DNA of 64,000 nt from Oikopleura dioica (Eukaryota > Animalia > Chordata). The position numbers and the translations under genes are program-made. Numbering within the stretch: the first letter of the stretch is position 1; each line of letters begins with the position of its first letter. Under the pieces are notes generated by a model, which was not told where the DNA came from, made no database searches, and worked only from the letters and a program-made list of their open reading frames with translations. Location: positions 13,330,001 to 13,394,000 of the forward strand of contig OU015566.1 in NCBI GenBank assembly GCA_907165135.1, in the 5' to 3' direction. This document shows, piece after piece, positions 1-64,000 of this stretch.

Positions 1-3000
1 GCCTTGAGTCCAGGAGAGAGGACCGGAAAGAAATTCCATCGATGGTGTTGTCGATTCAGGAACGTAAACGGCTCCGGAATCGCCAAGCAGAGCAAGCTGC
101 GTGTCTCGATCTGGGTACATAATTTCACAGGTATCGAGAAGTGCGGAAGCATCAATGGGATCGTTCCATTCGTAAAGTGAGAAAATGTAAGCATTGGCGT
201 CCAGGCAGCTCATTTGATCAGCCTGAGGAAATTTGATTCGCAAGCCGATGAATTCCGTTCCCAAGTCGGTTCCGTTCTGGTAGAGAAGGAGATTGGCGAC
301 ATTGTCGCCATAAACAGCTGTGGCGTTTCCGTCATTGTTGAGATCGGAGTTGACAGTGTTGATGCAAGCTTGATAAGTGAGAACTGTTTGAACATTGCAT
401 CCTTCAGGGAAGGCGATCTGCAATTGCCACGGGTTCTCCGCTGGTGGCATGGCGTCCGGAAGCCAGATTCGCATCCAACCGACTTCTTCACCGACAGAGA
501 CCCATTCGACCTCGAGATCGCCGGAAGTATGACCCGGTCCATCGTAATTATTGACCATCAGATCGAGGAAAGCTTGATCGATGACTTCATCGCCGCCGAG
601 AATAATGTTCTCTGGATAAGCTGGATCTGTGCTAGGAGGAGTCCACGGAAGCTCGCCAGGGCACTTGTCTGGATCAGTTGACCACTGGAGAGTCATTCCA
701 TCGATGTTATCCGAAGCGTGGCTGCCTCGAGCGACAAGGGTGAGTGAGTAGGCAGTTTCATCGAAGCAAGCAGCCGAGCCGCCCCAGTAATTATTCTGAT
801 CAAAGCTCTGATCAGCTTCAAAGACAATTCCAATGTTTTGATGATCATGGTGCCATCCAACTTGGTAGACATAAAAAGTACTGTTCGACAAGCTAGAAGC
901 GTAGGGGTCCATACAACCGTGCCAGATGTCTAGAGATTGGAGCTGACAGCCAGGAGGGAATTCGAGAAGGACTTGCCAGGCTCCAAGAGGTCGTTCGCTT
1001 GGAAGGTTGAGTTTGATCTCGCCTCCATGCCCCCACTGTCGGATAAAGTCGACAACTGGCTCCGTGATTGTATCACATCGAGTACCAAAATAGCCGTCTT
1101 GGCAGTCGCATGTAAAGGTGTAATTGGTGTAGTCGGAAATGCAGATTCCATCGTTAGCGCAAGTCTTATCGTTGCAGTAGTCGACGACATTTGTTCCGGG
1201 TGGAAACGGCCAGGAAGAGAAAAATTCAGAGAAATCCTCCGTGGGAAGAGAGATTCCGCTTGGGTACTCGTCGTAGAGTTCTCGTTCCCGAATTCCGGCA
1301 ACAGTCGCTTGGAAAAGAGCATTGGCAACGAGGGAGGGTTCATTGCGCGTGTAATCCTTTCGGTTGTCCTCCCAAAAGCCAGAAGTAGCATCTGGGCCGC
1401 CCATAATAGCTCCTTCGAGTGTGAATTCATTTGGGGTGTATTTGTCCTCAAACATGCCCCAACCACAATCTTTCCCAATAGGACACGCCGAGTCTCTGTG
1501 ATGCGGTCTCGTCGGTGGGTTGTGCCCGTAGCCGACCATGTAGCTCCGCTCACCAGCGCCAAGGACGTCGATAACGAGTTGTTTAGCAAAGTTGACGAAG
1601 TCAGTTTCAGTCTGGCCCGACACGACGTGATTGGCAGCGTAGAGGCAGATATAGGCGACACCAGAAGTTGCGCCAAAGTTGTGCCAGTCGGTCATTCGGA
1701 GAAAACCGTCGGCATTGTATTGGGTCTGGTAGTTAGTGCAGAAGTCGATGATCATTTGTACTCCAGGAGCGCTTGTATCAGAAGTCAGCAAAGCGTGGTA
1801 AACCATCACGGCAATGGTTTTATCATCAGTGGAAAATTCTAAATTATTTTTTAAAAATTTCAAATTCTTGATTCATTTTTCAATTCCGAGTTCCAAATTC
1901 CGAATGCAATTAAAAGTGAACAAGGCGTGAGAGCATCGGAACACCCGTGCAAAAGGGCAAGAATGGAAATCACATTTTGCGGCGCAGATTTATTAATTTT
2001 TCGCCCCGCGATGCGCTTTTTTTTTGTCTTACCTGATGGTGCGGACAAATCCAGGCCGAATTCTGCGATGTAGTCTTCGGCTCTGGTGAGGTACTGGTTA
2101 TTGCCTGTCGCATAATATAGCCAAAGAGCAGCCCAAGCAAGCTCATCACCAAACTCCGACGATGGATGAAATTGTCGCGCAGAAGCAAAAGCCTCGTTTT
2201 CATCATATTCGCCACGGTAAAGCTCAGCAAATTCGAACAAGTCCATCGCATGGGAAAGACATAGATTCGAGTAGTCAGTATCGTCTTTAAACAAGACTGC
2301 GGCTGCGGCCAAAGCTGCGGCTGTTTCTGCGGCAACGTCTGATCCAGGAGTTTCTTCTTCAATCGCGAGGGCTGGACGATCCATGGTCATGTACTCTGAG
2401 CGCACCCATTCGGCGTGGTCGAGTTCGGAGAGACCAACTTGGGCGTAGAATACGTATTTCTCAGGGTGCGCTTTGATGAAATAGTCGGTAGCCCATTTGA
2501 CTTGCTTGAAGAGATCGAGTTTCATTCCCATCTCAGCGTACGCGTTGCCAAATTCGATGCCAGACCAAGCAATCATCGTCGTCGCAAAAGCCATCGGGAA
2601 GCCCCATTTAACATGATCACCTCCAGTGTAATATCCTCCCACAAGATCTAGATACGCATCTCCTCCGTCTCCTAGAGCTGAATCTCCGCGCCACTCAACA
2701 TCAAGCTGATCTGGCGGAAGCTTGCCACTTCTTTGCGCAACGAAAAACTTGACGCAGAGATCGAGGATCTGTCGCATATTGTGAGTCACTTGTCCCGGTC
2801 CGCCGATGCCCCCGTATCCGTCAGTGTTCATAAAGCTCATTTGCCATTGAGGAACTTCAACGTTAGCAAATGGCGGTTCTCCGATCGTCGCTCCCATCAA
2901 ATCGAACTGGAGGAGTTGGCCTTCTTGTAGGAATCCATTGTGCTCCTGGTTGATGATCGCGTAGTCGGTTAAATTCTGGCTCCAGTCGACAATGATCACC

Positions 3001-3347
3001 GTCCACATTGTCAAGTCAGCGACCGGCTTGGAAAAGTGCAGGACAAGTTGCCACTGGCCATTTGTCGTTTCAATTACAGGAATGGTCACTAGGGCCTTGA
3101 AGCCCGTCATCGTCTCGCCAGAGACATCGTCGACTTCTTCCCAGGAGTCGGTGACGCGCCAGACGACCTCGTCCCAGGTTGAAGCGGGCGCGGCGGTGGT
3201 GACAGGCGCGAACGAACCGCCAAAGCCACCGGTGCCCCGCGCACCACTGTCCAGATCATACCCATTGTACGTGTATCCGAGTTGGGCTGAAACTGAGATC
3301 CAGAGATTGACGAGCGAGATGAGCCCACAGCCACGCGCTCCGATCAT
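1..3347 (-). CDS. Secreted multidomain GH9 (cellulase-like) protein: signal peptide, CBM2-like domain, GH9 domain, EGF domain, two degenerate CBM2-like repeats; runs off the window edge
   Basis: Exon 3347-2033, GT-AG intron 2032-1839, exon 1838 to <1 with an open frame to the edge (missing from the ORF track). GH9 motifs: FFVAQRSGKLP, WRGDSAL, DLVGGYYTGGDHVKWGFPMA, YMVGYGHNPPTRPHHR, GAIMGGPD, DNRKDYTRNE. EGF: CNDKTCANDGICISDYTNYTFTCDCQDGYFGTRC. Confidence 0.9.
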
Positions 3348-6300
3348 GAAAATTCCTAAAGAAAAAAAAAATAACTATCATTCAAACTTTTTCAATTGTT
3401 GAAAATTTGAGTTCGAAAGATGCTCTATCAAAGATATGAAAAGAAGTTTTCAAAAAGTTCACGATAACAACTCAACCGAAAAATTTCGCTTTATTTGAAA
3501 ATACCAGATTAAATGATTTCTAAGACGCAAATTGCGGCTCTATTATAGAGAAAATATTAATTAAACCACATGGTTTTGAAAACGTCAGAAAATAAGTGAA
3601 GCTTGAAAATCTGGGGAACCATCAACACATGCGTTCCATTTTCCTTTATATAACGAAGACGTCATTTCAGAAAGAACATCTGAAATAGTATTTATTCCAT
3701 GAATACCCCAGTCAATCAAATATTGATCAAAGAATAAGTGACGCTATTGATGGTACTTTTAATTTGATAGTATGACGCAAATTATATTGCCAAGGTCCCA
3801 TGGTTCAATGGTCGAAATACAACATAATGCGGCTTAAATTGCTAGATGTGCTGAAAAATGAACTCAAAAGAAGCAAAAGAAGCAATTTAGGCTGGCTTGG
3901 GGGTTGTTTAACCCCTGGCTGGTTGTTTAACCCTTGTGGCCGGCTAAGCCAAATAAGGTGCCCCCGGAGTTCCACAAAACGTGCGATAATCCTACTTAGT
4001 TTCTAGTAGAAGCCAAGCTGGAAAAATACACACAGCCTGAATTTCTGAATTCTCGAATATTTGGTTTTCAGACTTTGAAAAAGACCTTCGTAAAGTCGTA
4101 ATAATTCGTGATAGGCCGCCATTTGAAAACGCTAAGGGCAAGATCTGAGAATGTAAATTTATCAGCAATGTAAATCATGCTCAATCAGGGATGAGCTGGA
4201 CATGCCTTCAGCCTTTTTGTTAAAAGACAGATTCTTAAATCATGTAAAAATCATGTCTTTGGAACAAAATTTAGATGAAGTGATATCTTTTAAAAGTCTG
4301 TTTCATACTTAATTTATACGTAAAATACCATTTTAGCACAATAAACGATAGTGTATCAACGATAGAGAACTATCTTTTCACACGTCGAAATTTGATTAAG
4401 ATAAAAAAGTAATAAAAATTGCAGTGATATGATCACTTTATCTCTTTCTCAGTCTCTCTCTGAAATTTTCATTCGAAAATATTTCGAAAATTCGAAAATA
4501 AGGGTATCACTATGTTAAGTCGAAAATCGAATTTTTTTAAGAAAAAAATGACGAAATTGATGTTGACAGCCTTAAGAAACAAATTCTTTTTTTTTTCTTG
4601 AAAGAAGTGATAGTTACAGTAACTTACTGTTTGATTTCTGATTCGGGGCGGCCAGAAGGTCTCTCGGCTTCTAACTAAGTGTCTCTGAAATTTCGTTTGT
4701 TTTTTCCGAAGAAAATCAGTTCTATCTGGACATTAGAGAAAGTCTGTTTCTATTTTTCGTATTCGTTGAAAAAATTGAAAAACACAAATGTTACTCCATT
4801 ACGGATTTACGCGGAGGCGCGCGTTTCGCTCTCCACCACCGCTCTGGCGCCATCGTCCTTTTTTTCTCATCTTTGCAAGCACCACTTTCGATCTCTTTTG
4901 CAGCTCCTGAGACTAGCAATTTCGCGCATTTTCCCGATCAAGCACCAGAATGCACCAGCAACTTGTCATTATCGCGTAACGTGCGCGACACCCGGTTAAC
5001 GAAAAAATGAGCTTAGAAAATTTCCCAGCCACGTTCTTTAGGATCTACCCAGTGAAATTGAAATAACGAGTCATAGATACTGAAATGAGGGGGAATTTAT
5101 CGCCGATGCCGCATTCGACAGAAGCTTTTCGGGCGGATTTTTTTCGACTAAAAATGGTGACATCCTTATTTAGCCTGCTATAAACACTTTAACGGATTAA
5201 ATTCATCCCGAAAAGGATGCCAATTTAACGGATTTTCGAGCTTCTCGAAAAGAGTTCGAAATCTGAAAGGAAAGTGCCAGTGGCAGCTGTCAATTGACTG
5301 CCAAAAGCTGCCGATTCCGACACTATATATAAAAATTTAAAGTCAAACTAAGTTCAAAACAGTCTTAACAACAAGTTAAACATATAAAAGAGACGTTATT
5401 CGAAATATAAACGTCTCTTTTGATAAGTAAAATGGAATAAAATAGATCTCGGAAAATCTCCAATAACGAATTTTGATGTTTTTGACGTCAAATTTTGAAA
5501 ACTGAAAATAAATAATAACTATTATTTCTTCTGAGAAAAAACCATCTTGGCTGGGTCAACTTAATTTTGTTAGTTAGTGATAACACGAAGAATGTATCGT
5601 GTGTTTTAGGAAGCTCAACTAAGCAAATTGCCGGGCTATGACAAAGCTGGGGAGAACATGTTCTTAGTAAATTATTGATTGAACGCGAATTTATGTTGAA
5701 AACATAGCGCGAGTCACGATTTACGTAACTGCTAATAGAAAGGTTATTCGGTAAGTTGGTGAAGTCTCTGTCGATTTTTTATTGAGCTTTGATCGTGACT
5801 GATACCTTTTGACAACTTTTGACTGTTTTTCCCGTCTGACACAAATGAACTCTCAATATTCCGAAAGTAATGGACCATTACTAATAGTGCTTAAAAACGG
5901 TGAGCGATTTATAAAAATGACTAGCTCAAGAAATTCTCATGAGTATAATATTTTCGTCCGACGATGACTGCCTTGGAAATTCTATTTTGAAATTGTGTTT
6001 TTGACTGACTCACCATCACGTCGAAAACGGAGATGAAATTTAATCAATCAATCGGCAGTTTCCTTGTCCGCTAATAATGACGTATTACAAGAATGAGGAA
6101 ATTCTCCGAGAAAACGCTTCACCCAAAAGCTTTAATTGAAATGATCTTTGTTTTCCTCGAAAAAGATAATTGATCAAGATACTTCAGCAATAAATATAAG
6201 GCATTAGCTCAAAGGATAGTTGATGTTTTCTTTAAAAATTCAAACATATTGTACCTGTTCTTACGCTAGACGAAAGGTTGTTAAAGAAACCTGTGAGAAG

Positions 6301-6721
6301 TAAAGTCACAATGAAGTTTCTGACACTTTGACATTTGGAAGTTGTGATTCAGACCAAGACCTGACAGGTCGTTTGATTTGGCAGTTCAGAAATAGTCTCA
6401 AAATGACCTGAATAATATACCGTCGGAAAATTTGCATATCGACCCATTTTTGGTTGAGGGGCCGTAGACACGTTTTGAAAATGATGATTTCTGAAGGCAT
6501 ACCGGTATTTAAGCGCCTTACTCAAAAATGGCTCGATGTTCCGGCGTTAATAATGACGAGGAATAATTTATAATATAATTTGTTTTTCCGTGAGAATCCC
6601 TAATCATAACCATGAATGATTCTCTGATGCTTAGCTTCAATTTTCTCCCTCTAAAATGCTAATATCCAGATGTGCCGAATGACGACGACGTGACGACGTG
6701 ATGACGATTCAAGGGTAGTAG

Positions 6722-6917
6722 GGGGTTATCATTCGGGCTTCCTCTAATCCTAAACCTAACCAAGGGGGCTACGCCCCCCGGGACCCCCCCCCAAGGCATA
6801 AACCAGGGGGCTTTGCCCCCTGGCCCCCCTTAAGAGTTCCCAGTCCCTAACCCTAACCATTAGCTCAGATTCTAGAGATATTGGATGGCTCGAATCATAG
6901 GCCCGAATGATAACCCC
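6722..6917. mobile_element. MITE-like element with 17-bp terminal inverted repeat and GC-rich internal hairpins
   Basis: GGGGTTATCATTCGGGC at 6722-6738 and its perfect reverse complement at 6901-6917; no coding capacity; no clear TSD. Confidence 0.6.
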
Positions 6918-7042
6918 TCTCTTCGGATTCAAGAGCTCAAAAAAGTCGGTAAAACTCAATTTTCATTTCTTCTTTCATGTCAATTAGAAAAATAACCTTT
7001 CAACCAATAAATTGGACGGTATGCGTTCCGGCGTTAGATAAT

Positions 7043-7434
7043 TTATTCAACATGATTAGAAGGAAAAAATCCGATTCGATCGTCAAGAATACCTCTCCAC
7101 CAGCCACTTGGGTCTCTTTGAAGCACGAAGATGACCTGACCCTCTTTGATGGTCAATTCGTCGTCTTCTTTCGCTTCGTAATCGTGAAGAGCGACAACTT
7201 TTAAAGTCTATATTAACTACGATCTTTTCACGCTGGGTTACCTGTGTCCGAAAGAAGCTGGTGAATTTGTTGCCGTTGACGTTTTTCTTGCTCTTTCTGC
7301 CGTTTTCGTTTATTTCTGGAGTCCACACAACGACAAATGGCAATCAGAACCATTATCACTGTTACAACAATCCAAATTATCATGCTCAAATCATCATCGC
7401 CCGGCTCTATACTAATAGATCCTCTTCTACCCAT
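7043..7434 (-). CDS. Small single-pass membrane protein with a C-terminal SH3 domain
   Basis: Exon 7434-7242 encodes the TM segment MIIWIVVTVIMVLIAIC plus a basic stretch. A 44-nt GT-AG intron (7241-7198) follows. Exon 7197-7043 encodes VVALHDYEAKEDDELTIKEGQVIFVLQRDPSGWWRGILDDRIGFFPSNHVE, matching the SH3 ALYDY/WW/GxFPxN pattern. Confidence 0.8.
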
Positions 7435-8055
7435 CTCTGATTCTTTTCCGGCCAATACCTAACTCATGAAGCATGTTTGGTTAGTGATTCCAATACGCCA
7501 ACCGTCATCCTGAATAAATATGTCGTTTTGACGTAGACGAGGATTTTTTGTACTTCAATATTAGCACTTGAAGCAAACACAATTTCCATATAAGGAACTT
7601 CTTGTTGAGAATCTATGTTATTAATACCAGAAAAATACATATGAAATATAACTAGAAAACGCTAGAAACGACGAGAACTCATGCTTGCCACTCATGACCA
7701 CATAGGCAAAACCACTTGAAAGAGAACCTAAGCCACCGGTAAAGTCGGGCTCGGTCACCACAAAAAAAACGCGCTGACTGGATGTAACTCGACCTTTTCT
7801 TTTTTGTCAGCCCTTTTAATTCAATTAGATCTAACGAGTTTATACTGAATTGAGAGCAATAGCATTTTATCTTTTTGATAGTTCAATTTTTCATTACTTT
7901 CATTCGTAGTTCATCTTCGATTGATCAAAAGCTGATTAAGCTCTCTGGCCCACTCTCTTCTTCTCCCGGGTATAGCGCCGCATCTGGCGCCCTCACGTGT
8001 CGAAATAAACGCCCTCATGACATGAAAAGCATGCACGTAGTTTAATGGCCCTTCG

Positions 8056-8062
8056 TATATAA
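8056..8062 (+). promoter_or_regulatory. TATA box of secreted peptide gene 8130-8426
   Basis: TATATAA 74 nt upstream of the ATG; equivalent boxes precede both paralogs. Confidence 0.55.
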
Positions 8063-8129
8063 GGCGCACTCCTCGACTTTCTCCTCATCAAATCCAACCA
8101 ACAAAACCAACCAAAAACAAAAAGCTGAA

Positions 8130-8426
8130 ATGAACTTCTTCAAAATCTTCATCCTCTTCGCCATTGCTTCCGCTACTCTCCAGCAGCAATATGTAAACCG
8201 ATTCGGCAACACCATCAAAATCATGAACAGAAACCGCGACCGCGTGGTGAATCAGGAAGCTTCAGCGATTCAACAAATCTACGAGTACGAACTCAACCAG
8301 GCCCAAACACTCGAGGACAAATACCGAGTCATGAAGCAGTTCTCTTCTCTCGCTAGAACTTCGCCAAACAACCCTCGGGCCAGACGAAGCTTCGCTCGAC
8401 GACATTACTTGTCCAACATGCAATGA
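8130..8426 (+). CDS. Intronless 98-aa secreted cationic peptide (divergent family member)
   Basis: Signal peptide MNFFKIFILFAIASA, Arg-rich C-terminus, upstream TATA, downstream AATAAA; same length and layout as 9981-10274 and 38134-38430. Confidence 0.7.
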   Translation: MNFFKIFILFAIASATLQQQYVNRFGNTIKIMNRNRDRVVNQEASAIQQIYEYELNQAQTLEDKYRVMKQFSSLARTSPNNPRARRSFARRHYLSNMQ

Positions 8427-8974
8427 TTCTGATTCAACCTCCTGTTTCATTTGAATAATTATCTTTTATTAATAAAATATTTATAAAAAATCCTATCTTT
8501 TTTCGACTTAATGAATTCAATTGTATCGCGCTTATTTGCGGGTGGTCGTAATTACGCTTATACACATAGTCTGGATATAAAACTTTTATTTTAAAAATCT
8601 ACAGTTCCTCCCAAATCTGCTGAGCCTAAAATCATGATAAAAATGAGATTTAGGGGGTGAAATTAAGAAAATTGTAAAAAAATTGACCATTTTTGGCTTA
8701 TTTTCGCGAAAATGGCCCTACTTTGACGGGATTTCTGACCGACTTTATCTGGCCAAATTTTTCAACTTCTCGCCGATAGATTTTTTCAACCCTTTTCTAC
8801 TCACGACTTAATTCATATTTTACCTATCAAATCAGCTTTTCCCGGATTTTTGGTTAGAAAAATCCCGATTCTCGTCGACCCCCCCCCTAAAAATAAAAAA
8901 AAGATGACCCTGCCTGACCCTGAGGGCTGCTATATAATATATATAATATAATATATAATGTATAATATAATATA

Positions 8975-9133
8975 CAGTCAGGTCTTGCAATTACGCGGTT
9001 TTTATTTTCGGGATTTTCGCCAAAAACCACGTAATTGCACGCCCTAAAATGCACTAAATAGTGCAAATTGTGTATCGGATTTTCCCAAAAAAAAACGCGC
9101 AATTGCAGGTCGCGCAATTGCAAGACCTGACTG
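8975..9133. mobile_element. Tc1/mariner-type MITE, 159 bp
   Basis: Perfect 18-bp TIR CAGTCAGGTCTTGCAATT flanked by TA on both sides (8973-8974, 9134-9135). Confidence 0.8.
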
Positions 9134-9900
9134 TACATAATATAGCCTATATTTCGTATAAACGAGGCACATAAGAGCTCAAAATTTGCACGTGAGACAT
9201 GAAATTATGCCTTGTTACTCTGAAATTTTGATAACAAAAATATAATGCAAACTTTAGGTTGTCAAGTTATTTGTGAGTCTCTTTAATGCCATCTCGACAG
9301 TTTGACAAGCTGAAAAATGTAAAAATAGAAAGAAAATGTCGCTCAAAAACTTAGCATTTTGAAATGTCTACTTCCGACAGACAGAAGCCTCAGTAACATT
9401 TGGCACTGTCATGAATCATGATTCACTTGGTCAAAAGAGTCCCTCAATCGGTTTCTACGTGGATAACCTCAGTCTGAAGTCCTCAGACACCATGTTTCTT
9501 AAGAACACAATTGCTAAAAGTTAAATTTCTCCAGTATTTATGAAGATCAGAGATGAAATTTCTTGCACAAAGGTTTTAACGGTGTTTAATTAAACTATAA
9601 ATGGCTCTCGAACAAAGATGACGACAAATTGTTACTAAATTATGTTTAATTCATGTTAAAATGATCGCAATTATGTTTAAAATTATCCCAAACTCAGCCC
9701 AAAAGTATTTCTTCCAAAACACCAATTTATGAATTTAGCCTTTGTATTCCTTTACAAATGAAAGCTTAAACATGAAGTATAATTCCAATAAATTAAAAGT
9801 ATGCACATCAATCATTGAGAAAATGATAGAAAATACTCAATAGGAAGAGCGCCATCTAAAGTTATTTCTAGCTCCACCATCATGTGGTCAATTCAATTCC

Positions 9901-9907
9901 TATAAAA
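9901..9907 (+). promoter_or_regulatory. TATA box of secreted peptide gene 9981-10274
   Basis: TATAAAA 80 nt upstream of the ATG. Confidence 0.55.
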
Positions 9908-9980
9908 AGAGAGTTTGTCCTTTCCAAAGTCATCACTTCGTAAAACCATCAAAAAAAAAAAAAATAAAAAAACGCTCATC

Positions 9981-10274
9981 ATGCAACTCATCAATGCTCT
10001 CCTTCTTTCTTTGGCATCTGCCTCCCTTAAGGGTATCCTGATCAACAAGACTACCAACCATTTGATTGACCATAACACCAATCGAAATCGTGCCAGTGAA
10101 GTACCATCCGTTCAGGCGCAGATCTGTCAATTTTGGCTGGATCAAGCGACTTCCGCCGAGGCAAAACTCGCTGCTTATGAAAAATGCTCAACTCTTACCG
10201 GACGAAATCGACCATCTAGCCGACCAAAACCGGCTGTCCGAAGAAACAACTACCGCCGTCGAATGCCCCAGTAG
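9981..10274 (+). CDS. Intronless 97-aa secreted cationic peptide with two cysteines
   Basis: ATG at 9981, signal peptide MQLINALLLSLASA; mature region closely similar to 38134-38430 (LKGILINKTTNHL, QICQFWLDQATS, AKLAAYEKC, YRRRM). Confidence 0.8.
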   Translation: MQLINALLLSLASASLKGILINKTTNHLIDHNTNRNRASEVPSVQAQICQFWLDQATSAEAKLAAYEKCSTLTGRNRPSSRPKPAVRRNNYRRRMPQ

Positions 10275-11101
10275 CCTAACTGTAAACAACTCCTTTCTTC
10301 CCTTGTTTTTGATTTCTCTTCCTTGATTGCAAGATAAAATAATAAAATCCAGCAGAAAAGAAAACCGTGTTTTACTAAAGAAGTATCGTTTGGCAAGATT
10401 TATTAATCCAGTGATAAGTTTTCTACGAAGGCCGAAAAATTTATCGCTAGCAGTAAAAGTAGGACTCTTCATCGTCTCTCAGGAGATAAGTAGTTTTATC
10501 ACTTGAATTAAACGCGAATTAGCCCACGAAACTAGAAGAGATATTTGTACGGGCATTTTAAATAAATTACAGTCTGTGAAACTTTACAGGTAAATTTTAC
10601 ACAATCTTAGTTAGCTTTAAAAGAGTTGTAAGAGCTCTGAAAGAAATCTCATAACGGAGTAATTAACTCGCAACACTACAGGATAATGAACTACGTCTCT
10701 GATCCCGAACTACTGCCTTCCGAGGCAGATGCGCCGCTGAATCTGTGCTCGACTTTGGAGGGGGAATCCCTGTCCCAAGCTGTGGAACCGGTTTGGGCTG
10801 GTTCTGTCAATAATATACTCTAGCAGCGTCCAACTTCTTAGTACACATTTTATTCCAATTATCAAAAGCAAGCAACACTGTGTCTTACACAACATAATTT
10901 GATTAATTAATTCAAATAAGAATAGATGCAGATCTCAAAATGAGCCATAAATTACGGCCAAAAAAGGCCTCAATTCTTGTTTTATCGTAGATTGAAAAGT
11001 TATGTCACATTGTGTAACCTAATCCTCAGTGCTAGTAACGGGCTGTTCCAGGCAGTGCATTTATTCGACCTTTTTCATTTTTTTCGTGAGCAGTGAACTT
11101 T

Positions 11102-14100
11102 TCAAATGGTTTTCGCAAAGGCAGCTTCGTTTTTTATCCTTCTCAAGTATTGCTCCGCCTGTTCTGCGTCCAGTAACGATATTCCAAGCTGGGCACTTCT
11201 GGGAAAAGGCTGAGCCATTTGACGTAGAAACTTCTTTGACAGGGCAATTGAGTCTTCAATTGACAAGCTCAACGAGCCCTAAAACATGCGGTGATTCGGG
11301 ATTTATAGTCAATGAATCATATCTATAAATTATAGAAAATTCGAGTTGCAAATTGCACAAATTGTTATCCTCCATCCTTTAGTCGACCGTGTTCGTTTTC
11401 TCGTTACATTTTCGAAAAGAACATTATACCGGTATGTTGACATGCACGTGGAAAATGTGAATCCGAAATTGAGCCTTACTGACCTGTGACAACGAGTCCG
11501 TGAGCCACTTCGGCAGTTTTGTATATTTTCCAGGGGTTCCAAATCGTACATCAGCAAGCAACATGATTCCATAGTCCGATTTTGCTCTAATCGCTCTCCC
11601 AAGACACTAATAAAATCATTAAATTAATTAGTGTCTTTGATGCCTGATATCAGTGTGAAAAGTATGATACCTGAGCAGTCTGTCTCATAGCATCAAAGAC
11701 GAGAAACTCCTGCTCCCTCACTTGAATCTTTGTCCTCAGAAAATCCAGCCTTGCTCTCAGAATTCGCGACTGAGTGAAAATGAACGGGATTCCGAGTACA
11801 AGGACGGCTCTTCCGTAATGTCCAGAGAAATCGATTCCTTCTGATACTTTTCCTCGGGCCACGGAAAGAAGAACTGCTCCTCTTCCTTCGTCACATGCTT
11901 CGCGATATCTACCTGAAATAAATTTATCGAGGGGTTTCTCTGGTCCCCTTACTCAAGGCCTGCGAAGTTTCTGTTATATCAGAGCTTTCGCAAAATATGA
12001 TTTTATTCTTCTGTATTCCTTCAATGATTCCAGTCTCGTTCCACATCGATACAACATTTTCAAGGTAGCTGTAAGAAGTGAAGAAAACAACGACTCCATC
12101 TGGTACAACGCCGCAGATTTCAACCAGTAGATTTCCGTAATTTCGAAGCACACTGGGATCCTCTCTTTCGTCAAATTTGGAGCTCAAAGAAACTAAAAAT
12201 AAGAGACAAATCCCCCCTTGAATTTTACCTTGATCATTTCCTCTTGCAACAATCATCGGGCAAATCGCCCCTCGTGCCATTGAAAGCGACAAAGAAGTCA
12301 TCACAACCGGTTGAAAGTCCAACAGCCTCGGGTACATCTCGATAGGACTCAAAGTTCCACTGGTGATGAGGACGGACTGGTATTTTCGGAAGATAGGGCG
12401 CATGACAAGAGAAGCATCGAGGCAAGCAAGCTGTATTCGAGGATCTGGAATGCCTCGTTCGTCGATCGCTAGAAGGAAATTGGAAACCTTCGAAGAGCTG
12501 TTGAAATATTACCTTCGAATAGAATCGCGAATCCTTCCGTATAAGTCGCCGCCAACGCAGCCATGTTGATAATATCATTGACCTCTTTCAACCCAGTCAA
12601 ATCCACCATCTCCAGCGTTATGATCAAATTCTGCAGTCGCTCTCCCGCAATTCTCAATGATCTTCTATCGATGCAAACTCGTTCTTCAATATCTCGCAGG
12701 AAACTCAAAGGACTTTCCTGAATCGCTTGCTGAATTCGCAGCCGATGGCCGCAGTACTCTAATAATCGCTTGACCCATTTGCAAAATATCGGCGCTTTTC
12801 TGATGCTGCCAGGAATCGCCGTCGTCAAAACATCTTCAGGAAGCACTGGCGGTCCGCCAAGGCCCGAATCTTCATTTTGCCTCGCTTCTCGAAGTCCTCT
12901 CACAAGTCGGTCGTACTCATCTTCGAGCTCTTCTTTCTTGGACATTGAAAATTCATCGACTCTGGCGGTCAGTTTTTCGAGTCCATCAGCAGCTCGTTCG
13001 ATTGTTCGCTTGGTAATTTTTACGCTCAAGGATTTGATACACACTTTTTCAGGAGAATAAAAATTAGACTAATACAGCATTGGAAAGTTGTATTCAGAAA
13101 GGAATCTGTTATCGAAGGGTTACTCAAACTATCTGCAAAGACAATTACGAGTTTCGATCGGATAAAGATCGACTAAAGATGGTTTAATTGGGAACTTCCT
13201 CAGTTTTCTTCTATGTTGATTGAGTATTTTCGAATTCAGAATAATCATCTTCGTATTCTCCTTTCCTGAGTCAATATTGTGCGCCTCATCAAAAACCACG
13301 ATTGAGTTTCTCGGCAAGCTCTTTGAAACAACAGAAGAAATCTTCGGATCCAAAAGGTAGTTGTAAGAGTAGATGACGATATCAGCAAGGTTGATCGCTT
13401 CCCGCGCCATGAAATAGGGACACAGTGTTTCTTCCTGAAATTTGTTGATAGACCCTTTTTCGGAAACTTTTATTGACACTTAGAGGCCTCAATTTACCTT
13501 TCCGAATTCCTTGATATCCTCTAAATTATAAATCCCTCTCGGCAGTTTCGCGCTCAGAGTCGAATTCTCCAAGTTTTCAAAATAGCTACAAGAAGGATTT
13601 TCCCCGCCAGGACTCATTTTCGCATTCCTCCTTGCAAAAGTGGCTGTTCTTCTTCGACACTCTGTGTCCACTTCAATTCTACCACCGCAGCTCATTACTT
13701 CTGGGTTGACGCAAAGATTCTGTCTTGAACTCAAGGACATGGAAAGAAGGTCCAAGTGCTGACCATTGTCGGCATAGTACTGGACAAGATCGCGCAGTTC
13801 CTCCACCACTTTTGTCAGCTCAGGCACAGTTCGAGTGCAGTAGATGATTTTCTCCAGCGAAGCAGGGTGTGCCTTTTTGTAAGCGATCAGGAAACTCAGT
13901 ATAGTTACTGTCTTCCCGGTTCCACAGGGCATTTCGATCAGCGCATGACCTGAAAATAGACGTTCCAATTTAAACTCCAAATTATATTAAATTGGTTTGT
14001 TATATTATATTGTATAAGAAATTGATCGAAAAGATCTTAAAGTTCGATCCATAATTTATTATAATTTGAAGTTATTTGCAAAAATAAGTAATAATGAAGC

Positions 14101-14906
14101 TTGTGTAAGGGCTGGTAAATTAGACAATTATAGACAATTATAGTATAATTAGTATTATACTCTCCTTGATAGGAGTTCTGATGCCTCAGATATTTTGAAA
14201 TTTGAAAATAGGCTATTTAAATAGCACTTGAGTACATTTGAATTAAAGACGATCATTCAAAATGATTGACGAGTCTTATATTATATAATAAGTTATAATA
14301 TAACTTATATTATATAAGTTATATGATATAATGTTACAAAAATATTACATAAAATTCGTCGGTTAAGGACCCCCCCGTCAACAATTTTCGAAAAATCTTT
14401 TTTCGGAATTTTAAAATTTTGACCCCGGAAATGGATTCTACGGGTCAAAAAACGATTTTGAGGCTTTTTTGGGGGTCTATCTCGACTCTAACACCCTTAA
14501 AATCGCCTTTGAAAAATGGACTTTTTGACGAAAAATGACTAAAAAGTCCCAATTTTGGATTTTTATTGGTCGAAAAGTGCTCCGAACAAGTTTTTATGAT
14601 AAATTTAACTTTCAGGCACACTCAGAAGCCAAAATATGGCTGTTTTGCGATTTTCGATTTTTTGAGGAAACTTGTTGACGGGGGGGAACCTGTAATTTAA
14701 CGTTTATTATTAAATGCGGCATTAAAAACGTTAAATTGGTGACACCAAATTGGTCTTATTCATGACTTAATCATGAATTATTGTATTAAAAAGAACGCAC
14801 CTCTGTTTTCAATTGAGTACTTGAGCTCTCGCATGTACGCCAATTGTTCTGGATAAACATAATCGAATGGAAATAAAACTGGAATTCCCTCAATGTCCAA
14901 ATGCAT
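11102..14906 (-). CDS. ERCC2: TFIIH helicase XPD
   Basis: Exon 1 (14906-14801) [29 protein letters not shown]; Walker [10 protein letters not shown]; Fe-S cysteines ([21 protein letters not shown]); DEAHNID; TSGTLSP; [10 protein letters not shown]; final exon ends TI-stop at 11102. Includes a GA-AG intron at 13265-13044. Confidence 0.96.
14366..14691. mobile_element. MITE inside ERCC2 intron 1
   Basis: Inverted repeats CCCCCCCGTCAACAA (14370-14384) and TTGTTGACGGGGGGG (14672-14686); the outer ends are slightly degenerate. Confidence 0.65.
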
Positions 14907-15263
14907 CCTCTTCTATTTCTGTCTTCTCCAAGCTTGAATCCTTCTCCTCCTCTCAGCCTCTCTTCGAAAAAAACGTTTGAAAAGATAAAACTGGAGTTTT
15001 CAAGTTTATGAATTCTGAATTCTTCAGAAGCGAAAAACAGCAGCGCCATTGGCCAAGACTAGGCGCGCTTTCCAAATCGATGAGTAAGAAAGTCACTTTC
15101 AGAAATTCATTGAATGAATGACATTCAGATCTAATATTCAGGTGGAATGTACAGTAACATAGTAAGGGGCTCTGAACGATTTTCTGTAAATAAGCAATAC
15201 TCCATTTTCCCAAGCACTGAAACCATCAGTGCCGACGACGAGTTAGACCTGGGCTCCGATTCT

Positions 15264-15550
15264 GGCTGAGCGACATCTGAGCGAGAGCGAGCGACGAGCG
15301 AGCGATCGCTCACACTCCGCTTTTTCGCTCGAGCGTCGCTCAATTGTCGCTCAGAAATTATTCGTCGATGATTTGGAGTCTTCCGACTGGCTAATCGATC
15401 ATATCATTGTTCATGAAATTTCATTAAACAATTTTGATCAGCGAAAACATGAGCGACATCTCACGCTCCGCTTTTTCGCTCGAGCGCCGCTCAAATGTCG
15501 CTCAGGTCTCGCTTAAATGTCGCTCGCTCAGTCGCTCCGCTCGCTCAGCC
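15264..15550. repeat. GAGCG/CGCTC-rich repeat block enclosing a copied exon fragment
   Basis: Direct repeat GAGCGACATCT...CTCCGCTTTTTCGCTCGAGCG..CGCTCAA.TGTCGCTCAG on either side of 15355-15447. Confidence 0.55.
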
Positions 15551-15812
15551 GATTTTTCTCAGTGACATCCTTGAGATATTGAAAATGAAGAAAAGAGGGC
15601 CGCAGATGTTGGGAATTAGCGAGCAGTTATCTAAAAGGCAATAAATCCCAGCGCGGACAATAATCAGCGCGAGTGTTTTAAAAATCTAAAATCGCCGAAA
15701 CAATGCTTTACGGAAAAAAAGTAAAAACTAAGTTTTTACGAGCACGCGCGCGGGGCACAGGGGCAAAACACAGGACATCTCCTCCGTTAATCACTCCCTC
15801 GGTGGAAAAAAA

Positions 15813-18800
15813 ATGGGACTTTTAACCCTCTATTTTGACATAACGGAAGAACTGTACGATGATCTCAATGCAGAGAATATTGGCGTGACGCTGGGAAAGG
15901 AGAGATTTGAGAATTGCAAATTTGGATACCGCGATTTTATTTTGTCGACAAGTGTTGATCTCAAAAATGAAGATTTTAACACGATTAAAATTGACAGAGA
16001 AAATGCAGTTGAAAGAAGATCCCAAATTGAAGTCGCTGCCATTTTTGTTGCAAAGGAAAAAGTTTAGATCTAAATTGACGGGCCTTCTGGTTTGTGAAAT
16101 AGCTTTAAAATCGATAATTATTAATGAAAAACTTTGAAAAGAAAAACCAGCACTGGCGAAAATTCGTGCCAAAGGAAGAAAACGGCGTCCCCTTTTATTC
16201 CGAAGTGCATACTTACGAGCTCGAATTCGTCACTGCTTCGTCTCAAAACCCTTCTCGTGCAAAAGCTCTAGCCATGGCGCTGTACAACTCGTCCGGAGAA
16301 CCCTCCAATCTTATCCATCTTGGCCGAGACGTCGAGCTCAGGGATGTACATTTTCTAAAATTTTCAACTGCGGTGCGGTGCGAACTGCGATTTTTTTTTG
16401 ACGATTTTCTGCGGTGCGAACTGCGAGATTAAAAATTTTCTCTTCGCAGTGCGGCGCAGACTGCGATTTTCTGCGATCTTCGGAAAAAATTGAAAAATGC
16501 GGTAAATTCTGCGATTTTCTGCGAAACTGCGGAAAATAAGCTGAAACTGCGCTTAATTCTGCGATTTTTTGTGAAAAAATGCGAAATTTTCTGCGAAATG
16601 CGATCCGAGTGAAAAGAGTGGTCATTATTATGACGGGCAGAGTTGCATTTTTGAAAATTTTTTCTAAGATGAATTTAAAAAACTTTTTGCAGGCAAAATT
16701 CTAACTTTGCCTGTTTTCATACCTAGCAGAAAGCCCGTAAAATTTCGAGTCGCCTGGACTAGATTTGGGCCAAAACCGTCAGACGATGACGTCATAAATG
16801 ACGTATAAAGTTGGCAAAAATGGCGATTTTGGCCAAACTTTGAGTCAGTTTTTAGGGGCTTTTTTAAAGAAATTTTTCGGTGTTTTATAGCTCAAATTGA
16901 TCCTTGTGAAAAACTGAACTAAGGTTTTCAAGATTTTTTTATTTGGTTGAAAATTTTTTTTCGGGAAATTCTAGAGCCCAGTTTTCAAAAATTTTTAAAA
17001 ACCCTTAAAAACCTTAGTTCAGTTTTAAATAAGCTTTCATTTGAGCTAGAGAACACTCCTTAATTCCATCGGGAAGGCAATTAAAATTTGACTCAAAGTT
17101 TCGCCTATTTGGGACCTTCTGACGTCATTTGTGACGTCATTCTCTAGAAAATTTCAAAAACGATTTGGTCAAATCGACTCAAAATTTAAAGCTAAGCAAG
17201 AGGGCCGTCTCAGCCCCGTTCCATGATTTTTAAGTTTAAGGGGCTTGACGGCCCTTCGGGCCGTCTCAGCCCCGTTTCATGATTTTTAAGTTTAAGGGGC
17301 TTGACGGCCCTTCGGGTCGTCTCAGCCCCGTTCCATGATTTTTAAGTTTAAGGGGCTTGACAAAGGCTTTGAACTATGAGTTGATCAATCTCAGTTCTGT
17401 CCCCGACCCCTCCCTCACCCATTATTTAAAAAATTAAAATTATCACTGTTTTTAGCTCAATTATGGTTTTGATTTAAAGTTTGATCAAGTTGGGCGAACG
17501 GCCACTTGGACAAACGGAGACCATTCTTACGACGCCCTATTTTTCGTATATTTCCAGTAACACACAAGAGAAAAACTTGAAAAAATTGCTGGAAAATGAC
17601 CGCAGAATCCGCAGTCTGCGAACTGCGAGATTAATCAAAAACTGCGGAAAATGACTGTGGAAAAATCGCAGTTTTCGAAAATTCTGCGAAAACTGCGGAC
17701 TGCGGTGCGATGTGCATACGTGTGCTATGACTGCGCTGCGAAGTGCGAATTTCCGCAGTTCGCAGGTCGCACTGCGAAGGTTTCTGCGATTTCCCCACTG
17801 CGAATGTACATCCCTGGTCGAGCTCATTTCTTCCCGGCAACAAGAGCAGCGCTATCTTGTCGAAGTTTCGAAACCAAATGAAATTGAGTACTTGAAGTTA
17901 TTCGTCGATGATTTGGAGTCTTCCGACTGGCTACTCGATCATATCATTGTTCATAAAATTTCTTTGAATAACTTTGATCAGCGAAAAACCTACCACAAAA
18001 CTTTCCAATACCAGCCTAGGTAGCACTCCTTCTTATTCTCTTTTCAACCCTTTTCAGATATGTGAGGAGCAAAAAAGGACAACAGGTAATCACAATCTAC
18101 GAAGATGTCATTTCTTCCACCTCCTCGTCAAAAAGCACCACTCCCGATTTCGACCGCTTGCCACCAAATGTCGACTCGAAAAAGAAGAAAAAGACGAACC
18201 AGCCGATTCGACATGATAGTTTCAACAGCTTCTCTACTCTCAATACAGAAAGAGACTACACCTTCGTCGACCTTGCTAAAATTCGCTCTGGAAAGGTCCA
18301 GGAGTATCCAATTTCTACTGACGATGTTTCGATTATTCATCTCGATCCAGATTACGTTTCTGAAGCTGGCGATCCTCCTTCGTGTACGACTTCTGTTTGC
18401 TCTGAGCCTCAAGTTCTCCCTCTAAGAAGTCCGGAAAGAAATGTCAAGACAAACTTTTCTACTGTCGTTCTTCCGACTAATTTTGGCAGAAGTGGCTGCC
18501 AAGTTGCCTATCAACTGACTCTCAGAACTGGAAACAACAACAAGGAAGTCTACCTCAACCGACTCTATTTCCGAGTCCTCGGCGAGGAAGGCTGCACCAG
18601 ACGAATTCTCATCCCCTTGTCGACTTCAACCTGTTTTGGTAAAAATTCCACCGCGAACTTGAGCTTCCACGGCAAAGATGTCGGCAATATCACCGGCTGC
18701 GAGCTCTGGACAAGAACAAAAGATCCCTATTCCAAGCTAGACTTTGAGCTCCTACGGGTTCAGCGACAATCGAATGCTGCGAACAGATTTGAGGTCAGAA

Positions 18801-20829
18801 ATGCGAGCTACAGTAGGGACAGACTGCATCGAGGAGTGATGGAAGGAGAGTATGATCACTCAGATATGAGGTCAGAATATTCCTTGGCTTGGAGCGGCGC
18901 GAATATCCAGCGATCAGGAACAAGGTAGACCTGTCAAATTTTGATTCAATTTTGACCAAATTCAGATGGCGACAAGTGCCCTCCTTTTCCTCTTCATCTG
19001 AGTCAGAAGCTCCAAAGATTTCTACAATTGCCGAGAGCATCTCTTCCGAATCAACAGTGTCCTTCAACTTCCAAGAAAACAACGTCGTCAAAGCAGCACC
19101 AATAGTTCCCAAACCGAAGAGTGAAACTCCCACCATCGTCGAATCTGAAACATCGTTTTCTGATCAGGGCACCAAACCGGCAATCAGTTTTCATCAAGAG
19201 AGCTCGAAAGCGACCAAGTTTAATTGGAGAGGATTGAAGGTCGAAAGGAAAGTTTTCTTGAATACAGAAAAGGGATTCTTCTTTGAAAATTTAAAAACTC
19301 TGAAAGACAAAGGCGAGATGGCTTTGATAAGATCCCCATCCTAATTATCGTCCAAAACTACAAGGAAATCAAGCAAAACATCGAGCTTTACATGGTCGAT
19401 TATCAGCAAAATAAATCGAAGACCTACCAAGGCAAGTTTCATCTCCTCTTTCAACCTATCTTCCCTTCTAGTGCCTGTATCAAAAAGCGCTTGCTACAGA
19501 CTCAAGGCTCAAGAAAAACGCTTCGATCGAGTGAAACTGGCCTGCTGCCAGCCTCAAATGGCCGAGTACATTCCATGCATGCAGATTGATGATCAGCTGT
19601 TTATTCGACGCTTCAAATCAAATGTTAGTCTCAAAAGTATATTCAATTTCGAACGATTCGATTTCTAGAGCTCGCTTTCGATGCCAGCTCTTTACTCCCC
19701 GGGAACGATTTACAGAGTCCAAGCTGCAAATACTGACTCAATGAATAAAATTTCAAAAGATGGGGCGCTAGAAACTGATCATGGAGCGCTCAAATACTGG
19801 AAGAATGATCCTGTCTCTCGAAGAGTACGAAAATAACTTCATTCTCTATTTTACTTCCCCTTTTAGGCGTATTTTTTCGGACCGGCGGAGCTGCAAGAAA
19901 AGGACAAAATTTATTTGAAATCGGAATTTGATGATGTTATCAGCATGCGATCGTACAGAACATGCAGCAATGTCGATTCTAGTGGCAAAATGCAGTGGAG
20001 CGAAGACCACGAAATCATGCGAGTGGCGGGAACAAATGACACTTATCAGCGAAAAATCATGGCGCGGTACAAGATTGCTATCGCTTTCAATGATAGCGAT
20101 CCAAACAGGTAAAAATCGACTTCGTCATTTTCTTCAATAAAATCAAAAGAAAAGCGCTGCTGAAATTCACCGGGACCAACTACGCCTTCAAATACGATCT
20201 GTCCAAGCATCACAAGGAAAATTGCCTCATCGAAATGGAGCATTTCAACATCGGCTTCATCCACAAGGTCGACATTCAAACTTTCAGCGGGGGAGTTCGA
20301 GAAGAAAAACCAGCAAATCTGATTGATTACGTGTTTATCCAGTGCAATGATCAGCCGGGGCAGTTTTTGACCTGCCCGTCTGATAACTTTGAGACGCTCA
20401 TGCCTGGGTACTTGTTCAAAGTCGACTTGGAGGCGGAAAAGGATTACAAAGGAAAGATGCTGAATCTTCGACTCGTCGGGCAAGATGGAACAGACAGGTT
20501 TTCCCGACCCCTTTTTTTCTCCTAGCGACCTTTTCTTCAGATTCTTTTCTTATCCTGGCGATGCATTTTCGAAAGGAGAAACGAACCTCATCTTCGGCGG
20601 CCCGTCGCAGTTCCGAGAACTGATTCTAACAGGAGAACAAGGGCAAAAGTTCCCGGAATGCTTCGAAGAAATAACCATCAGCCAAGCAAAAACCATCACA
20701 TACGAGTCCGATGAGGGACATGAGCCGGATTACAAAGTCGTTGAAGTCTTCAATGACCTCTTCAACATGAAAAAAGGATATGCTGATAAAACGAAGACCT
20801 TTTTGAACCTTTCTGGCATTCAAGTTTGA
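15813..20829 (+). CDS. Multi-exon protein with at least two PLAT/LH2-like domains; exon structure partly uncertain and one exon interrupted by a hAT element
   Basis: PLAT-like segments YELEFVTAS..ALYNSSG..RYLVEV..LKLFVDD..SDWLLDHIIV (16200-17990 after removing the insertion) and YQLTLRTG..VLGEEGCT..F..DVGNITGCELW (18500-18780). Spliceable exons continue to the stop at 20829. Whether all exons form one gene is not certain. Confidence 0.55.
16339..17816. mobile_element. Non-autonomous hAT-type element (1478 bp) inserted in a coding exon
   Basis: 14-bp TIR CAGGGATGTACATT; perfect 8-bp TSD GTCGAGCT (16331-16338, 17817-17824); subterminal CTGCG/CGCAG arrays. Precise removal restores GRDVELISSRQQEQ. 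Confidence 0.9.
17202..17361. repeat. Tandem array of 56-bp hairpin units (about 2.9 copies)
   Basis: Unit GGGCCGTCTCAGCCCCGTTCCATGATTTTTAAGTTTAAGGGGCTTGACGGCCCTTC starting at 17202, 17258 and 17314. Confidence 0.85.
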
Positions 20830-21571
20830 TTCGAAAATAAATTTTTAACACATTTCTTACTCTTTTATTCAAGTGTCTTCTATTTCCTCAAAAACAAAAA
20901 AATCTGATCGATTTTTTGGCCATTTGTGAAAGTCTTCCATCAGCGCTGGTCTTCCAGCGCGCTCGCAATCGTGGGAAAATCCCCAGCCGCTCGAGAACGG
21001 AGAAAAATCTAGCGAGAATCGAAAAATATAAAATTGGTGTTTTTCATTTTCATTTTTTTGCTAGAGAAAGAGATAAAAGAATAAGAAGAGATGAAGATTA
21101 ATAGACTTCAGGAGGAAGGGTAGAAATTAACGAAGAGAGACCCTTAGACATTTTTTACGATTCGTTCTTTTTTTTTACTTAGGAATTGGGAATAGACGGT
21201 TCAACATTCAGATTGACGCGGAGACAATAGGTCAAAGGGCTCAGCTTTTGCGACAGTCGAGTAGTTAGTCACTTTTCGCAGAATCTGTAATTCGCGTTTT
21301 CCGAGAAGCCGATTCTGCGCGGCGGCACGTGATCAGACTGAGAAATCATTCAGCTGGAAAAAGTGGAACGTACCAAACGACCCGGCAGAGCTCGATTCAA
21401 AACCTCAATAAGAGAAAATATTCGCAGAATTACGAAATGAGCTTCTTGAAGATCTGCCCTTGCAAATTCTGTATTTGTATTTGAAATACAGTAGTTTGAA
21501 TAGCTAACAGAATGTTGCTGGCAAAATACAGTTTTTAACGGAACTATTGATTTTCTTACACAGCGATCGCC

Positions 21572-21749
21572 CTTATTCTTCTGTAAGGGTATCTGAAATA
21601 GTCTTAAAATCGTGGTGGATACCCTTAAATTACAGTTCATGATGAAAGTGGCTCTCATCTTAGAAAAATCAATGTCAGGCCATTTACTGTATTAAGGGTG
21701 TCCACGACGACTAAACAGCTCTTCCAGATACCCTTATTAGAAGAACAAG
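21572..21749. repeat. Degenerate palindrome rich in TAAGGGTRTC motifs
   Basis: CTTATTCTTCTGTAAGGGTATCTG pairs with CAGATACCCTTATTAGAAGAACAAG; an inner pair is GTGGATACCCTTAA / TTAAGGGTGTCCAC. Confidence 0.55.
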
Positions 21750-22158
21750 ATTGCTCTAAGGGTATCAACGGTCCTAAAATCGCTGCTGAAAGTTCATATT
21801 ACTTTCAAAACAGAAGCTTTTTGCACCCAAAATAATTGTGGTCTGGCCACAGTCTCCACTTCAAAGAGCGAAAGTTCAAACAGAAAAATATCAAATTTAA
21901 CTCGTGCCCGAGTGACTCATCCTCGGTGAGACTCTGTTACGGAGGATTAGTATTTTTTTGTAGTACTCGTTGCGCGTAAATCGTAAAAGTGAATATTAGC
22001 GAGCCGTATTCCAATTGGCCGAACTTGACAAAGATCCAACTTTCGCGCTTTCCGCGAAAAAATGTCAAACCAGAAAACTCCTGTTTGAATGAAAAACAAG
22101 CAGTTATATTTTTTATTTGACAAAAGAGAAAGAGTTTCAGTGAAAACATCGAAAAAAG

Positions 22159-23514
22159 GAGAGAGGCGATTTTCTGGCAGTTAGACTTTCTGGCAGTTAG
22201 ACTTTCTGGCAAAGGCGATTTTCTGGCACTGCCAGAAAATATAATATGCCAGAAAATCTAATTTCCAGAAAATCGCCTCTTTTGATTTTGAATCTACAGT
22301 TAGTGATCCTGGAAGGTAAAAAGTACGACAGTACCACCAATTTTTTCTTACATGTTTTATAAAAATTCATTGACAAAAGCCATTTTTGACCCATTTATTC
22401 AAGATAATTGGCTGTAGCAAACATAAATCAGCTTCTTCCGGGAATTTTTGTGTTAACCCGTTAACAGGGTGGTCGATTTTGCCTACGCTTTTGCCTGTCT
22501 GTGATTGAGTGAAATCATGGATCCGGGCATATGATTGGCTACTCATTTCCACGCGTGGCCGTGAGACAGCACCCACTGAGATAATGGCGCACGCTCATGC
22601 TTTTTAAAACTGAACTTTTTATAAAACTCTCCTGAAAATTCTTTCTCAGAAGGTGGTGGAATCGCTGTCATTTTCAATATTTTTCTATACGATTTTTCTT
22701 CCTTTTTCTTCTCCATTTTCTCAAAAAAATCAAAATCTAACTTTTCAGCTGCCTGTGAACCCGTTTGTCACTCCGAAAACAGCTAGAACGAACTGCGGAT
22801 GCTACCCTCATTCTATTTTTAGCGCAGAAATTTCAATTCCCAATTCGTAGTCTTTTTTAGCGCCCTGAATAGTCGGCTTTTAGATCAAACGCTCGCGTCG
22901 AAAGGTGCAAACTCCTGCTGAAACTGCTCCGAAATGAAATTTGTGTGATAATCACCAGTTTTTCGAATTTATATAATGATTATTATTAAGAGTTTCTTGC
23001 AGAATTTCAAATAATATCCATCCTATAAAGGCGATTTCACCACCTAAGGAAGAATTTTCTGGAGAGCTTTATAACAAGTTCAGTTTCAAAAAGCATTAGC
23101 GTGCGCCATTATCTCAGTGGGTGCCCACTGTGACCAAGTACTCGAAATCAGATGCAAATAACACCTGGTGTTTAACACAAAAATTCCCGGAAGAAGCTGA
23201 TTTATGTTTGCTACAGCCAATAATCTTGAATAAATGGGTCAAAAGTGGCTTTTGTCAATGAATTTTAAAAAAAACGTGTAAGAAAAAATTGGTGGTACTG
23301 TCGAAAACCCTCTCCGTTTTTTTACCTTCCAGGATCATTAACTGTAGATTCAAAATCAAAAGAGGCGATTTTCTGGCAGTTAGACTTTCTGGCAGTTAGA
23401 CTTTCTGGCAAAGGCGATTTTCTGGAAGTTAGATTTTCTGGCAGTGCCAGAAAATCGCCTTTGCCAGAAAGTCTAACTGCCAGAAAATCTAACTGCCAGA
23501 AAATCGCCTCTCTC
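22159..23514. mobile_element. Non-autonomous MULE/foldback-type element (1356 bp) with long TIRs
   Basis: Ends GAGAGAGGCGATTTTCTGGCAG / CTGCCAGAAAATCGCCTCTCTC; inverted similarity extends about 480 bp; perfect 9-bp TSD CGAAAAAAG (22150-22158, 23515-23523). Confidence 0.85.
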
Positions 23515-25640
23515 CGAAAAAAGAGGGTAAATACGAGTTGATTAATCATCTATTTCTCAGTATCAACATTAACAATCTCGATTTTTCTCCAACAGTAGTC
23601 ATTATGATACAACAAAACCCTTTTACCCTCTTACCCCTAACCCTAACCCCTTTAATCATCTAAATAAGTCTTCAGAATAAGGGTGTCTCTATGTTAAATT
23701 TTGAGGAAAAGTCGATTATGATAGAAGGTGATTTTCAAGTTGAATTTTCAGCTAGAAGTAATAGGGTGATACCCTTATTTTTATTAAGGGTGTAGCGCGT
23801 TCTATCTAAAGCCCTAAATTAGGTCTACCTCCTTAGAAAAAGGTCATTTATTTCAATGCATAGCTTACATAAGACTTTTTTTTCAGAGTTTTCCAGGGAA
23901 AAAGTAAAACATAAACAGCTGCTGATTTTGAATAGACCGCGAATTGCGTTTTCTATTTTCCATTTTCGCGAATTTTTAGAGATTTCGCGGTTCTTCTAAA
24001 ACTGCTTATTACGTAAGCATCTGAAAAACCGGCTCCGGGAATATTTCTTTCTTTTATTTTTATATATTCAAGTTCGTTTCAAATTTCCCTTTGAAAAATG
24101 AGAAAATTGGAAGCTTCCGGAAGCCAACAGTTTTCAACCTTTTTCTAACAATTCTAGAGGACCCCTTTTTCGACCTCGAGAGTCACATGAGTTGTCCCAA
24201 CCCTAAAATGTAAATTCATCGAAAAGAAATCGCCTGACTCATGAATTTATTAACTACGGGATTAGCTCTCTCCTTTTTTTTTGACGAAAAATGAAGAGAA
24301 AAGGGAGAAAGATGTCGCCTTTCCTTTTTTAATTTTCACAGAAATTAAAAGAGAGAATTCTTTGAACTGAAAATTTTGCTTTCAAGTTTAAACTTATGCG
24401 CTTTCATTAGAACTAGTAAGTAGTATCTGGCCCCTGTACTTTCGTATCTGGCAGTGGTGGTAAATAATTGATCTCCGAAAAGAAAAAAAAAATAAGTCGA
24501 GATCCAGTTCGATCCAGGCGCTCTTTTTTGCCTCGTGAGCAAGATAATTGCCTTTACGAGCTCAGACACGAGAAGAATTAAAAATCTTTCTGTTTGAGCT
24601 TTTCAAAATTTTCCGAAGAAAATATTCTTTTATGAAGAAACAAGGAAAATCGGGCAAAATAAGCTAGATTTTATGCGCTAAAAATAGGTCAGGATTAACA
24701 ATATAGGACTAAATGGTAGGAATAATCACTAAATATGATAATTAAAATGTAAAAAATCGGCGAACAAAAATTGTTGAAAAAGTCGTAAATAATAGATCCA
24801 GAATTGCGAGTTGTGAGTTGAATCGATGGTTGAGAAGATAGGGCGCTCCCTCAAATATAAATATTCAAGTTATCCGGAGAAAAAGAACAAACCAAAAAAT
24901 GCTTCTTTTCCCCATTTTTTCCCAAAATTTTTTTTCCCTAAAATCTAAAATTTCTTTGATTTTCTGCGGTAATATGTAAAATAGGCTATTTTCAGGAATC
25001 AAAAATTTATCTCTTTTTTCTTAAATTTTTTTCTTTTATAAATCATATATAATCTTGAGGAGGATTGAGCCTTAGCTTTTAGAGAATCCGACAAAACCCA
25101 AAAAAGGTGAAAAAGCCAGGAGTTGGGTGACAAAATCAAGGAAGAATTTGGGATGAGAAAAATCGATCGCCGAGAAAAAGAGAAAGAAATCGCCTTTTTT
25201 CATACTGGATAATAAGAGGAAAGAAAGAAGACTTCGATTTTTTAAAATTTAAATTCGCCGGAATTCGCGAAAAATACAACAATAGCCTCGCTTTTTGACA
25301 AATTGTTTCCAAAATGTTGATTTATTTTATGAGCCCATTAAAAATCGGCCGATTCTGATTTCCTTTTTTTATTTTCATTTTCTTCGAGTTGAGATATTTA
25401 TTAATTTATCATCACAGGAAAAGAAATTTATTTTCTTTCAAAATGTTTAATTAAAAAGTGTTATTTTTTGAAGAGAAAAAACTACCATTGGAATAATCTT
25501 CTGATTAAAAATTTTGGAGCAAACATTAGCCGCATTTTGCGCGGCTTAAAGATACTCAAAGCCGCAAGCGGCTTCTCGCCATAAATTTTAGAAAAAAAAT
25601 GCAAAACCAGTACTTCTTAATATTGTTATCAGAGGTGGGA

Positions 25641-25800
25641 ATTTATATTTGAGCAGTGCGGTGAGCGTGCTCTAGATTTGGCGATTTTTTGGTGTTTTGG
25701 TGGCGCAAAAGAGCTGCTTGGAAAAGGGAGCAGTGGCGGTGGTGCTCTGTGTCCAACCTGACTGGTTCTGGATTGATTGGGCGGGCGGGGAAGGACCAAT
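25641..25800 (-). promoter_or_regulatory. Putative Pol II promoter (TATA, CCAAT, GC boxes) with no identified downstream gene
   Basis: On the minus strand: TATAAAT at 25647-25641, CCAAT at 25780-25776, GC boxes at 25779-25790; a second CCAAT on the plus strand at 25796; GC-rich island in AT-rich DNA. Confidence 0.3.
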
Positions 25801-27719
25801 GAGCGGCGCGTACCGACTCCGCCAAGGTGGTTCGGTCCAAGAGACACCCTCCGCCACCAGAATCCATTATCCTTATAGTTCAGAATACAACATTTCAGCT
25901 TTTAAAAAGAACCAGCTCTTGTTACTCAAACTCAATAGAGATCAGAGCAGCTGAAACGCCCACGCACATGTTCCCTACCGGTCGTTCCTGGTCATTTTAT
26001 TAAAAAAGAATAACTTATTCTTAAGTCTTTTAATCAAAATAATAAGGGGAGTTCAACGTTAATAAGAATAACGACGTAAAATCGATGTTCGAATTCAGAT
26101 TTCTTCCTTGATTTTTAGGAGCAAATTGTTCAAAATAATTACGCCTTAAAATGTTTTACAATAAACAAATTTCACTTCAACTCATCAAGGGCCTCCCTTG
26201 TTAGAGGTGTCCTTGGGTTCTGAGAAGAGATTTTCATCTACAAAATAAAATCCTTGAAAATGGCGTTTTCGAAAGACAAATACGACCTCCGTCTGAACTG
26301 GTTCATCTTGCCCCGCCGCGGGAAAATTATTTAACTAAACCACAAGTCAAAATTTGCCAAATTTTCCATCCTCAAGTCGTTATATTTTCACAAAGAGAAA
26401 ATGTCTTCATTCAAAAATCTTTCTAAATTTGAAAAATCAGAAAAAAAAAGAAGCCATTTTTTAATTATAAAAACGTATTTTTGTAATGAAAAAACACCCA
26501 TTTTTTATTACGAAAACAGATCAGACAGAGCGAAAAAATACTCCTGGAAAAGAAGACTTGTAAAAAAAAGAAGTGTGCTGGTATTTATCAGCTTGTCTAA
26601 ACATTATCCGCGCTTATTTTGATTACCCACGCCAGCCCAACTTTTTAAACCAAAGAGACACTTTTTTTTCGAAGATTTTGATCTTTCAACCAGCCTTAGA
26701 TTGTGGCCCAAAGGCCTTTCAATTGATTTTTCCTAGAATCTTAAGGGAGTCACTATAGAAACAGTCATTTTTACTTTTTATATTTCCAGATCAAACTTTT
26801 TCTTTTCCCTTTTGCATTTATTGTCCATTCAGCTCATATAAAAAACTTGAAAATCTAACGTTTCGTTTCATTTCAGATTGTCGTTTTCGGCCGTTCTGGG
26901 AGCCGTGAGTGCGTTGTTCTGGGATTCAATCCCCGCGCGCGGATGACTTCCAGACACCGTCCCCGCCAACGTCCCCAAGGCGTCCCAGCTGATGAAGAAC
27001 CCCAAAGGAACCGCGCGAAATTAATTGATATTAATAGATATTTTGGCTAAGGATAAAAACTGAAAAAATAGACAAACAAAATTTGACTCTTTTTTGAAAA
27101 TGGAGTCAGCGGTGGGATTATTTTTAATCTCCCCAGAACCTAACTCGCCAACGAAAGAAAAAAGAACTACGAACACGTGACACGAATATTACACGAATCG
27201 TAGGATAAGGATGGGAGAGCCTTAGGTTAGTGTTAGCTCTTAAAGGTATTGGAAAACTCCGAGAATTGCTATCTGATTGAGGCCCCTTAATATATCGTGT
27301 CTTGAGGGTATATAGGGCGATCTTAACAAACTGTAATCGCCCTATACTCCCTTAGGACATCGCATGGTGTTATGGGGACTCGCGAGATAAAAATTATTTG
27401 AGATTTGAAAGAGCTCTAAAAGTTTAACCTAGATTAAGGCTCCCTCATCATTATTCCCCGTAATTAGCAATTGATAGAATGACCAGTTAATTCTAGCAAT
27501 TACTGGATGGGTGCGCCTTAATCTCGCCCCCAGGCGCGTGGCCGAAATGTGTATTTGTCTAGCGAATGTCGAAATTTAAACCAATCAAGTGTCGCGCGTC
27601 GCCTCGGGCGTGTGAGAAAGAAATAACGAAACGCGATAATCTTATATTAGTGTTTTCTAGAAGGACTTTTGAGTATTAAAAATACTTTTGTTTGTTTTTT
27701 AGTTATTTTTTTGAATGTG

Positions 27720-30700
27720 ATGAGTGATGAGCGCGGGGAAAGGCGACTGCCGGATTTCCGAGTTGGGAAGTTTGATTCTTCCTCTGAACCGAATGAAATT
27801 CACGATCTTCTTCTCGACAGCGTCGGCGACTGGGATTCCTTCTCAAAGACTGTTCCCAGCATTCACAATCAAGAATTTCGTCCCAACTCCTCCTCTCTTC
27901 TAGGTACACTCCCTTCTCCAGTTGATAAGGGCCCCCTAATCAAAAGAGACCCCCCTAACGTGAGGCTAACAGATGTTTTTCAGGCGTTGTAAGAATGGAC
28001 TCAGTCCCTTCCCACCGCTCTTCCGATAGAGCTTCTAACAGAAAACCTAACGACAGGAAATATAGGCAAAATCCAACAAGGAACGGACTCCGAAAAAAGC
28101 CACCATATTTCCGAATTCTATAAAAGGAAGATCTTGCTTTTTGAGTTCGACTGAAAGTTCATCAAGTTCACCACATTCTTCTTCGTCTGGAGTAGCCAGC
28201 TGTGCCAGTGTGGAGCAGCTCTTTCGCCAAATGAAATTACCGGATCTTTCTATGTCGCCGTTTCGCGAGCCGCGAAAACCGCCATCGCGAAGCATTACTC
28301 ATCACCCCTCGAAACACGCCGCAGGCCAGGCCAGCCTAATAAAGGAACGGTGCCCAATTGAAAATTTCGACAATGACGAAAATTTTCAATTTTTCGCGAG
28401 CTAATCCAAAAATCTTTCATTCTTCAAAGAAATAGAGAATGAAGGAACGGTGAAAACTTTGAAAAACCCTTGATTTTTATTCATAAACTTTTGTTCTCTG
28501 AAAATCCTCTTCGATAAACGCCGTTTTCGTTAATTTACTGATAAAAGCTTATCAGCGCCTTCGTCCGGCTGAACGAGCTCACCGGCAAGTTTGACTTTAA
28601 CATTTTCCACGAGGAATTCTATTTAGGTCAATTTATGGTTGTACCCAGCGGGACCTTCACTAGATTTTCTTGAGAGACCAAGTGCTTCCCTTGATCTAAG
28701 AGCTCCCTATTTACTGCTACGAAAATCGACGGGAAATCCTTCAAATTTGCAATTATGAAAAGACTGACTTGTTTGGGTTATTTACAAACAAGAATGTCCC
28801 CGCTAGATAATCATCTTTTTTCCGCCATTTTGGAATTGGCCCTTGGGCAAATTTCATCGGCTTTGATCCATGAAAAATCGTTGGGAAGAAATTAAGGATG
28901 GTGACTTTTTCAGTTCAACTGAGAAAAGCGCGGTATATTTTGGAAACTATTCTTTTCGAAATTCCTTTTTTACGATTGATTTAGCACCATGTGTAACGCT
29001 CTCTGCGCGCGGAGAAATGCGCTCCCCCTTTTTCCAAAATAGACAATTAGAGAAAATAACCAAAGGATTTTGCGATGCCGAAATTCTGGAACTTGAACTC
29101 CAGTTTCGAAATTGTGCACCTCGGAAAGAAGCCCAAGCCAGAGACGATCATTGCCTCGCCAGATGCGATGATCGCTGAGCCTGTGAGACCAAGAACGGAC
29201 TCGAGAAACAACGACGGAAGATCCAAAAGGCCCCAGAAGATTGTAGTCCATCAAAAAGCTGAAGTCCGCCCAGTTCCCAAGGTACAACCCTTTTTTTCCT
29301 TCTAGACCTTTTTTCGTATCCTGTCCGTCATGGCATTGTTTCTTTCTAGATGAAATTAAAATTTTTTTTTTCATTTCAATAATTATTTGAAAACCACACC
29401 CTCTGTTGTCTGACTTATTTCTCAGAGATGTTTTTATTTGAAACAACGGTAAATTGGCTAAGTGACTACATCCTTATTTTCAAAGAAATGTTGCGAAACT
29501 CTGGGCAAATTGGTAGAACTTCTTGGTTCTTCTCCTTTTTTTATTCATGGAATTATCATTTTTGCTTCCTTAAAAACTTGTTTAGGAGACTCCTTCTTGG
29601 GTGAAAATCGGATACAAACGCCTCAGCACTCTAAAAAGCTCTGGTCGCAATGCATCGAACCCGCTTACGATGCCCGATTCCTTGAAGAGGAAGATCAAGA
29701 GCTACGCAAAAGCCGAGGGCGGAAAACGACCAAAGATTGAGAAGAAAGCAGCGAAGACAAAGCCTTCGACAAAATCGGTTGAATCGAAGATTGAACCAGA
29801 GACGCCGCCTAGACAGAATAGAGCACAAGTGGCGCAGCCCGCGGCCAAACCAGGCAACGGTTCAGCTTTTTAAGCTTGTTTTCTTTCTCCGGACAGAATG
29901 AACTTTTGACGAAAATGCCAAACGCGAAAAAAGTAAACGCGGCCAACTCAAAGGCAAATTTATTTACTCCGTTTTCGTCTTTCATGACTGCTTATTCATT
30001 TCTATAGAGGGTCGTTTCTATTGAAAAAACCTATCTAGACCAAATTTCGAACCGTCTTTCCAGAGCCCCCGAAAGCTCCGATTCCCGCTCCGAATGTCAT
30101 CTGTCCAGCAGACTCTACATCTACGTCGAGTTCATCTCTTCTTCCTTCCAAAAATTACATCCAAGAAGCCGAAAGGATCAAGGAGCAGGCTATCGAGTAC
30201 ATGAACAATGGCGACGCCATTCTCGGCTACCTTGCTTTCACCGACGCAGCTGCTAAGTTCCTAATAGGCAGGGGTACACCCTTAACTTTGACATTTGCGC
30301 AATCGTTAATTGCAAAATTGCAATCGGAAGCGTCGCTGAAATGATCGGAAAATTCAAATTTTGGGGTAAAAGCATAATGGCCCGACCAACATCCGCAAGA
30401 GGGCGCGCGGAAAAGAGGTGGAAGAGCGGGAAAGAGGTTGAAGAGCGCTCTGAGCATGGCGCCGGAGGAGAGTGCGCAGAGGAGCGCAGAGGGAGAACCT
30501 CCATGAATTACTCAGCGGGTGGGCAAGGAAGGAAGGGAGCGGGAAGCCGCCTAATCCTAGCGTGAAGTGTGTCAATCTCTGTTCAAACACCGCCATCATT
30601 TCTGATTGCGTAGTACCCCCCGTAGTAGCCAAATTTCGCTAGACTGATTTTTCGCGCACATTTTTATGAAGCTATTTATAAACTAGAAAAACTTTTCTAG

Positions 30701-32898
30701 AGTGAAATTTTGCGCTGAATCTAAATAAAGAGTCAAAAACACTTACTTTTGATGATAACATTTATTTTCAAGATATTTTTGCACAGATAAAGTAGGGAAA
30801 CAGTGAAAAATTAGTGGGAAATAACAGGAAAAGAAAAGGAGGAGAAAGTGCGATGTTTTTTGTAAGGCTTGGACGGATCTGGAGGAGAAAGAATGTCTCC
30901 AATCTTGAGTGCGATCTCAAGACAGTTCGACTTTACGAAGTCGAGGCCAAAGAGAGAGAGCTCGTAGTTGAATGCCTGGAGATTGACATGTTTTTCAACA
31001 CATCGCTTTCCTCGGGCATTAAACTCGCCATTTCTGAGTGCAAGGCGATTATCTTCCTTGAACTCATAAATGACCTTGCAGGTCTTAGCAACAGTGTTTT
31101 TGCCCAGACCTGAAAGCTCGCCGATGGTGTGATGATAGCTCTCAATGGCATTATTGGTGAAAGTTGTCTCATATCTCGACAACTGACCATGAAGACTCCA
31201 GCCCGAAAAACTAGCTTTCTCAAGATAGTTTTTCACAAAATATTCTCGAAAGAATTTCTTGATTTTGGGCTGAAATCGCTTGGGGTATCCGGGAATTTTC
31301 TGAGCGTGGAATTGGTCAATCGCCTCTCTGACCAAATCCGGCTGCAGAAAAACCAAGCCTTTCAAAAAAATCATAAGCTGTGGCAGTTATAACTTTATAA
31401 GAGGTTTCTTTCATGATGTCCGGGTGCTCGTGGTTGATCGTGTAGTACGGCCTTAGCTTCGGGTTCTTCACTCCTTGCGTCACAAACTTGCAGTTGAGCA
31501 TCTTCTTTGGATCAAGGACTTGAAGTTTAACTCTTCCTTTACATCTAGTGCCCTTGTTTCTTGAATGATTGCACTCGAGAATGCAGCCCTCGGAGTTCGC
31601 TTGCCTTATTCGCATCCGGAACCTTTGGTATTTTCCATCAATCTTCTCTCCGTACTGCAGATAGAAAGCGTAGCTTTCTGGTTTTGCTCCTGGGCCGATG
31701 TGAAAAATGATAGGTTTATCTTTGGTTCCCGCATCTTCAGGTATACGATCAACTTTGTCTTTTAATTCCGTAAAATCCATGTTCTGTGTGCGAAGAGCTT
31801 TCTTCTGATATATATACGTCCCATAGAAACAACGCCATCACTCTTACTCGCCTCTAGAATTGATACAAAAGTTGATACTAGCATGGGTAGAACAAAAATA
31901 TCCCGTCCGCCCCCGCTGCGCTCACTCCCAGGTGTTACGCTCGCTTAGCGTATTTAGGGTTTATCGCCAACTCATCAGTTCTCCCTGGACTCGCCAAGTT
32001 CGGAGGATTCAGAGTCCTCCGCGCACCTGTCGCCCTCATGCGGGAGTAGGTCGGGCCATTGTGCTCGACATCCCAAATTTTGACGTTTCGAATTGCCAAT
32101 TTGTGGTAGACCCCGCTTTCTAGCGCTACACATTCTCTTCGACGAATATGAAGAGCACAAGAAACGAAATAAGGGTAGAACCGACGAAAAACACAGAAGC
32201 ATTCTTCACTACACAAATGCGGCGCTAGAAATGTGCTACAAAATAAGAGATAACAAGTGAGTTTCTCTTTTCCAACTCATTACTCTAACCTGCATTTTCA
32301 GCGCTTTCACAAATCTTGGAGCGTCAAAATCTACCTTCGAGAAGCTGTCCGCTTTGGGCTACAAGTGCGAAGCCAGATTGAGCCTGCTCTACTACAAAAT
32401 GAACCAGGGCCAACACGACTACATGCGCCTCCACAAGGATCTGACCGACGTCCTCCAACAAAAGGTACCCCCGTCGGTAGAATCAAACAAAAATTGATCA
32501 TCCTCATCAGTCGGCACGGTTCACCCCAACAAGTCCGGTCCGCTCCGAATTGAGGGAGCACACTCTTTCGGAGAAAGAATTCCGAAGCTTGAAAACGTAT
32601 CTATCTGGCAACCAGTGGCTCCTGAAGGCGCACGAAAAGTGGGACAGAGGAACAAATCTAGCAACAAAGGTAAACAACGCATCCCTTTTCCCACTGTTGG
32701 AAGAAAGAAGGCTTTGGTATTCATCGTTGATTTCAGAACCCAGGTTTCTTCGACGTAATAGGGCGCCTCACGGAGATCCGGCACCTGCACTTGATGTGCT
32801 CGCTTAAGGACCTCTCGACGTTTCAGAGCGCCGCTGTTAAGGAGCTCCGACACAGGGAGCTACATTTGGGAACAAGCGATGCCAGTCCGCTCAGCTGA
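27720..32898 (+). CDS. AFF: AF4/FMR2 family (AFF/lilliputian-like) elongation scaffold protein
   Basis: N-terminal EIHDLLLDSVGDWDSFSK (cf. RIQSMLGNYDEMKD); VEQLFRQMKLPDLSMSPFREP (cf. ELL-binding VEEILKEMTHSWPPPL); C-terminal homology domain spread over exons at 30060-30273, 32124-32257, 32301-32463, 32510-32670 and 32737-32898 (NYIQEAERIKEQA, KCEARLSLLYY, WLLKAHEKWDRGTNLATKNPGFF, LKDLSTF..KELR). Middle exons are approximate. Confidence 0.75.
30271..32114 (-). mobile_element. Internally deleted Mutator-like (MULE) element within an AFF intron, antisense
   Basis: ORF 31780-31316 has a FLYWCH-like ECNHSRNKGTRCKGRV segment; ORF 31374-30811 has F.EYF.KNYL and the MULE E-motif TNNAIESYHHTI. Degenerate inverted repeats at 30355-30405 and 32031-32082. 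The central D..D region is not seen; outer boundaries are tentative. Confidence 0.65.
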
Positions 32899-34418
32899 CC
32901 GCCCTCGACAATTTATTTATGAAAAAGGAAAGCGCTCCAAATTTCATTGAGAAATTAAGGATCTACACATCGATATATTATTGAACCAAGTTTTGAGCGT
33001 TATTTTAGCGACCTTTCGCTTAAGGGTGTCCACCGTGTTTGTATTTTCGCCCGTGACTACTTTTGGCTGCACTAGTTTCATTTTTATTCTCTTCCTTGAT
33101 TTTCTTTTGCGAAGGGAAGGTCCCTTAGGGCGACACAATTCATTTCTATCCTCTTTCTTCAACAACACAAGAACAGTTAAGGGTCTCCCTTGGCATTTAC
33201 ATCCTTTGGCAGTTCTTTTCTCTTTCACCCTTTCCCCAGATCGCCCTTTACTTATTGACTCGAAACTTTATCACTTCGTTACCGTTTATTTAAATTTACT
33301 CTTTCGGGTCTTTGATTTAAGGCGCTACCTCGCGATAAATCAAACTTTTCCGCTTTATTCAACCCGCTTTTTTCATCGTTCAAAGTCAAGAAAAATAATC
33401 AAAGTCTCGAAGTTTGAATATCGCGCGGTAGACCCTTAATCAGTAAGTAAATTATTTAATACTGACTTACATTTTACCCGGTTTCAAAACTCACTCGCCC
33501 GGGGCACTTTCTAAAAGAGAATTTTGCCCTAAGGGTACATACGGCAAAATTCCTTTTCATCTTCTATAAAAAATCTTTCTTCGAGACATGTGACGCTTAG
33601 CCTCGGGCGAGAGCTTATTGTACCCAAAAATCAACACCAGACAGGCTGGCCTGTAAATAATTCTTTCACTTGCTCTGTGCCCAAAATTATATAAAAAAAG
33701 TTTTTTGTGAAACACAATTTTTTCTTCGGGTTTAGTCACGAATTTTAACCAAAAATGGCGAATGTTTAAAAAAAGTATTTAGCAGCAATATTATAAGTTT
33801 GAAAATATACTATAATATTGCTCTGTAAATAGACACAATTATTATTATTATGATACTATGATAAATAAAAGAAAAAACACGCCGAATGCCGAAATCACCC
33901 ACCGGGCTTCAAAAAAAATTTCCGAAAAAAGGCGAAATATCTCGAGCCGCGAAATATATTTTCAAAAAAATAAAATTTAAAAAAATATAGCCGAATCACC
34001 ATTACATAAAACTGTAAATTTAACCTTTTTCTTCTCCTACTGCAGTTTACTGTACTTGAGATAACTACAGAGTCAAGATCTCTCTTCTGGTTTCGAGTCG
34101 AAGCTGTTTCTCTTTTTCGAAATTCTATTTTGTGGAATTCTCACCTGGTGCCCTAATTCAAACATAAATAAATTATTTCTACAGTTCAATTTTCTTTCTC
34201 TATTTCTTCCATCAGTTGTTTTCAAGCAGGAAAAGTCTTCCACGATAACTTTCGATGATTCCCTTGTTTCTTATTGGTTGAGAGAGTAAGAGCAGTTTTG
34301 GCTTCTGTAATTTCTTTCAGAATATATGCAATAAACTTAGCATGCAGGCTAAACTTTTAAATCAGAGTTATTTTTATTCAGAATCCATTGTAATAATGTT
34401 GGTCATTTTAGACTGAGA

Positions 34419-35292
34419 ATGCCGAAAAACAGAAATTACGTGCCAAAGCGTCATGGGTACGTTCCTTAAGCATCTGTAAGTAATGATTCTGTAGCGCCCC
34501 GGCAGAGCTTGAATTCAACCCTCCGCTAGTAATGTGGGACTTTGGACAATGCGATCCAAAGAGATGCACAGGTCGTCGACTGGAAAGATTCAAGAAGTTA
34601 AAAGTAATCAAGCAACAACAGAAATGCCACGGAATTTCGCTAACTCCGATTGCCACTGAAGTAGGGTAAATTTTTCATCGACAAGTGCCGAATGTTCGTC
34701 TTTAGTTTATTTCAAAGAAAGATGCAGAACTTGTCGCTTCAAAGGGACTTGGCGTTGTCGACTGTAGCTGGGCGAAGTTGGAAGAAACGCCGCTTAAGAA
34801 GCTGAAAAGCGGTGGAAACAGAATCTTACCGATGCTGATTGCGGGCAACCCAGTCAACTATGGAAAACCGAACCGGCTCACTTGCGTTGAGGCTTTTTCA
34901 GGCACGAGTTAGACAGAATCTTCCGAATGGCGAGCAAAGTTCTGAGCTGCAGCTTGTCTAATTCATTTTACGGGGCTTTGTACATTTGTGGTTTGGAAGA
35001 AGAAGCAGCAGAAGTGATGGAAGGCTTCAAATGGGGCCACAACTTTCTTGAAATGAACGAAGAATACCTCGATCGATATCAAGAAGCAGAGAACTCGGAG
35101 GAAATGAGACAGATTGAAGAAGAAATCAAGAAAGAGATCGCCGAAGGAACAGAAGACAATGGTCAAGGAAATCGAGACATGCCTCCGTCAGAAAGTGAGG
35201 AAGACGAGAGTGAAGACGATGACGATCTGTTACCGCCAAATCCTAATCGAGATCTGCCACCGTCGTCGTCAGAAGAAGATGAGGAGGAATAG
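34419..35292 (+). CDS. TSR3: 18S rRNA aminocarboxypropyltransferase
   Basis: LVMWDFGQCDPKRCTGRRL, VVDCSWAKLEETP, LPMLIAGNPVNYGKP..LTCVEAF, FKWGHNFLEMNEEYLDRY and an acidic tail; three introns. Confidence 0.93.
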
Positions 35293-35472
35293 CTTTATTC
35301 TGTTTCCCCAATAAAATAATAAAGTATAATTAATTTCAAATAAAATGAGTTTGCAAATACTTTGTTAAGATACAACTGTATCTGTAGGATTGAAGCTCTT
35401 GCATCTCTTGAAACTCAGAAAGAGAGACAAACATTTTTTCAACACAAACATGTTCACTAACGACTTTTTGAA

Positions 35473-37743
35473 CTAATTGTACTTTTGCTTATTCTTCTTC
35501 GGCTTTGAGTAAGCTTGAACCCAGAAATCAGCGAATAGGTAGAGAAAGAGGATTCCATAGAGTGTGATCGTCAATTTGAATGGACCTGGGTAGCTGCAAT
35601 TCGGAAAGCGGACCATGATGTTTGCGATGTGAATGAGAATGATGGCGAATTGGCTCTGATAGAGGTTTAACACTTTGTAAGAAAGCTACCATGGAGTTGA
35701 ACGCTTTAGGGAGAAGGCCTCCGATCCGCTTCCCCGTTTCCCGCGCAGATCACTCTCGGGGAAGTCTAGAAATTTTCCTTAGCGCCTGGTTTGCGCTTGA
35801 GGAGAATCTCGAGATTCTGAAGATGTCAATCTCGAGATTTTCTGATGTTTTGGCCAATCAGAGAGCCGACAAGGGTTTTTGCAATGACTAGGTGCTCTTG
35901 CCGCGAAATTGCGCGCGCTCCAGATCGAGCGACGCTCAGGGCCAGCGTCGCTCAGATTCTCCAATCTCCCTTTAGAGCTCAACTCCATGGTAACTCTTTT
36001 TACCATTTGGAGAGTAGTGACGTACTTCTTCCACCAAAGATACTTTTTGTACTCTGCTCCCAACGCACTCAACCCGTAATAAGAGTACATGATATCATGC
36101 ACAAAGCAGTTGATCCAAGCGTGGAAAGTACCAAGCAGGGCGGTCTAATTTGCATTCTTGTAAATAATCTCGAAAATTTGCGAGATTAATCTTCTTTGGA
36201 AAAAGATTCTGAGATTAGTCAAGACTGGACTAGTTTCGAGATTAATCTTTTTAGCGAGGGTCGCGTGGCTCGGGGGAAAAATTTGGGTGGCGCTGGCGAG
36301 CTGTGAGCAGTGCGAGGCGGCGCGGACAAAATTTCAAGCTGCGCTCCAAGCATGTTTGAGTTTCATTTTTCTCTCGCGCCGTCGGCCATTGGTCCACCAA
36401 TCACAGCGCGCGTTTCAAGATTATTTGAAATAATCTCGGAACTATTTCGAAAATTTCCCGAGTTAATCTTTTTTATTCAAACAGACTAATCTCGCGTCGA
36501 GATTAATCTTATAAGAATAAATGAATAGTCTTCGGAAAAAAGACTATTTACAAGAATGCAAATTAGACCGCCCTGGTACCAAGTCCGCCAGGTGAAATTT
36601 TCACTCCCCACCACCACTGCGCCATCGAAAAATGATGCACTACATGCAGGGTCGATACTTGATTCCATTTTTTCTTCAAAATGCAAAAATACTTAAAAAG
36701 TTATCGTCAAATTTCGGAAGATCAATGCTTTGCAGGTACCGTATCCAAAAATTCTATATGCTTGGAAATCCAGAAAACCCAACAGACTCTCATCATCCTC
36801 TCATTACCAGGTGCATCTCTACTGTACTCCTCGCATTCGAAAGAATAGCCATTCCACCAACCAGCCGCGCCAAACTAGAAATTATAAAGAAAAAATTTAT
36901 CAAATTTCTCACTTCATAAAACATCCATCCAGATAGTGCAACTAGGGCAGGGCGGTCTTATTTGCATAATGCATGAAAATAATCTTTTTTCCGAAGACTA
37001 TTCATTTATTCTTCTTAGATTAATCTCGAGGCGAGATTAGTCTAAATGAATAAAAAAGATTAATTTTGGGAATTTTCGGAAAAATTCCGAGATTATTTCA
37101 AATAATCTCGAAGCGCGGCTGTGACTGGTCGACCAATGGCCGATGGCGCTGATTTTAAACATGCTTGGAGCGCAGCCCAGGGCTGTTGATTCCGAGTCCT
37201 TTCAGATAACCCGCGACTAAAAAAGCCATTTAGGTGTATATTAATCTCACAAAAATATTTTAACCTATTAAAAGGCAGTCCGAGTAATTATTGTAAAGCG
37301 TAAAAACGCGTAAAAACTTGCGGGTTACACGGAAAAAAGTCGCGGGTAATTTGAAAGGACTCGAAATCGACAGCCCTGGCGCAGCCTAAAAAGAAACTAG
37401 TCCATTCCTGAATAATCTCACAATCTTTTTCCAAAAAAGATTTTCGTAAATTTTCGAGATTATTTTCAAGAATGCAAATAAGACCGCCCTGAACTAGGGC
37501 CATATTGTACAGAAAAAGTATTTTTCGAAGTTCGAAGGGCTTTCTGTTCTTCATAAACGATGGACCGGCATAATACACGATAAAGAGATACAGTAACGCC
37601 GACATTGTATTCCAAAACGGGTTATCCATCAGGGGGTAGTTTTGTACTCGCGGGTCTAACAAATACGATTCACTGGATATTTTAATGACTATACCTGCGT
37701 GTGAGAGTGCCTCTTCATACTTCGATTTCAAAAAGTCGATCAT
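35473..37743 (-). CDS. ELOVL: Very-long-chain fatty acid elongase, copy 1; two exons interrupted by hAT MITEs (functional status uncertain)
   Basis: [34 protein letters not shown] and a basic C-terminal tail. No stop or frameshift is seen once the insertions at 36136-36575 and 36948-37491 are removed. Confidence 0.8.
35689..35990. mobile_element. MITE (302 bp) in the last intron of ELOVL copy 1
   Basis: Imperfect TIR CCATGGAGTTGA.C.CT..AGGGAGA at both ends, flanked by TA (35687-35688, 35991-35992). Confidence 0.75.
36136..36575. mobile_element. hAT-type MITE (440 bp) inserted in an ELOVL exon
   Basis: Perfect TIR CAGGGCGGTCTAATTTGCATTCTTG; 8-bp TSD GTACCAAG (36128-36135, 36576-36583). Removal restores SPGGLGTFHAW. 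Confidence 0.92.
36948..37491. mobile_element. hAT-type MITE (544 bp), same family as 36136-36575 in opposite orientation, inserted in an ELOVL exon
   Basis: 20-bp TIR CAGGGCGGTCTTATTTGCAT; 8-bp TSD AACTAGGG (36940-36947, 37492-37499). Removal restores [15 protein letters not shown]. Confidence 0.92.
37178..37378. mobile_element. Nested hAT-type MITE (201 bp) inside 36948-37491
   Basis: TIR CAGGGCTGT.GATT.CGAGTCCTTT; 8-bp TSD GCGCAGCC (37170-37177, 37379-37386). Confidence 0.88.
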
Positions 37744-38064
37744 GCTCTTGCATCAATATTAAACCCTTTTATTATGTAAAGCCCTTTACCTAAGGCACGA
37801 GCGTTTCCTGTTCAGAAAAAGAAACAAAATATCGCAGCCTGAAATTACTGAACTTCCACTGGACCGTAGTCAAGGACCTTGACTCAAGGTGCCTAAAGAG
37901 ACAAGAACGTATCATTTGTTTAGAATAATGAAAAAGTGATATCTCGAACTTTCTTCAGGCAGCGCCACCGATATCGTCACTGATTTATCAAAAATTGCGC
38001 CTCTTTGGGCTCAGGCGCGCTATTATTTTCAAACTTAGATCACACTGAAGTAATCAAGTCGTGC

Positions 38065-38071
38065 TATAAAA
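38065..38071 (+). promoter_or_regulatory. TATA box of secreted peptide gene 38134-38430
   Basis: TATAAAA 69 nt upstream of the ATG. Confidence 0.55.
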
Positions 38072-38133
38072 AGGCCCCAGATCTCGTCTAACATCATCGG
38101 TCCCAACGAACAAGCAATTCTCAAGCATAAAAA

Positions 38134-38430
38134 ATGAAAATCATCGTTGCTCTCACACTCTTCTTTTCTTTCGCATCAGCGACACTCAAAGGCATTTTGA
38201 TCAACAAGACAACTAACCACCTGATGGACCACAACACCAATCGACACCGTTCCAGCGGCGTCCCATCCCATCTCGACCAAATCTGTCAATTCTGGCTGGA
38301 CCAAGCAACTTCCAACCGAGCAAAACTCGCTGCCTACGAAAAATGCGCAAAACTCGTCCAAAGTCCGAAACTCCAAAAGCCACAAGCTAGCTTCAGACGA
38401 AACATCTACCGACGCAGAATGCTTCAATAA
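38134..38430 (+). CDS. Intronless 98-aa secreted cationic peptide with two cysteines
   Basis: Signal peptide MKIIVALTLFFSFASA; paralog of 9981-10274; shares a 17-nt 3' UTR motif with it. Confidence 0.8.
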   Translation: MKIIVALTLFFSFASATLKGILINKTTNHLMDHNTNRHRSSGVPSHLDQICQFWLDQATSNRAKLAAYEKCAKLVQSPKLQKPQASFRRNIYRRRMLQ

Positions 38431-38831
38431 AGACCTTTATCCTGATAAATCATTATCAAAGTTTCTGTTCTCCCTGGCTTTCTGCCCTGGCTCTTCCTTG
38501 ATTGCAATAAAATACAAAAATCACAAAATTCAGGAGTAGACAGAAGACTGCACTGTAGCTAACAGTTTCCTTCCCAGAGACAAATTTTGATAATATAAAT
38601 AAATTTATTCATTTGCAGAGAAGGAATTGGATACTTTGTGAATTGGAAGATTGAGCGGCTTTTGAAGAATATGAATTTTAATAATCGTGAAAAGATACAA
38701 TAGCATAACACTAGTAACTGATAGTAACTGCACAGTAAAATAGTCTAAACCGGAAAAGGAGAAGGTCGTGAAGAATAATTTGCGAAGTGTTTAAGATATG
38801 TCTTCATTCTTGAGTCATTTTTTCAAACATA

Positions 38832-40630
38832 CAGTGATAACCCATTTTAAGGCCGGCCCTTTTAAGGCCACTTTTTCGGAAAATCCCCAAAATCTGTCAT
38901 CCTCAAAAAATCCATTTTAAGGCCACTTTCTTTCGATTTTTATTCGAAATCCGAAAATTGCAGTATTACTGAAAAAGGCTTTTTTTATCTTCGACTGCGT
39001 GATGCCTCGTGGTTTTAGCTTTATTTTTCTTGTTTGGTACTCTTCGACGATTTTTTCTCGAATTTTTCAATTGACGATGATTTCTTACGGTCCTGTTTGA
39101 ATTTACACTAAGATTTTGAGTCCAATAGTTTCAATCTATCACTATATAGGCGTGCAAAAATACGCAGAGGAATGTCTTTCGAAAAATCTCAGTGATTGTC
39201 TTCACAACACTATTCTTTGACGTCTTCATTCGAATCTCTTTACATCTTTTTTTCTAAGCATTTGTCATGTTGATCCTTTTTCAGACGTGTTTTTAGAATG
39301 GTCGAGAAAAATATAATTTTCACCAAAATTTCCAAACTTATTTTTTTGTTTTCTCTATACTCTAGATGTGTTCTAGAGGTCCTAAAACCCCCCTTTCGCC
39401 AGAAAAAACCACGTGAAGCAAAGAAAAAAAATCGATTTTTTCGACTCGAAAACTCGAAAATCGGAAATTTTCACCAGCCCATTACTCATCGTTATCGATG
39501 AGTAAGCATGATGAATCATACCTCATTGGATAGCTCAGAGTCTGAACTTGTACGGACCGTCGAGAAACCGGTGCGGACTTCAACCGGTTGGTCACACGGT
39601 AAGGCTGAAAGTTGGTCAATTTTTCGAAATTTCGAAAAATGCCCATCTTCAAGCGATGATTACTCATACTTCCTGATGACTAATTTTGGCCAGTATATAG
39701 CCACTTATGGTCAACTTTGGTCAAGTTCGGCCGGAGGACCCCGGAGGACCTCCCTGGTGGAAGACCATCCGCTGGAAGACCAATATTTAGAATTTCAATA
39801 TATGGCTGTGCTCGGCCAATTTATGGCCACATATGGTCAACATTGGTCTAGTCAGGCCGGAGGTCCCCCGGAGGACCTCTATGGTGGAAGACAATCTGCA
39901 GGAAGACCAATGTTTAGAATTTCAATAGATTGCTGTGCTCGGGCAATTTATGGCCACCTATAGTCAATATTGGTCTAGTCAGGCTGTATTTTCAAAAGGT
40001 TAACTGATAAGAAGCTTAATATCTGTTCTTTCTAGAAAAAATACTAAACCGGTGCGGCAATAAATCGGTCGGTCGCAAGTGCCTGCGAAAAAAGTGTTGA
40101 TACTTCAAATTTCTGCAGAACAGACCACATTCAAATTAAGAAAATTTGCATTTATGAATTTTAATGCCTTGACCATGACCATTTATTGAAACAAAGGAAG
40201 CCAAAGCCATAGAATACAAAAAAAAAATTTCAAGCTTCAGTTCGTGAAAACCAAAAATGAGCAGTTGTGAAGACGATTTTTATAATTATTCGCATCCTGA
40301 ATCCATTTCATCCGACGATGAGCTCAATGAGAGAAATGATAGTAGACTTCATTCAATAGCCGCGGCTCGGAAGTTATTATTTTTGATATAATGAAAGAAA
40401 GAATCACTTTGAATTCAATTCAAAGGACACATTTGGGAAAAGGCCACGATTCAAACAATTTTCGGGCAAAAGAAATATGCGATAATTCTATGAACCCTCA
40501 TTCATCATTTTTTATCCCAAGAAAGGAAAAAATTTGTTGTCATCCGACTCGAGACAAAAAATATCCATTTTAAGGCCACTTTCGAAATTCGCTTTCATCC
40601 AAAAATCGGCCTTAAAATGGGTTTTCACTG
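38832..40630. mobile_element. Non-autonomous Tc1/mariner(pogo)-type element (1799 bp)
   Basis: TIR CAGTGA(T/A)AACCCATTTTAAGGCC with one mismatch; TA TSD (38830-38831, 40631-40632); internal copies of CCATTTTAAGGCCACTTT; no recognisable transposase. Confidence 0.8.
39688..39985. repeat. Diverged tandem repeat, about 126-bp unit, 2.4 copies
   Basis: Units starting GGCCA..TAT.GCCAC.TATGGTCAA at 39688, 39814 and 39941. Confidence 0.75.
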
Positions 40631-40762
40631 TAACTGTAGTAGAAAAATTCTAGATAGGCGTAAAAGTGAAGGAGGAATGAGAAAAGGTGAAAAGGATAAG
40701 ATTCAATTGGTCTAAAAACATTCTTGAAAAGGTGCTAAAGGGGAGTGATAAAGATAAGTGTT

Positions 40763-41796
40763 CTAGTTGCTCTTTGGCTTGATACTCTTGGGCTTGGAAT
40801 AAGCTTGGACCCAGAAGCCAGCAAAGAGGTAGAAAAATAGGATTCCGTAGAGCGCGATGATCATCTTGAACGGACCTGGATAGCTGCAACTTGGGAAGCG
40901 GATCATGATGTTTGCCATGTGACCGACGACGATGACGAATTGGGTCTGAATGAAGTTCACGTTGGGTATTGATTACTGCTCTTACCATTTGAAAGGTAGT
41001 GAGGTACTTCTTCCACCAAAGATATTTTCTGTATTCTGGTCCCAACGCACTCATTCCGTAATAGAAGTACATGACAAAATGCACCAGGCAGTTGACCCAA
41101 GCGTGGAAGGTACCCAATCCGCCGGGTGAAATTTTAACTCCCCACCACCAAGTGTAAGCCATCAAAGTGTGGTGCACCACGTGAAGGGTTGATACTTGAT
41201 TCCATTTTTGCTTCAAAATGAAAAAATACTAAAACGAAATAAATGATGTGAGTCAACATTGGTCATGGTACCGTGTCGAAGAATTCGATGTGTTTGGAAA
41301 TCCAAAAGACCCAAGAAACTCGGATCATCCTCTCGTTTACTGGGTCTTCCTTACTGTACTCTTCGCATTCGAAAGAATAGCCGTTCCACCAACCAGCAGC
41401 GCCGAACTAGAATTTTTCATCACTTAACTTCATAATTATTAATTATTTGATCTACCTCGTAAAACATCCATCCGGAAAGCGCAACAAGAGCCATGTTGTA
41501 AAGAAAAAGAAATCTGCGAAATTCGAAGGGCTTTCTGTTCTTCATGAACGATGGGCCGCCATAATACACGATATAAAGATACAGTAACACCGACACTGTA
41601 TTCCACAAGGGGTTATCCATCAGCGGGTATTTTGCAACTCGCGGATCTGAAATTTTTTGAGCACGAAAAAATTTTTTATGAAAATTTGCCTCAAGTGAAG
41701 TTTTTTAATTTCATCTTATAAAAATATCGAAAGAAAGGTGAGTTTACCTGCGTGCGAAAGTGCCTCTTCATATTTGGACCTCAAAAAGTCGATCAT
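40763..41796 (-). CDS. ELOVL: Very-long-chain fatty acid elongase, copy 2 (uninterrupted)
   Basis: [16 protein letters not shown] start, KHIEFFDT, LHVVHHTLM, NCLVHFVMYFYY, LTTFQM and a KPKSN-stop tail; same intron positions as copy 1. Confidence 0.92.
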
Positions 41797-43037
41797 CTTC
41801 TCGACTCAATTCGATTTCAATTCTGAAGTAGCTTCGAGTTAGTCATCGTCTGTAGGAATTTACAAGCAGTAATTCACTAATTGTTTTTGGCATGTCGCCT
41901 TAGTTACACGAATTTGCGAAAATAACTAGTCATTCTTGCAATCATAGAAGATATTTTTTCAAGAAAAGCATATTTCTATAAGTTCTACTGGTAGTTTCGC
42001 TCTGTATAATTTTCTCTATTATTTCCTCTGAAAACATCGAAAAAAAAGTAAAACGCCCTGGCCTCAATTGACAATAGCCGCTGCTTAATCATCTCAATTA
42101 GATTTTTTTATTGCTCCTCTTTTGTCTCTCTGAAAATTCGTAAAAACGCGCGCCGCAACTTTACGAAAATATAAAAAAAATCGTACGAGCTCATTTCAAA
42201 AATTCAACAACGAGTCAAATATTGAGCAACGGCATTTCCAACCAGAAATGACTCACGATTTAAACAAACGACCAAAAGTCATGCTCCCTACTTCGCTTTT
42301 TCTAACAGTGCAAACAAAGTTTTTATCTGCGAAGGAAGTTAGGTTTAATACCATTGTAATTGATCATAATAAGGAGTTTATGGCATCCTAAGATAAGCTA
42401 TTCGAGAAAGATTACGAGTTGTTATGAAAATTTACCGGTTTTTGAGACTACTTCCATCAATTCTCGTCAGAAAACCGGGCATATGTTCACATAACAGAGC
42501 GTAAGCGCAAATGTGTTTTGATGAGGGAAATCGTATGCGATTCTCAGCTGTATTCTAAGAGCAAATGGCTCTTTACGCAGGCTCGATAATTGAGCTTTTC
42601 AATCAAATAGAAACTTGTTTGTTTTCATAAGGTATGGTAAGAGTAACGCTGTTCCAACTGAATGCAACGAGAAAATGACGGCGAAACGAACTGAACTTTT
42701 AATCAAATAGGCTATTTGAAATAGCTCATCTCCGATTGATTCTGAATCATGTAAGACCAAGTAAGAGACTAATTGTTTTCTATTTTCAAAGTGGCCTAAG
42801 AGTTTAATTAATTCAGTGGTTTGACAAAAGACTATTCAATTTCACACCTGAGTTCTGATAAATACCAAGCTGCTCCCGACAAAACTCACCGGCTTTCTGA
42901 TTATTGATAATACATAATCTTGGATAAGAAATCAAAATAATTGAAGATAAACTTTTCAATCAACTTAAGTAAGTTCACTATTGATGCGAATAAAAGAACA
43001 TTGATTTCTCCCGGATAAATAACAGTTTATTAATCGA

Positions 43038-46000
43038 TTACTCATCATCAGGGTTACATACATCAGCTACAGTGCTAGTACCAGCGCCATTGCCTTCTTC
43101 CGTTCTGTTGTCTTTCGAAAAATGTTCTCCAATCGACATTCCAAGCAGCGGTCTAAGAGTCTTCTTTAGCGAGTGGAATAGATGCGGGTGGAGAATCTCC
43201 TGCTGCGCTAGAAGCTGCTTCATTCGGTTTCGCTCTTTTGGCTCAGAGAAACAAGCAGGGCAGTTTTCTGGAATCACAGGCAGCTAAAGATAAAAGTTCT
43301 CATCCTTGATTCCAATTTTGGTTAATCAAACCTTGTTGCTCTCGGCAAAGGCCCTTGTTTCCGTTTCACGAACAAATGCAAGCGGCCTTATGACGCGCAA
43401 ATCCCCGGCTTTTACTGTATAATTCGCTTTCATCGTGAATAACTGAGAGTTGTGAAATGCCGACATAAGAAAGCTCTCCGCACAATCGTCCAAATGTTGT
43501 CTAAAGACAGTGTAATCTTTATATTATAAAGTTTATAATGTCTCTAATCTATGAGAATCAGAACTAATTTCTGTCAGATAAATTATTGTGGACCCGTTAT
43601 CTTGCGACTTAATTGTTAGATAGACATCATTCTACCTTTTTTAGACTCGTTAATTTGTTTTGCTCGAAAGTAATTGCGCGATAAATCTGATCAAATACGT
43701 TGATATTTCTATGATTATCGCAATTAAAACTTATGTAAAAAAGCATGAGAATAAAAGACTCACCCAAGCGCTAGAACATTCCATTTGCCTTCCCTCATCG
43801 CCGAGTACATGATTCCTCTTTTCATTCGACTACAGTAGCTGCAGATCGATCTCAAATCCGGCAGCTTCTGTGCGTTTGCAAAAATTGGCTCTTCTTTGTA
43901 AATGTATTCTACTCCCAATTCTTCCATATATTCAATCAGCGAGGAAGGATCGTAAGATGCCACTTGTGGGTCTACTGTCAACGCACCAACGGTAAAGTCC
44001 ATCTTCCTAAAAAAATACGCGTCACGGACTTCTACAAATACACGGTCTAATGCTTTCTTTGAAAAATATATTGAGAATCTCAATTTGAAATCGATAAGTA
44101 TCTATCTGGATTATATCAAAAAATAAGTGAGACGAATAGAGAAAACGTGATGAAATACGACATTCAAAGAATAGACTCCTCTAATTCACGCCTCAGTGTA
44201 TTTTTAATAAAAAGTCAAATTAAAATATTCAAAACTCACAACGTATGTCTCGCGATATGACGATATTGCAACAACGCGTGAATCAGCGTCATCGAGTCTT
44301 TTCCCCCCGAGAGTCCGACAATAACTCGGTCTCCGTTTTTGATCATTTCGAATTCTTCGATCGCGTCACCGACTTTTCGCATCAGCACTTTTGGCGGATG
44401 AATCGGTCGCCGCTTCTTTCGTTTTTCGCCATTTGACGCGCCATTTTCTACTTTTTCAGAGTTCAACACTGCTCAGAAATATAACTCAAAGAAAATCGAA
44501 CCTTTTAACCCTTTCCTTTAGCTTTCTTCTTCCTGGGCAGCAAGCAAGGAACACAGACATCATCTGTGCATTCTTGCTCTTCAACTTTTTCATTCTTTCG
44601 CTTCTCCGCATTTTTAGTCTTTTCCTTCTTTAGCTCATTTTTCTTCTCCGGCTCGGCTTTTATCACCGACTTCGACCAGCTGGACACTTTTTTCAATTTT
44701 TCCACCAACTTGGAGTCGAGCTCATATGACTCGTAATTATTCTAAATCATCAAATGATCAGAGATTTTAAGGCCTTTTACCTTTGGAATAGATTTTCGGA
44801 CAACAAATGGCGATTTCTTCAAGTTATCAAAAAGTTTATTCTTCCTCAGCAAGTCCCGCGCCTCTGAAGGCAACAAAAACCACCTGAGCTCATGCGCCTC
44901 TCCTTGGAAACCAGTGCTTTGGTCCGATTGACCAGCTTTTGGTCGGTTTTTCTGAGCAATCTTCTCCGCTGCTTCGAGCGCTTCTTTGAGCGTCTTGCAA
45001 TCTGTTCCGTTTATTTTATTCGCGTCAGTAGGTTCTTTCACTTCCACACCGCTTTTCGAGAAGCGGATGTCGCCGAGCCAGCGACGATCGGAGTACGAGA
45101 GGTTCAGGGAGTGTTTCCATTCGCCGGTTTCGCAGTCGAAGACGTAGTGGCTCAGTAGCTTCCAGCCGTGTTCTGCAACCCATTTTATGGACTAAAGATT
45201 GGTTAGGGCAATCATTCAAGTTTAAAACCGGGAAGGTTAGTGATGGCTGTAGAAGTGTACCTGTAAAACTTCATCAACAAGTGAGTCTTCAAAGAAATAC
45301 GGCAACGAAAATCTGACGAATCCTGGCCGAAGAATTTCAAACTCTGACGATTCCCTTGCCCTTCTTAAATGAATTCTGTCCAGCCGCGAGTCCTCCAAGA
45401 GAATCTTTTCAAATCTCTGCACCAAAGACGAGTCTTTCTCCGTTCTCATGCCGATCAGTTCCATTCCATAAGGGCCAGCGCAAACGCAGCCGCCGCGCAC
45501 TTGAATTCCGAACAAGTCGTTTAGGAGGGCGGAGACGTAGTTGTAATGCAAGTACAGGTCGCTATCGGGGACGCGAATCATGAAGGAAAAGATTGGTAGG
45601 CGATCGGCGATCTCTCCAGCGAGAACTTCCAAGTTCGGGATAGAATTCAGGACGGAAAGGGCTTTCTTTGCAATTTCTTCTTCTCGCGAGAAAATAACAT
45701 CAGAACTAAAAGGATGATAATTATTGTTATTTCTCACTGCTCACCTGATTGATTCCTTGAGTTGCATGATCATGCCGCACCTGATTGATCCTACCAGATC
45801 TTCAGAGTGGATCAAAAGAACTCATCCTACGAGAAAGCGATCGAAAATTATAAAACAATAAATATTCGTCAGTGCAGATAGCCAATAAAATTCAATTATG
45901 GGCTGCTGCAGCCTTGTACCGTGTTTCTTTTCTTATTACAATAAAAATGAGCATTCTTTGATCCTGTCCTGGAGTGCCTGGTTCTTCCCGCTCTTCAGCC

Positions 46001-47145
46001 TCTGCCAGAAAACGATGGTTCTCTTGAGAGACCCAAAAGACAGTTCCGCCACCGCCGCCCCCGTGAGGAACTTTGTTTTTGAAAAGCTTTTTGGCTGCCA
46101 CTAGAATTCCAGGAGTGTTCACGCCGCCGGGGAACTTGTGTGGGGAGAAGAAAATTGCGTCTTTTGAAAGGGATGATAGGATTTCAAAGAATAATTATAT
46201 TTTTTGACTATTTAACTTTCTGGCACCCTCTTTATGACAGAAAAAAGTTTGAGCCTATATCTCGGTCTCCTAATTGCTAGAAAAATGAACATCCCTCGCC
46301 TTTGGAAGAGTTTGGCTCTTTCGGGTGCATGTCAATTTTAACATAGGGCGCAGCTGTTGCATAATCGAAAATCGCCAATCCATCGTATTTGTGCATGATT
46401 TGCGCGAGCTTGATTGTGTCCGACAAAATACCAGTAACATTGCTCGCCGCCGAAAAGCAACCGATCAAGGGAAGGCCAGTCGAGGACCATTTCTGAAGTT
46501 TGAAATCAAGCTCGTCGTAATCTGGCTGACCGAGCTGATTTTCGCGAATTCGCTCGACGTGGCAATTCGCGTTGAGCCACGGCAACTCGGCGGAATGGTG
46601 CTCCGATGGGCCGACGAAAACGACCGGCGGAGTTGATAGACCCATCGCGGAAATTAAAAGTTGAATGCCACCAGTTGAACCGCTCCCGGTGAAAATAACG
46701 GCGTCGTTTTCTGATGCTTTGAGAGCATTTCGAACAATTGTTCTTGCTTCGTGGCGGTAAAGGGTTGACTGCAAACCGGTGATCGAAGAAGTCGTGTGAG
46801 TGTTGGCATATGTTGGCAGAACCTGAAGATTTTTAAGTTGCATTGACTGCTCTTGCTAATCAAATCGAAATGAAGTCCGAGTAGGCTAGATCTAGTCTAG
46901 ATTACCTGTTGACTGATGAAATTTTCAATAAATTCTAGCGGCCTTCCTGAAGCAGTATGATCACAGTAGACGATGCTTCTTTTTCCGAACGCTGTAACGA
47001 AAGAATGATCCTTTCCGATTTCGTTTTCTCTGACGAGTTCGATGAGTTCTTCGGGAGTGGCGGAAGAATTCAGCGGCGGACGGGCCGAGTGATCGCGTTT
47101 CGGAAGAGTGTAAAAGTTACGATTCCCAAGCGACTCAGAATCCAT
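43038..47145 (-). CDS. Fusion of a class V aminotransferase/cysteine desulfurase domain and a TtcA-type PP-loop tRNA sulfurtransferase
   Basis: N-terminal half: [35 protein letters not shown] (PLP Lys), [11 protein letters not shown]-terminal half: [35 protein letters not shown]. An in-frame splice path links all exons, including a 47-nt GA-AG intron at 44515-44469. Confidence 0.85.
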
Positions 47146-47365
47146 CTATTTTTTGCTTCTTTTTAGTTAAAAATAGAGGAGAGAGCTTTTCAAAATTGCA
47201 CCGAGAGAGGGAATTATACAGGAAATTATTCAGAACGTTTTTGGGGAGCAGAAATAATAACAAGTTTGAAATTAAAGAGCGGAAATAAAAAAGCAACTGA
47301 ACAGTGAATTTCACGACTAAACTTAAAAATACCCTGAAGAAAATTATTCAGACGAAAAATTGGAT

Positions 47366-48198
47366 TTAAGGATCGATGGTAATATGCTTCTGAAGAATGA
47401 TAAGGTAGTAGTACAAAAACGCGGGCACGCAAATCACCACAACGACGCCGCATAGTCCTGAAAATCAACTGTATATCGACTTTGAGATTCCTAGCGAATC
47501 GTCTTACCTAAGTAACACCATTCAGTGCTTTCGGAGTTTTGCTCGTATCGGCCGAATTTGGGAAGAACAGCGACGGGTGGGAGATTTCCCAAAAACTCGT
47601 TCAATCTATTTTCTGATTGCTGGCGAATTTCGGCTTCGGTTAGAGGGTGGCGGATTCCGATTGAGGAGACTTTGTGAACTGCTTCTTGGTTTGACTTGTC
47701 TGGATAAACATGAGTGAAATAAAGGTGAATTCTAGTTCTACCTATTCTATCGAAAATTGCATCCGTAGCTGCAGTAGCATCGCCAATGGAGGAGGACGTT
47801 TCAGAGTCTTGGATTTGATCTTCAATATTCTAAATTTTCAAATAGAACTGATTATCCGCTGCGCCAAGATTACCACAAGAAGATCAGTCGGAACAGCGGT
47901 TAATCTTCTGTCTGGAATGAGAATTTCTTTCTTTGTAATCAAATCCGAATCGGTGAATAAATTGTTCAGACGTTTCAATTCTTCCTTTGATACTGCGAAT
48001 CTCAGCGCAATCGACTAGTTTCTTGTAATGTTTTTGAAAAAGGGGCTTTTTCTATACCTCGAGTGTTTCGTCCGCCTGAACTTTGTATCTGATCGTCTCT
48101 ACCGTCTCTAGTTTCGGCGTTTTCCTAACTCGGGACCTTCTTTCTGATATTTCCGACGCTTCAAGAAGAGGAATTTCGTCTTCATCCTTTTTTCCCAT
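47366..48198 (-). CDS. LysM-domain protein with a C-terminal TM helix (LYSMD3/4-like)
   Basis: Not in the ORF track. Spliced product contains YKVQADETLESIALRFAVSKEELKRLNNLF..LIP (LysM) and ends WCYLGLCGVVVVICVPAFLYYYLII; four short GT-AG introns. Confidence 0.8.
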
Positions 48199-48323
48199 TT
48201 CACAATTTTACGAGCACCTTTTCTACTTCATAAACGAATTGTATCTGAATGATTTCAATGGGTTAATTTCAATTCTCTTTTCCGCTCATTTCAGGCTCAT
48301 CTCTTTCGTTAGATAATCGGAAA

Positions 48324-49029
48324 ATGAGTCATGATTCTGGAAAGCGCGAGCCCTCTAGTCCAATCGCCTCGCTGCGTGAATCCTCGATTTTTGATTTCCG
48401 AAATTCATAGATCTCAAGATCCAAGATTCTTATCATGAGATCTGAGATTCTTACTCAAGAAGATGGCCAGTTCAAGTTTACAGAAAACATTCTTTCAATA
48501 TGAATGGCGAGATGAGTCGATTTATATTTTTCATTGAAAGGGACTTTTAACGATCTGCGTCGTAAATACGCCGGAGACGAAAGATGAAATACTCCTCCAG
48601 TTATCAAAAAACCTTCATTTTGTTTTCAAGATGGAAACAAGAGTGCTAAAAATCAACGAGAATATCGAGAAGCTAATTGCTCTTCTTGGCGGCGAATCTT
48701 CGAAAGGAATGGAAAAAGGTTAGCTAATCTTGATGCAGAGATCTAGTGATTGAACAATTCTAGCTCCTGAGTTCGTCAAGGAAGACATTTCAATGCCCGA
48801 AGAAGAAAAGCCCGAACATGAGCACCTTCCAAAACAGACCTTGCCTTCGGTTACGGAAGAGGAACCTCAGGAAGAAATCGTTGCTGAGAAAACTGCAGAG
48901 CAAAAAGAAGACAACGAGGAGGACTGTAAGATTTTTTCTATATAACAAAGAGATGATTTGTGTTTAGATGAGACTGCGGAAGACATATTTAAAAAAGCTG
49001 CTCAAGTCGGCCTTTCTGTTCGTCAATAA
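48324..49029 (+). CDS. Uncharacterised small multi-exon gene with an acidic C-terminal region (copy 1)
   Basis: Exons GLLTICVV..METRVLKINENIEKLIALLGG, APEFVKEDISMPEEEKPE.. and ETAEDIFKKAAQVGLSVRQ-stop with GT-AG introns; the 5' exons are uncertain. Confidence 0.45.
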
Positions 49030-49074
49030 TTCTCGTAAAACAAACATTATTTTTCTCTCGCTCGACTTTATTTT

Positions 49075-49607
49075 TCAAAGCATGCAGAAGCCGTCAGGCA
49101 CTAGAATAGCAAAAGGATCATCGTAGTCGTCAGTTTGTGGTAAATGGTCGAGGTCTTCTCCTTCGATCGAAGTAAAATCGTCGTTGAAAGTGAATTTCGT
49201 GAATTTTCGAGGTCCATCGCCACCGACAACCATCACCTACAACAGTTTTCAGTTAATTTGAAAGGTAAGGTATTTGACCTCATTATTTGGGAAAAGCAGG
49301 GCTCTCGCATAATACCTTCGTGGGGTCCTAAAAATTTCTAAAAAAAGAAAAGCTTCATGTATCAAACCATTCAGGAGTTCCAATTTGGGTCCATTCATCA
49401 TTGTACAGGCGCCATATATATTGAACTGTCCTATGAAGAAACAGTGTTATCAAATTTTGAACAGATAAACATACTGAGAGTCTCCTGGAAAGATGACGAC
49501 GCCAAAATCGCCCCAAACAGAAGAGTAACTTTCAATATACGACTCTGGAAAAAGTATCCTGTAGTCGTTGATCCAGCCATCATTTTCACTTAAAATCATC
49601 GTTTTCG
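49075..49607 (-). pseudogene. Duplicated 3' fragment of Cys-rich/propeller gene A
   Basis: Copy of 51051-51583, lacking the 5' part of the gene. Confidence 0.7.
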
Positions 49608-50174
49608 GCTTCGGTTAGCGGGTGGCGGATTCCGATTGAGGAGACTTTGTGAACTGCTTCTTGGTTTGACTTGTCTGGATAAACATGAGTGAAATAAAGG
49701 TGAATTCTAGTTCTACCTATTCTATCGAAAATTGCATCCGTAGCTGCAGTAGCATCGCCAATGGAGGAGGACGTTTCAGAGTCTTGGATTTGATCTTCAA
49801 TATTCTAAATTTTCAAATAGAACTGATTATCCGCTGCGCCAAGATTACCACAAGAAGATCAGTCGGAACAGCGGTTAATCTTCTGTCTGGAATGAGAATT
49901 TCTTTCTTTGTAATCAAATCCGAATCGGTGAATAAATTGTTCAGACGTTTCAATTCTTCCTTTGATACTGCGAATCTCAGCGCAATCGACTAGTTTCTTG
50001 TAATGTTTTTTGAAAAAGGGGCTTTTTCTATACCTCGAGTGTTTCGTCCGCCTGAACTTTGTATCTGATCGTCTCTACCGTCTCTAGTTTCGGCGTTTTC
50101 CTAACTCGGGACCTTCTTTCTGATATTTCCGACGCTTCAAGAAGAGGAATTTCGTCTTCATCCTTTTTTCCCAT
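49603..50174 (-). pseudogene. 3'-truncated duplicate of the LysM gene (lacks TM exon)
   Basis: Copy of 47628-48198; the duplication breakpoint cuts the gene before its TM-encoding exon. Confidence 0.7.
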
Positions 50175-50299
50175 TTCACAATTTTACGAGCACCTTTTCT
50201 ACTTCATAAACGAATTGTATCTGAATGATTTCAATGGGTTAATTTCAATTCTCTTTTCCGCTCATTTCAGGCTCATCTCTTTCGTTAGATAATCGGAAA

Positions 50300-51005
50300 A
50301 TGAGTCATGATTCTGGAAAGCGCGAGCCCTCTAGTCCAATCGCCTCGCTGCGTGAATCCTCGATTTTTGATTTCCGAAATTCATAGATCTCAAGATCCAA
50401 GATTCTTATCATGAGATCTGAGATTCTTACTCAAGAAGATGGCCAGTTCAAGTTTACAGAAAACATTCTTTCAATATGAATGGCGAGATGAGTCGATTTA
50501 TATTTTTCATTGAAAGGGACTTTTAACGATCTGCGTCGTAAATACGCCGGAGACGAAAGATGAAATACTCCTCCAGTTATCAAAAAACCTTCATTTTGTT
50601 TTCAAGATGGAAACAAGAGTGCTAAAAATCAACGAGAATATCGAGAAGCTAATTGCTCTTCTTGGCGGCGAATCTTCGAAAGGAATGGAAAAAGGTTAGC
50701 TAATCTTGATGCAGAGATCTAGTGATTGAACAATTCTAGCTCCTGAGTTCGTCAAGGAAGACATTTCAATGCCCGAAGAAGAAAAGCCCGAACATGAGCA
50801 CCTTCCAAAACAGACCTTGCCTTCGGTTACGGAAGAGGAACCTCAGGAAGAAATCGTTGCTGAGAAAACTGCAGAGCAAAAAGAAGACAACGAGGAGGAC
50901 TGTAAGATTTTTTCTATATAACAAAGAGATGATTTGTGTTTAGATGAGACTGCGGAAGACATATTTAAAAAAGCTGCTCAAGTCGGCCTTTCTGTTCGTC
51001 AATAA
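50300..51005 (+). CDS. Uncharacterised small multi-exon gene (copy 2)
   Basis: Near-identical duplicate of 48324-49029. Confidence 0.45.
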
Positions 51006-51050
51006 TTCTCGTAAAACAAACATTATTTTTCTCTCGCTCGACTTTATTTT

Positions 51051-52691
51051 TCAAAGCATGCAGAAGCCGTCAGGCACTAGAATAGCAAAAGGATCATCGT
51101 AGTCGTCAGTTTGTGGTAAATGGTCGAGGTCTTCTCCTTCGATCGAAGTAAAATCGTCGTTGAAAGTGAATTTCGTGAATTTTCGAGGTCCATCGCCACC
51201 GACAACCATCACCTACAACAGTTTTCAGTTAATTTGAAAGGTAAGGTATTTGACCTCATTATTTGGGAAAAGCAGGGCTCTCGCATAATACCTTCGTGGG
51301 GTCCTAAAAATTTCTAAAAAAAGAAAAGCTTCATGTATCAAACCATTCAGGAGTTCCAATTTGGGTCCATTCATCATTGTACAGGCGCCATATATATTGA
51401 ACTGTCCTATGAAGAAACAGTGTTATCAAATTTTGAACAGATAAACATACTGAGAGTCTCCTGGAAAGATGACGACGCCAAAATCGCCCCAAACAGAAGA
51501 GTAACTTTCAATATACGACTCTGGAAAAAGTATCCTGTAGTCGTTGATCCAGCCATCATTTTCACTTAAAATCATCGTTTTCGTCAAGATGTCTGAAAGT
51601 ACAAACCTGTATTGCTCGACAGATCTGGTGTATCTCTGGGCATACTGATCGTATCCAGCAATGAGAATCGGATTTCCTTTATAAGTTGGAATATGTCCTC
51701 CGATTGCAACGTGAGATTCATCAGGCACAGCCAAGCTTGCCTCCACAATCTTTGATCCATCATAGCTACAGTAAGATGTAACAAGAACATTTTTATTCAA
51801 CAATTACCTTTGAACTTTCCCATATCCGTTGTAGAGCAAAATATGACCTTCAGGATCATCCTGGCTTGGCAAGTATCCTACAGATCCTTCGAAACAATCG
51901 AATTGAAAAGAAACACCTTCAGCTTTTTCAATATCGCAACCATTGAGAATATGCGGTCCATACTCTCGTTCACCTCCAATTACAAACCAACCACCGAAGA
52001 GGTAGTTTGTTCCCTTGTATAAAACTGAGCATCCTTCTTTACTGAAAAATTCAAGATTATCGGGACCATTGTTGAACCAAGAAATTTCCAAATCATCAAT
52101 GTAGCTTTCAAAATTCACCAATGCAGTTGTATCCCGATGGTTATAGTGCATCAATAAAACAGAATTCAGCTCCTTTGATGGATCGTAGCAATCGTAATTC
52201 GGGCAAGGGCAACCATTTGGACAGCCTTCTTCGCAAGGGCAGCTCAGAATATCCTCTGAGTACTGTAATGTACAGAGAGTTAAGCAGCTGGAGTTTCCTC
52301 CGCACTTTCCAATGCAGTCGAATAGCTCTTGCTCAAGATCCGCCAAGCACTTCACGTGATCCTCATTCTCTTCAGGAAAAGCGCAAACATCGCAAATTTC
52401 AGCCGGGCAATCCTCGCATCCTCCAGGACAATCAATGTGACAAGGACATCCATCAATACAGTCGAATCCTTCACGAACACAAGCGTTCTCGCAAGAAGCA
52501 TCGCCCGAGTTACAGTTGCTCAAGCATTGTAAAAGATCCTCGCTGCAGTTTGTTGAACAGAGTTCACCGAGATCAAGGTCGGTGCAAGTTTCATTTAGTC
52601 TCGGAAAAGGGTCGAAGAAATCTTCTCTCGGAAAATCCTGTAATAATGCTGAGTTCATTTTGGCAATTGATTCTTTCTCGTAGTGCCGCAT
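51051..52691 (-). CDS. Cys-rich repeat plus kelch/propeller-like protein A
   Basis: Two Cys-rich blocks ending CPCHIDCPGGCEDC and CPCEEGCPNGCPCPNYDC, followed by repeats such as YLFGG, AIGGH, LIAGY and VVGG; ends ILVPDGFCML-stop; start codon uncertain. Confidence 0.65.
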
Positions 52692-52737
52692 CGAGAAGCA
52701 GATGAGAATTTCTCAGAAAATCAAATAAAGAGCATTT

Positions 52738-54247
52738 TTAAACACAGTAGTTTGTGGATACTTCCAAAAGAACAGGGTAAGAGGTTTGAACAGAAGTTCC
52801 GATGACTTCTGAGTTGATCAATTGATCTCCTTCGAAATCGAGTCGCTCGATGTTAAATGGGTCCCAGCTGCCGGAAACGATGAAAATTGACTTTTCTACT
52901 CTGATAGCAGATATAGGCGAGTCAGCCTGGAAATAAGAGTAAAATTTGGGAATGAATCTGAAACTTAGTACGTTTTGAAGATCTCCAATTTTCTCCCAAA
53001 TGTCGTTTTGAAGAAGCCAAATGGCTGTTTGTGCTCGGTAACCGTAATCATCCGAATCATGATTGAATACTTGTCCCCCCGCAAGTAAGAGATTTCCAGT
53101 CGGTAAACCAATAAGAGCGTGAAGAATAATAGCACTAAACATTTACTACTATCTTGAACCTTTCAAATACCTTGGAAAATCATTGAAGTGCGACCAGCCA
53201 GAAGAAGAGAGAATCTCAACCTCTTTACCACCTTCCAAATTACCAACCTGATGCCCAACTGCTGTCGGTTGGCCTTTGTAGAGCCCAATATTGCCACTTT
53301 TATGTTTAAAATTCGTTCTCTGTGTCGAAGAAACTGTCGTTCCATCAAAAATTTCACATGCTCTGTAAAAATCGGGCTCTGTGTCAACGATTGAAGGAAA
53401 GCAGATCAATGCTTCTCCGCCATTTTCGATCGTAAGAGCTGCTCGCGGTGACTCGTAAATTAATTTTGAAGGCTGTTCTATCCATTCGCAACCGTTTAGT
53501 TTCGCGATCTAAAAGCAAATGAATCTTATTTTTTTTCCATTTTTACTCCTGCTCCTACGTTTCTAGTATCTCCTGCTCGATCATGGGCATCATCTTCAGT
53601 GTTCCGAGACCAAAAGCTTGCGCCAAAAACAAAGAGCTCACCATTCACAAGAGCATGAGCAGTGCCTTGAAGATAACGAAGTGAAGGTGCTTTAATTTTC
53701 GCAGGTGTCTTTCTTGAGCCATCAAGTGAAATGGAAAATGCTTGAGGCAATCTTTCACCCATCACCAAGATATGCTGATTAAAAGAATATCAATTTTTGA
53801 TTAATGAAATAGTTGGTTTTTACTGGCTCATTTGGATAGACAGTTGTTGCAATCGTCGTTGTTATCATCGAAGTCGTTGTTTCCGTCTAAAGATAACAAC
53901 AAAAATCCTTCATTCTGCTTACTGGACAAAGAGGAGAATCGCAGCCAACGCATCCTTGCTCACAGTTAGCACCACATGGACAATTATCAAGGCAGCCTGA
54001 GTACTCCCTGTCACAAATCGACAGACAGTATTCCGTCTCGCAGAGAAGACGACATTTGTTAAAATCAGCACGACAGAGTCCATTACATTCTGCTTGCAAT
54101 TCTTCATCCCTGAATTTTTCATCGTCGTTTTGGGTATTAAATGAGTTCTACTCACGGACAATTGTCAAAAATCTCTGCCACAGGGTTTGCAATGGTTGAT
54201 TCAAAAAATTGAAAAATGAGAAAAATTGAATATCTTTTCATTTTCAT
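52738..54247 (-). CDS. Secreted Cys-rich repeat plus kelch/propeller-like protein B
   Basis: Signal peptide MKMKRYSIFLIFQFFESTIA; CPCGANCEQGCVGC block; LFVFGA, PTAVGH, LLLAGG and FIVSG repeats; ends VLLEVSTNYCV-stop. Confidence 0.7.
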
Positions 54248-54879
54248 TAAAAATGAAGTTAACTATGTATGAGGAAGATCTGTTTTAACAGAGTTTTTTC
54301 TAGGTCAAAGAACGACTAAATAAATGTCAAACATGTATTTTTACACTACGACATCGAGTTCCTGATATTTACTCAGAATATGAAATTTACTTCGACGACT
54401 TTTACTGGTTCTATGCCACAAGTAGTTACGCAACTGAAGCATTCAGTTTGAAGGAAAAAATGAAATCTTCCTTGATTTCAGTGATATGATATCACGAACG
54501 ACGGCATGCATTACATGTATTGCAATCATAAAAAAACAATGCATCGTCCTTTCTTCATCTGTATCAATTTTGAACTCTGAACAAAGGTCAGAACCTCGAA
54601 ACAAAAATATCGTTTGTCCAACAGGATCACTCAAAGGTAGTCAACTCATAAAAGTTGACATAATCAGCAGACTCTGATCTCCATATTTGAGCAGCTCAAA
54701 CAGTAGGCAGGCCTCTGAAAGACGTTCTTAGAGGTGTCGGTCAACGGATAAAGTTGCGTAGGCAATAAGTCTTGCCTCCCAAGCAGAAGCCAACGGCAAT
54801 TAAGCCGTAGTAATTTCAGGTTGTACTGATAAACAAACGAAGTAGAGATTAACAGCAGCTCATCAGAGAGTAAGGGAGC

Positions 54880-57800
54880 ATGCTGGTGACTTTTGTACTC
54901 AACGATGATGTCATTGAACATGAAGTTCTTCCCGGAGATGAAGAAAGGTTAGTCTTAGATGATTCCAGCGCAAGTTGTGATGTAATCATGGATCAGGGGG
55001 ATCAGCTCATTAATTTAGCTTGCTGAGTTATATCCGCCGATATGGGAATACAGAAACGAAGCAAATGTGCGAAGAAGGCGGCTGTGGAGCTTGCTCAATC
55101 ATTGAAATCATCGACGATGGTGCTCAAAAAACAAGGCTTGTTTTATTTTACCAAATCAAGATAGAACTCAGTTCTAAAATAAACATTTGCCAAGCCAGAT
55201 TCTAGACGCGCTCTCTCAGCTTGTTTGATCACCCTTCCAAAGGCGGATGGAAGAAAGTTCGTCACGTCAAGCCAGATTTCTAAATCTGCTACAGGAAAGG
55301 CGATTCAAAAAAGCTTCGCGGAAAATTTTGCCTCGCAATGTGGCTACTGTACTCCTGGATTTGTCGTAGGAGCAACTTCCTGCACTTCACATGAAGAGCG
55401 AGAAGTTGAAATGAACGGTCATATCTGCCGATGTACCGGCTATTTTCCGATCAAAAACGCGAATAAGGATGCTCCTTTCATGGATATAGAAGACTTGGCA
55501 GAGCTGTGCGCAAGTTGCCCAAGCAGAAAAGTCGTTCAGAATCAATCGCAGCACTACTTCACCCCAACTTCTCTTGCTGATCTTCAAGTTTTGATGGAAA
55601 TGCATTCATCTCACGAACTTATTGCAGGCCATACATCAAAACACGTTTCGAAATACTACAGAAACACAAGCAACGAAAAAGCACCAGTAACAATTGACAT
55701 CACGAAGGTTGCTGAAATGACTGCAGTTTCTATTGTTGGATCAAAAATCACGATTGGTGCAGTAGCTACACTTGAAGATTTGCGAAGCCTTTTCAACAAA
55801 TCATCTCTGAAGGTTCTCAACCAAGCAGGTCAATTCTTGACCAAGGTTGGTTCAATTTCCATGCGTCACCAAGCCACTTGGGCTGGATCTCTTGCTCTTC
55901 AGCGATCTGTTCCAGAGTTCGCCTCTGACATTTCAGTTATGCTCGCAGCTCTTGGTTTGAGGCTTGAAGTCCTCGACGAAACGAATACAAGAAAGTCCAT
56001 CTCAGTCAGTGAATTCGTCAATGACTCGGCAAGCAATTTGGTCATCAATGGAACAATCGATACAACGGGCTTTGAGAGCGTAGTCGATTCTGTCACGTTC
56101 GGTAAAGTTATGGATCGGCCCACAATGGCAGCTGGTAAACTCACATTTGGCTTCTTCTCGACTGCAAGACTTTTCTGTTCTTCTACCGCTGGATTCAGAC
56201 AGATCGAGTCTCCATCGACTTCTTCCACCGATGATTTGAACAAATCACTCGCTGGAGAATCTGACTTGCTTACCCGAGCTGAGTTGCTCAGACATTATTC
56301 AAAGCTAAGCGGAACCACTATCGCACCAGTCTCCCACGCTCAAGAATCTTACTCTATTGACGATTCTGCACAGCCAGACATCGCTAAAGGAGTCCCACAA
56401 AAACATGCTGAGCAACTTGCTGCTGGAACAGCCGAATTCCCCTCAGACTTTGAGCCAGCTGTGAATCAGCTCTATGCAAAATTTGTCAGTGCTGGTAAAA
56501 TTGGAAATGTTGGAAGCATTAGTTTCGAGAAATGCCGAGATGTCAAGGGATTTGTTCGAGGAATTACTGCTGAAGACATTGTCAACGCCGGTTTCAATAA
56601 TACCTTTTGCTATCCAGCTGGGCTTGAACCAGATGAAATCAACGAAGAGAGAGTTCTTGCCTATCCAAATATCGAGTACCACGCTCAACCCGTGGCCATC
56701 GTTGTTGCGAAGAGTCAGCAAGCTGCTGATAAAGTAGCTAAGCTAGTGGAAATTGAAGTGACTGGGTGGGCCCATGAAACACTTCAATCACCGGTTCAAC
56801 TGTCGGAAGCCATCGAAAAGAAAGATTTCTTCCCTTCAGGATTCATGTCTTCTCGTGACCGTGGGGACGTTGAAGAAGAATTGGCGAATCCAACGAATCA
56901 TCGAATCGAAGGGAAACTTCGTCTGCCAGGCCAGTATCACATGTTCATGGAAACCCACTTTGCGCGCGCAAATTTGCGAGACGAACAAGTCTTCATTGAT
57001 CTGGGTTCGCAAGCTGTTGATAAGGTGCAGCGTAATGTTGGACATTGTCTTAACATGAACCACTCGGCAATCACTGTTACTTGTCGAAGAATGGGTGGCG
57101 GATTCGGCGGAAAAGCTACTCGAAGTCAATGGACTGCTTGTGCAGTCGCTATTGCAGCGAAATTGACGAAAAAGCCAGTCGCTCTCCATTTATCCCTTGA
57201 AGACTGTATCACCATCATGGGTGGTCGATCAATTTACGAAGTCGAGTATCGAGCGTCGTTTGAGAAGAAGACAGGAAAATGCACCGCCGTTGACTGCAAA
57301 CTCTACTGCGAAGCTGGAGCAAACTACAACGACTCCGCTTTCAATGGAATGCTGACTGCGATGCACATGGAATCGAACTTGGGAATTCCAAACCTGCGTT
57401 TCGAATGTTTCGCTGTTCGAACAGCTTCGCCAGCTGTCACTTGGCTTAGAGCGCCTGGAATGCTTCAAGCGTCTTCTGTTCTCGCTCTCATTGTTGATGA
57501 AGGTGTTTCTGGTGTTCTTCCGGATTATCTTGAATCTTACAAATCTTGTTTGATGCCCAAAGGTTTTATGAACCTCATGGGTTCTGTTGAATCGACCGAT
57601 CGAAACGTTACCATTATCGATGACATTTGCAACAAGGTCAACGTCGAGGCTTTAGAGAAAGAAGTCGATGCATTCAACTCTGCTAACAAGTGGAAGAAGA
57701 AAGCCTTGGCTGTCACAGGAATGAAATATCCAATGGATCCTGCCTTCCATGTCAACTCTTGCTTGGTCAATATTTGTAGACAAGATGCAACCGTGCAAAT

Positions 57801-58847
57801 TCATGTCGGAGCCAGCGATATGGGTCAGGAATAGTTCAAGAGTACTTTTCTTTTTTCAAAGTTTATCATAATAAACTGTTTATGATTAAATAGACACAGT
57901 ATTTTCTGAACTAAAACAGGCAACTGCAACTAGATCAGCTCAAACGGCGGCGAGAACTCTCGGCATCCCTCTAGAAATGGTGAATGTTCAGCCGACAAGT
58001 TCTGCAGTAACTGCCAACGGAGCACCTACTGGAGGAACTGTTTCTACTCAAGTCGCTTGCTACCTTATTTCTGAAGCTTGCAAGGTTTCATGAAAAATAA
58101 GAATATTTTTTCTTCATCCATTTAAAGATTCTGAATGCTTCTTTGGATCCTTACCGACCAGTGGCTCCTCATCGCGATTCTCTAGACATTTGGCGCGAGA
58201 CTGTCAAAGATGCCGCCGCAAAAGGAGTTGATCTTCAAGCTCGTTTCCGAGGATCAATCCCTAACGGAGCCTACGCCTGTTACGGATCAGCAGTTGCTGT
58301 CGTTGAAGTTGACTGTCTCAACGGAGAGCATACCATTGAAAAGTTTGACTGCATCTATGACGCAGGAGAAATGCTCAACGTCGGCACAGAATTGGGTCAA
58401 GTCGAAGGAGGGTTGATGATGGGACTTGGCTGGCTCAAGATGGAGGATCTCAAATGGGATCAAGTTTCTGGCGCAAAGGTGTTATTTTCTGGCGTGAAAA
58501 TCTTTACTATTTTCTAGCAACGGGGAACATGGGAATACAAAGTCCCGATGCATCTCGACATTCCAAAAAAATTCTCTTGCGAGCTGACAAACAAGTTCTT
58601 GGAAGCTGAAGAAAAACGACCCTTCCCAATCGGATCCAAACAAGCTGGAGAAGCTGCGATGCTTCTCAGCTTCGGTAAGCTGCTTTTAATCAAGCCAGAC
58701 TTATCCATCAATTATTAAGCCTATCGAAACGCCCTTCAACGAGCCGTCCGCAAGTTCAACCCTCATGCAAAGATGATCGAGCTTCCAGCAAAAACTGATC
58801 ATGTCCGAGAAGCAATTAATGTACAAGCTGATGCTCTTGTTCTCTGA
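54880..58847 (+). CDS. Divergent xanthine dehydrogenase/aldehyde oxidase family molybdo-flavoenzyme (about 1200 aa)
   Basis: 2Fe-2S motifs CEEGGCGAC, QCGYCTPGF and CRCTGY; FAD region; Moco motifs GQYHMFMETH, MGGGFGGK, DMGQ, GQVEGGLMMGLG and SKQAGE; six introns including GC-AG and GA-AG. Confidence 0.9.
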
Positions 58848-59003
58848 GTTCAAATCATTCAACATATTCAATATAATTTTCATTCTTTTCTTGTCTATTT
58901 GAATTATTTGCAGCGTATACGACACATTTGAGTGAGTTCCTTTATTTCCGGTTGGATTCTTAACTCACAAATCTTGTCAATCATTATCGAGTCTAAAAAG
59001 AGC

Positions 59004-59718
59004 ATGTCTACAAATCTTCGTCAAAAGCGAGTCTCTTTCGAAAAATGGATTCAAAATGCATGCAAAATGAAGGATAAGCCTGAGGAAGTTAGTAAAATGA
59101 GCAGACCTGATTCGAAAGTAATACAAGCTGGACAGCTCGCATGTCTGAAAGCGCACAATAACAAAAGAGCTCTTCATAAAAATACACCACCGATGAAGGT
59201 AATTTTTTCATTGATTCGATTTTTGAACAATTAATTCTAAAGATATGTGAAAAGTTGTGTGAAGAAGCTCAAAATGTTGCAGCAAACTTGGCAAGGCGCA
59301 ACGGAATACGGTAAAAACTTACGAGATTACAGGCTTCATCATATTTTACAGATATTCATCTGGGGAAAACATTTACGTTTGCACAAGAACTAAATCACTT
59401 TCGAGTACATCTGCGATCAGGGAATGCTGTTTCAAAGCAGTTGACTCGTGGTATCGCGAAATTGAAAATTATTCTTTCGAAACGAGTAAAAAACTGAAGA
59501 AAAACCAGACGATTGCGCATTTCCAGCAAATGGTTTGGAGAGACTCCGTTCGCCTCGGCTTCGGAATAGCACAGCGAAGAGACGGAAATATCATAAGTAA
59601 AGTAGAATTATTAGTACTGCTCCGAAAAAGATTTAGTCATCTGTCGATACAGTCCACGAGCAAATGTTTTTCGCTCGAAGATCAATGCAAAGCAAATTAT
59701 GCCTGTACAAACTCAATA
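59004..59718 (+). CDS. CAP/SCP-domain protein (GAPR-1/GLIPR2-like, no signal peptide)
   Basis: AHNNKRALH, GENIY, AVDSWYREI, HFQQMVW, LGFGIA, ICRYSPRANV. Confidence 0.8.
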
Positions 59719-60050
59719 AAAAGAATCATAAGCGCTCAGTGCGAAAGAGAATTTCGTCTCTAGTTTTTCAATACATGTATTATGGAATATTGAATTATCA
59801 TATGAAAGGAAAGGAAAATGAAATTACTTCCGGTTTCGTTATCCAAAAAATTGACACAAGAATCGCCTCAAGAAATACAATAAAGCATCTAAGCTCTGAA
59901 AAAGTAATATAGCGGGTACTCAGGAGGAGGGAGATTAAGAGTTTGTTTTGTTTATTGGCACGAATAAGAAGTTTTCTAATTGACAGTTGTAATGGGAGAC
60001 GAGAATCTGTTTTAGCAACTAATGAGATGTTGACGTGCCATTGACTTTAT

Positions 60051-60395
60051 TTATCGAGCGGCGCCGCCGCCGCCGCGGCTTTCGCTATTGCCGTCAGCAG
60101 CGGCCTCGTTGTCGACCTTGAGCAGGTTGCAGATGAAGGCCATCGATTTGATGAATTCGTCGAAGCTGATCTTCCCGTCGAAATCCTTATCGATATGGGC
60201 AACTAGCTCATTCACCCTTGCCTCGGAAGAAAACACCTCAGGGAGTTCTTGAAATTAGTAAAAGAAGTTAGTTTTATGATGATTACCTTGTCCCATCATT
60301 GCCTTCAACTCTTCCTTGTCAAGCAAGTTGTCCTCACCGGCATGCTCGTTGAAGATTCCAATGATGGATCGCATCAAGTCGACGATTTTGGTCAT
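60051..60395 (-). CDS. S100-like two-EF-hand protein
   Basis: MTKIVDLMRSIIGIFNEHAGEDNLLDKEELKAMMGQ, one intron, then ELPEVF..HIDKDFDGKISFDEFIKSMAFI; pseudo-EF plus canonical EF hand, about 100 aa. Confidence 0.8.
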
Positions 60396-60811
60396 GGCTT
60401 CAAAATATCACTACTTTATTTGATATGCGACTACTGACAGGAAATCCTCGATTATATTTGCAATTTACTTCCGTTTTTTGAAGCTGAATAAACAATTAGC
60501 CGCTGTGTTTAAAAATTGACGATTTTAACAAAGTTATAAGATATGAAATTATAAGTTGTAACATCCCTTTTAAAGCTGCTTTCTGAGTTCCTCTCTCAAA
60601 TTCAAACTCAATTCGATTTATTTTTTCCTGCGATTTATCATTGATATAAAATAAGAGACAAAAATCAGACAGTGTATCTATCTGCCTGAAGTTTCATAAA
60701 AAGGAGAATTTACAAGACAAGAGTTTATTTTTCATTTTTTTTTTCCAAAAATCAATTTACTGGCAGCTTTAGAATCAAAATTGGAAAGTCATTTTTTTCG
60801 CCGAGTTGGAG

Positions 60812-61758
60812 CTATTTTGAGCTGTTTGGCGCGAGATGCCGCGCATTATACCTAAAGTTAACTGATTAAACGCAGCTAGAGTGAGATTAGATCCGACCTG
60901 GCCTGGCTGGGATTGGCAGTCATGTCCGAGTCGCCGATTCCGCAAGTGCCCACTCCGACCATTCCTTTGTTTCCAGCCGGAGTCTGGAAAATCGAGTTTT
61001 TCGTCTGAAATACTTTTCAAACACGATTTTTCGGAAAAGTAATCTCACCACTCCAGTTTTCTTCTTTTTGACCATTTTGTTGGCGAAGGACTGCCAACTC
61101 TTTTTCTGCCGCTCGCCGGCCGCGTCCATCGCCGCCAGTCGCTCCTTTTTCTTTTGCGCCTTTTTGCGCCGCTTTTCGATTTCGATTCTGAATTTCAAAA
61201 ATATAAACTTAATTTCCGAATTCCTTGTTCGCACCTCTGTTTCTCCCTGGCTGCGTTTTTGTTGATTCCGTCCCCGACCATCACATTTCCGGCCATTTTG
61301 TCCATGTGAGTGCTCGGCAGCGGCGCTCGGGCCATCTCACTTTCGTCCTGCCACCTCGAGCCGCGGACGCTGCGTTTTCCGTCGAACTTGTTCAGCTGCG
61401 AAATAAGCACTGTCTCGCTGTTTCCGTACTACAAGACTAGGTTGGTTATCCCACCAACGACTGTCATTCTTACTTGCGCAAAGGTAACTTTCGCTGTTCC
61501 GGCGTTTTCGTCGATTTGGTTAATAATCGCCTCGTAAAGCTTCCCGTCGTCGGAATAGGGCGCCTGAACAGTCATGCCAATGCGCCAGTTGGCCGTTTTC
61601 TTGTGATCATTAATGATCTGGTTCGTCATTTCGATGATCTCGTCCAGGTCCTTTTTCAGATCGATCATTTCTTGGTTCTCTGGGTCTGCGGTCAAAGCAG
61701 CCTCAACCTGGCCCAGCTGCAGTTTGTAATTTGCTAGTTGCGAAATCGGATCATCCAT
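60812..61758 (-). CDS. SMNDC1: Survival motor neuron domain-containing splicing factor SPF30
   Basis: LANYKLQLGQVEAALTADPENQEMIDLKKDL, Tudor domain, KKSWQSF, SIF.TP..GMVGVGTCGI, RYNARHL. Confidence 0.92.
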
Positions 61759-61819
61759 TTTCAAGTTTTCTGAGAATTTTTCAATAATTAGTTTTTGCGA
61801 AAGAAGATTTTAAAGGGTC

Positions 61820-64000
61820 AATGCACTGCTGGAAACACTCTCCCACTGAGACTCTAGCTCCTGGGAATAAAAGACAACAATTCTAGTTTTTAGCTGCTGC
61901 TTCTACTTTATTCGAGAGACAACTGACCAGTCGAGACTGGCACTGCGCGCGCAACGTCCCACTGATCAGTATCAAAGTTCAACGGGTTCGCCCAGAATGC
62001 GCTAACCCTTTACCTCCCCTTGATACAGAACAGTGCGACAATAAGTAAAGTACAGGTAGAATGTCCCTTTCGGGCTCGAAGGAACATCGGTAGAATTGGG
62101 ACAGTCGGCGGCAGATTTTTGAAGAGGGTTTTGTACGGTGATGAAGCAGCAAACATCTTGATCCTAAGCAGTAGACAACTTCCAATCCCCAAAAAGCATC
62201 AGAAAGCCCAATTGCCAACACTAGCCTTCGTACTTTTTCTTCGTAGGGTCCAGCGAGAGACGAGATGGACGGAGAATATTCCGCTTGGGGCTAGGAGAAG
62301 ACGGGTTGGAAGTAGACCTTTGGGGTTGTGACGAAGCCAGGATCAGGAGCGAAGATGGGATCAGAGATGTTGACTCCGTCGCCGAGCCAGATTTTGGAGC
62401 TTCGAATAGAGGCTTTGGCGGAGCGATCGGAGAGAGAGAAGATGGAATCTTTTCGGGCGGTTTGGGCTTGCGTGACCGAGATTGTGACTCGATACCCTTA
62501 CCTCCCCTAGTCACATGATCGTTCTGCTTTATTTTCGACTTGAAGTTTTTGATCAAGTGTGGCCATTCGGTCAAGTCCAGATTTTGATCATAGTCATCAA
62601 GGAAAGGAACTATTTCCTCGATCGCGGCGACATGGGAACGGTGAATGAGGTCGACGGTGCTGTTTGCATCTTCGACGAGGCAGACCTGCTGGTTGGTGGA
62701 TCTGAGGGTGGAGGGGCCACTCCATTTTGCATTGGAGTTTTTGGCGTCTCCGGCGAGTGGGCGTAGCTTGACAACTTGGGGTTTTAGTTTCGAAGCTTCG
62801 GTGAACTCGAACTTGACGTTTCCAAGTAAATTGTTTATCGAGTAGGAAGAGATATTGCTGTTGCGCAAATAATCTCGTCCTAAGAGTGCTGGGCGGCATT
62901 GTCCATCCATCACAGTTGCGGCGAGCTCAAACTGAGGGCCTTTGTCGAATCTAACCTTGCAGTAGAGGGTTCCCCTTGGAGTTTCAGCTACTCCGCTAAT
63001 ACCGGCTACATCGTGGTTTGGAGCGCTCAAATTGCGTAGCACGTTTTGGGGGATAACATGCGAAGGTAGAATTGTTGAATATGCGCCAGTATCGAATTCG
63101 ATGTTGCAGTCGAACGAATCTTGTCCTGACTCAAATGTGGCGCGTAGAAAATATCCAGGGCGGGATTCGACCTTTTCGGTCAGGTGCACTGGAATTGCAG
63201 AGAAGAGGGCATGGACATCGGCGAAATTATCGGGTTCCACGTTGTAGTGGCTTTTACGCTGCATTTGATCGGGCTTTTCGGACTTCTCGTCCTTTTTCTG
63301 CGCAGAATTCTGGTCCCGATTGTGCCAAGAGCGTTTACCCTCGCCATGTTTTCCATAACCTTGCTTCTGTTTGTTGTTGGATCCGGGTTGAGTTTTGTTG
63401 ACGTTGATGACATCTGAAGAAACGCGGTTTCGGCGACTGGTCTCGGCTTTGAGTGCGAGGTCGTTAAGCGTGAAGGTTTTGTCGATGGAGCTCAGAAGAG
63501 CGTTGTAAGTGTCAGGCTCCTGGTCGCGGAGGGCTCTGACAGCGAACATTGTTGCCCATGCTTCGTGGATATCTTCCACATTTGGCTCAGCATCGTTGTT
63601 AGCAGTTTTGAAGGTTTCGAGAAACGCGGCTTTTGCCTCAGCGAGTTTTGTTGCGAGCTCGGATGTGAAATGAGTCACGGGGCGCGATCGGTCGAAAACG
63701 ATGTCGCTGACATCGAGCATCAGTAGAAAATGCGAGATTTTTGGGCCATAGTGCTTCTTGAGAAGCCCAATGGCGGCGTCGACGTCGTCACAGGCGCGGA
63801 GATCGTTACCGATAAATCGGGCGACGTTCGGAGCTAGCTTGCTGGTAAGAGCGTTGAGGAATATTTTTTCGTCGCCGTCGCGGCGTAGATGACTGTCTTT
63901 GAATACCCTCATCGCTGTTATAAAATCCACAAACTGGCCGGGGCTATTTCCTTTGAAGGGCTGGATTGACGCGAAGCTTTTGTAGAACAAGTTGCAGATG
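61820..64000 (-). mobile_element. Ty3/gypsy-like (Tor-type?) LTR retroelement end: gag plus aspartic protease ORF (62221 to >64000), no RT/RNase H/integrase before the putative 3' end
   Basis: Intronless ORF of more than 589 aa with a helical gag-like region, protease motifs FDTGAYSTILP and LLGRDYL; purine tracts AGGGGAGGTAA(A)GGGT at 62508-62494 and 62020-62005; AATAAA near 61910. The LTR boundary is approximate. Confidence 0.75.

What the first reader, a model, noticed from the sequence alone, without database searches (positions are those of the whole stretch)
43038..47145. Eukaryotic cysteine desulfurase-TtcA fusion: a possible self-contained tRNA thiolation (s2C32) enzyme
Seen: one in-frame spliced ORF joins a PLP domain (SPHK Lys near 46135-46146, putative persulfide Cys in [10 protein letters not shown] near 45478-45498) to a PP-loop domain (SGGKDS near 44293-44310) with two CxxC motifs (CSYC near 43832-43843, CPAC near 43252-43263) and no terminal zinc fingers. 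The join relies on a 47-nt GA-AG intron. Established: bacterial TtcA is an Fe-S enzyme making 2-thiocytidine at tRNA position 32 with sulfur from IscS, and s2C is not a standard eukaryotic tRNA modification; CTU1/Ncs6 and TtuA carry extra zinc-finger CxxC motifs. Inference: the protein carries its own sulfur donor and may install s2C or another thio-modification in an animal. I recall similar architectures in other invertebrates but cannot verify this here.
Basis: partly seen in the sequence, partly recalled or inferred. Interest (0 to 1): 0.8.

Follow-up and report, generated by a model that had tools for sequence, protein, structure and literature searches.

The report
Oikopleura desulfurase–TtcA fusion gene
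This is one real 11-exon gene in an Oikopleura-type tunicate that fuses a SufS-like cysteine desulfurase to a TtcA-like tRNA thiolation domain, but the same fusion occurs across animals and was described in a 2026 preprint, so this copy is an ordinary ortholog.

Summary
On the minus strand, 47145-43038, eleven exons encode an N-terminal PLP domain of SufS/CsdA type (SPHK lysine, [10 protein letters not shown]). A Lys/Glu-rich linker with a Cys motif follows, then a C-terminal TtcA-like PP-loop domain (SGGKDS, CSYC, CPAC).

The domain join is in frame for every plausible splice choice. RNA reads gave no coverage, so the evidence is comparative:
- A sister-lineage contig (L009) carries all exons in the same order.
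- The codons upstream of the first in-frame ATG of the TtcA part are under purifying selection.
- Two more distant appendicularian lineages have the linker motif and the TtcA start in one uninterrupted open frame.

The genome holds 49 exact copies of the Oikopleura dioica spliced leader as I recalled it. That identifies the host and explains the GC-AG and GA-AG introns.

The architecture is not new. Nearly all of the 120 best full-length relatives carry both domains, from sponges and cnidarians to amphioxus, plus one stramenopile. Several are auto-named TtcA. A September 2026 preprint describes the Aplysia fusion together with s2C32 in tRNA-Lys.

s2C32 synthesis with a built-in sulfur donor is the best reading but is untested here. 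Small additions: the catalytic Cys aligns with that of SufS, and the linker holds a position-conserved Cys.

The parts
46906..47145 (-). Exon 1, with the start ATG at 47145. It is followed by an 83-nt GT-AG intron (46905-46823).
   Evidence: tblastn of animal homologs aligns from about their residue 4-24 to residue 2-8 of this exon. It is 96% identical to L009, with 34 synonymous against 3 amino-acid-changing codons.
46300..46822 (-). Exon 2, the core of the PLP domain ([10 protein letters not shown]...EHHS...). Its donor is GC at 46299, opening a 139-nt GC-AG intron (46299-46161).
   Evidence: Pfam Aminotran_5 at 6.7e-16 and SufS TIGR01979 at 1.9e-13. In L009 this intron is absent and [12 protein letters not shown] is contiguous. 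That confirms the GC donor over the GT donor at 46290, which would give ...GEG-Y-AIFF.
45969..46160 (-). Exon 3, with the PLP-binding Lys in SPHK (46146-46135). Its donor is GA at 45968, opening a 169-nt GA-AG intron (45968-45800).
   Evidence: The family profile aligns 'sphKf' to SufS 'SGHKM'. The GTP|D|LVGSIR junction matches Saccoglossus and Trichoplax GTPDIVGSIR. No GT donor exists in the required phase.
45745..45799 (-). Exon 4, a 55-nt mini-exon (D)[17 protein letters not shown], followed by a 39-nt GT-AG intron (45744-45706).
   Evidence: tblastn. L009 is 94% identical.
45261..45705 (-). Exon 5, with the active-site loop [10 protein letters not shown] (45497-45468), followed by a 69-nt GT-AG intron.
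   Evidence: The profile-to-PDB alignment places the family's 'RGGcaCAGP' on SufS 'RAGHHCAQP'. The second Cys is therefore the SufS catalytic Cys. Both Cys are invariant in 50 homologs.
44781..45191 (-). Exon 6, a family-specific extension after the PLP fold ([10 protein letters not shown]...ETGEWKH...RRWLG...[10 protein letters not shown]), followed by a 39-nt GT-AG intron.
   Evidence: Conserved in all animal homologs. It is well folded in the AlphaFold2 model of the Nematostella homolog, residues about 440-580.
44510..44741 (-). Exon 7, the Lys/Glu-rich linker ending in [19 protein letters not shown] (Cys motif at 44570-44544). The exon ends at 44516 with the GA donor or at 44510 with the GT donor. 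The in-frame TAA lies at 44507-44505, inside the intron.
   Evidence: The last 20 codons show 11 synonymous against 1 amino-acid change versus L009. 95 of 140 fused homologs have a Cys 50-63 residues before SGGKDS, against 23-40 in control windows.
44451..44515 (-). The junction intron between the two domains. All are phase 1.
   Evidence: In L009 the spacer is about 201 nt, cannot be aligned and contains stops, but it keeps the donor AAAG|GA and the acceptor AAAAG|TG in the same phase. In L089-L092 there is no intron here at all. The window's spacer has no AATAAA or ATTAAA.
44240..44468 (-). Exon 8, the start of the TtcA-like domain (…[27 protein letters not shown]…) with the PP-loop SGGKDS at 44310-44293. 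It is followed by a 233-nt GT-AG intron.
   Evidence: NF007972 positions 11-69 at 1.3e-14, with homology starting 14 residues before the first in-frame Met. The 18 codons upstream of that Met show 6 synonymous against 3 changing codons, plus an in-frame 6-nt indel versus L009.
43764..44006 (-). Exon 9, with CSYC (43843-43832), followed by a 263-nt GT-AG intron.
   Evidence: It aligns to E. coli TtcA C122-x-x-C125. Both are [4Fe-4S] ligands per PMC4081106.
43332..43500 (-). Exon 10 (QHLDD...MKANYTV...DLRVIRP), followed by a 48-nt GT-AG intron.
   Evidence: NF007972 positions 154-206 at 3.2e-10. It is 100% identical to L009 with 29 synonymous codon differences.
43038..43283 (-). Exon 11, with CPAC (43262-43251) and the stop TAA at 43040-43038.
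   Evidence: It aligns to E. coli TtcA C219-x-x-C222, where C222 is an essential cluster ligand.
43026..43031 (-). AATAAA polyadenylation-type hexamer, beginning 7 nt after the stop codon.
   Evidence: Read from the sequence. No such hexamer follows the internal TAA at 44505.

Best explanation
A single gene of an Oikopleura dioica-type appendicularian encodes a protein of about 986-994 residues. It is the ortholog of a eukaryote-wide fusion family.

Domain layout (shown):
- N-terminus: a PLP-dependent, type II (SufS/CsdA-like) cysteine desulfurase domain with a family-specific extension.
- Middle: a disordered basic linker with a conserved Cys motif.
- C-terminus: a TtcA-like PP-loop ATP pyrophosphatase with the three [4Fe-4S]-ligand cysteines.

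Mechanism (inferred):
1. The N-domain takes sulfur from L-cysteine as a persulfide on the Cys of GGCxCAGPY.
2. The sulfur passes in cis, directly or through the linker cysteines, to the open iron of the [4Fe-4S] cluster of the C-domain.
3. The C-domain adenylates C32 of certain cytoplasmic tRNAs and replaces O2 by sulfur, giving 2-thiocytidine.
For: Domains:
- Pfam and NCBIfam place the exons on Aminotran_5/SufS and colinearly on TtcA.
- A profile of the family aligns best to solved SufS structures (8d8s 2.6e-32, 7e6d). The PLP Lys and the catalytic Cys match.
- The alignment with E. coli TtcA conserves SGGKDS, C122/C125 and C219/C222. C122, C125 and C222 are the essential cluster ligands (PMC4081106).
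- 129 of 140 columns invariant in 50 fused homologs are kept. The 3 left unaligned are the last codon of exon 2 and two split junction codons, which the splice model restores.

Fusion:
- Closest full-length relatives are 900-1300 aa with PF00266 plus PF01171.
- The sister contig L009 has all 11 exons colinear.
- The codons before the first in-frame ATG of the TtcA part are under purifying selection.
- In L089-L092 the motif (C)TDEVCLPCMAPR... runs without stop or intron into ...[23 protein letters not shown]...SGGKDS.
- Two out-of-frame ATGs precede that Met, and no poly(A) hexamer follows the internal TAA.

Function: s2C32 was reported in Aplysia tRNA-Lys-UUU alongside the homologous fused gene (preprint).

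Host: 49 exact copies of the recalled O. dioica spliced leader in a 64.28-Mb, 19-contig genome.
Against: - No transcript evidence for this genome. Four RNA runs carrying the species label put only 2 partial reads on 4.8 kb.
- The exact donor and acceptor of the junction intron are unresolved.
- TtcA-model scores stay under NCBIfam's equivalog cut-off. Relatives reach 198-210 bits against 272. The window's three matched exons sum to about 141 bits.
- No member of the fusion family has been assayed. The preprint links gene and s2C only by co-occurrence.
- The active-site loop (GGCxCAGPY) differs from the SufS loop (R-x-G-H-H-C-A).
- The AlphaFold2 model of a homolog leaves the linker, Cys motif included, unstructured. 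It says nothing about domain contact.
Confidence: 0.7

Rival explanations
1. There are two separate cistrons, a desulfurase-like gene ending at TAA 44505 and a TtcA gene starting at Met 'MRKVG'. They would be resolved from an Oikopleura operon by SL trans-splicing at the AG at 44469 or 44451.
For: An in-frame stop separates the two parts. The organism trans-splices, with 49 SL copies. No RNA evidence for the splice was obtained.
Against: - The 18 codons upstream of the Met are conserved as protein and belong to the TtcA homology.
- Two out-of-frame ATGs precede the Met.
- No poly(A) hexamer lies in the 36-54-nt spacer.
- The phase-compatible donor and acceptor are kept in L009 although the spacer there is about four times longer.
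- The junction is one continuous open frame in L089-L092.
- Essentially all animal relatives are fused.
Confidence: 0.05
2. The protein is fused, but its product is not s2C32. The PP-loop domain might thiolate another tRNA position or another substrate. Alternatively, the PLP domain might not feed it, acting for example as a selenocysteine lyase or being regulatory, with sulfur coming from NFS1.
For: TtcA-model scores are below the equivalog cut-off. The desulfurase loop is atypical. No enzymology exists for the family. The preprint's link between gene and modification is correlative.
Against: TtcA is by far the best model, with near full-length coverage and all ligand Cys conserved. s2C32 was found in an animal that has the fusion. 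The PLP Lys, the EHHS histidines and the aligned catalytic Cys are invariant in 50 homologs. That argues for an active desulfurase-type enzyme.
Confidence: 0.2
3. A decaying or unexpressed gene copy.
For: Almost no RNA reads were laid. The sister contig L009 carries an in-frame TAA in exon 6.
Against: All 11 exons are open. Across the exons compared without gaps (1-4 and 9-11), 241 codons differ synonymously against 28 that change the amino acid versus L009. 129 of 140 invariant family columns are kept. It is a single copy in the genome. The runs used may be from a divergent lineage, so the empty lay is no test.
Confidence: 0.03

Closest known systems
Aplysia californica 'IscS-TtcA' fused protein LOC101861551 and its animal homologs (bioRxiv 10.64898/2026.09.27.754811)
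   Same: Same order of domains, with the CsdA/SufS-like PLP domain followed by a poorly conserved linker and then the TtcA-like domain. Same conserved residues: PLP Lys, C-x-C in the PLP domain, SGGKDS, CS[FY]C and CPAC. Exon 2 is 50-60% identical to mollusc, hemichordate and amphioxus proteins.
   Different: The protein is shorter, about 990 aa against 1177, with a linker of about 120 rather than 405 residues. The host is a tunicate. Several introns are non-canonical. The first Cys of the mollusc 'C-CSFC-CPAC' pattern (VCLSGG) is Gly here. The preprint did not identify the desulfurase Cys. Here it aligns to the SufS catalytic Cys.
Bacterial TtcA (E. coli b1344), tRNA-cytidine(32) 2-sulfurtransferase
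   Same: PP-loop, GxHxDD, C122/C125/C222-equivalent cluster ligands and no zinc fingers. It is the best-scoring curated family.
   Different: The four TtcA-like exons are only 22-43% identical to E. coli TtcA. The score is below the equivalog cut-off. Bacterial TtcA is a stand-alone protein of about 311 aa that depends on IscS/IscU in trans. Here it is the C-terminal third of a fusion.
Type II cysteine desulfurases SufS/CsdA
   Same: The fold family is the best PDB match. The PLP Lys, the His-His of EHHxN and the position of the catalytic Cys are shared.
   Different: The loop reads RGGCxCAGPY instead of RxGHHCA. There is an extra conserved C-terminal extension of about 130 residues. No SufE/SufU/CsdE partner domain is present. 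Scores are far below the SufS cut-offs.
CTU1/Ncs6/NcsA and TtuA (s2U34 and s2T54 PP-loop thiolases)
   Same: The same PP-loop superfamily and a three-Cys [4Fe-4S] site.
   Different: Those enzymes carry N- and C-terminal CxxC zinc fingers and take sulfur from Urm1/TtuB-type carriers. This domain lacks the fingers and scores far lower on their models. A true CTU1-type gene lies on another chromosome, at L004 1354-1851.
ThiI (s4U8 synthase with a fused rhodanese domain)
   Same: A precedent for a PP-loop tRNA thiolase that carries its own persulfide-bearing module in cis. This rests on my own knowledge and was not tested here.
   Different: ThiI's module is a rhodanese that still needs IscS. Here the fused module is itself the PLP desulfurase-type enzyme.

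Membership tests
TtcA (NCBIfam NF007972, tRNA 2-thiocytidine(32) synthetase) | PP-loop SGGxDS | tested here: met
   SGGKDS at 44310-44293. It aligns to E. coli SGGKDS.
TtcA (NCBIfam NF007972, tRNA 2-thiocytidine(32) synthetase) | Three [4Fe-4S] ligand cysteines (E. coli C122, C125, C222) | tested here: met
   CSYC and CPAC align to C122/C125 and C219/C222. The ligands are as given in PMC4081106.
TtcA (NCBIfam NF007972, tRNA 2-thiocytidine(32) synthetase) | Score at or above the curated equivalog cut-off (272 bits) | tested here: not met
   The exons give 54.2 + 47.2 + 39.8 bits. Whole domains of five relatives give 198-210 bits. It is TtcA-like rather than a certified equivalog.
TtcA (NCBIfam NF007972, tRNA 2-thiocytidine(32) synthetase) | Best match among PP-loop thiolase families and no terminal zinc fingers | tested here: met
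   Relatives score about 200 bits on TtcA, against 56-63 on TilS, 47-61 on TtuA and 21-34 on NcsA. No CxxC...CxxC precedes the PP-loop domain.
TtcA (NCBIfam NF007972, tRNA 2-thiocytidine(32) synthetase) | Makes s2C at tRNA position 32 | not testable with these tools
   The only support is the preprint's detection of s2C32 in Aplysia, which has the homolog.
Type II cysteine desulfurase (SufS/CsdA) | PLP-binding Lys in S-x-H-K and class-V aminotransferase fold | tested here: met
   SPHK at 46146-46135. Pfam Aminotran_5 gives 58.6 bits against a cut-off of 21.5 for exon 2. The profile aligns to SufS structures.
Type II cysteine desulfurase (SufS/CsdA) | Catalytic Cys in the short active-site loop | tested here: met
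   The second Cys of [10 protein letters not shown] aligns to the Cys of SufS RAGHHCAQP. It is invariant in 50 homologs. The surrounding loop sequence differs.
Type II cysteine desulfurase (SufS/CsdA) | Score above the SufS/CsdA curated cut-offs | tested here: not met
   TIGR01979 gives 50 bits (exon 2) and 21.9 bits (exon 5) against a cut-off of 475. This is a distinct subfamily.
Eukaryotic desulfurase-TtcA fusion family | Both domains in one polypeptide, with the PLP domain N-terminal | tested here: met
   The splice model is in frame. Coding selection crosses the junction. The open frame is continuous across the junction in L089-L092. Direct RNA evidence was not obtained.
Eukaryotic desulfurase-TtcA fusion family | Family-invariant residues | tested here: met
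   129 of 140 invariant columns are kept and 8 are changed. The 3 unaligned ones are the last codon of exon 2 and two split junction codons, which the splice model restores.
CTU1/Ncs6 | N-terminal CxxC...CxxC zinc finger before the PP-loop | tested here: not met
   It is absent here. It is present in the separate gene L004 1354-1851 (MPRKICENCN...CRECF...GASGGKDS).

The most novel reading that the evidence does not exclude
The position-conserved cysteine(s) in the disordered basic linker (here [16 protein letters not shown], about 50-63 residues before the PP-loop) might act as a built-in swinging persulfide carrier. It would play the part of SufE/CsdE/TusA between the buried SufS-type cysteine and the TtcA cluster. 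The enzyme would then be a complete one-polypeptide sulfur relay from cysteine to tRNA.
Probability: 0.2. Interest if true: 0.55.

Novelty: new member of a known kind. Interest (0 to 1): 0.3.

Why it matters
The gene adds a tunicate, from a very fast-evolving chordate lineage, to a fusion family that runs from sponges to amphioxus and probably makes s2C32. That modification was long thought to be absent from eukaryotes. Retention under strong purifying selection in a genome as streamlined as Oikopleura's argues that the function matters.

Three points could help whoever characterises the family:
- The desulfurase cysteine is identified by alignment to SufS.
- The linker carries a conserved cysteine.
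- Appendicularian relatives have the junction inside a single exon.

The finding itself is a correct annotation rather than a discovery.

Tried and rejected
- Read laying on 42700-47500 with three oligo-dT RNA runs and one single-cell run of the same species label laid 2 partial reads in all. This is no test, probably because the runs are from a divergent lineage or expression is low.
- Complex prediction of the two domains of the Trichoplax homolog was not folded, under a tool rule about pairing chains. It gives no evidence either way.
- phmmer of exon 5 alone against the PDB found nothing. The family profile did.
- The ESM Atlas look-up of exon 9 gave only weak PP-loop fragments.
- The AlphaFold2 model of the Nematostella homolog folds both domains (mean pLDDT 74.6, pTM 0.62). 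The linker and its Cys motif stay at pLDDT about 30, so there is no support for a docked motif.
- A GT donor at 46290 for intron 2 is rejected. The intron-less L009 shows K-D-A, which only the GC donor gives.
- Reading the gene as a CTU1 homolog is rejected.
- HGT or contamination was considered. Identity to animal homologs is 50-60%, the gene sits among spliced Oikopleura genes, and the fusion is shared across animals. Vertical descent is therefore the simple reading. No tree was built.
- All searches were exon by exon or used homologs.
Full report
**What is there.** The minus strand between 47145 and 43038 carries a string of open exon-sized frames. Pfam calls the 188-aa frame at 46280-46843 Aminotran_5 (6.7e-16). 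Weaker hits of the same family lie on two further frames. Weak PP-loop hits lie on the frames at 44239-44469 and 43329-43493. NCBIfam is sharper. The first group matches SufS/CsdA-type desulfurases. Three downstream frames fall colinearly on the TtcA model NF007972 at positions 11-69, 69-150 and 154-206.

**Gene model.** I laid six full-length animal homologs on the window with tblastn. This gives eleven exons:
- E1 47145-46906
- E2 46822-46300
- E3 46160-45969
- E4 45799-45745
- E5 45705-45261
- E6 45191-44781
- E7 44741-44516 or 44510
- E8 44468 or 44450 to 44240
- E9 44006-43764
- E10 43500-43332
- E11 43283-43038

The lengths sum to 2961-2985 nt, in frame, so 986-994 residues. Two introns need non-GT donors. 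GC at 46299 gives K|D-AIFFSPHK, as in all homologs. GA at 45968 gives GTP|D|LVGSIR. An AATAAA follows the final stop (43031-43026). None follows the internal TAA at 44505.

**Whose genome.** The assembly has 64,281,565 bases in 19 contigs. This is therefore an O. dioica-type appendicularian. From my own knowledge, that group is noted for very short introns, G*-AG non-canonical introns, operons and trans-splicing. This explains the GC-AG and GA-AG introns. It also makes the rival 'two cistrons of an operon' worth testing.

**Is it really one gene?** RNA evidence failed. Comparative evidence fills the gap.

1. A marine-metagenome contig, L009 (Ga0115008_10007361), is a sister lineage. It holds all eleven exons in the same order and strand at 79-100% amino-acid identity.
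   - Intron 2 is absent there, and [12 protein letters not shown] is contiguous. This proves the GC-AG splice.
   - Codon comparison shows near-saturated synonymous change with few replacements in every exon.
   - The last 20 codons of E7 show 11 synonymous against 1 replacement.
   - The 18 codons of E8 upstream of the first in-frame ATG show 6 synonymous against 3 replacements, plus an in-frame 6-nt indel.
   - That stretch also belongs to the TtcA homology and holds the PPK motif shared by all animal homologs.
   - It has no in-frame ATG, and two out-of-frame ATGs precede the Met. It can therefore only be translated by entry from E7.
2. The spacer is 41-65 nt here and about 201 nt in L009. 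It cannot be aligned and is full of stops. Both lineages nevertheless keep the donor AAAG|GA and the acceptor AAAAG|T(A/G) in phase 1.
3. A word search with E8 found short gene calls from more distant appendicularians. On their contigs (L089, L090, L091, L092; the last two are from the Tara Oceans marine metagenome project PRJEB4352) the frame runs without stop. It goes from ...(C)TDEVCLPCMAPR(A/E)KK... straight into ...[23 protein letters not shown]...SGGKDS. Where the contig reaches upstream of the PLP region (L089, L090), Aminotran_5 exons lie there on the same strand. In those lineages the join lies inside one exon.

I put the fusion at about 0.95. Which donor and acceptor are used here is open. 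The linker length of the intron-less relatives fits best with GA at 44515 plus the acceptor at 44451.

**What the domains are.** A profile of the PLP domain of eight homologs plus exon 5 (A1) finds SufS-type cysteine desulfurases as the best solved structures (8d8s 2.6e-32; B. subtilis SufS 7e6d). It aligns 'sphKf' to the PLP lysine and 'RGGcaCAGP' to 'RAGHHCAQP'. The second Cys of [10 protein letters not shown] is thus the counterpart of the SufS catalytic cysteine. The preprint compared with IscS and did not locate this residue.

The C-terminal domain aligns to E. coli TtcA with SGGKDS, C122/C125 (CSYC) and C219/C222 (CPAC) conserved. C122, C125 and C222 are the essential [4Fe-4S] ligands (PMC4081106). 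Whole C-domains of five homologs score as follows:

| NCBIfam model | Bits |
|---|---|
| TtcA (cut-off 272) | 198-210 |
| TilS | 56-63 |
| TtuA | 47-61 |
| NcsA | 21-34 |

So the domain is TtcA-like and not CTU1-like, but it is not a certified equivalog. A genuine CTU1-type gene with the N-terminal zinc finger sits on another contig. The PLP exon is single-copy. The window keeps 129 of 140 columns that are invariant in 50 fused homologs.

**How new is it?** A profile-free search of 1.84 billion representatives with exon 2 gave mostly relatives of 700-1300 aa. Of nine long ones scanned, five carried PF00266 plus PF01171. A search with the Tegillarca protein returned 120 best hits. Nearly all carry both domains. 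They include:
- molluscs, Lingula and annelids
- hemichordates and echinoderms
- Branchiostoma
- cnidarians, sponges and Trichoplax
- arthropods and tardigrades

A stramenopile, Chrysoparadoxa, has the fusion too. Several are auto-named 'tRNA 2-thiocytidine biosynthesis protein TtcA' or 'tRNA-cytidine(32) 2-sulfurtransferase'.

The bioRxiv preprint 10.64898/2026.09.27.754811 (28 Sept 2026) does three things. It reports s2C at position 32 of Aplysia tRNA-Lys-UUU as the first eukaryotic s2C. It describes the 1177-aa CsdA plus TtcA-like protein LOC101861551 and its fused homologs in 28 molluscs and beyond. It proposes a dedicated fused enzyme. This window adds a tunicate ortholog.

**Mechanism.**
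- Shown: the domain identities, the catalytic residues, the fusion, and purifying selection.
- Inferred: persulfide formation on the GGCxC cysteine, transfer in cis to the cluster of the TtcA-like domain, and ATP-dependent adenylation and thiolation of C32.

One extra observation bears on the transfer step. 95 of 140 fused homologs have a cysteine 50-63 residues before SGGKDS, against 23-40 in equal control windows of the linker. It is often a C-x4-C followed by hydrophobic and basic residues. In Oikopleura this is [16 protein letters not shown], unchanged in protein between the window and L009 apart from one residue before the motif, despite 11 synonymous differences in those 20 codons. It could be a flexible persulfide carrier. 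The AlphaFold2 model of the Nematostella homolog leaves it disordered. The complex prediction was not run by the tool. This remains a hypothesis at about 0.2.

**Verdict.** Novelty is low: a new member of a known, recently described family. The joined protein model was not sent to any tool.

Noticed in passing
window 46299-46161, 45968-45800, 44515-44451; also 45744-45706 and 44780-44742: Non-canonical introns sit in one gene. One is GC-AG, confirmed by its absence in L009. One is GA-AG, and the domain junction is probably GA-AG too. Two GT-AG introns are only 39 nt long. In L009 the intron matching 45968-45800 starts with neither GT nor GA; it reads CC..AG, or GC..AA if slid by one base.
   Followed up: partly
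L009 3297-3317, 4143-4235, 4871-4901: The sister-lineage contig has a 10-nt tandem unit (TGACCTYAAA) in three different introns of this gene. One is a roughly 270-nt GA-AG intron inside exon 6 that the window lacks. Another is the expanded junction intron. The pattern TGACCNNNANTGACC is absent from the whole window. It looks like a lineage-specific repeat filling or creating introns.
   Followed up: partly
L009, within about 4440-4460 (the codon matching the window's Gln in [11 protein letters not shown], exon 6): There is an in-frame TAA in the sister contig where the window has CAA. The downstream exons remain conserved as protein. It is probably an assembly or read error, or a rare allele, rather than a split gene.
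   Followed up: partly
window 44570-44523: A linker motif [16 protein letters not shown], with a second basic run GEKRKKRR in exon 8. It is a position-conserved Cys across fused homologs and also resembles a bipartite nuclear localisation signal.
   Followed up: partly
G000:C5:8887253-8887582 (L004 1354-1851): A CTU1/Ncs6-type gene with an N-terminal CxxC...CxxC zinc finger and GASGGKDS. It is the only other match to the TtcA model in the genome.
   Followed up: partly
window 40653-41216 (-): The next recognisable gene downstream on the same strand is an ELO/GNS1-SUR4 fatty-acid elongase exon (Pfam 8.8e-23).
   Followed up: no
G000, e.g. C1:8116655-8117250, C4:8484302-8484830: The 49 exact spliced-leader copies often come as inverted pairs 0.5-2 kb apart. 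This suggests SL RNA genes arranged in inverted repeats.
   Followed up: no
L089 361-1949: On the more distant appendicularian contig, the genes upstream of the fusion gene include Glycos_transf_2 and Ricin_B_lectin calls. These are different neighbours from those in the window.
   Followed up: no
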